DNA of 63,992 nt, filler included, from Collodictyon triciliatum (lineage: Eukaryota): NCBI GenBank assembly GCA_043381765.1. It is 28 parts of 28 records of this genome, joined end to end, with 100 filler letters (N's around TTAATTAATTAA, not from the genome) between each part and the next. Parts side by side here need not be neighbours in the genome. Positions count along the whole stretch, not along the records: positions 27,515 to 29,793 come from JBHJMP010009336.1; 27 more parts are not named here. One strand, 5' to 3'. The notes under the pieces were generated by a model. It was not told the origin of the DNA, searched no databases, and worked only from the letters and a program-made list of their open reading frames with translations. This document shows, in pieces, positions 1 through 63,992 of this stretch (its first letter is position 1; each line of letters starts with the position of its first letter). Both the position numbers and the translations under genes were made by a program.

Positions 1-11148: not shown

Positions 11149-11535
11149 GTATGCTTAAACACACTTTGACGTACTTTCTTCTTCGTATTTTATTTAAGAT
11201 TGCTTTTTTTGTTTTTGTTTCTTTGGTTCGTTATTTATATGCTTGTATGTTTGTCCGTTCGTATTTTCTTCTTCTTTTCTCTTCTTTTCTCTTCTTTTCT
11301 CTTCTTTTCTCTTCTTTTCTCTTCTTTTCTCTTCTTTTCTCTTCTTTTCTCTTCTTTTCTCTTCTTTTTTTATCTCTTCTTTTTTTATCTCTTCTTTTTT
11401 TATCTCTNNNNNNNNNNNNNNNNNNNNNNNNNNNNNNNNNNNNNNNNNNNNTTAATTAATTAANNNNNNNNNNNNNNNNNNNNNNNNNNNNNNNNNNNNN
11501 NNNNNNNTAAAATAACCCGCTCTTTTTCAATTTAG

Positions 11536-11895
11536 GCGATTGACTATGACTTGGATACGGAGTACTGCATATGGAGCTTTGTATGGGAATTGATACCAGT
11601 TATCCTAATCCTCGCATTCTTCAAGGTATCAGTAAATTTCACAAACTTTAATTCAAATATGAAATTATTATATTCTCTAAATGGTGACTTTGGTAAATGC
11701 AGTTAATGTCACAATTGCATTGAATTGTATTTAAAATTCCTCATCACTTAGCTTTCATATTCAGCCATGTGTTTACTTCCCTTATTTAATCAATAAAAAC
11801 ACATAATTCGAACAACGTTTTAGATTCCTGATATTGAAAATATGTTCAAGAGAAAATTGCGTGCTCATCTAGAGAATTTGCCACCACTCCTTTAG
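11536..11895 (+). CDS. C-terminal two exons of a membrane protein, GPR137/TOM1-like
   Basis: ..IWSFVWELIPVILILAFFK | IPDIENMFK..* resembles the last TM helix (WExxP) of that family. Confidence 0.4.
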
Positions 11896-12029
11896 ATGAA
11901 TATCAATTGTTCGTACTTTTACTCGAGCCATTCGATTCTTTCTAGACATTTCTGTCACATATAATAGTATAAAAGCATGCCATCTGATGAGAGTTCCATT
12001 ATATGAATTTAAAATCCCCACCAGGCGAG

Positions 12030-12071
12030 GCATAGCCTCGCTGCACTTTGAATCGAATAAAGGAAGAAAAA
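12030..12071 (+). mobile_element. Short LINE 3'-end insertion with imperfect TSD of about 19 bp
   Basis: GCATAGCCTCGCTGCACTTTGAATCGAATAAAGG-A-rich, flanked by AAAATCCCCACCAGGCGAG and AAACATCCCCAACAGGCGAG. Confidence 0.8.
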
Positions 12072-12464
12072 AAACATCCCCAACAGGCGAGCATAACTAC
12101 TTCCAGAACCCTCGCCGATATGACAGCAAAGATTAAGATGATTCAGAGTCTTCATCTCTACTGGAATCCCTATCGAGATACAAAGCTAACACTGGACTTA
12201 GTTCTCCGTACATACTTTCCTTCTCATTCGTTAATTCAGTTCATGGGCCATTAAAGCAAATATAATATGTCGTTTTATGCAGGGAGTAAAGCATTCACTT
12301 GCAGGTGTATATGACGTAGAAGGTTAAATTTGTTTGCGTTTTCTTTTGTTGAAAAAAAAAAAAAGAACAAAGAAACTTCGAATCAAGATGAGCAAGAAAG
12401 GAAGATGGAAAAGAATGCTCGACGAGGCTTTTTTCTTTCTTTTTTGTTTTGCCAATCACTTTTT

Positions 12465-13480
12465 TTAAACAGAAGAAGCGTGGTGGTAGTGATGGCGAGT
12501 TCTGGATTCCAGTGTATGAAGTTGCCTGAGCTTGATATAGAAGAACCATACCGAACCGATGATATTTGTTATCATGCCAGCAACAGCCCAGTGGTGGAAA
12601 TCTGAGATTGTAGGCAGGACAAGTTCGCTCATCACTAAGGCGAATACATGCTTTGCGTTTCCGATTGCAGACGTGGTTAGAGGGGAGTTGATATGGGTGC
12701 ACAGGAAGATCGCCACATTCAAGCCAAACCCCAGCAACAAGCACATGAAGAAAATGGCGAGAAAAGTCTTGTCATTCATCAAGGGCGATTGCAGGACAGA
12801 ACCAAACTCCATAAAAATAGCAGCCAGGAGGAAAGAGAGTGGCAGTGATATAATGCTGTTCATCCATAAGAGAGTAAGTGGGCTGACGCTCATAGAGAAG
12901 GTAAGTCTTCGGATAAGGACAAAATATAGCGCCGTTGTTAGGTCATTCAGGAGACCCAAGACAACCCCGCTGAAATCCAGTGAGGAGTGGCTCAGTTCCA
13001 TAAGAGCAGAGCCAACCACCATAAGGACAACAGACCTCCATACGGAAGGGCCATACGTTCGGTTGAGTACGTGTTCCTCTAGATTCACATAGGGGTGAGA
13101 TATATGAAATCCTTTTTTTCTTCTTCATTTGTTATCTTCTAATTTTTATTTCAATTACTGATCCTTTTCAACACGATATATAAAAGTGGACAAGGCATGA
13201 CTGAATAAGTGAAGCCTATAAAAGACATACAAGTGTACTTTTGTCTTCTAATAAATAAAAAAATGTAAACCTAAATAGATTACAAAGATGGAAGTGAATC
13301 GACGAGCAACAATGAATGATGATATTGTTATGCTGGATAAGCTTGCGATACCGAAAATTATGTTAACCAGAAAACAGAGGGAAAGAGGAAGTACCTATGA
13401 ATATTTTAACATAATTGCGATATCCGAAGCATTTAAGATAAAATATAGGTTCATCTTTTAAGAAAGGACGTGCCTTTATA
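12465..13480 (-). CDS. Nucleotide-sugar transporter (SLC35D/TPT family, DMT superfamily), 5'-partial
   Basis: Multi-TM protein with ..FIVARRFTSIF.., TALYFVLIRR and FLCTHINSPLTTSAIGNAK motifs. Confidence 0.82.
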
Positions 13481-13796
13481 TATAAAAAGAGGAAGTAAGG
13501 AGATCACTACAAATGAATAATAAATGAATACTAATACTAATACTAATAACACTAATAACACTAATAACACTAATAACACTAATAACACTAATAACACTAA
13601 TAACAATAATAATAACAATAATAATAACAATAATAATAACAATAATAATAACAATAATAATAACAATAATAATAACAATAATAATAACAATAATAANNNN
13701 NNNNNNNNNNNNNNNNNNNNNNNNNNNNNNNNNNNNNNNNTTAATTAATTAANNNNNNNNNNNNNNNNNNNNNNNNNNNNNNNNNNNNNNNNNNNN

Positions 13797-15317
13797 ACGA
13801 GTACATCAAAAATTTTAAAGTTCTACAGACTGTATTCACCAAGCTCGGAATCGAAAGAGTAGCCAATTTATCATAAACACCTTCATATTCTTTCCATGTG
13901 CATATGATCTCCATTTTTTCTTATATTATTTAATACTTGTGTGTGTGTCCTGTGCATAATTTTTACTGTATAAAAAACGTATTGCGACTGTATTTTTCTT
14001 TTGCAGTACTTAACTCATTTGTGAATGATATTTTAAATCTAGATATTACTAACTTTTAAAAAAATAATATGTGAACTATGTTCCCAGAGAATTGAGGTTG
14101 ACAAGCTTGTTAAAGGGAAATACCAAGACAATCTCGAATTCCTGCAGTGGTTCAAAGCATACTTTGATCGAAATATTCCCGTAATATATATTAACCCAAT
14201 ATTTGCCAACTGATATTTATACCTAACATCAATTCTATAATCATGTCTTAATCTTAATAATTGCTCCTGATTATCGTGTTGCCATGTATCATTTTTTTCA
14301 GATTTATATAGACAAAATCGTTCTCCATAAAATGAAACACGTGTTAATATAATTACAACAAAAGTATGTTCCTTTCTAACAAGTTACCGCTCTACTAATT
14401 TCATTCTTTTCCCTTCTTCAATCTTTACCGGCATCATGAAGGCCAATCTTGAATATGACCCTGTTGCTCGCCGTGCGGGTGCAGGTGCTAGCGAACCAGC
14501 TGCGAGTGTGCCTGTGCCTGCGCCTGCTCAAGAGAGAAAGCCGATTGCAAAGTCAGCATCGGCCCCCACAGCTGCGGTATCAAAGAAGGCACCTGAAGCT
14601 CCAGGTTTTTTAAAAATAACTCTGTCGATATAAATGGGCCAGAAGCCATGTTGAATTCTGAGAGTCAGGCTCTACAATCCATTACTACCAATCAAAGTTC
14701 CTATATCTAATGACATGTCTTTCTTTTTTAAAAAAACAAAAAACAAAAAACAATCGTGAAACAGTGCCCAAGAAAACACTCTCTCGAAATGCATCTGCTG
14801 GTGGAGTATCGACTGGTAAGTTATCTTTTACTTGAAATGAGATATACGCTGATATAGCCATTGAAACCAATAGGCAACCGACCAAATAAAATACAAATAG
14901 CATGATGATGACTATAGACTGTTTTTGTCGGGTCTACGAAACCATTACTTTTGTTTAACCTCTTCACCTGGGATTTTTTTAGGTGGTCAGCGAGACGGTT
15001 TATCGAAAGAGGGCGGTGTACCCAAGGAAATTCAAGACGAACTAACAGAGATGCGACTCACCATCGATGGACTCGAGCGCGAACGAGACTTTTACTATGG
15101 AAAACTTCGACAGATCGAAATCATGTGCCAAGATAACGAACATCTCAATATCCCAATCCTCAAGAATGTCCTTTCTATTCTGTAAGCACGTATTCTATAT
15201 AAGCTATCCTTTGCTGCATATACACTAGACCAAATGAAGTATTCTCGAAATCCCACTCACATGATTGAACTTTTTATCAGCTACGCTGTAGATGAAGATG
15301 CTGGAGATGGACAATAA
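13797..15317 (+). CDS. EB1: Microtubule end-binding protein EB1, 5'-partial, spliced
   Basis: [12 protein letters not shown] | [22 protein letters not shown] | ..YDPVARR.. | ..[23 protein letters not shown] | [11 protein letters not shown]. Confidence 0.96.
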
Positions 15318-15750
15318 TACGTTGTCAAAATTCAGTTTGCATGGTCGGCTATAATCTATGGAATACGTTTTCTTCTTCTTTCCTTACCTTCACAATTCAT
15401 CCTTTCGCCACCCTTAGTTTTGCCATCACAGTTGATGCAAGTTCATCGATTCAATATTCGAGCCCCAGTTGTGGCGGAAATGAGCCCAGAATCGATCATT
15501 TACTCTTTATTCATTTTTTCTTTTACTCAATCATTCTTTCAATCGGGACACTTCAGTCGGTAGTCGCACTTTCACCGAGGGTCAGATATCGATGGATGGG
15601 TTCTTGAAGGCTGTTCATAATCCGTGGCTAGTTCGCTGTGTGATTACTGCATCCAATCTCTTATCATCAATTTATGTCAAAAATAAAAGGAAAAAATAAT
15701 AAACAAAATAACTAACAAAAAAAGAAGAGCGAAGAAAGAGATATAGAGAA

Positions 15751-15984
15751 TTGTGTATGGCAAAAGCTGGCAAAGTCTCCCAACAATGCACACTTTGCAG
15801 CAACGGTGACGAATCCATTGAGCACACATTTGTGCAATGTCCCTTCACTCAAAACCTGTGCGAAACAGCCGGCAAGATTCTTCGACTGACACTCAAGACG
15901 GCTGCAGCTGTTGGCCCAATCCAGGCGATATTTGGGCCTCTGCAACAGCTGCGTCCAGATGCAAAAACATTCTGGGCAGTGACG
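15751..15984 (+). mobile_element. 5'-truncated non-LTR retrotransposon (L1-like) ORF2 fragment, zf-RVT
   Basis: CTLCSNGDESIEHTFVQCPF is a C-x2-C..ESxEH..C RT-associated zinc finger; it begins after an A-rich tract. Confidence 0.8.
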
Positions 15985-16556
15985 NNNNNNNNNNNNNNNN
16001 NNNNNNNNNNNNNNNNNNNNNNNNNNNNTTAATTAATTAANNNNNNNNNNNNNNNNNNNNNNNNNNNNNNNNNNNNNNNNNNNNCAAAAACAAAAACAAA
16101 AACAACAACAAAAACAAAAACAACAACAAAAACAAAAACAACAACAAAAACAAAAACAACAACAAAAACAAAAACAACAACAACAAAAACAAAAACAACA
16201 ACAACAACAACAACAACAACAAAAACAAAAACAAAAACAAAAACAAAAACAAAAACAAAAACAAAAACAAAAACAAAAACAAAAACAACAAAAAAAAAAA
16301 AAGGTTTGTTATTATATTATTTTAACAGAACGAGATGGCTCCTGTAACTCTTCAAAACATGTTTATTCTACTACTTCTAGTCGAAAATAAACTTACATAG
16401 GCTATCCTTCGGAGGCCAGTCACCATGTTGCATTTAACTGCCCTATTTGATTCTATATTTTCATTTTATATTGAGAATATTAAGAATTTTTTGAATTTAC
16501 CAGTCATTGATAAATGATGAGGCGACAAAAAAAATATAAGATGGGAAGGGGATAAA

Positions 16557-17951
16557 AACCATCAAGTCCTGATTTTGACGTTGATTTTCCGCGACGCTCA
16601 ACGGCTGGCGTGCCTGACTCTTTAGCTTTTTGTAAATCTAAGCCCTGTCGACTGCGATAAATTTGATACTTCTCTCGACTAAGATGCATCTTTGCCCACT
16701 CATCTTCGCTCATGAAAAATATTTGAAGATTTTCCACAAAAATTCTAATTCATTATTTATATTAAAACCTTCAGACAGAGAGTCACAAAGAAAATATTGG
16801 CTAGGCCAAAATCCTTTTGCGATGTTAATTAATAATACAATAAAACCAATTACGTGATTATTATAAAAAAATTTAAAAAATTGAATTAAGAATGGTACTT
16901 CACTAAATGCCCAGGTAGGACGTAGGTATCAAACCGAACCTCCTCTTGCTCATATCGGACGATACATGGCGCAAATATGATAGCCTTAAAAATATACAGA
17001 AAGAAAATTACCCTTGTTGGTCTTGGCTATCTCTATATACATTTTAATTGAAAATAATCGAAAAAGGAAATTTCTATGGCGAAAAGAAATGAAATTAACG
17101 AGGTTATCAGCGGTCATTCCATTCTGTTCTGAGTTTTTCGAGACAACATCTAACATGACCATGATACTTTCGAGTAAAATTCGGTTGTGATCTGGAAGCG
17201 AGAATATTATCTTGCGCAGTTCAAACAAATCCCCGCCACCTGTAGTATAAAGACACGGAAGAAATCATTTCATAGTAGTGTTTAGAAAATCTAGAACGAA
17301 ATACAGGGAATGAAAATAATAGTCAAAAACAATTAACTCACCGGAATGCCATTCTTGAAATTGAGGGAGACTAGTTCTAGGCAGTATGCCTCCTTGAAGG
17401 TCACGAAGGAACTGCTTTAACAGATTGGCTACGACATGGGGATTTGTGACAGCGTTCAAGTCAACAAGATTTCCTATGAGAGAGAGGTTGTTATGTTAAT
17501 ATCAGTGCGAAGGCCTATGCATGCATCACACATATTTTCGTAGAGCATTGGAAACTCAAGCTCAAGTAATTTTTAAGACAAAAACCTGAATTGTACTCGA
17601 AAACTAGCCTCGTAAGTTCTATCTTATTTCCAGACTCGCGAAAAATGCCCTTCACGTCGATTCCTAAGTATACATAATCAGAACCATAACCCAATTACAC
17701 TGATTAAGGTAGAAAAAATATCAAGTTATGATCATGGAAGATTGTTTGCTGTGCGATCAATAATAAACCAGTTCTATCGTACATAAAGTGTGAAATAAAA
17801 CCTTTTTCGGCAATATATGAGATGCAGTCTTGAACGAGAACTGGTACGTTGATTGAGATCCCACGGTCTCTCTGTCGCTGCAATATGATGTCAAGCTTCT
17901 CCCCAAAAAGAATCTGAGAAGTTGTGCTGTCGCCTGCCCGGCCCTTTTGAT
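16557..17951 (-). CDS. RhoGAP-domain protein (spliced)
   Basis: LFGEKL..VPVLVQDCISYI | GIDVKGIFRESG (Arg finger) | ..PHVVANLLKQFLRDL | ..LPDHNR..NGMTADNL | AIIFAPCIVR. Confidence 0.9.
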
Positions 17952-18087
17952 CTGCCAATCGATTGAGATTGTCGTTGTTAAAAAAAGTATTAAAAAAATA
18001 TTATCTCGAATTTTCGCAATGTATCCTTCATTTTTTTCTTGTTGCAAGAATCGATTGATTTTTTTGTTTTTTTTTTTGTTTTTTTTT

Positions 18088-18166
<79 letters not shown>

Positions 18167-20661
18167 NNNNNNNNNNNNNNNNTTTTTTTTTTTTTTTTTG
18201 TTTTTTTTGTTTTTTTTGGTTTTTTGTTTTTTTGTTTTTTTGTTTTTTTGTTTTTTTGTTTTTTTGTTTTTTTGNNNNNNNNNNNNNNNNNNNNNNNNNN
18301 NNNNNNNNNNNNNNNNNNTTAATTAATTAANNNNNNNNNNNNNNNNNNNNNNNNNNNNNNNNNNNNNNNNNNNNAGAATGAAGTTTGATTGATAATCTGC
18401 TAAAAATTAGGCTTTACACATGTACTTAAAATGTGCGTATTTGGTTTTTCTACCGTTGAATATCAAACATGTGACGAATTTTCTGTGATACATATTTAAA
18501 ATTTTTCGTGCTTTTCACTTATGAAAAGAATCAGAAGGGAAAATTAGACAAGAATCATACTTTTTCACTGTCAGAATCTTGGTCAATCTGGCCCAAAGAT
18601 TACACTATTCTTTGTAATGCCCTCAAAGTTTTAATTACGAGTTTCATTAATTGTTGTAAAAAATTAGATTCATGGTACTTGAAACCTTCAGATAAATAAA
18701 TTTCTTTTCGATGCTATGAATTGGCTTTTGGTCAACTTACTGTATGACTTGTTTATCACCAAAAAAATGAGGATGAAGAGTCCTTGTAAGATGAAATAGG
18801 TGACAGATGGCCCTTTCTGAAAGTTCATCAAGTGCTATGATAAATGGTTTTTTTTGAGTTCATCCTGAGAAATAATCAAAATTTAAGAGTTGAAAATTTT
18901 GTCCTGGTCTTCCTCATGCAAGCACAAGACCCAGGCTACAGGCCAAACTGCAGGATGCAATTCCTGATTACCGACTACTTCTCCTGCCACCCAGCCACCA
19001 AGTAGCGTCCATGCAAACGATGGCTAGCGAACCAAAGCCAACATTTCCACCGTCCTGCACAAAATGGAATGGAATAATAAAAAAAAAGTCGAAAATATTG
19101 TATTGATTGTATAGATTTTTTTTGTATCAATGAAGCCCCCTTTAATATCGTTGAAATTAACTCATGATTGATTTTATCCAACTTGACTATTTTAATTCAT
19201 ACATTATTCAATATCATCTACGCCTTATGAAATGTAAGGGTAAAAATTAACTAGGATAGCAAAGTATCAGAATCTACCGTTTATTTGGAATCATAAAAAT
19301 ACATGTAGAGGTAATTCCCAAAAATGTGTCATACCTGAATCTGGTTGATTAAAGTATGATTTTGAGATTCAAAGAGTCAAGTTGAATGGACGACGGTCTT
19401 CAGCCTATTAGAATGGATAATTCATTATTTATGTTTCCAAAATTTTGAGTAATACTGTAGTTGCTAATTCAAAAAAAATAAAGGTATGTTTCTTCGGAGT
19501 CTGCAAAAATAATTATACAATATTCTTGCCGGTTCCGCCAATGCCTAAGCTGAGGAAGTTATGCTGGTTTGTCGGCTGTTATATGCTATCCCTTGAATAC
19601 TAGACATACATAAGTCAAGAATATTGGATTTGTAGTCGAATAGAATGAACGAATATAAAGGAATCTGATCGGAAAGGAGAGCAGGGTAGTCGCGTGGACT
19701 TTCGCCCCAGGGAGAATTTGGCCTCCGATCAAATTGAAGTCAGAGTCCTTGGCAATCGCACCTCTTAAAGGCTGCAACTATTCTCGACCCTGTCGGTTGC
19801 ATATTGATGAGCCACAAATCAAGATTCCATACGCTGCTGGCCCGAACTTCTTAACCGACACGTGCCACTGCTTTCAACCAACATGCAACAACTACGGCGT
19901 CCTGTAAAATTTCTTAAAAACCCCTTCATTCACTTGTATCGAATAAAGGAAAATATGTATAAATGAGGGAATTATTTTTTTCCACCAATAGGCGAATCCC
20001 ATGAAAAAGGTCGAGTTGAGAAGAGAAAAGCAAACAGATCAAAAACCAACCTGAAAGCAAATCCAATATCTAAGAGACGTTCTTGAAGTCTACGTTTGAA
20101 GTATCTCCATCGAAGTGATCTTACTGTGGGCAGAGCAACCAGAGATTCAATCACCCCGAAGCTCTAGAAAGCATCACAAACTGCATGAGATTGAAATATA
20201 ATTCACTTAAAATTCTTAGAAACCGCAAAATGAATAGTCAGCTAAAGCTTCAAAAAAATAAAAATAGAATCAAGGATATTTCATATAGTGTGTATGCGTG
20301 GCCAACAATGTTTTGCAACAGAAAGGCTCGGAAATCCGGAATAGTCCCAGCTCTCCTTGGCTTTCGAATTGTTGTAATGATAAGGGCCCTAAAACCTTTG
20401 CAGGAAGGAGTAATAGTTGAATTTAATGTTATTTGGGTATGTAGATAAGTTTTCATGTGTTTTGAGTTTTGAGTTTTGAGTTTTGAGTTTTGAGTTTTGA
20501 GTTTTGAGTTTTGAGTTTTGAGTTTTGAGTTTTGAGTTTTGAGTTTTGAGTTTTGTGTTTTNNNNNNNNNNNNNNNNNNNNNNNNNNNNNNNNNNNNNNN
20601 NNNNNTTAATTAATTAANNNNNNNNNNNNNNNNNNNNNNNNNNNNNNNNNNNNNNNNNNNN

Positions 20662-20717
<56 letters not shown>

Positions 20718-20771
20718 CCCCGATGGAAGGGTTTGTAGGATACTTTGAGGATGGATTTTTTTTAAGCCTTA

Positions 20772-21560
20772 CCCAATTTTGTCATGAACAGGCTTAGAAT
20801 ATGTTCCATCAGAGCTGACCTGGAAAAAAAAAAAAGGAATCAGCTTTAGAATAAATATACGCAATAATGCGGTTAGTCTATTAACTTCTTTTAGGAAGAA
20901 AAAAGCAACATGTTTATTTCGATGCAAATTTTCGATTGAAAAAAAAAATTACCTGGGCATATCGACAGAGAAGCTGTTCACGAGGAATTCGAACATTGTT
21001 GAAACGACAGAATCCATTATCGGCCATGGTAAATCCTGATATATATAAACATCAAAGGTTTGTTTGAATATTCTAATATGGATTGATTTGAAGTAAATGT
21101 GTTTTGAGGTCGGTTAAAGGTATGGATATATGGACCTTGTACGCGTGGCTACATGAAGAAAAATCCTACCAAATTTTGGTCCAATATCACCGACCGTAAC
21201 TCCTGGGAGAGGCTGGTGGTCCTCCAGGGATCTTAGCTGCACAAAGAAAGTGTGGATGCCGTAGTCCTTGAAGGATGACAAAAGGAGAGATGAAAAGGAA
21301 GAGGTTTTGTCAGACGTTCAATAGCGTGTGTGTGCCTGAAATAAATTTGCTTTTGTTTTGGTGATACCTTATTATACACGAAATAAAATGATGTATTGTT
21401 CAAACCTTTCCATCGATAATCAGGCGGCAGTGAGCGACACAGTGCGTAGCGATGTTGCCAACTGTTTTTCATTAATTATGAATAGAGCAGCCTCATGAAG
21501 GCAGAGGAGATATCATGGTATGAGTATACAATTATCACAGATAAAACAATATAGATGATG

Positions 21561-21594
<34 letters not shown>

Positions 21595-22625
21595 TAATAA
21601 TATGTGTGGATAATAAATAATTAAGCAAGTAAAATATACGTCCTCCTGGCCACCATTTGGTTGCAGTAATTGTGGGGCTATTGATGACAAACTCTTGAGT
21701 TGTTTTGTCATACGTTGCTGTTGTTTCCAATGCTCGAACTGCGTGTGTGTTAAAGCTTGTGAGTGAGATTTTTCTGCTGGCAAATAACAAAATAAAAATA
21801 GACATGAATATAGTATGAAACCGTCCACATGTAGTTCGGGTAGATATGGAGGAGTGAGTTTGGGGAAAAGACGCACCGTTTGATCCATGGCCCATTTCGG
21901 TTTGAGCATAGCAGCCAATTATCTGCATGGTCATTGCTAGAGGAAGCCATTTCTCACGCTGTTCATCAGAAGATTGCCCAAACAAGGTCGGCAGAAACAT
22001 ACCGAAGTGCAAATCGACAGGAAGGACTTCATCAATTTCTTGCTGTTGGATTGTTCGTTTTGATGATTTGCGTTAATGGTGGATGTGAATGCAAGAATTT
22101 TTATTTTGGTGAATTATTTTTGACTTAATTTTCAAAGTGTAATCTTATGGAAACGATTATTTCAGGAGATGGCGTTGGATTTAAACAATCGATTCACGTA
22201 ATGATGAGAATATTTGTCAGAGTAAAACTGGTTATTTAAATGAAGAGTCTGACCTTGTACCACGATCTTTCCTCCTCATTGAGAGAGTTTTCGTGGGCAA
22301 CCTCCACCATTCGAAGAGCCTTTTCTGCAGCTCGTGCATATCTGAATCATAATAAGCAGTTTGATTATCATAAGGAAATAGGTCGAGTAGCGACACGGAC
22401 AAACAAACACCTTTCTTTTTTTCTCTCTCTTCTTTTGGTACATAACCGCTCAATTAGGGTGATATAGTCACGTCTCTGTGTTCAGTTTGTAATCATGCAG
22501 GGAGTCAACAAATATCATGAATGGTGACACTAGAAGAGACAAACCTGTCAGGTCGGCTAAGAAAGTCGCGGTCTTTTCTAAATACAGGATCATCCTGGAC
22601 AATCTTGCATACTTCATCACGACGA
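20772..22625 (-). CDS. ACOX1: Peroxisomal acyl-CoA oxidase (ACOX1-like), internal fragment
   Basis: DDPVF..LSR | ..[23 protein letters not shown] | [28 protein letters not shown] | ..[30 protein letters not shown] | [15 protein letters not shown]. Confidence 0.95.
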
Positions 22626-22948
22626 TGAAACTAAGCAACGAAAAGGGAGCAGTGGGCGTATGAAAATTATGTACGATGTATACATTGTAGAGAAAAACTG
22701 AGTGGACAGGCAAGAAATATGTGACAAAGAACATTCCAAATCTGCTTTTTTTTCTTTTTTTCTTTTTTTCTTTTTTTCTTTTTTTCTTTTTTTCTTTTTT
22801 TCTTTTTTTCTTTTTTTCTTTTTTTCTTTTTTTCTTTTTTTCTTTTTTNNNNNNNNNNNNNNNNNNNNNNNNNNNNNNNNNNNNNNNNNNNNTTAATTAA
22901 TTAANNNNNNNNNNNNNNNNNNNNNNNNNNNNNNNNNNNNNNNNNNNN

Positions 22949-22986
<38 letters not shown>

Positions 22987-23367
22987 AAAAAAAGAAAAAA
23001 AAGAAAAAAAGAAAAAAAGAAAAAAAGAAAAAAAAGAAAAAAAGAAAAAAAAGAAAAAAAGAAAAAAAGAAAAAAAGAAAAAAAGAAAAAAAAGGAAAAA
23101 AGAAAAAAAGAAAAAAAAAGAAAAAAAGAAAAAAAGAAAAAAAGAAAAAAAAGAAAAAAAGAAAAAAAGAAAAAGCAAAGGAAAGATAGTTACAAAGCTA
23201 TTTGGATCGCAAGCCCATCAATAGGAGTTCATGCGTGGGCTTGCTCTGCTTGCATTTTCATTTTTTCCCTTTCCTTATCATTTTATATCATACTGACAAT
23301 TTCCTTCGATAATTATTTGAGCTATTTAGGGTTTGGCAGCGAAACAAATTTGTTGATTTCTTCACAC

Positions 23368-24567
23368 AGCGTGGGTTTGAGGTGATGACTATTTCGACTA
23401 GTGATGGTAATGCTGAGCAGCAGGAAAACGATCTGGTACAAATATCCAAAAAAAAAAAAAAGATTTTCTGTTTGTTCTACCACTTGAAGATTATATATAT
23501 GATACCCAGTCATTTTCTCGGAGTCTTAAGCCCAAGATTTATAAGATGCTCAATTATATGTATTGATTAGTTATCAAAATATATTTAAGCGCACACAATT
23601 TTTTAATTTTTGTTTATTGCACGACATTCCTCTCCAGCGCAGTAAAAATATGATTATTTTTTATGCTATCTCAATAAATTTGTAATATCCCCTATCATTA
23701 ATCAACTTCCTTAACATACTGAAAGCAATCAGAAACTTTCCGTTTCCACCAATCACTATAGCGCACTCATTTTCTTCGGTCATCGTCTCCAAATATCTAG
23801 AATCAAATCCAGGTCAGGCTATGCCTCTCTACCATGCAGCCAATCTCCCATAGTTTCAATATTGGAATGCTAAAATATGAGCATTATTTATTTTTGGACC
23901 AATTATCACTATTAGGTCACCGAGGACAATTAAATAATTTAATTTACTCTCTTCATGTCGCGTAGTATCTGCCATCATCCACATGTGCCCGTACACACCC
24001 ATTACGCCTTTACACATTGTATCCCAGTATACCAAGAAAGAGATTGATTTATTCCTATCAAAAACGCCTTCCAACAGTGTCGAGACACAGAATGGAGACG
24101 GAATAATACTATCCCGATTTCCTTGCATCGCGACCAATCACCAATTTCTTCGCAAACAAGGATGGACAAATGCCACCGACGAGCCAGATTTTCCTGGAGA
24201 AGAGCTATTCTTGTCTGCAAACTCGTTCTCATCGTCAGCTGCTTTGGATATTATTCGGTCTCCCCCATTGATAGAGCCCAATTCAGTTCGCATGTGCCTT
24301 GTGCGCGGGTTGCAAGACAACCTCGTTGATTCGGATGACATCGCATGGGTGTTGCAAAGGCACGAAATAGTGCCGCAATACATCATCGACGACCTTGTCC
24401 TTCAACATGACGCGCAAGCAGAACGCCAGAGTAAAAATACTGTGGAAGTGGATGAGGATGAAGATTCGCTGATTACCATGACAGAGTCTGGCCACTTCCC
24501 CATGCTTGATGCACATTCGCACTCATGCGCGGCGGCGATCCTCTCGTGGATCAACAGACGCTTCTAG
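23368..24567 (+). CDS. Alpha/beta-hydrolase fold protein
   Basis: RGFEVMTI.. | ..PPITIAHSFSSVIVSKYLE (nucleophile-elbow-like) | ..LVRGLQDNLV..ESGHFPML..ILSWI*. Confidence 0.7.
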
Positions 24568-24997
24568 ATGACATATCTGGAAAACTAAGCTGGAAAATAA
24601 ACCTTTCGCGTTGATGGGTTTGATTGTTTTGCTGAAGGAAGGCTCTGGCTGGAAGAGTGGCAAGTGCAAGGCAGGCAGGCGTCCGATGGCAGAGGCAGCG
24701 AGGGAGGCCGGAGCCAAACACACCCAAAGAGAGGGCAATGGGTCGCCTCAAACAAAAAAGGTTTCTCCATCTTTCGCAGCCCAGTTGAGGCGAGCTCGGC
24801 TCCACTGGAGCAAAAATAACTTGTTTTTCGACGTGATCCTTTTCTTTTCCTTTTCTCAGTTCCTTTCTTTTCTTTTCCTTTCTTTATCTCCTCTTTTTTT
24901 GTTTTTTTGTTTTTTTGTTTTTTTGTTTTTTTGTTTTTTTGTTTTTTTGTTTTTTTGTTTTTTTGTTTTTTTGTTTTTTTTGTTTTTTTTTTTTTTT

Positions 24998-25118
<121 letters not shown>

Positions 25119-25402
25119 TTTTTGCCAGGATGNNNNNNNNNNNNNNNNNNNNNNNNNNNNNNNNNNNNNNNNNNNNTTAATTAATTAANNNNNNNNNNNN
25201 NNNNNNNNNNNNNNNNNNNNNNNNNNNNNNNNAAAAAAGAGATAAAAAAAGAGATAAAAAAAGAGATAAAAAAAGAGATAAAAAAAGAGATAAAAAAAGA
25301 GATAAAAAAAGAGATAAAAAAGAGATAAAAAAAGATAAAAAAAGATAAAAAAAAGATAAAAAAAGATAAAAAAAGATAAAAAAAGATAAAAAAAAGATAA
25401 AC

Positions 25403-27412
<2,010 letters not shown>

Positions 27413-27514
27413 AANNNNNNNNNNNNNNNNNNNNNNNNNNNNNNNNNNNNNNNNNNNNTTAATTAATTAANNNNNNNNNNNNNNNNNNNNNNNNNNNNNN
27501 NNNNNNNNNNNNNN

Positions 27515-29793
27515 GTTTTCAATTGTGATGCCAACCGAAATATGGAGGCTAGGAAAACCGGGAGCCAATACGAACTCCTTGTTCAGCTTTACGAAGTACT
27601 TGGTGGTGACAATTGGCATTTGACCGCTGGATGGAAGGAGAAAAACAGCCCAGTTTGTGCGTGGTATGGAATATACTGTTTTTGGGCTTGCCCCTATGAG
27701 CTACACAAGGTAATTATTCAGATATGATAAATTTATCTTGATCTATTCTAACATCTTAACTCTTAAAGGACAACACATGTCCTATCTTGGGAATCAGCAT
27801 ACCAGGAAACAATCTTCATGGTGACATCGAGGCTGCCTCTGCAATTTTTGAGAGACTCTCTTTTTTATCTGGCTTGGACTTGAGTGACAACAACATTTAC
27901 GGGAATCTTGCAGACTTTAATTTTCCTACTATGTCATATTTAAACCTTGGAAAAAATCCAATTACTGGAAAAATTCCAGACTTTCAAAGGATGCCAATTA
28001 TACAGAATCTTTGGATTTACGAATCCAAAGTCTATGGTAAAGGCTAATCATTTCGAATATATGCATATGAAATACTGTATAAATTTTATCATAGGAGCGG
28101 TTCCCAATTTCAGCGGGATTCCACAAATTGAAGGAATTTATCTTCACTATAATCAATTGGAAGGTGAGTTTGTAATTTCGCTTCACACAGAATTGATAGG
28201 TACTAACTTTATTTTAGGAACTGTTCCAAATCTCAGCTTTATCCCATTTGTAAAAGAAATATATCTTGACTACAATCAATTGACGGGTAAATTTGTATTT
28301 ATTACTGCATAAGAAACGTTCATAGAGACTAACTTTATATCACAGGAACCGTCCCAAATTTCAGTGGAATTTCGGATGTTGAAGCTATATCTATTTCTTA
28401 CAATCATTTAGTTGGTAGGTTAAGGAATTTTGTCTTATATAATTATAAAGAAGCTAACATTACATCACAGGAACGATTCCAAACTTCGGTTTCATTCCAT
28501 ATATTTTAGAAATAAGTTTTTCAAACAATCAATTGACAGGTATTCTCTAATATTGAATTATTCTTAATACACAATAATTCAATATAATCTTTATAATCGC
28601 TATATACAAAAATTTAAAAGATTAACTTTTTATCACAGGAGCAGTTACAAACTTTGACAGTGTTCCCTATGTAGAAATAATTTCTCTTGGAGATAATTAT
28701 TTAAATGGTGATATCTTTTCGTTTATATCGTATCGTGTATAAAATTAACTTTTTAATTGCAGGAACAATTCCAAATTTCACTGCAATTCCAAATGTTTTA
28801 GAGATTGATATTAGCGGTAATCAACTGGCAGGTAAACTTTGTAATTTTACAATACAAACGTTCCTAGATACTCACTGAAGATCGCAGGAATGGTTCCAAA
28901 TTTTAGTTTCATTCCGAATGTTGAAGAAATTTATCTACCGAACAATCAACTGACAGGTAGGTATCGATTATTGTATGTTCCGTGATTGATGGATTAATAA
29001 AATTTTATACCACAGGAACAATTCCAAACTTTAATGGCATTTCGAAAGTTTATGGAATTTCCCTTTTCAAAAATCAGCTGATAGGTGAATTTTGATGATT
29101 TCGTCCACTACGATTGATGAATTAACACCTTTTTATCTCACAGGAACGGTTCCAGACTTCGATGGCATTCCAAATCTTAATGTTATTGATCTTGGAACTA
29201 ATAATTTTACCGGTAATATTCAATTTTTCCTGCATGATTAACAGAAATTAACTTTACTTTATAGGAGCAATTCCAAACTTCAGCGGGATTCCAAATATTT
29301 TGCTTATTGACCTCCCTAATAATATGCTTAATGGTAAGTACGAAAATTGATTCATATATGCAGTTGATGTTTTACTAACTGTGTGTCCAGGAACATTACC
29401 AAACTTCAGCGGAATCCGAAATGTTCTGAAGATTTCACTCTCATCCAATCAGTTGAGCGGTTCGCTTTTGATAAGTTGAATAAAAATCAGTATAATTAGT
29501 TTACCAAATTATGATTCATGTATAGGAACAATACCAGATTTCAGTGAACTTTATTACATCGAGACTTTAGACTTTTCTGATAATCGCTTCCATGGTAAAC
29601 AAAAAAAATAAAATACTGAACGTAAAGTCTAGAACAATTAGAACAAGGAAAATAACGGTTAGCTTAAACATGTATCCATTAATTTTATCCTAATTAATAG
29701 GACAAGTCCCAACCTTCCGATATTGCTTAAACTTGAAAGAAATTTCGCTATTCAGAAACATACTGAACGAATCTCTTCCCTCCTTGCATTTGC
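27515..29793 (+). CDS. Extracellular-type leucine-rich-repeat protein with LRRNT cap and one-repeat-per-exon array, partial
   Basis: Cap LYEVLGGDNW..GW..CAWYGIYC, then 12 exons of 69 nt (28095-29594), each encoding GxVPNFxxIPxVxxIxLxxNxLx and bounded by AG/GT. Confidence 0.93.
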
Positions 29794-30068
29794 NNNNNNN
29801 NNNNNNNNNNNNNNNNNNNNNNNNNNNNNNNNNNNNNTTAATTAATTAANNNNNNNNNNNNNNNNNNNNNNNNNNNNNNNNNNNNNNNNNNNNCAAAAGC
29901 ACGAAAAGGAGATGTATAAACGTTGTATTGTAAAAGGACATAGATTGTAGCGAATGCGCATAAGCAGAAAGATGTATGTCAGAGACGATTCGAATTTTTA
30001 TCCCGCCTTAGAAACATAAATGTATACTGAATTTCATTTTTTGCTTTTATTTTTAAGAACAGATTACC

Positions 30069-32064
30069 CTGCATCATAGAGAAAAGAGCGAGCTCAAGCC
30101 TTTCAAGGTCCGATGTCGTGGACGAGTCACAAAAATCTAGACACCCCCAGTAAAATTATCATCAGCGCCCACAGAAGAATGCGCGCAATTAAAATAAATA
30201 TATGTATACATACGAGGAAAATAAAGAAACGCGCGTTCGCACATACCAACGAGCTTGAACAATGAAACAACATCAGCAGGAAGATTCGTATAAGTCTCGG
30301 CCGCTGTAGATGGTGCGTATGTAAAATCAGAGACTTCAGAGGTGTTGCTTATGTTTGCCGATGAAAGCGTGGATAGTTGAATGGGGGATAAACTCATGGA
30401 CACGGGTCTTGATGAGGCTGATGAAATGGCAACTGCTGCAACAGAGTTTGCGCTCATCTCACCATTTACATCTTCTGTTAGTGCTTTTCTTGAAAGCGGA
30501 GATTTTGCTGGAGTTTTTACAGGAGAATCCGTCGGTAGGTCGTGTGGGGCGTCTGCTGTAGATAACCTAGGCAATGGACTCTGCACAGGGCTATCTATTG
30601 ACGTCTGCAAAGGCTCGCTTATCTGCGTCATGTATATCTCCATTAGAATAATCATAATAATAATAATATAAATATAAATAATTTCAATAAATGCATATTT
30701 AATCATCTTTTTAGAAATTGTTTGTATCAAAGAAAAAGATAACCAGACATTAAGGTCGTCAGAAGTTGCCGGCCGGCTGTTTCTTTCTCGTGCAAATTCT
30801 CCCAACATCTTAGTCAGGCTCACCGACGACGCCTTTGTTTGTTCGTTTGGTTCTGATGTCCCTTCATAAAGCGTCTCGATAAGATTACCACCGTCATTAT
30901 ATTCCCCATCACTTTCATCACTTTCATCGTCTTCAAAATTTACATCAATATCGAGTGCCCTCTTTGGGGCATATTCTGCTTCAACCTTTGCTGCTGGGTT
31001 CATGGAGGTGGTTTCTTCAATTGATTCAGTAGAGGTCGGTGCCAATAAATATTTCTCGTTTCCATTGTGGCATTCATTAGAAAACAGTTCTGCTTCGGAC
31101 TCTTCTATTATCTGCTGCACTTTTTCTTCGTCGCTATCTTGGAAATCTTGATCGTTTTCGGAACCAGAGATACTCAGACTTAGAGATATATCCTCATCTT
31201 CGTCCTCATCCTCGTCCTCAGATAATATCTGGTCGATGTCGGGTTCGTCCTCATCATCCTCTGATTCATTCCCGTGAGCTTCATCAACATTAATATGTTT
31301 ACTTTGGAGAGCTTCTTCTTCTTCTTCTTCAATAGCGTCTCGTTGCTCTTCATTGCCATGTATTTCATTGCTTACAAGCAGTATTTCATCGCTACTGTCT
31401 TGAATTTGAGCAAAGGATTGTTCCAAGTCTCTGTGACTGGCTTGGCTTTCGTACTCTTTTCCTAGGTCACTCTCTGCAATTTCGCTATGGTTTTGTTGTG
31501 AATCGGCAGAAAGGTCATCCACAAACGAATCGTCGAGAAATGCCTTTGCCTTTGCTGCGGTAGGCGTCTCTGATGGGGAAGAAACGGGACTCAAAGCAAT
31601 GAGTCTTCCCGAATCAACAACCACAATAGAATCAGCTAGCTCTGTCATGCTGGATTCATCATGGAATAGACCTTCGTCATTCTTTTGCAAGGATGCCTTG
31701 ACCTCTATGTCCACGTCTGACGATGGCGATTCTACCATATTTTGTCCATCAGTTGATGAAAAGATCTCTCCCTTCTGCTCAGATGTGTTTTGCCGCGTCG
31801 GTGTAGCGGGCTCCGTCAATGGTGTTCTATTATCATCAGCTATGGTTGCATCGGCACTGTCGTGGTAAATGCTGCCCCCATCAGACCTATTTTTGTGTAG
31901 TTATTAATCAGTTCATTCGTTCGCCTATTTGTTCTTTTATCAGATATAACACAATGCTCGGCAGTTGTTAGAAACCTGTTTTCTGATATGTCCGAGCCTT
32001 GCTCTTCACTCTCGATCTCAAACTCCTCGTCTGCGGACGGATGTGACTGACGCTGAAGGTACTC
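30069..32064 (-). CDS. Acidic, low-complexity hypothetical protein (spliced fragment)
   Basis: Long D/E/S-rich open frame interrupted by AT-rich GT-AG introns; no recognised domain. Confidence 0.6.
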
Positions 32065-32525
32065 ATTAATCAAAANNNNNNNNNNNNNNNNNNNNNNNNN
32101 NNNNNNNNNNNNNNNNNNNTTAATTAATTAANNNNNNNNNNNNNNNNNNNNNNNNNNNNNNNNNNNNNNNNNNNNTTTTTTTTTTTGTTTTTTTGCTGTC
32201 AAATATGACTGGGGAAGGGACGGCATGGAGCAGGATATAAAAACTACATACAACTCGATTTGGTTGGGCTGGTCCTTTTTGCAATGGCAGAGCGATAGAA
32301 CAGAATCTGCAGTGTTCAGCACTTGAATAAGCACGAAACTATAAACAAAGAGCCATGGAATGTAAGGGTGGTTAAAGGGCGTTATGGGCAAATACATAAT
32401 TGCAGCAAATTCATGTTTTACGAGAGAATGGTGTAAAAAATAATAAATAATAAAAAGGATAACCCCCTCTCGAAAAAAAAACTTTTCATAAAATGCAGAT
32501 GGTAAATGGTTTGCTCAAGATATAC

Positions 32526-33715
32526 CCCATGGCAGGTAAAGCCTAGATGATACGGAGTCACTGAGCAGCCTGCACAGAACTCTGTGCTGCATGAAGGACA
32601 ACGGAATCGGTTCTCTGCTCTATGCAGAACCAGCTCCTGACACAAAGGTTTTCCTTCTGTATTCTGTTTGATTTAGATTATTTTTTGTTTTAAAAAAAGA
32701 ATAAAGAGTACTAAAAAAATTAGAAAGGCATTAATGTTACAATACACATAATATTACAGTTATGAACCAATGTTCTCGTGAAAACGCTAATTTGCTAAAA
32801 AATAATAATAATAATAATAATAAATTGCAAGTCATCACCGAAGGAAAATAAAAAGTATAATAATCAGTTGTATAAGTGAGCAAATACCAGAACAGTTCCC
32901 TCTGGTGGGAGTGAACTTGGCTCCACATCGATTTTTTCCATGACAAGAGAGCAACTTTTATTAGGACACCGAAAAAAATGAGAATTGGACGATATGAGCG
33001 TATTCAACGAAGACGTCATAAGCGCATCAAAATCAGGTGGACGGAGAAACCCCTGAAAGAAAAAAGAGGATGGCAACATTTTAAAAAAATTAACTAATCA
33101 ATACGATTATTTTATCATTTGGAGTTATGCTAAATATTATAAATGTTTGATTATATGCGATTATTTGTATGTTAGAAGAGTAAGTACAAAGACATACGTC
33201 AATGAATTTTTTTTGATGAAGTCGGGAAATAATATATTTGATGAAGTGTCGTGCAGAATGTTTATTGATATTATTTTATCAGAAATTAAACTAAAACCAA
33301 GTAAACAATCTACTTTCATATCGCTCTGTTCGATTGGGTATGAGCAGCATGCCAAGGGACACAATAGCTCTACAAGGCATCCCTTTTTTGCATGATCCCT
33401 CACATACGTGCGAAGGCATGCAAAGCAATGAACGTGCAGGCATTTCTAATTGGAAGGAAATAAGCCATCTTCTGATATTTCTTTTTCCTTTCTTTATATT
33501 TGATTGCTTTTTGATCTCGCTCATTATATAATGAAAAACGGTCCTTTGTTTCGGGAGTAAATAAGTGGAGTAAACTAGAACAAAATACTCACAGATAAGC
33601 GAAAAAGATCAGGGCTTTGTCGTCTTCGATGACATGACATGCATAATGCAGATCGTTGCACAAGTCCGTGGTGTTGCCTTTTGGATGTCCACATCAGCAA
33701 TCGAGTTATCGATTG
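32526..33715 (-). CDS. RING/IBR (RBR-like) E3 ubiquitin ligase fragment
   Basis: CMSC.. | CLHVHCFAC..CPLACC | ..FFRCPNKSC | ..FRCPSCSTEFCAGCSVTPYHLGFTC (IBR). Confidence 0.8.
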
Positions 33716-34176
33716 AAAAAAAAAATAAGAAAGGGAAATGTATAATAATTTGCTGAACAAAATATTCTTTTCATGGAACCGGAGAAATTAACGCGATAGA
33801 ATGTGGGACAAAAAATATTGACAAATCCAATATTCTTTTATCTTCATACAAGCTATTCCTCTGATAGACATGTATCAAACAATATGGGGAAAAGGAAAGA
33901 AAAAAAAAGAAGACAAAGAGAAGAGGATCATGGTTCATTTCAACCTTTCATCCTCAATCACTGCTGATTTGTGATCGTCTGCTTCAGTACGAAAGCAGAG
34001 AGAATGTGATTCATCACCAAGGCTATTATTTGTACACCTATATGAAAGAATAAAGATTTTTTTAAATGCATTTACATAAAATAAGAATCGAGAAAGCAAG
34101 GTATAATACCAAAATCAAACTTTCGACAAGAATAGGGGAACTGTATAAAAATAGAGACAAAAATAGAAGACATTAA

Positions 34177-34268
<92 letters not shown>

Positions 34269-34669
34269 CGGCGGTATGTAAAAATCACCGTATACATTAA
34301 CTCGAAATTAAAATAGATGAATCATACAAAAAAAGCTTTTATTAAAAACCAAAAAAANNNNNNNNNNNNNNNNNNNNNNNNNNNNNNNNNNNNNNNNNNN
34401 NTTAATTAATTAANNNNNNNNNNNNNNNNNNNNNNNNNNNNNNNNNNNNNNNNNNNNATAAAAAAACATAAAAAAACATAAAAAAACATAAAAAACATAA
34501 AAAAACATAAAAAAACATAAAAAAACATAAAAAAACATAAAAAAACATAAAAAAACATAAAAAAACATAAATAAATAAAAGCAAAAAACAACAAGGGTTT
34601 CGCATTACTTCGATGTCATATCTCCCATTCCATTCTTACTCCTAACATATTTGTGTGATTTAACGGATT

Positions 34670-36315
34670 TATCATGGCCTGAGCAGTATCATTAACCCGT
34701 ACTATTCTCAGATAATTCAATACGCGGAAGCAGCAGACGAATCTATCCTTCTCTATTTCCAGCAAAGTGCTGCTGGTATCGATGCAGCCACCGAGCTAGT
34801 TATTAACCACGTGAGCTCTATATCAACTTACACAAATCATCACTGTAAAACATACATAATGTCAAAAAATTACTGGTGATTTGGCCACAAGTTTTTTCTC
34901 CTCTAATCAACTGCACTATTCAACCTGTCTGATAAGTGTTACTCTGCTTTCATTTGCTCACACTTATTGCTCGCTTTATCGCGATGTGCACGTAGATTCG
35001 ACGATATTTTGGGGTTATGCAAAAGACAATTAGCAACACCGAGGCGCGCACCACTAACCAAAAATGCGAACTCGATGGTCTCGTATTCAAGGGGAAAGGA
35101 ATTTCTTGTAAATCCATCTCTCTTACACGCGGAAGACGATTAGTGGAGTTCATGCGCTACAGCCAAGCTAAGGTGGCCAATCTGCATGCACATCATACGA
35201 ACGTAATGTGCAAATACATCAATATTGATCGGATAAGATCAATCCTGCCACACATATCTGGCTTGCAAAAGATTTCATCTACCGCGTTGGGTGGCTATGG
35301 AGAAACATGGGCTTTGAGCATAACACGAAGAATCCTCGGCCAGCAGTTGACCAGAGATGAAGAGTCTGTCTCTAATGCTGTGGGTGGGTGGGACCGAAGT
35401 ATCCAGGCCAAACATGGAGCTCTTCTTAACCAGAAACTTATTTCTTCAGCCCAGTCCGCCGAAGGCGACCCGCAGTTCAGAATGTTAAGGGAGCCATTGA
35501 TATCTTTTGAGCTCAACAGACCTGAATCTATCGCATACGACTCTGCTTCCAATCGCATATATATAGCCGACTCATCTAATAATCGAGTCATTGTCCTATC
35601 CGTTTTGGGCGATAGCAATCATATGTTCGACTCTGAATCTGCATTTGAAATTGCTGATGTCTGGACCAATATCCCAACCACAGAAGAGCCTTTTCGCAGT
35701 CCGTATGGTCTAGCTATCAACCAAGATAGACTATTGGTGATTGTTTCATCTGAAATGTCTTGTTATTGCTGCATTCCACTGGGTGATATCCAAGAAACAA
35801 CTATTGTGCACACAATATACACAGATTCTAGGACTGGCCTGGACAATGCACACTACGTTACTTGTGATTCAGAAGGGTGCTTCTACATAACTGATCAAGG
35901 AAATGGAAACATCGTCAAACTGGATAACTCTGGAAAGTTCTTGATGACCTTTCCTTCTGTAAATGCAGAAGGAAGTCGATTGGTTTCCTCGAAACCTCAA
36001 GGAATCGCTGTCACTGATGACGACCACGTTATTGTTCTCGGATATGCAGAAAGCGAGATATACCAGTACTCTACGGATGGCAACTTGCAGAGAACTGTCG
36101 CATTCGAGGGTGTCTCAGGTTCCAACTATGTCTGCCGGGGACCAAGAGGAGGATACATGATTAGCAATTATGGTGGTAGTTGTATCCAGTTCTTTGGTTC
36201 TGATCATAAATTGCTGCATACTGTCAATGTTCGTTCACCAACGGGCATGTGTTGGGGGCTGGATAATTACCTCTATGTCAGTGGGTGGTCTGATAACACG
36301 ATATTTGTGTTCTAA
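34670..36315 (+). CDS. NHL-repeat beta-propeller protein with N-terminal helical region
   Basis: LNRPESIAYD..IYIADSSNNRVIV, FRSPYGLAI, YITDQGN and KPQGIAV repeats in a long last exon; probable upstream exon near 34670-34810. Confidence 0.85.
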
Positions 36316-36538
36316 CCCACCAACAAGGCACAAAAGATCACGATTCGTTCACGAGAGATGACTACCGATAACGAAATAAAAACTGAATTTTCTTAAATTG
36401 TGCGCCTGTGTACGTAGTTGTAAAATAAAAATATTGGAAGAGACTTGTGTCTCAGACATTATGAAAACAAAAAACAAAAGACATATACGCAAAATGATAC
36501 AAAAAAAAATAACAGTAAATACTCTAAACGTTACGACC

Positions 36539-36638
<100 letters not shown>

Positions 36639-37269
36639 NNNNNNNNNNNNNNNNNNNNNNNNNNNNNNNNNNNNNNNNNNNNTTAATTAATTAANNNNNN
36701 NNNNNNNNNNNNNNNNNNNNNNNNNNNNNNNNNNNNNNTACATGCATGTCTTAAATTGAATTATTTTTATTTTCTAAATATATATTCTCAAGCAATAATG
36801 AAAACAATGTCCAAGACACCTCAGAGGTATCATCTATTGCAATTATTATATATAAGCGAATAACTTTGTTTGACATGATTTTCAGAAATGAATTGAAAAC
36901 TCAGTAACTTTTTTCAAGAGAAGAAAAAGGATTCTTCGTCCTTAAACAAGTGACTTACCAAAAGAGAGGATTTTAGCACTGTCGGAAAAAAATGCATCGA
37001 TATTCAAATCAAAATATGAAAATTTAGTCACATCCTTACTGAACGAAAAAGTAATTCTGCTCTCGCCTTATAATATCACACACAGAGCCCCATTCCCATT
37101 TTTCTTTCGCTTTAATAACTAAAGGCGATCAAATAAACTTGACTGTTTGCATCTCTCAACAACTATGCAATATTCCAAGCTTATTTGATATTAAATCATC
37201 AGCCTAAAATTCTTTATATTCTGAGAAAATAAGTCGATAACCCGAAAATACAGGCATTATAGACCCGTT

Positions 37270-38016
37270 GATATTTAAAAGATGCAGAAAAGCGTGCACA
37301 CCTCGGCTACTCCCGAAACACTGCGCTTTACTTCTCAAGAAGACTAATATTTGGGTGTGGATAGGTGATCGCGCAGTCTATGCAGAAACCGCATATCCAG
37401 GATGCATCATGTGTCACAGTGTGGATGAATCTATCGAAATCACATCTATTCAATGCAATAGTGTTCAAAAGTGACATAATTTACTCACAAGATACTTTCT
37501 GAGTTTAATTGTGCTCCCTGACCAATTCAACGAGTCAGAAATCCAGTTTGGCCTGAAATACCAAACACATTCTGACTATAGTATACTCTGATTAGTCACA
37601 GTATGGACATATACTGTGCTAATTGAGAAGAATATGCGCATTTCTCTCGCTCTGGTTACTCGAACGGACGAATGATTCATGTATCCACTATGTAAATCCT
37701 TGTTCAATACAGCTTCCCGAAAAGCTTTCTGGAACATACCCATACTATTAGCTACTCTGACCACAAAAAGTAGAGAGATGTACGAATATGTCGTGAGATA
37801 TCTCCTACAACATATTCAACCTCTGCTATCTACGAAATTGTTAAGCCAGTCGGGATTTCCACTCAAAATATCCCTATCACTCATTTCTCTCCAGTACTAG
37901 CCTCTCCATTATAGCGTCTTCTCTTACTTGTGTGTTGCTCTCTAACCATTAGCATATGAGATTCCTCTCGTATAGAATAGGTTTAATGCATTTTGAATCG
38001 AATAAAGAGAAAAAAA
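37270..38016 (+). mobile_element. Decayed LINE 3' end: zf-RVT remnant, 3' UTR and A-rich tail
   Basis: CIMCHSVDESIE..QC and EIQFGL..IL*LVT parallel the 15751 fragment (QAIFGP..FWAVT). The 3' UTR aligns with 44004-44126 and ends TTTGAATCGAATAAAG-A-rich. Confidence 0.7.
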
Positions 38017-38121
38017 TCAAAACTAGTGAAACTGAAACAGGTAGGTTTATTCGATATTATAAGCACGAGTTTCAACAAAATCTTGAATTGCTCTTATATC
38101 TCGTCTGGTTTAATTCAACCA

Positions 38122-38920
38122 TCGATCTCTTCGATCTCTTCGATCTCTTCGATCTCTTCGATCTCGTCGGGAACAACTCATGGAGCCCAACTCGAGTGTG
38201 GCGATCGAAAGCGCAAGCTTGAGACAAACACACTCGAACGCACGAGAATCGAGTACACAACTCAATCAAGGCTCCTCGGCCACACCGATCCGCTGATCAA
38301 AGAGAGCCCAAGAGCAGAACCTGTACGGAGCCGGCTGCTACGTCCGCCTTCGAGGTAAGCACAAACTGCCCCAAAACCACGAAGCCCGCAACCAAGCGAA
38401 GAAAGAACTCGCCCAAGTCCTTAAACAACTCAAGTGCTATGAGGAGAACGTGATCATGCAACTCTACGATCAACCCCAAGGATACACAGTAGCCTACCCG
38501 CACCAACAAAACGCCGTAGAGTTTGCCGAGGCAGGAGAGTTTAAACTACCCATTCGCTCTTTCCGCCCATACCAAGAAAGGTCGCCTCTCCACTCAGCTA
38601 TCAACAATATTCCCCCCCTGGCGTCACCAAGATAGACATTATAGAGGCCTACGAAGCGATGTTTTCGCCTACCATAGTTTACTACGAAGCTGTGGACGGT
38701 ATCTGGACTAATGACGCGCTGGTCAAGTTCCCGGCCTCAGAACCACCCAAAGTGCCAAAAAAGAAAATAAACCTGCAAGGATTCCTCGTCCCCTTTACAC
38801 TCCTCCCCGAACGGAAGGAGAAGCCCCAACACGATACCAAACATAACAAGCACCAGGGCAAATACCACGGAAAACCCAACCGCAAACCCTCGCAACCCAC
38901 GCAGTCCAGGGCTGAAAGAC
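38122..38920 (+). mobile_element. Putative LINE 5' end and ORF1 (two RRM-like domains), frameshifted, preceded by a (TCGATCTCT)n tandem
   Basis: Intronless and GC-richer. LAQVLKQLKCYEENVIMQL..TVAYPHQQNA..AINNIPP/GVTKIDIIEAY..GIWTNDALVKF, with a frameshift in a C7 run near 38612-38618; homologous to 58260-58800. Confidence 0.65.
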
Positions 38921-39453
38921 NNNNNNNNNNNNNNNNNNNNNNNNNNNNNNNNNNNNNNNNNNNNTTAATTAATTAANNNNNNNNNNNNNNNNNNNNNNNN
39001 NNNNNNNNNNNNNNNNNNNNAAACAAACAGAAACAAACAGAAACAAACAGAAACAAACAGAAACAAACAGAAACAAACAGAAACAAACAGAAACAAACAG
39101 AAACAAACAGAAACAAACAGAAACAAACAGAAAAAAACATGCACATACACAAACAAACACAAACAAACACAAACAAACACAAACAAACACAAACACAAAC
39201 ACAAACAAACACAAACACGAACAGAAACAAACAGAAACAAACAGAAACAAACAGAAACAAACAGAAACAAACAGAAACAAACAGAAACAGAAACAAACAG
39301 AAACATAAACACAGCTACATTTACAATTACAAGGCAGCCACTGATAAGGCCATGGTCTCTTGATAAACGACAGGCGTGACAAGTTGACGATTGCAGTTGT
39401 CTTTTTTTATTGTTATGCTTGGATGGATTGGAATAAGGCCTCGTAATTGTGCC

Positions 39454-41201
<1,748 letters not shown>

Positions 41202-41429
41202 NNNNNNNNNNNNNNNNNNNNNNNNNNNNNNNNNNNNNNNNNNNNTTAATTAATTAANNNNNNNNNNNNNNNNNNNNNNNNNNNNNNNNNNNNNNNNNNN
41301 NCTGTTGCTTTCTTTGTCTTTGTCTTCATTTTGTATAATATTTTGGTTGTATTTTTCCCCAAACCTTTGATGTAGGGTTTCATGCGACAGATAACGCAAC
41401 ATTGCGTCGGTCCTCATAGAGATTCAATT

Positions 41430-43482
41430 AGTCGGTATTTCCTCCTCCTAAGCAACCATCGGTGCCTATCACAATAATCGAATACATATGAGTGGTTCAA
41501 GTATTAGTCACAAAAAAAAAACCTTTATTCCAAGCGTCTGGATAACTAAACATTAAACACCCAAGGTTTTAGCTGAACTTTAATTTCTTTGTTTTGTTTT
41601 GTACTCTGGTTCTTCTTTCTAGACAGACATTTCTATGTTCTTTTGTAGGTTTTTCTTTCCTGATCTCTCCTAATCGCTTACCTTTCGCGCTTCATCCCAA
41701 GCGAATACTAACTTCGTCGGCTTTAGCAACGGAGATTTCGTTAGATTAGTTGTTTTTGTTCCTTTTAACTCTTCCCAACGCCCAACAACAAGCACAACAG
41801 TGTAACCAATCCGAGTCCAAAAATTAAGACTTCTAAGCAAGTGATTCAAATGTGTTCATGTCCGCAAATCTCCAAGCAGCTCAAGATGCGTCTCAATCAA
41901 ACGAGCCGAAGAAAAAAAAACTTGATTCTTGATTTAAGAAAAACCCGCTACGCCGAAAAAGGATAATCGCCAAATGTAAAAAACTTCACAGATGCTGCAA
42001 TTTTCCGCATTAGCAGAAATGTAATTGATAGGGCTTAGTAAATTAATATTGATACAAATTATATAATCGATTACCTATTTAATTTTTTATTGCTATTATA
42101 AATACTTTTAGGCCTACATATCCAATATATGGTAAGTTTCACTTATAGATTTATACACTGGATAGATTGATTTTTTGCTTGTGTTTGTGGAGCGATTATT
42201 TTCCTTTAAGCATCATCAATATCCGATATCAACCAATCATAATCCACCGTATATCTTCATCAGTCCCCCCATTGTATGAAATAATAATTTATTCAATATC
42301 TTAGCTTTTATAGCATAAGGCTTTAATGAGTAAATCACACATTATTATCGGTTATAGCAATTATAAAAATAATCATGATTACGCCTAGCCCTGCGCACAA
42401 TCTTCATCAACGCTATTCACTCATAAAGCAAAATATGCAGTTTGTGTCTTAATATTTCACACAAGTCCGTGTAAAGTCGTAAAAATGACTCAGAAGTTGA
42501 ATCATAAACATTTTGATTACATGCGACGTATTATTAAGAGAAATTGGAAAGGTTAGGTTTTACGAAAGCATTATTGATATACCTCACGAATTTATCTACC
42601 TCAGTGCCAATCAGAAACCATGCCATTAAGAGAGACCTATACAGGCAGTACATTGTAATTATCGACCCAAGAATACGATGATAAAAGTGGTGAAAGTAAG
42701 TCATGTAGCACTTCAACAATCGGGGTAGGAAACACAAGTAATATAATGTAGTAGAAAGAGGCCGTAGTGAGCTGACCAAACCCAATCTCCTTCATATCCA
42801 AAAAAGAGTTTTTTTCACTTCATATAATGACTCAAAATAATCGTTATCTTGCAGCAGCCACCAAGTTCCCACAAAAAGTTGATAAGATACAAAAGTGAAT
42901 CAAATGCTGCCTTCTGTCACATCAGTTTGGGTTTCTATACCTTTTTTTCTTACTTTTTTCTTTAGACACAGAATATGCGAGGTTTATGTTTTCTCAAAAT
43001 GTAAAATGCGATTATAAAGAAAATCAATACAAATACTGCCCATGAATGAGTTATGTTTGTGCCAGTATTTTCTCTTTCGTAATCGAATCGACGAGAACGA
43101 TTTGATTGGGGGGTGTTGCGATGCAGATTCGAGATATGTTTACATTTAAAAAACTTGCTAATGATATCTTAATTCACTCGCAGCTTTCTGGTTGGGTGCG
43201 CTGCCGGTAATCTAAGCAGTGAAAGCCTCTGGCGTGAGTTGGACGATTTTCCCATTATTATCAGTTGCTCAACCCAACCAAAATTGCTCTTTTTTTTTCA
43301 CTTTGCTCTCTTTATTTTTTTCGCTCCCTACGCAGATTAAATGAGAAAAAACCTTCGGCAGCCCGCCCTAATTCGCTTCATCCTTACTTTTGCCTTTCGG
43401 TTGCTTATCCTTGTGTTTTCCATAACCGATTTAATCTACTTATGATTCATTCCCGATGTAAGCGAAGGGAATCATATTTAAT
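41430..43482. repeat. About 2.1-kb dispersed repeat or segmental duplicate, copy 2
   Basis: Colinear with 2293-4387; lacks the 26-nt LINE-tail insertion. Confidence 0.95.
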
Positions 43483-43582
43483 NNNNNNNNNNNNNNNNNN
43501 NNNNNNNNNNNNNNNNNNNNNNNNNNTTAATTAATTAANNNNNNNNNNNNNNNNNNNNNNNNNNNNNNNNNNNNNNNNNNNN

Positions 43583-43777
43583 ATTAAAAAACGTGCAACT
43601 GGTTACAAAGTTGTTACTCTTTATAGTCGAGGCAAAAGTAAAACTTACAACGTGCATGAATTGGTCGCGTTGGCGTTTGTTGACAACCCAGGCAATTACG
43701 AACAAGTTATACACTGCAATGGAATTAAAACAGATAACAAGTGTGATAACCTCCGTTGGGCACCTGCAACTGACTAG
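43583..43777 (+). CDS. HNH endonuclease (HNH_3, NUMOD4-associated type), 5'-truncated by the contig edge
   Basis: Frame absent from the ORF track: IKKRATGYKVVTLYSRGKSKTYNVHELVALAFVDNPGNYEQVIHCNGIKTDNKCDNLRWAPATD*. Confidence 0.88.
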   Translation: MKKRATGYKVVTLYSRGKSKTYNVHELVALAFVDNPGNYEQVIHCNGIKTDNKCDNLRWAPATD

Positions 43778-44003
43778 AATAAACTAAAAACCCCATAAAT
43801 CAATTGAGTATGAAATAAACTCATATTTATTTATTCTATATACCTAGAATAAATAAATATCAAACCGAATGATGTGTAGAATATACCAATTTCACTGATT
43901 CGCAGCAAGATTTTTTTTATTTTGGAGGATAAAAAGCAGCAATTGTAAATAACAAGAAGGGAAGCAAAATAAATTGTTAGAGTCACGAAGGTAATCCGCT
44001 GGT

Positions 44004-44126
44004 ATTTTTTTCCTTTATCCGATTCAAAGTGCAGCGAGGTTATGCCATACAAAGGAGCGAAATAGGTGCGCATGGTAGAGAACAAACGGGGGTAGGAGAA
44101 GACAACTGTGGGGAGGGTAGCACTGG
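44004..44126 (-). mobile_element. About 120-nt LINE 3'-UTR insertion with imperfect 11-bp TSD
   Basis: Ends ..CCTCGCTGCACTTTGAATCGGATAAAGG(A)7; flanks AATCCGCTGGT (43993-44003) and AATCCACTGGT (44127-44137). Confidence 0.75.
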
Positions 44127-44442
44127 AATCCACTGGTGCATAAATTGACGGACAAAATATCAAAAGCTCGCTTATATGCAGTATACTTCCCATTTCTCTA
44201 TCTGCTCTATATTGTTAATCTAATTCCACAATTACATAATGTTCGGAGTTATAGGAATCAAAAAGGAGTCCAATTGTGATTCATGCATTCTTAAAAATTC
44301 GATGCAAGAAACCCCAAATACCATCATTTGGGCATGTCGATAATATATACTTTTGGTATATTTTTGTGGTGGACCACTCAGGAAGACTGGAATGCTGCAC
44401 TAAAGTGATTTGATGCCCACAATGATATCGCTTATATTGCAC

Positions 44443-45152
44443 CTTTGTTGATGGACTCAAGCTGGATACATCGAAGCTCTTCTGTATCTCTAACCCTGCA
44501 GCAGAACAGTCCTTCGCACAGAATTTACTCTACGGCACTTCTTGATGAGTGCGACACAAATTAAAAACACTAGGATAGTTCCTGGGACTGCTATGCCGAT
44601 GATAATGTCTTGGTCGTGGTCTGTCGCCTGGACATGGATAATGAGTCATGTTACTTTGTGACAAAATTGGTCGAGTTATAATCAAATCATATCCTCGCTT
44701 ACTTTCTCCTCCTTCACAATAATCACTTCTCCTTTATAAACAACAGAGTTGACTTTGAGATTGATGAGCACCTATTCGATTCACCGTAAAATAAGAGGGT
44801 ATGCAAAAGCACTATGCTTTTACAAAAGGCTTTGAAAGATTAAATTATCTGCGAACTCAATAAGTCGTCGATAAAAAAATCAAGCGAGACATAACTATGC
44901 AGTATGCTGCACAAAAGTCATCAATGTCGAGAAAATACAAAAAAAAATATTGGTATTATAGAGGTGGGTCGCATTTTCACAATACCCTGCTTCCCTTCCT
45001 TGCAGCGCTTAAAATCTTGCCCACCATTTCCGTACTAGATTCGGATGGGCCAACTGTGTCGAGTATGGCAATAGGTAGTGAGAAATAGTCATCGAACCTT
45101 TCCGGGGAGGAGGGCCGCAGCTGTGCGCGTGGTATAGCGAGGCCTTCAGCCT
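44443..45152 (-). CDS. Spliced single-pass membrane protein fragment (possibly PA-domain-like)
   Basis: Exons ..FSLPIAILD..KGSR | VLINLKV.. | ..IIIGIAVPGTILVFLICVALIKKCRR (TM helix plus basic stop-transfer). Confidence 0.4.
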
Positions 45153-45865
45153 ACAACAATATGAGTCAGTGAATATTCGATATGTTCATAGCACAGACTT
45201 TTTTCTACAAGAGCCCTGCCTATTTCATAAGTTTCAGGAATATGGGCCAAAATTAAAGGACAAATATACCAAATAATGAGTGAAAGCATGTCGATTGACT
45301 TCATAGGACTCAGAAATATGGTCAATATTGAAGAAGATTAAATGGGTTTCGTCTAAAATATTGAATCGATGAGTGATTATTAGCATAATAATGTGTTTAA
45401 GTGTAGGATTGTGATATATGGACATTAATCACTATTAAAACCTGAATAGTATATGAAATCAAATAGACCTTGTGACTGAGAATGAGACTGAGACTGAGAC
45501 TGATATTGCGATAGAAATTGAAACAGAGGCTTTGATTGGGATTGAGATTGAGACTGAGATAGAGATTGGGATTGGGATTGAGATTGAGATTGAGATTGGG
45601 ATTGAGATTGAGACTGGTATTGTGATTGATATTGAGATTGATATTGAGATTGAGATTGAGATTGAGATTGAGATTGAGATTGAGATTGAGATTGAGATTG
45701 AGATTGAGATTGAGATTGAGATTGAGATTGAGATTGAGATTGAGATTGAGATTGAGATTGAGANNNNNNNNNNNNNNNNNNNNNNNNNNNNNNNNNNNNN
45801 NNNNNNNTTAATTAATTAANNNNNNNNNNNNNNNNNNNNNNNNNNNNNNNNNNNNNNNNNNNNAA

Positions 45866-45919
<54 letters not shown>

Positions 45920-46120
45920 AAAGGAAAACGAGTATGATTATTCAGGATAAGGAGACATATTTCTTGGATAATATTTATCGTTCGCTTAGTTAACAGTTCG
46001 AGTCAAAACGAGGGAATAAGAATAAAATGATATCTTCGTTAAATATTTTACACATAGATATCACTCTTATTACACCGACTCTGCTTTTTAAATCGAGAGT
46101 TGAAATAAGTAGAATAAAAA

Positions 46121-47485
46121 CCGATAGCATCCAAAAAGTACGAGTAACAATCAAACGTCATGATTGCTTCTGGCAGTTCGCGGAAAAACAGCTTCAAAAG
46201 ACTCGCAACCACATAGGGATCCATTCCATTCAGTTTCAGTGAGATGTCTACAAAAAAAAAAGTGAATAAGTAATTGCAATCCATTATATGTCTAATTAGA
46301 GACAAATAGAATGAAATAAGATGTCAGACCTGAATCATACAAGGACTTAAGCTTCTGCACCTGCGATGCACTCCCAGCAACACGAAAAAGGCTATCAGGA
46401 TCTATAGCAAGTCATGTAAATCCTAGTTTGAGGAGAATAAAATGCACAGGAAAGATGTAGTCACGGGAACAACGGGGGAGAGAAGAATATAAAAAAGAAA
46501 AAGAAAAGTAAAATACAAAAAGAAAAAGAAAAAGAAAAAGAAAAAGAAAAAGAAAAAGAAAGAGAAAATATAAAAAAGAAAAAGAAGGAAAGAATGCCGG
46601 AATAAGTGAGTTTGATATTCAAGTGAATAAGTTCCTCGGCTGATTTACAGTTTGCAAAGTAGACGAACCGCTCTGTGTTTCAAGGAATGATATTATCTCT
46701 TGAAGAAAAAGAGGGATTCCTCCAGGATTCGGCCGCCGCTTCAGTACTTCGGGCACAGGCACGCCAAAAATTGGCAAAGCATTTTCTGGGGTTACAGTGT
46801 GCGATATATGTATAAACTCAATAATAAAGTGGTTGAAGATTTAGGAAAGAGTATGAATGTAATAGTTAGAGAGAGAGGGGGATATACACTGGAAGAATGA
46901 AAGCAATCATGATAATACATCATTTCCTTGAGACAATACTTCAACAAAATATTCGAAGCAACAATTTAAAAACACTTAATGAAAGAATATGACAAGATGG
47001 GAGCACAGGGATTTGAATAAAAAAGAATCAGGTGTCATCATCGAATAAATATTACCTACTTAAACATAAAAAAATAGATGAAGGAGATACACGAGATGAA
47101 ATGAGAATAAACCTCCGACAACAGGCAGCCGACTGATTGACATGGAAGAGGTTTTATCCTTACGTGATTGCCGCTCTTTTCTTTGTTTTTCCCTATTTTT
47201 TTTAACTTGGTGTCGTTTAAAAGGGAGTATCAATAACAGCAAATAACTCTTCAACAGAGAAGACTTGATAGAGCATAGATCCCTTAGAAAGAAAAGAAAG
47301 GAAGAGAAAAGAAAAAAGAAGAGAAAAGAAGAGAAAAGAAGAGAAAAGAAAAGAAAAGAAAAGAAAAGAAAAGAAAAGATAGAAAAAAGGTCGAGATCGA
47401 AAACCGTCGCTCCATAACAAAAGGCAAAGGAATCAAATGGTGATGTGAGTACAGTTACAGAGGCAGCCTTTGTTCTGTCTGACAT
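46121..47485 (-). CDS. RhoGAP-domain protein, 3'-partial
   Basis: PIFGVPV..GIPLFLQEIISFL | ..LFRVAGSASQV | ..DPYVVASLLKLFFRELPEAIMT. Confidence 0.88.
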
Positions 47486-48235
47486 GATCACACACGCCAG
47501 CAAATCCCTCCGAAGCCGGCAGCCGAGAACTTCAAAGATGTGCGGATTGGATGATTCGCGATTGTTGGCCATCTTCGCCGGCTGATACTAATTTTGGAAA
47601 ATAAATGAAAAATCAAATCAGCTCCATAGTAATCAGCATAATGCTACATGCAGACCTTATTCATTATTATAATTAATATATTTACATGAATTGATGGACA
47701 AGGCAGCTTAAATAATCAGATTTCTTCCTCTTTTCTTTTTGTCAGGATTGCAATCGACTCCTATGCGAGTGTGATCATTGTGTGATGCAGGGTGCGGAAA
47801 GCAGCTGATTCGCCAAGGTCGAAAGATGAAGAGGCATTGGGAGTGAATATACAGCTTTGTTGCCGGTGAATCAACCAGGTGAAAGCATGTTCTCTCGTTG
47901 CGTGCGCAGGCCAAGCTGGTTTGGCTTCAGTGCATTCGGCTTGATACATAAAAACATAAAAACATAAAAACATAAAAACATAAAAACATAAAAACATAAA
48001 AACATAAAAACATAAAAACATAAAAACATAAAAACATAAAAACANNNNNNNNNNNNNNNNNNNNNNNNNNNNNNNNNNNNNNNNNNNNTTAATTAATTAA
48101 NNNNNNNNNNNNNNNNNNNNNNNNNNNNNNNNNNNNNNNNNNNNTTTTTTGTTTTTTTGTTTTTTTGTTTTTTTGTTTTTTTGTTTTTTTGTTTTTTTGT
48201 TTTTTTGTTTTTTGAATCCTTCGCGCGGCATCTAG

Positions 48236-49445
48236 AAATTCTCTCAGTGAGGATGGATTGTTTATATGTGATTTGTATGGAGGAGTTGAGGCTATCAAGC
48301 CTAGACTTTGTATTCGCCGAGTTGGGAATACGAAAATCAGGGTAGTATTTATATTATTCATATCGCCCCACAAAAAAATGCGAGTCATCCTTTAAAGTTA
48401 ATTTTACAATTTTCTCTTTTCAAATTCTTATTTCTGATTTCTCTCGGCATAGTATACATGGGAACAGGAATCATTCAACCCAATTACAAATGAAACAAAA
48501 TGCCACCTTAGCTTTCATCTCCCAGACGGAACAAATTACCACCGATTCATGAGTTGTGATTGGCGCTTGTGGACTAGTAATCCAATAGCAATTTCTATTT
48601 ATCGATATTCAAGATATGTCTGAAGACTCCCAAATCCCATTTATGTTTAAGTGTCTCGTCCATTTTATTTTTATGCATTTTCTCAGCATAAGTATATTGA
48701 GAATCGTTTATTTCTTTTTTCATATCGAACTGCCTTAAAGACCGATGCATTTATATCCCAGTTCCAGAGATAAGAGATGCTTTGCTTGAAGTGGGATTTA
48801 AGGATGTGAAAGTGTGGTGGGCGAAAGCAGACCCGGGTTTGTCATAGTTGCCCGATGATTTATTTATTATGTATTTATTTATTTATCTATTTATTTATCT
48901 ATTTATTTATCTATTTATTTATTAATTTATTAATTAATTTATTTATTTATTTGTATCTCAATATATGGATTTTATTGGTAGAAACAGCTATGCATATGAT
49001 ATTTGTTGTTGAACTACAAGCATACTTTTTTCAATCTTGAAATATACGAATTTACTAGAAGATAGCTTTTCGCCACTTTTTTCAATTCCTTGTAACCCAA
49101 CAACATTAATTATCTGTCTTGTCACTTTTTTTTTCTGTCAAATGATGTGTCTTCAAAATCAACTAAAGGATGTTATTCGCATCAGGGTTTCCTTCTTTTG
49201 AAGACGAAGAAAAAACTAAACACAAAGAGAAGTTTGATGAAGAATCAGAAAACATAATTAACGTTGAAGCCGACCACCAAAAACAAACCCAGCGCCAGCA
49301 AAAGTCTCGTCCTCATCAGACACGGAAAACAAAGTCTGAGAGAACCGCACAATCGCCGATGGATGGAGAGGAAGATGAACTACGACTCGTCACAAACACA
49401 CCCCAGACTGAATCATGGAACGTCAACATCGTCGCTGTACTCTGA
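48236..49445 (+). CDS. Class I SAM-dependent methyltransferase-like protein, C-terminal part, 4 exons
   Basis: SLSEDGLFICDLYGG.. | YTWEQESFNPITNETKCHLSFHLPDG..DWRLWT | IPEIRDALLEVGFKDVKVWW | ..ESWNVNIVAVL*. Confidence 0.75.
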
Positions 49446-50424
49446 AGACAACCTGCGCTTCGCCAACATAATGTTTCTTCTTTTTATTTCTTTTTATTTC
49501 TTTTTTATTTCTTTTTTATTTCTTTTTTATTTCTTTTTTATTTCTTTTTTATTTCTTTTTTATTTCTTTTTTATTTCTTTTTTATTTCTTTTTTATTTCT
49601 TTTTTCTTCTTTTCTTCTTTTTTCTTCTTTTTTCTTCTTTTTTCTTCTTTTTTCTTCTTTTTTCTTCTTTTTGGCCAAGTAGTCATTCGGGAAGCACTAA
49701 TGCACCTGCGCCATCAATTAACATTTATATATATATATACATCATGAATAAAAGAAAGAAAGAAAAATGGTTTTAGATACTGATGTCTCTGTGTTCAAGT
49801 GGTTCTCTATAGCGCGCACTAAGCAAAATGAAGAACGGGATACAATCCAGATGCAAACTGAAGTTTCGGGCTTCGTATTGGATTCTCTGGGCATTAAAAA
49901 ATAATTCATATGTTGTCTTCATTTTCTATTTTATTTCATTTTCATTTTTGGTTTCTCTTATCCGCTTCCACAGCAACACAGATCGAGTCAAGTTGGTGAA
50001 GAAAAAGAAGGAAAAGAAAGAAAATAAAGAAAATAAATGCGAAATAATGTTGGTACATGAAGTATACAATTTTCGGAGGTTGGCAAGTGCAAGAGGCAGT
50101 GTTCAGCCTGCATGTCCTGCTTTAGTGCAAAGACGATTGCCCTTTTCTTTTCTCTTTTCTTTTCTCTTTTTTCTTTTCTCTTTTTTCTTTTCTCTTTTTT
50201 CTTTTCTCTTTTTCTTTTCTCTTTTTCTTTTCTCTTTTTTCTTTTCTCTTTTTTCTTTTCTCTTTTTTCTTTTCTCTTTTTTCTTTTCTCTTTTTTCTTT
50301 TCTCTTTTTTCTTTTCTCTTTTTTNNNNNNNNNNNNNNNNNNNNNNNNNNNNNNNNNNNNNNNNNNNNTTAATTAATTAANNNNNNNNNNNNNNNNNNNN
50401 NNNNNNNNNNNNNNNNNNNNNNNN

Positions 50425-50518
<94 letters not shown>

Positions 50519-50534
50519 CATATCCAATAACATA

Positions 50535-52440
50535 CTGCTGCGCTTGTGGAGCTTTCTTTAGAATATGTGCGCTCCAGACTTCGTCTTAGCTTCTCCAGAT
50601 TTGTTTGGACAACTTCAAGTTCTTCCCAAGTTCTATAAAACTACCTGTTAGCTGTCCTCTTTGTAAACGTTACATTTTGGTCTACTCATTAATGACAAAT
50701 AGCAAATAGCAAATAGAAATGTTACAAAAAAACGATGTAATTGAAGGTAATTGTATGATGGGCATTACTGCTGAAGACGTTTAAGCTCTTGTAACGCACG
50801 CGGATTTCCTCTTCTTGCAGAAGTAGAACTAATTGCGGATACACTTGCGTCTCGACTGCTGGTATCATACTCTTCTGGTCTGGGTTGCCAGGAAGTAGAG
50901 TGATACTGTGGTCGACTCATAATTGGTTGTGTGGGGGCAAAGTCGATACGAGACGAGGGGCGGGGAGGATAATCTACGAGGGGTCTCTTGGTTTCACGAA
51001 CCGTTGTTTGAATATACTTCCGCTTATCTTCATCCTCTGTTGCGCCTCGTTGCATTGCAGAGGTAGCGCTAAGACCATATGATTGATTTGAAGACGTATG
51101 GGCCGACTTGGGCGCAGTTATCCTTGCATGTTGATGTTGGTCTTGTACTTGACGAACGACATGCTGGTGCTGTTTTGGAATAGCTCGTTGGGTGTGCTGC
51201 CCATGATGGGCAGGGGTAGCTTGAGATATCTGTTGCGATATCACTGAGTCATCGTAATAATCCGACTCTTGCTCAGTCTCCATTTCTTCCTCTTGATATT
51301 CATCAGAGTATTCATCGGTGTAATATTGCCCATGTTCATAAGCATAGTCTTCGTCTTCATGATATTCTTCAGAATCACGGTAACCTTGGCGACGAGAAGA
51401 GTGGTATTGGATTTGTTGTGGAGGAGGGGCGTAATCATAATCATAATCATGACCAAAACTCTCTTCTTCGTACTCTTCATAGCGATGGTGGGAGGGATTC
51501 GACTCATACGCTGAAGTGTCATGGAAGCTTTCATATTCGCTAGGCGACTCAGGTGGTCCATAGGCATATGTAGATGGATGAAACGCGACAGGAACAGCAG
51601 TAAAAGTTGATGGATGATGGCGGTAGTGATAAAAAGAAGGTTGTTTTGGCCTCTGGACATATTGTTGCTTGTACACAGCCCTTGGTTGATGAATATTGGT
51701 GCGGTCTGGTCTGTAAAGCTGTCTGTTATGACTGGCCACTTGATAAGGCGGGCGGCTAGATATAGGATGGAATCGAGAAGACGGAGCAGCCCAGACAGCC
51801 TTTGGATGAGAGTGGGGAATACGATTCGGATTCGGACGCTGCTGCGAGTAAGACAAGTGCATTGGTGGGCGGTAATGTGGCGGTACATCAATCCGAGGAT
51901 CCGTTGCAACTTGTGGAATCATGTGATGGGGATGTCTGCGGTCTTGGCGAGCGTTAGAGGGAATCTGCGGAGAGGAGAGAATGGGATAGCCTCGTTAAAA
52001 TATGGCAGTAGGAAATAGAAAAGAGATGTCTACTTTCGTGTAATTCTGAACATTGTCTGAGTTTGCGGTGGTTTGAATTGCAAGGATATTAGAGACAGAA
52101 TAAGAATGAAAAAATTAAAAGAAAGTAGAAAAAATGAGTTTAGTTTCACATATTCACGAGGTCGTTCTGTATATTCCATTCTTTTAGGTGGTGGTCGTCT
52201 TTGATCTCGAAAAGCTGGTGCTCGCGCCTGGCAGGTTGTTTGAGGTTGCGTTGTGATGATTAAAAATATACCCTCGTAATTTTTATGTCATCATGTTTAT
52301 TTTCATCCTTTTGAGTCGAATAAAGCGAATAAAAATATTTCTAATTATCTTAATTGTATTTTATGGTTATTGAAAAACATTACCTCGGCAGTGGTGTGCT
52401 TTTGTCGAGGGTTCATTTCGCGCTCTGGACAGAGTTACAG
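50535..52440 (-). CDS. Low-complexity Pro/Gln/His/Tyr-rich hypothetical protein with C-terminal coiled coil
   Basis: About 1.2-kb open exon plus flanking small exons; no recognised domain. Confidence 0.6.
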
Positions 52441-52703
52441 AAAAAAAAGATAAAAGATAAAAGATAAAAGATAAAAGATAAAAGATAAAAGATAAAAGAT
52501 AAAAAAGAGAAGAAAAAAGAGAAGAAAAAAGAGAAGAAAAAAGAGAAGAAAAAAGAGAAGAAAAAAGAGAAGAAAAAAGAGAAGAAAAAAGAGAAGAAAT
52601 AAANNNNNNNNNNNNNNNNNNNNNNNNNNNNNNNNNNNNNNNNNNNNTTAATTAATTAANNNNNNNNNNNNNNNNNNNNNNNNNNNNNNNNNNNNNNNNN
52701 NNN

Positions 52704-52743
<40 letters not shown>

Positions 52744-52918
52744 AAAAAAAACAAAAAAACCAAAAAAAAAAAAAAAAAGCGTCTGTCTTTTCCCCTATTC
52801 TAAACGCACCAATGATCAACTTAACCCCGACGTCTTCGAATCAAGCCCGAGGGAAAAAACTAGCCGACTTTGCGAGCTCTCCAACCGCAGAAAGTAGGAA
52901 TCCAGGCATCAGCAGCTC

Positions 52919-54492
52919 ATGAGCGACGCAAGCGACTTTGAGTGTCCAGCCCAAGACGCAGCGGACAACTTCCCGGCCGAAGCCTCTCCCAAAGCCGAGT
53001 ACGGCTCGATCCAAGAGACAGATTCATCGCTCCTTTCTACGAGTGCGGCTCAAAGCTCAGGTGCTGCGAAGCCAAAGCCAAAGCCGAAAGCAAAAGCGAA
53101 GCCGAAGTCGGAAGCCAGGGCCGAGTCAGACGCAGACTCTGAAACAATCGCCCAGGGCGTGCTAAAAGTCGAAGCTGCTCCTCCTTTGAGTGCCAGTAAT
53201 CTATCAGCGAAAAGAAAGCAGCAAAGCTTGAGCGAATCGGTGGACGAGGAAAACTTCCGTATGACACAAGACTATTCATGTGCGTGCTAATATTGGATTT
53301 TATTTTATTTAGCTTTTATTATTATTTCATGTATATAAATAACTTAGTTTTTACTGCCTTTTCAATATGTCGCAGTTCTAATGGACGATGATAAAGAATC
53401 AGCAAGGCAAGCGAATGCCAAGAAGCGACAAAAAGTGTCTCCTGTGGAAGAAGTGGAGGGTATTATAAAGATGTGCCTCAAGTCGTATGACCCTGTGAAT
53501 GTTCCTTCTGTAAGTAAAATCATAGACTATGGATAGATTTGATGTTGCGCTCAATTCTTGAATGATCTCCTTTGATGTTTTAATGTCATTTTGTTCTCTT
53601 GGCGCATATTGTGATTGTGTTTACTTCACAGTTTTCCCCCTCAGATGCCGCTCTACTCATTAATTCTTGCTGCGCAACGTATTGTTGAATAGAAACCACC
53701 AGAGTACGAGTCCTGGAGCGATCCGAAGAGGCGGGCGTTCGACATATATTCCACAAATCCAAATATTTACTATTACTACCACTTGAATGAAGGTGAGAAG
53801 GCGAATAATGGAAAGTGGAGCCCCGAAGAGAAAGAACTCTTCCTAAAATGCCTCGAGGTAACCACCAAAATGAATATATGTTTGAAAGTTAATTTTGATG
53901 TTGCGCTCTTTAACGCTTGATGTGCTTTTTTTATTGTCCGTCTTGTTTCCCGCCTTTGATCACAAATAACTACTTGGATGGGATGCAATATCAAAAATAT
54001 AACCAGCCTGCAAAATTGTCAAATAAAATATATTCAACTCCCCTTCCACCGTTTCAGACTTACCCCACAAACTATGGCTGGGGTCTCTTTTCCAGATTGA
54101 TTACAGGGCGCATCGGGTCGCAGGTACAAAAAGCATTATTTTGAGCAAGGTTTCATATACATTGAATTTGATAAAGCAAATCATTGAATTCTCAGAGACT
54201 CGTAAATACAAGTATCTGCCAAGAGTGAAATGCATTCAAACAGCTTTTTTTTGAATAACATATTACTCATGATTCAGTGCAAAACGCTGTACCATGCTCT
54301 CTGCAAGGAAGGTAAAGTACCAGAGTCATCCCAAAGATATCACCGGGTAAAAGCAACTCCAAAAGTGGATTCCGGAAAGCCCGACGTTTCTGCCCTTGAG
54401 GAGGAACCAAAGAATACCACATCAAACAGCTTATCCCTGCCTGACGAATTGCCGCTTAAAGTACCACTGAACCAGACAGTTTATGAAGAAGT
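52919..54492 (+). CDS. Myb/SANT-like domain protein, spliced
   Basis: WSDPKRRAF..NPNIYYY..GKWSPEEKELFLKCLE | ..WGLFSRLITGRIGSQ | CKTLYHAL. Confidence 0.8.
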
Positions 54493-55139
54493 GTAATATC
54501 TCACAAAATCACAGTTCCAAAGAAAATATACATCTTTACATGCATACTTGATTTTATTAGTTTCGTTCGGATGAGGTTATTTCTTATTTACATCTGTAAA
54601 CCATATATAATATGTATGGCATAGACCACAGCAGCTACAGATGCCAGAATCGTTCACCAAGGGATATGCGATTGCCATGATTGTGTATGATTCATATATG
54701 TTATATTCCTCTCTTCATATATATGAAGTTGTCATTTTTTCATTAATAAACAATGATGTGCTGAGACGATTCGCTCATCCGTTCTTTTTCTTTTTCTTTT
54801 TCTTTTTCTTTTTCTTTTTCTTTTTCTTTTTCTTTTTCTTTTTCTTTTTCTTTTTCTTTTTCTTTTTCTTTTTCTTTTTCTTNNNNNNNNNNNNNNNNNN
54901 NNNNNNNNNNNNNNNNNNNNNNNNNNTTAATTAATTAANNNNNNNNNNNNNNNNNNNNNNNNNNNNNNNNNNNNNNNNNNNNTCTTTATCGATGAACTTG
55001 AAATGGTTTATGACATTCAATAGCAAAGATATAATTGAAGCACAAAGTGTCCGCATATAAATGTCAAAGGAACATATATAAAAAATTATTTAATATAAAG
55101 GAAGTATCACAATTGATACACTTACTGACATGCTTAAAT

Positions 55140-57030
55140 CGAATATTTTGATAGTTCACCTCAGGAGAAAAGTGGAACATGATGACAACTGATGGGATGA
55201 TGAAACTGCATATCAACCAAAAGAACAAGCGCCATCCGTCCTAACGCATACAAATAGGAAGCTTTTTTTTAATAAAAATTCTTACAAGTTTGATACGACC
55301 AACCTACCGAGAAAGAAAGCTGGAACATCCTCATTACACCGTTAGCTTTATCGATACCCTGGTCAAGGTTTCGGCGGTCTTCCGTCGTGAATGGGAAAGC
55401 AATCATTTCTATAAACCCATTTACTTAGTGCTATCTTGGTATTTGTAACCGCGCGCTATTTTTTTAAGACCAGCTTAAAATTTAAAGGGAGAAATATCAA
55501 GATGACATGAGAGGGTATCATAATCTTACGAGCAAAGTCAACTAAAAGGAGAAAAAATGTAATTGGTGCCATAATTTGGGGTTTGATTTGGTAAGTTAGC
55601 TTTTCTCCAAAAGAGGCATGAATATTTTCAGACTTCAGTGAAGTTTTCTATGATGTAGTACGCATACGAATGACCATATTAAATGAGTTGTTTGTTTTAA
55701 ATTAAAAAAAATTATCATGCAATTACAAAATTTTACATGTATGATATTCTAGTGATTGAAATATATTAAACCTTGTGGATCATGCCTGGCGGCATCGTAG
55801 GTGCCATTGAATATGACCTCGCATGAGTGTCTTGAGAGGCGGTATAAATGAAATCTTTATCCTTAATCTATGTAACGGTAAATGAAAGAAGAAATTTATG
55901 ATATTCAATAAAAATAAATGTAAAAACAAGCAAACCCCAAAATAAGTCATCAGTAATTAACAAATAATTTCTTAAAAATGTACACTGCATGTAATTGGTC
56001 CAAAGTGTCCAAAAAGAATACTACTGCAGCATTTGCCTGTTGCTGTCTCTCGATTTTCTAGCCTCTGATATACATATCTTCATATTAGACTCCCTTCGGA
56101 CTTTATCAAATACCTATGATCAAAACAATACCTCTATCTCATACACATATGTAACATATTCTATGGGTCTCATCCCTTTCTTCTTTGCATTCTCTGCCGT
56201 GTAAGTCTTGAGTCCGCTAAATACGAGCAATCCGTCTTCCACATACATGAAGCCCTATGTCACATAAGTACACCACAATTACAAAACCAAGGTATGGGTC
56301 TACTGCTCAAGAAGCTTTTCACATGAAACAATGCGTCATGCACCATGCACCATGCACCATGTCCCACATCCCACGATTGAATTCAGAATATCAAATAAGG
56401 ATAATGACCAAATAGACATATATAAGGTTTCCTAAGGTATTGATGCATCGTGGTACAAATGCAGAAAATTTCGTGGATTACATTCGCCTTGTGGGTGTCG
56501 AACTGGACTTCGGATAGATGATTGGCTATAGTCCGGAGGGCAATCCCACTCTACCATAGACATCAAATATAAAGACAATCAAAGACCGAGTAAGTCAATA
56601 AAACTATGGATAGATGTGCAATATAACCGCAGCAAACAAATAAAACAAAGACTAAAAAAAAAAAAGACTAAAAATACCAAAAGTCAAATGCACATATATA
56701 TATCAGCATCTTAGTAAACATGATTCATTCACAGAACAAGAATTGAAGTGGGTGAGATTCAGCCATACACCAATCACATTCCTATCTAAGCTGAATAGCC
56801 TAATACAATAAAATAGAAAAAAAAAGGGAAAGAAGGAAATTGCATTCTTTATGGGTCATATATGATGAAAAAAATCTAAATGGAACCTCCATATCCCACA
56901 TAATGACACTTTCATCCAAGGACGAGCTGAAGAAGAAGCTTTTGCCAGTCACATTTGCGATGGCAGTGACCATCCTGTGGTGTCCTTGGTCGCCTGAATA
57001 TTGCCTCACAGACTTGTTCGTCTCCTGGTG
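55140..57030 (-). CDS. WD40-repeat protein fragment, possibly followed by TM segments
   Basis: GHHRMVTAI..FFSSSLDESVIMWD and FIYTASQDTHARSY exons; hydrophobic exon near 55140-55220. Confidence 0.6.
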
Positions 57031-57399
57031 TGTATGTGTGCATGTGAGTGTAAGTGTAAGTGTAAGTGTAAGTGTAAGTGTAAGTGTAAGTGTAAGTGTA
57101 AGTGTAAGTGTAAGTGTAAGTGTAAGTGTAAGTGTAAGTGTAAGTGTAAGTGTAAGTGTANNNNNNNNNNNNNNNNNNNNNNNNNNNNNNNNNNNNNNNN
57201 NNNNTTAATTAATTAANNNNNNNNNNNNNNNNNNNNNNNNNNNNNNNNNNNNNNNNNNNNAAGAGAAAAAGAAAGAGAAAAAGAAAGAGAAAAAGAAAGA
57301 GAAAAAGAAAGAGAAAAAGAAAGAGAAAAAGAAAGAGAAAAAGAAAGAGAAAAAGAAAAAGAGAAAGGAGAGAAAGTGTTCTCACACGCAGACTATTCT

Positions 57400-58900
57400 A
57401 CCCGAGGTGAATCAGCTCCAACGCGATTTCTGGTTGTATTCGAGACGGACAGAAGAGCGGATAAAGTTGTCGGGTTGATAAAATTACGCACATGGCAGTT
57501 TCTTATCAAATCGATTCCGACAAGTCCTTTCAACCATCCATCTCAGACAAGGTTTACATCCTATTTCATTCCATAGGATGAGTCTTTTGAGGGGACAACG
57601 GGTCACTTTCCTTGCGTTTCTTGCTGGGCGACTCAAGCAAAAAGTGATACATCGTTGTGTGTCTGGAATTATCGGAAGTGGCGCTTGACCGTCCCCTGGC
57701 ATCGGAACCATGCGTAGCCGGCAGTGGACTTTGCTTAACCGGAGAATAGATACGCGTTTGTGGTTTTAGAGACATACGCTCCTGCTTGCTCGGGCTGTCT
57801 TTGGTGTGTGAAGTTCCAAGCTTGGATTCGGCTTGTATTGTTTGCTCTTGCGCCTTGGTTCTCGGTGCGACGGGCTGGGGCAGCATAAACGGACTATATT
57901 TGGTGGGCGCTGGTTCTTGTGTTGCCTTCGCTTTGGAGTATCCTTTCGGATGTGTAACGAAGACTGCCTTGAGGCCTCCTATGTTAACCATATTCACGTC
58001 AGTCTGAATGGGCAGTTTAAGGAGGGGATTTCTTTCGGGGTTTGGAGATGCGCTGCTCTTGGGTCTTGCGATGTGCGGGGCTTGTCCGGTGTTGGTGTTG
58101 GAGGGCTTAAATGCGAGGATTCTGAAGAGGAACCGAGATTTCCTTCCATGTCACCGTCGCTGTCGCTGTATGCGCGTATCTGTTATGCGTCTCGCGGACT
58201 CAGTTGTTGCCTGGCCTTGGCTTCCTTGACCTCGTTGCTGCTTGTCTGCTTCGCGGGTGTATTCTTTCGTTTTGTTTTTACTTATCGTTCCTTGTTCGCG
58301 GCTGGCGGACGCTCTTTGAGAATGCGCTTTGGACACTTTTTGCCCATGACCGTAAAATTTGCAGGGAGCTGGTTCTTGTGACAAAGAAGCCTCACCACGG
58401 CCGTGTCTGTGAAGAAGCCTTTGTCCTTTTTGATCTCCGTGTGGGTCAGTCTGAACGGCTTCAGCTCCTCGCGAAGGAGTTGCGGCTACACGTCCAGCGG
58501 TAGTTGGTAGAGCATTGCCGAGGTCTTTGTTGGTTTACTTCTGCTGAAGCTGATTGTAATATCGCCCAAACTTACCTGCTTCAACTCCAGAAGCTTTTGG
58601 GCGTTTTCTGCAGTGCGGAAGGCGATCAGGCAAAGGCCTCACTGTCCGGTAAGCGCAGTTGGATGGACTCTTCCCAAAGTTTGTTCGCTTTCAAGAAGGA
58701 GGCGAGCGCATCGGTGAGCCTGCGGGTCTTGTTCTTGTTGTAAACGACTTGCTCGACCCCGTGCAAAAATACTGTCCGCTCAGACAGACTTGCAGGTTGC
58801 TTTCACGCACGAGTCTTCCTAGACTTACGTGCAACTCGGAGTTTTTCTGCACCAGCGTTGGAACCAGAAGAACTGACTGCAACTTGCGAAGCCCTCAGCG
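57400..58900 (-). mobile_element. Decayed LINE ORF1 (two RRM-like domains) and possible start of ORF2 endonuclease
   Basis: LASFLKANKLWEESIQLRL..LIAFRTAENAQKLL..SAMLYQLPLDV*PQLLREEL..GFFTDTAVVRL, with stops and a frameshift; homologous to 38340-38820. LILWNEIG near 57560-57585 resembles an APE N-terminus. Confidence 0.62.
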
Positions 58901-59538
58901 GGTCGTATTTTATGCCAAGCCCACTGACTTTAGTTGCGTACGAGGCGGAGTCGTGGGTTGTTATGGAGTAGGCCTCTTCCTTTATTATATCCATATGTGG
59001 AAAATTCACCAAGTTACCTGACTCTTAAAGTTTGTTAGTGCGTCATAAACCTTAAAGATTCTCGTGTTGCTGCGCCGCTGTGCATTCATTCAGAAACTAG
59101 AGAAAATATCTTAAGTATATCATAATACTTATGTGCAAAATGAGGCTTTTCTGTCTGTGTGCCAATGTGTCAATGTGTCTATATGTGATTTCGTTTTATT
59201 TTATTCTCCTCATCTCGGCTTCTACATCGACGCAACAGCCCTTTCCGCTACAGTGGTGACCATACCAATCACTGAAAATCCCACTATCGAGTAAATCACC
59301 CACCGCTGGCTCATCCAGCACGTAAACATTGTGTCCTCGTGCTCCCTGCCCCATATTTTTTCGCAGATGGCCCGAGACCGAACCTGTGTAAATCAAATCG
59401 TTGCTCGTCTCCTGTGGCCTGAAAATCACTTCGTCCATNNNNNNNNNNNNNNNNNNNNNNNNNNNNNNNNNNNNNNNNNNNNTTAATTAATTAANNNNNN
59501 NNNNNNNNNNNNNNNNNNNNNNNNNNNNNNNNNNNNNN

Positions 59539-59633
<95 letters not shown>

Positions 59634-59912
59634 ACCTAAAGATAAAGAAAATTAGTGGCAGAATACAGCGACGGACACATTGATTTGCTTTTCTTCAGGA
59701 GCGGAAATGATCACATACTCCAAATTGCAGCATGATTGTCAGCATATATATTTTGGCTTTATTTGAGAGGCGAGGGTGTATTGCATTTGTGTAATGGAGA
59801 CGAGGCCGGTTTCGCTGCGGCGACAAGAGTCTAAAAGCGACCAAAGATAGATAGGAATGATAGACTTCAAAATGCATCATCCGGCCAAGCCGATCCAATG
59901 AGCACGTCAGTC

Positions 59913-61019
59913 CTAGCTGGCGCTTACGATGAGGATGATTATCACGAGAATAATCAATATCCCCGCTGATGCGACGTTGATTCTACCCCACGTACGGGCA
60001 CCNNNNNNNNNNNNNNNNNNNNNNNNNNNNNNNNNNNNNNNNNNNNNNNNNNNNNNNNNNNNNNNNNNNNNNNNNNNNNNNNNNNNNNNNNNNNNNNNNN
60101 NNNNNNNNNNNNNNNNNNNNNNNNNNNNNNNNNNNNNNNNNNNNNNNNNNNNNNNNNNNNNNNNNNNNNNNNNNNNNNNNNNNNNNNNNNNNNNNNNNNN
60201 NNNNNNNNNNNNNNNNNNNNNNNNNNNNNNNNNNNNNNNNNNNNNNNNNNNNNNNNNNNNNNNNNNNNNNNNNNNNNNNNNNNNNNNNNNNNNNNNNNNN
60301 NNNNNNNNNNNNNNNNNNNNNNNNNNNNNNNNNNNNNNNNNNNNNNNNNNNNNNNNNNNNNNNNNNNNNNNNNNNNNNNNNNNGGCAAAGTGTTTACGGT
60401 GTAGCATATACGACTGGTTGAGCAGTGGTAATGACAATGCCTGTAGGTTGTGTTTGCTGGTAATACACTTCGTTAGGGTTGTAAGGAGCAGCATATTGCG
60501 CTTGTGGGTATTGTGCCTGGGGATATTGTGCCTGAGGATATTGTGGGGGCATGGCACTTGGGTCCGCGCTCATCTGGGGTGGATACGGGTAGTAGGGAGC
60601 TCCATATTGGGCGGGTGGGTACGCTGCTTGAGCATAGACTACGGGCTGCTGTGCTGGATATGCTGCTTGACCGTAAGGATTGTATGGCTGCTGTCCGTCA
60701 GGAAACTGGCCTGGTTATTAATGAAGTCGTTTGAAGGGTGGTTTGCTTTTTATATGGGTTTCTGTGGTTTTGCTTTTGCTTTTGCTTTAATTTTCTTTTG
60801 TTTTCTCTTTTCTTCTTTTCTTCTTCTTTTCTTCTTTTGTTTTGTTTTGTTTTGTTTTCTCTTCTTCTTTTCTTTTCTTTTCTCTTTTCTTTTCTTTTCT
60901 CTTTTCTTTTCTTTTTTCTTTTCTTTTTTCTTTTCTTTTCTATTTTTTTCTTTTTTCTTTTCTTTCTTTTGTTTAGAATTACCGTAAGGAGTGTTAGGAG
61001 CTTCATCATTCTGACCCAT
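59913..61019 (-). CDS. Pro/Gln/Tyr-rich N-terminus plus C-terminal TM; dispanin/CD225-like (core lies in an N gap)
   Basis: MGQNDEAPNTPY | GQFPDGQQPY..PQYPQAQYPQAQY.. | gap 60003-60383 | GARTWGRINVASAGILIILVIIILIVSAS*. Confidence 0.5.
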
Positions 61020-61905
61020 CGTATCGAGGCGAATTTGGTCGGATTTTGTCGCTTGTTTGAATGATCTGTTGGTTTATGGAAGCGCTCTGTTAAGAGGGGA
61101 CAAAATCTATTCATGTTGTTATTTTATTTGGTTCTTTGGTTCTTTGTTTCTTTGACTCTTGTTTTTTATTTTATTTTATTTTTTTACTTAAAATATAACC
61201 AACCGATCTCACATAAACACAAACAACGGCATCTTCGTGTCTGAAAATCGAGGTGCTAATATGAAATACTTCTAATTTCTTTCTCAATTCTTAATGAGTC
61301 ACCAACTTGAGTGAATGAATGGTATCTGAATGATGCCTCCGCTGGCATTTCAAGCAGCCTTGGGTCGAGGCTGAGCCATTTGCAGGATTCTTGGATCGGT
61401 AGATCAATCCATGGCGTTCGTTGCGTTGACAAGGTGATTAATTGGGAGGCATGAGTTCGCGCAGCAACGTGCGAGGAAGCGCGGAGTTCCATTTTCCAGA
61501 AATGGTGGATTTGTTTTGGCTTGATAGTATCCCACATTTGGTTAACCACATGGCCGAAAGTGGATTATCTCCCAAGGGCACATGCGGGGCTGAAGAGTGG
61601 GTGCAATTCTTGCAACACATACATACATACATACATACATACATACATACATACATACATACATACATACATACATACATACATACATACATACATACAT
61701 ACATACATACATACANNNNNNNNNNNNNNNNNNNNNNNNNNNNNNNNNNNNNNNNNNNNTTAATTAATTAANNNNNNNNNNNNNNNNNNNNNNNNNNNNN
61801 NNNNNNNNNNNNNNNAATATCATGGCCTTATAAATACTAAGCTTCTTGGAAATAAACCTTCTTGCTATGCCAACTGACTGGAACATTTTCCACGGTACTG
61901 AGGTG

Positions 61906-61939
<34 letters not shown>

Positions 61940-61986
61940 AATATTTGTAAAAAAAATTAAAAAAAAAAAAAAAAAAGAAATTAAAG

Positions 61987-62017
<31 letters not shown>

Positions 62018-62026
62018 CAAAAACAG

Positions 62027-63957
62027 GAAGCAATCCGACTGAGAAACGAAAGAGATTATCTTCAAGAGCTACTTTTGTCAATTTTGCCTTTGTCAGTATA
62101 CAGTTCCATCAAATCAGGACAGACGAGCGAATACGAATATAACGAGTGGACACCAGTTGTGAGCATCCGAATATGTAACTTTGGTGAGTGCGTTCGTAAT
62201 CAAAGTGTTTCAAACCGGATGGATGTTTTAAATGGTAAGTATTTTTAAGACAGTCAATAATTTGATGCAGTATGATTAAAAAACTAAACTGTATTGATTC
62301 GGAACTGTCCTTCTAAAAAATGATGTAATTCATGAATTATACAAATTGATGCAAAAAGACCGCTTCTCCTTTCTTTTTAATGTTGTTTCAAACCCAGAAC
62401 TGTTGAATATAATTGGGGAAATAGCATTCCAGAGCGGAATGGAGGTCGTCAAGTCGATGGGAACAAATGTCATGGTCAGATAACCATTCAGTTGCATATT
62501 TGTGTCATTTTCAAAAAAAGAGAAAAAGAAAAGTAATGATAAATTTGATTTCGTCTTGTAAAGTTTGATCTATAGGTTATTTAATAGCAAAGCGAACATT
62601 CATAATTAAATATATGGAATAAATCTATATTAGGTTACTCCAAAAGAAAAGTTTTCAAAGAAACAAGACAAACTGGATACTGCTGTCCAATATTGCTTTC
62701 AGGTAGAATAGGAGCGATTACTCATATGCTTAATCGGATTATCATACATATGCCTTGTAAATACCGCGTGATTTTGGTCAATATTGCACTGAACTTGTCA
62801 TGAACGTCTAAATCACATGCTGAATCAACATATTATTTACAAAAAAAATATCTATTATTTTTGGTATAGATTCACGAAGCATTCTCTCGATTCATTGTTC
62901 CTCATAGTGATGTTCGAGTGGTGTCCAAGATGGGGATTAGTTGTGGGCCTGTTACTGGGGGGATATACGGTATTAATTAAACAGCCTATTTTCCTATTAT
63001 CTAATTGTTTTTTTTAATATAATGTGTGTGTAATTATTGAAACTCAATATCGCTTCTTTTCTTTGTTAACCAACCTAAATATAACTTCGTTAAACTCATT
63101 TGGTTTATATAGGGAGACTTCGCTTTGCTTACGATGTAATTGGTGAAGCAGGTATTAATAAATATTGAAATTGTTTGTTCTTTACGCCCTCTTTTTCTTT
63201 TTCTCTTTTTTCTTTTTCTCTTTTCTCTTTTTCTCTTTTTCTCTTTTTCTCTTTTCTCTTTTCTTTTATTCTTGTATTCTAATATTCTTCTATTCTTCTA
63301 TTCTTCTATTCTTCTATTCTTCTATTTTTCTATTTTTCTATTCTTCTATTTTTCTATTTTTCTATTTTTCTATTTTTCTATTTTTCTATTTTCTATTTTT
63401 CTATTTTTCTATTTTTCTATTTTTCTTCTTTTTCGGAATACTCGTCTTCAAAATTCAAAAAGGACTGCATATTTATTTTAGACTGTAAATCTAAGAATTT
63501 AACATGCACCCTAATCTTGCAGTCTCAAACATGCCTTTAATAATAATCAACCATAGTTGAAGAGGCCATGCTATTATCAGAATCATGCCGTGCTGGGAAA
63601 ATACGAGTGAGAGTTTCATACCGAATCTATTGAGAACGCGTTTTTTTCTTGAAACATTCTATTTCCTTTACACTAATTTAATTGGACATAATCAATTTTG
63701 TGGTTTGATGTTACTGACAACATAATACCTGAATTATTTATCTACTAATTAGAGATTTAAACATCTATGATAACTTTACATAGGTGTCGAATGGTGTATA
63801 TCACGAAATATGCAAGGCTGATAGCAAGTTATTTATTATTGAAAGGGAGAGAATTGGAGAAGAAACAGGATACTTTATCTCCGAGAACAGAAACATTTGG
63901 GCGATGTTTATGTCACACGTTGATTGGACATCGCAAACCGAGCTCCTTGCAGAATGA
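62027..63957 (+). CDS. Class III adenylate/guanylate cyclase-like domain, catalytically degenerate, 5'-partial, 7 exons
   Basis: LLLSILPLSV..VVSIRICNF | ..VVKSMGTNVM | .. | ..KMGISCGPVTGGYT | GRLRFAYDVIGEA | VEEAMLLSESCRAGKIR | VSNGVY..*. Confidence 0.8.
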
Positions 63958-63992
63958 TTGCCCGATTGCGCTATTTCCCCTCTATTTACCGA

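What the first reader, a model, noticed from the sequence alone, without database searches (positions are those of the whole stretch)
28095..29594. LRR gene built from twelve interchangeable 69-nt, phase-1 exon cassettes with variable binding faces
Seen: exons start at about 28095, 28218, 28346, 28471, 28639, 28763, 28888, 29016, 29144, 29265, 29391 and 29526. Each is 69 nt (one 23-aa LRR) and splits a Gly codon at both ends, so any exon can be skipped, duplicated or swapped in frame. The scaffold GxVPNFxxIP is conserved while exposed strand positions differ in every unit: EGIYLHYN, KEIYLDYN, EAISISYN, LEISFSNN, EIISLGDN, LEIDISGN, EEIYLPNN, YGISLFKN, NVIDLGTN, LLIDLPNN, LKISLSSN, ETLDFSDN. 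Known: one-LRR-per-exon layouts occur in plant ERECTA-type kinases and brown-algal LRR genes, where exon shuffling was proposed. Inference: a diversifying recognition or immune-type receptor system in this protist.
Basis: partly seen in the sequence, partly recalled or inferred. Interest (0 to 1): 0.75.

Follow-up and report, generated by a model that had tools for sequence, protein, structure and literature searches.

The report
One-repeat-per-exon LRR gene fragment
A gene fragment from an unidentified protist encodes a leucine-rich-repeat protein in which twelve successive 23-residue repeats each have their own 69-base exon; the layout is real, but it looks like an old tandem exon duplication of a kind already known, with no sign here of an active diversifying system.

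Summary
Twelve 69-nt exons sit at the stated coordinates. Each is flanked ag|GA…G|gt, and each is split from its neighbour inside a GGA glycine codon (phase 1). Splicing 15 exons gives an open frame of 452 codons. It aligns collinearly with intronless relatives, which checks the junctions independently.

The gene lies on a 2,279-bp contig (27515-29793) of a window that chains 28 unrelated short contigs. Both gene ends are therefore missing. The protein has an LRRNT_2-type cap, four unsplit LRRs, the 12 cassettes, and at least one more LRR.

Its 23-residue repeat and its cap most resemble giant modular surface proteins of filamentous bacteria (Beggiatoaceae, Chloroflexota). They resemble plant receptors less.

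The "diversifying immune receptor" reading is not supported:
- The exons are only 45-74% identical.
- Synonymous sites are near saturation, and intron interiors are unalignable.
- There are no pseudo-exons and no other copy in the window.
- The variable positions are those that vary in bacterial relatives too.

The same layout is published for brown algae, Tetrahymena and vertebrates. Verdict: a new member of a known kind, of modest interest.

The parts
27515..29793 (+). The 2,279-bp contig that holds the gene fragment; N/TTAATTAATTAA spacers lie on both sides
27542..27709 (+). Exon 1 (168 nt from the first ATG; the frame is open back to the contig start at 27515): LRR N-terminal cap with the CxWxGIxC motif. 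It has no signal-peptide-like start, so the true 5' end is probably missing
   Evidence: Pfam LRRNT_2 at 21.8 bits against a cut-off of 20.7; 942 library proteins at E<=0.001; frame
27710..27768 (+). Intron 1, 59 nt, GT..AG, phase 0
27769..28036 (+). Exon 2, 268 nt: four LRRs of irregular length (22-27 aa) with no intron at their Gly codons
28037..28094 (+). Intron 2, 58 nt, the first of 13 phase-1 introns inside a G|GA Gly codon
28095..28163 (+). Cassette 1, 69 nt, GAVPNFSGIPQIEGIYLHYNQLE
28164..28217 (+). Intron 3, 54 nt, phase 1. It is in frame and stop-free, so retention would add 18 aa
28218..28286 (+). Cassette 2, 69 nt
28287..28345 (+). Intron 4, 59 nt, phase 1
28346..28414 (+). Cassette 3, 69 nt
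28415..28470 (+). Intron 5, 56 nt, phase 1
28471..28539 (+). Cassette 4, 69 nt
28540..28638 (+). Intron 6, 99 nt, phase 1, donor GTATTC
28639..28707 (+). Cassette 5, 69 nt
28708..28762 (+). Intron 7, 55 nt, phase 1
28763..28831 (+). Cassette 6, 69 nt
28832..28887 (+). Intron 8, 56 nt, phase 1
28888..28956 (+). Cassette 7, 69 nt
28957..29015 (+). Intron 9, 59 nt, phase 1
29016..29084 (+). Cassette 8, 69 nt
29085..29143 (+). Intron 10, 59 nt, phase 1
29144..29212 (+). Cassette 9, 69 nt
29213..29264 (+). Intron 11, 52 nt, phase 1
29265..29333 (+). Cassette 10, 69 nt
29334..29390 (+). Intron 12, 57 nt, phase 1
29391..29459 (+). Cassette 11, 69 nt
29460..29525 (+). Intron 13, 66 nt, phase 1, weakest donor (GTTCGC)
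29526..29594 (+). Cassette 12, 69 nt, the most divergent (45-62% nt identity to the others)
29595..29700 (+). Intron 14, 106 nt, phase 1
29701..29793 (+). Last exon seen, 93 nt and open at the contig end. It begins with the same split Gly (GQVPTF...) but has no donor after 69 nt; the next unit has E where the others have G

Best explanation
This is the middle part of a real, intron-rich eukaryotic gene for a leucine-rich-repeat protein, cut at both ends by a 2.3-kb contig. The protein has an LRRNT_2-type cap followed by at least 17 LRRs. Twelve of these form a run of 23-residue units of the type G-x-(V/I)-P-N-F-S-G-I-P-x-V-x-x-I-x-L-x-x-N-Q-L-x. The one-repeat-per-exon layout is best explained by tandem duplication of a single founder unit, consisting of a 69-nt exon plus a short intron lodged in its G|GA glycine codon (period about 125 nt). 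Because the unit is symmetric (phase 1 at both ends, length a multiple of 3), every duplication kept the frame. The duplications are old. Since then the exons have drifted under purifying selection on the LRR scaffold, and the introns have diverged completely apart from their splice signals. The default product is therefore one continuous LRR solenoid with a 23-residue pitch. Its variable residues are the usual solvent-exposed x positions of LxxLxLxxN. It probably acts as a binding surface on a secreted or cell-surface glycoprotein. Shown: the exon-intron anatomy, the open spliced frame, collinearity with intronless relatives, family resemblance, and the age of the repeats. Inferred: the tandem-duplication origin, constitutive splicing, extracellular location and binding function.
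For: Anatomy: 12 of 12 exons are 69 nt and flanked ag|GA...G|gt, and 14 of 14 introns are GT..AG and 52-106 nt long. 13 of 14 introns carry a YTMAY branch-like motif 10-27 nt (nearest copy) from the 3' end. The junction codon is GGA in 12 of 12 cassettes. Reality of the gene: the spliced frame is open over 452 codons, against 0 of 20,000 shuffles. Scaffold codons show pN 0.15 against pS 0.56, and codon-position identities are 0.54 / 0.73 / 0.47. Junction check: the spliced model (built only inside scripts) aligns with intronless proteins. It aligns over aa 8-397 to one module of P0134 (36.5% identity, 392 columns, 19 gaps, E 7e-83). It aligns over aa 160-374, which span 9 exon junctions, to a Thioploca locus with 0 gaps (42.8%), and to Ca. 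Parabeggiatoa loci at 44-46% with 4 gaps. Those bacterial loci are continuous stop-free frames of 378-1,720 aa. Age: nt identity is 45-74% with no offset periodicity. Intron interiors score 4.4 against 4.0 +/- 1.9 for shuffles, and TRF finds no ~125-nt array. Founder-unit origin: the cassettes share I/V at positions 9, 12 and 15 and N at position 5, whereas the bacterial consensus has L, L, L and D, and the unsplit exon-2 LRRs use L and D. Fold: a model of the relative P0289 has strands recurring every 23 residues, with block-mean pLDDT 70-92 and 76-96 in its two LRR arrays. Its best structural and sequence matches are plant LRR receptor ectodomains such as ERL1/2, MIK2, FLS2 and GSO1. Surface location: the cap has conserved Cys residues, and there are 11 N-x-S/T sequons, 7 of them at cassette positions 5-7.
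Against: There are no transcript data, so constitutive splicing is an assumption and exon skipping is not excluded. Three donors are weak or atypical (GTATTC, GTGATA, GTTCGC), and one intron is retainable in frame. No signal peptide, transmembrane segment or C-terminal domain is visible because the contig ends, and the ATG-proximal sequence is not signal-like, so an intracellular protein is not excluded. Only 64 kb of the genome was available, so copy number is unknown. With pS near saturation, neither positive selection nor its absence can be demonstrated. The structure model is of a relative, not of this protein, and its global confidence is moderate (mean pLDDT 73.7, pTM 0.47). Single cassettes are too short for Pfam: 1 of 12 reaches LRR_4, at E 0.063.
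Confidence: 0.65

Rival explanations
1. One reading: the cassettes are an active diversification device. Exon shuffling between many loci, and/or alternative splicing of whole cassettes, generates a repertoire of recognition or immune-type receptors, as proposed for brown-algal ROCO genes.
For: Every cassette is symmetric and in frame. The exon boundary is the same as in the Ectocarpus 'type I LRR exon', which starts at the G of GxxP (PMC3341825). Alternative splicing of such exons is reported in brown algae (PMC11378527) and in human NLRP3 (PMC6642158). The most variable positions (13, 14, 18, 19) lie on the predicted concave face. Some donors are weak.
Against: There are no near-identical exon pairs (maximum 74% nt), no intronic or antisense LRR remnants, and no second locus among the 28 contigs. 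pN is below pS in all site classes. The variability profile is shared with intronless bacterial relatives (rho 0.64). The repeats are less homogeneous than in three of the six intronless relatives compared (47% against 63-64%; the other three 43-51%). The read-through query found no close paralogue or orthologue in the protein collection, which is weak evidence.
Confidence: 0.15
2. Origin by horizontal transfer. This concerns origin and is compatible with the main explanation. A bacterial modular cap+LRR gene of the Beggiatoaceae/Chloroflexota type entered the eukaryote, or the transfer went the other way. The gene then gained an intron in one repeat, and that repeat was amplified.
For: The cap scores 30-37 bits per domain against bacterial-type caps, 22-25.5 against diatom proteins and at most 7.6 against plant RLPs. 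The 23-residue unit with F6-S7-x-x-P10 and N-Q-L-T is the bacterial-type consensus, seen in 175 23-mers against 11 24-mers; plants gave 1,079 24-mers against 103 23-mers. The diatom relative uses mainly 24-mers. The best full-length alignments are to bacterial-type proteins (36-39%), against 26% for the best plant protein. The four 5' LRRs are intronless.
Against: Sampling is biased. The library search was seeded with the cap only, and its top 150 favours multi-cap giants. No eukaryotic genome collection could be searched. The 36-46% identity is largely repeat consensus: cassette-to-bacterial-unit identity is 32-43%, against 47% among the cassettes. No tree was built. Codon usage (GC3 0.34) and 14 introns show long residence in a eukaryote.
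Confidence: 0.15
3. The 13 same-site introns were gained independently in each repeat at a recurrent protosplice site (..G|GA), for example by spreading intron elements, rather than inherited through duplication of one exon-intron unit.
For: All junctions have a G|G context. Intronless relatives show that the ancestral array need not have had introns.
Against: Thirteen gains at the identical codon base with an invariant GGA is unparsimonious. Intron interiors share no sequence, so there is no introner-like family. The four upstream LRRs have Gly codons at the same repeat position but no intron.
Confidence: 0.04
4. Not a functional gene: a decaying pseudogene, or a chance or assembly artefact.
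For: Only a fragment is seen, there is no start with a signal peptide and no stop codon, and one donor is GTTCGC.
Against: The frame is open over 452 codons across 14 splice junctions, against 0 of 20,000 shuffles. There is purifying selection on scaffold codons, and the model is collinear with relatives.
Confidence: 0.03

Closest known systems
Brown-algal 'type I LRR exons' (Ectocarpus ROCO, LRR-kinase and LRR-only loci; Saccharina and others)
   Same: There is one LRR per exon in long tandem runs. The exon starts at the G of GxxP and ends after NxLx (PMC3341825, passages). By my reading of PMC11378527 ('nucleotides 3 to 71 encode...'), the first two exon bases complete a codon begun in the previous exon. 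That is the same 1+2 split as here, although that paper calls it 'phase 2'. The exons are symmetric, so gain or loss stays in frame.
   Different: Those exons are 72 nt (24 aa), against 69 nt (23 aa) here. The brown-algal loci show near-identical exons, intronic and antisense pseudo-exons, reported positive selection and alternative splicing; none of these was found, or none could be tested, here. The partner domains there are ROC-COR or kinase; here they are unknown because the contig ends. An LRRNT_2 cap is present here.
Tetrahymena 90-bp LRR exon arrays
   Same: They are tandem arrays of LRR exons of exactly equal length with one uniform intron phase, interpreted as exon duplication and shuffling (PMC6564038, abstract and passages).
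   Different: Those exons are 90 bp with true phase 2 (2+1 split), and there are thousands of young genes. Here there are 69 nt, phase 1, one locus seen, and old repeats.
Vertebrate LRR exon modularity (NLRP3 171-bp exons; gonadotropin receptors)
   Same: The exon border falls at the same repeat position in every unit, and whole-exon skipping keeps the frame (PMC6642158, passages; gonadotropin receptors are cited in PMC11378527).
   Different: NLR genes have two RI-type LRRs per exon, belong to a different LRR class and encode cytosolic proteins.
Giant modular cap+LRR surface proteins of filamentous bacteria (Ca. Parabeggiatoa, Thioploca, Ca. Thiomargarita, Marithrix, Anaerolineae, Caldilineales and others)
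   Same: They have the same cap type and the same 23-residue unit GxIPDFSxLPxLxxLxLxxNQLT. Alignment to a whole module is collinear at 36-46% identity.
   Different: They are intronless continuous ORFs. Modules are repeated 2-20 times per protein, with PKD, InlB-B-repeat or other bacterial domains. Whether the window's protein is multi-modular cannot be seen.
Plant LRR receptor kinases and receptor-like proteins (plant-specific LRR class; ERECTA family)
   Same: They share the LRRNT_2 cap, the GxIP motif and the solenoid ectodomain fold. ERECTA genes are unusually intron-rich, with 26 introns (PMC6794760, passages).
   Different: Plants use a 24-residue unit. The plant cap is only remotely similar (at most 7.6 bits), and the best whole-model identity is 26%. 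That each ERECTA LRR has its own exon is recalled, not checked here.

Membership tests
Leucine-rich repeat proteins (LRR superfamily) | Tandem units containing LxxLxLxxNxL | tested here: met
   In the 12 cassettes, N20 is present in 12/12, with aliphatic or aromatic residues (V/I/L/F) at positions 12, 15, 17 and 22. The spliced model aligns to proteins that match Pfam LRR_4 and LRR_8 at E down to about 1e-211.
Leucine-rich repeat proteins (LRR superfamily) | A Pfam LRR model above the gathering score on the window's own translation | tested here: inconclusive
   Exon 2 gives LRR_1 at 20.4 bits against a cut-off of 20.6, and LRR_4 at 20.3 against 27. Among single cassettes, 1 of 12 reaches LRR_4, at E 0.063. 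The spliced protein could not be given to the tool.
Plant-specific (PS) LRR class with LRRNT_2 cap | LRRNT_2 N-terminal cap | tested here: met
   PF08263 at E 2.3e-4 and 21.8 bits, against a cut-off of 20.7.
Plant-specific (PS) LRR class with LRRNT_2 cap | 24-residue unit LxxLxLxxNxLxGxIPxxLxxLxx | tested here: not met
   The unit is 23 residues in 12/12 cassettes. Plant hits gave 1,079 24-mers against 103 23-mers by the same rule.
Bacterial-type modular cap + 23-residue LRR proteins | Cap of the type LxxLYxxxxGxxWxxxxGWxxxxxxCxWxGIxC followed by 23-residue GxIPxFSxxPxLxxLxLxxNQLT units | tested here: met
Bacterial-type modular cap + 23-residue LRR proteins | Several cap+LRR modules in one giant protein, with a C-cap (LCxxP...Y..W) and PKD or other bacterial domains | not testable with these tools
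   The contig ends after 452 codons.
Bacterial-type modular cap + 23-residue LRR proteins | Uninterrupted (intronless) coding sequence | tested here: not met
   There are 14 GT-AG introns here; the bacterial loci are stop-free frames.
Exon-per-repeat LRR arrays (brown-algal type I exons as the reference) | One LRR per exon, equal exon length, symmetric phase, exon starting at the G of GxxP | tested here: met
   the definition is taken from PMC3341825.
Exon-per-repeat LRR arrays (brown-algal type I exons as the reference) | 72-nt exon (24 aa) | tested here: not met
   69 nt in 12/12.
Exon-per-repeat LRR arrays (brown-algal type I exons as the reference) | Signs of ongoing shuffling: near-identical exons, intronic or antisense pseudo-exons | tested here: not met
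   Maximum exon identity is 74%. nhmmer at E<=10 finds only the 12 coding exons on either strand.
Exon-per-repeat LRR arrays (brown-algal type I exons as the reference) | Alternative splicing of cassettes; many paralogous loci | not testable with these tools
   There are no RNA data.
ROCO or LRR-kinase receptors | A ROC-COR or kinase domain downstream of the LRRs | not testable with these tools
   The contig ends at 29793.

The most novel reading that the evidence does not exclude
The 69-nt cassette has its intron in the Gly codon before xxP with a 1+2 split. By my reading of the published descriptions, this is the same exon module as the brown-algal 'type I LRR exon'. Here it would occur in a distant, possibly deep-branching (collodictyonid-like) protist, on a protein whose cap and 23-residue repeat are of a type otherwise seen in giant proteins of filamentous bacteria. 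If so, a mobile 'LRR exon' module would be ancient or repeatedly reinvented across eukaryotic supergroups. In this organism it would feed a multi-locus, alternatively spliced recognition repertoire seeded by a bacterial gene.
Probability: 0.08. Interest if true: 0.65.

Novelty: new member of a known kind. Interest (0 to 1): 0.3.

Why it matters
If the fuller genome showed many such loci, this would add another eukaryotic lineage to the few known to build LRR binding domains from interchangeable single-repeat exons (brown algae, Tetrahymena, vertebrate NLRs). The shared exon boundary with brown algae would then bear on whether that module is ancient or convergent. As it stands, the locus is a clean textbook example of repeat expansion by symmetric-exon duplication. 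It also gives a useful contrast between an intron-per-repeat eukaryotic gene and intronless bacterial relatives of the same 23-residue LRR type. It does not by itself reveal a new mechanism.

Tried and rejected
- Tandem Repeats Finder on the contig found only three small unrelated repeats and no ~125-nt array. The repeat is too diverged at the DNA level.
- Protein-collection search with exon 2 (89 aa, longer proteins): 149 proteins passed E<=0.001 of 266 candidates. Wherever a source named one of the 120 listed hits, the organism was a land plant, mostly RLP/RLK-type proteins, at 22-52% identity. There was no close relative.
A contiguous 63-aa read-through of cassette 1, in-frame intron and cassette 2 gave 10 candidates, none significant. 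This is weak evidence for the absence of close relatives.
- The spliced protein could not be given to any search, family or folding tool because joined sequences are not accepted. It was used only in local BLAST inside scripts.
- ESM Atlas searches with exon 2 and exon 1 gave only generic LRR and LRRNT_2 clusters (0.93 and 0.87), with no taxonomic or functional lead.
- Rfam found 0 matches in the window.
- The first genome scan, with P0134 alone, gave 9 pattern matches and none confirmed. The second, with alignment A2, worked.
- A permissive short-intron pattern scan over all 28 contigs was no different from shuffles, so it cannot tie the LRR contig to the other contigs.
- A weak tblastn match at 20304-20426 (-) (E 0.26) is not an LRR array.
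- I looked for block-wise (higher-order) duplication; identity by exon offset is flat at 0.57-0.62.
- The first structure job (P0256, 711 aa) failed on the server. A 453-aa relative was folded instead.
- Literature searches for 69-bp LRR exon arrays and for LRR proteins of Beggiatoaceae listed no paper on either. Only open-access papers and bioRxiv are covered.
- No phylogeny was attempted: the units are 23 aa and the eukaryotic sampling is too thin.
- Organism: the only hint is a cyclin B fragment on another contig, 69% identical to a Diphylleia rotans EukProt protein. That contig has GC3 0.69 and introns of 150-230 nt, against GC3 0.34 and introns of 52-106 nt for the LRR gene. The link is therefore weak and a mixed assembly is not excluded.
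Full report
**Setting.** The 63,992-base window is not one locus. It is 28 contigs of 2,177-2,279 bp joined by N44-TTAATTAATTAA-N44 spacers. The finding lies on contig 27515-29793 (2,279 bp, 33% G+C). Its neighbours in the window are therefore not its neighbours in the genome, and both ends of the gene are cut by the contig.

**Check of the observation.** Each exon is 69 nt, preceded by AG, begins GA, ends G and is followed by GT (12 of 12). The last G of one exon and the GA of the next make a GGA glycine codon, so the intron sits after codon base 1 (phase 1).

A complete model has 15 exons:
- Exon 1, 27542-27709.
- Exon 2, 27769-28036.
- The 12 cassettes.
- A last exon, 29701-29793, that runs off the contig.

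There are 14 GT..AG introns of 52-106 nt. The first is phase 0 and the following 13 are phase 1. The nearest YTMAY branch-like motif lies 10-27 nt from the 3' end in 13 of 14 introns.

The spliced sequence is open for 452 codons. Of 20,000 shuffles of it, 0 are open, and the unspliced region has 19-46 stops per frame. No unspliced ORF over 122 aa exists on either strand. A DNA profile of the exons finds exactly these 12 places in the window (E 1.7e-16 to 1.1e-9) and nothing else at E<=10.

**Independent check of the junctions.** The spliced model was built only inside scripts. It aligns collinearly with intronless relatives:
- aa 8-397 to one module of P0134: 36.5% identity, 392 columns, 19 gaps, E 7e-83.
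- aa 160-374, spanning nine exon junctions, to a Thioploca locus: 42.8% identity with no gap.
- aa 186-418 and 190-397 to Ca. Parabeggiatoa loci: 44-46% identity with 4 gaps.

Those loci are continuous stop-free frames. Splicing as modelled therefore restores an exact 23-residue periodicity.

**What the protein is.** Exon 1 matches Pfam LRRNT_2 just above its cut-off (21.8 against 20.7 bits). Exon 2 holds four LRRs of irregular length that are not interrupted by introns. It scores just under the Pfam LRR cut-offs on its own. Single cassettes are too short for Pfam.

The cassette consensus is GTVPNFSGIPNVExISLSxNQLx, a 23-residue unit.

A full HMMER search of 1.84 billion representatives with exon 1 gave 942 proteins at E<=0.001. 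The best 150 are 703-4,773 residues long and carry the cap 2-20 times. Those with the most cassette-like repeats (P0134, P0149, P0250, P0256 and others) are built of modules: cap, then n x 23-residue GxIPDFSxLPxLxxLxLxxNQLT, then a Cys-containing C-cap, often with PKD domains.

Named members and the 76 GTDB loci fetched (178 of 238 candidate stretches confirmed) fall into three groups:
- Beggiatoaceae: Ca. Parabeggiatoa, Thioploca, Ca. Thiomargarita nelsonii, Marithrix, Halobeggiatoa and Albibeggiatoa.
- Chloroflexota: Anaerolineae, Caldilineales and Chloroflexia.
- A few others.

By one counting rule, nine bacterial-type proteins gave 175 23-mers and 11 24-mers. The 120 plant hits gave 1,079 24-mers and 103 23-mers. 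A diatom relative (Cylindrotheca) uses mainly 24-mers.

The cap scores 30-37 bits per domain against bacterial-type caps, 22-25.5 against diatom proteins and at most 7.6 against plant RLPs.

One caution applies. Cassette-to-bacterial-unit identity (32-43%) is not far below cassette-to-cassette identity (47%). The array-wide 36-46% is therefore largely shared consensus, not proof of close kinship.

A model of the relative P0289 (mean pLDDT 73.7) has block-mean pLDDT of 70-92 and 76-96 in its two LRR arrays. It shows strands every 23 residues. It resembles plant LRR receptor ectodomains by sequence and by fold.

The window's model has 11 N-x-S/T sequons, 7 of them at cassette positions 5-7, and conserved cap cysteines. 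This fits a secreted or surface glycoprotein, but no signal peptide or membrane anchor is visible.

**How the layout most likely arose and works.** Thirteen introns sit at the identical codon base with an invariant GGA, while the four upstream LRRs have none. The cassettes also share residues that differ from the bacterial consensus: I/V at positions 9, 12 and 15, and N at position 5. Together these features point to tandem duplication of one founder exon-plus-intron unit.

The duplications are old:
- Exon pairs are 45-74% identical (mean 60%).
- Adjacent exons are no closer than distant ones, and there is no higher-order period.
- Intron interiors score like shuffled sequence, 4.4 against 4.0 +/- 1.9.
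- TRF sees no array.
- pS is 0.68 overall.

Purifying selection is clear on scaffold codons (pN 0.15 against pS 0.56). At the five concave-face positions pN is 0.59 and pS 0.83. With saturation, that neither shows nor excludes positive selection.

The variability profile along the repeat correlates with that of 175 bacterial-type repeats (rho 0.64, p 0.002). It is therefore the generic LRR pattern. I infer a constitutively spliced gene giving one long LRR solenoid. This step is not shown.

The structural description and the arithmetic of in-frame skipping are right. The step to "a diversifying recognition or immune-type receptor system" has no support in the data available. There are no near-identical exons, no pseudo-exons in introns or on the other strand, and no second locus in the window. 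The array is also less homogeneous than three of the six intronless relatives compared (63-64%). Splice isoforms, copy number and strain variation remain untested.

**Comparison with what is known.** Equal-length, one-repeat exons in LRR genes are published for several groups:
- Ectocarpus and other brown algae have 72-nt 'type I' exons GxxPxxL...NxLx, with shuffling, pseudo-exons and alternative splicing (PMC3341825 and PMC11378527; I read passages).
- Tetrahymena has 90-bp exons with true phase 2 in thousands of genes (PMC6564038; abstract and passages).
- Human NLRs have 171-bp exons, and NLRP3 shows exon-5 skipping (PMC6642158; passages).
- Gonadotropin receptors are cited within PMC11378527.
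- ERECTA genes have 26 introns (PMC6794760; passages). That each ERECTA LRR has its own exon is my recollection and was not checked.

The brown-algal exon begins at the same glycine. By my reading of "nucleotides 3 to 71", it has the same 1+2 codon split. The figures were not available to confirm this.

Two searches for 69-bp LRR exon arrays listed no paper on them.

**Organism.** This is unknown. A cyclin B fragment on another contig is 69% identical to a Diphylleia rotans protein in EukProt. That contig differs in GC3 (0.69 against 0.34) and in intron size, so the link to the LRR contig is weak.

**Verdict.** This is a real and cleanly modular LRR gene fragment. Its origin is best explained by old tandem duplication of a symmetric exon-intron unit. 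It belongs to a 23-residue LRR type otherwise seen mainly in giant bacterial surface proteins. It is a new member of a known kind, of modest interest. The bold reading, an active cassette repertoire, is not excluded but is unsupported.

Noticed in passing
whole window; spacers such as 27415-27514 and 29794-29893: The window is a chain of 28 short contigs (2,177-2,279 bp) joined by N44-TTAATTAATTAA-N44 spacers. Genomic context across the spacers is meaningless. Three contigs also hold internal N gaps (9650-9659, 18167-18182, 60003-60383).
   Followed up: yes
27240-27414: A 12/13-nt tandem repeat (A-rich, CCAAAT-containing) fills the end of the preceding contig.
   Followed up: no
4585-6775, minus strand: This is a cyclin B gene fragment (Pfam Cyclin_N and Cyclin_C). 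Its best match is a Diphylleia rotans EukProt protein at 69% identity. Its introns are 150-230 nt, and one of them is filled with a pentanucleotide (CATCT-like) microsatellite. GC3 is 0.69, far above the LRR gene's 0.34, so either the genome is heterogeneous or the assembly is mixed.
   Followed up: partly
28164-28217: The 54-nt intron after cassette 1 is a multiple of three and free of stops in frame. Intron retention would insert 18 residues without a frameshift. The other three introns whose length is a multiple of three (28540-28638, 29334-29390, 29460-29525) have in-frame stops by my own reading of the sequence; no tool checked this.
   Followed up: partly
loci L001-L076; proteins P0134, P0149, P0250, P0256, P0139, P0296: Filamentous bacteria (Beggiatoaceae, Anaerolineae, Caldilineales and others) carry many giant proteins made of repeated modules: a plant-type LRRNT_2-like cap, a run of 23-residue LRRs and a Cys C-cap, often with PKD domains. 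None of the 10 papers listed in my one literature search on LRR proteins of Beggiatoaceae held the LRR term.
   Followed up: partly
30137-31900 (-), 50765-51994 (-), 997-2031 (+): Long stop-free frames of 587, 409 and 344 aa have no Pfam match at E<=0.001. Other contigs hold an NHL/SGL-repeat frame (34996-36315), an acyl-CoA oxidase N-terminal fragment (21476-22072, -) and a weak EamA-like frame (12465-13124, -).
   Followed up: no
cassette junctions, 28095-29701: The split glycine codon is GGA at all 12 cassette junctions counted and, by my reading, at the junction into the last exon too (13 in all). The invariant Asn (position 20) is AAT in 12 of 12 cassettes, although Asn at position 5 uses AAT and AAC equally. 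Possible explanations are a splice-site or founder effect, or a constraint at the RNA level.
   Followed up: no
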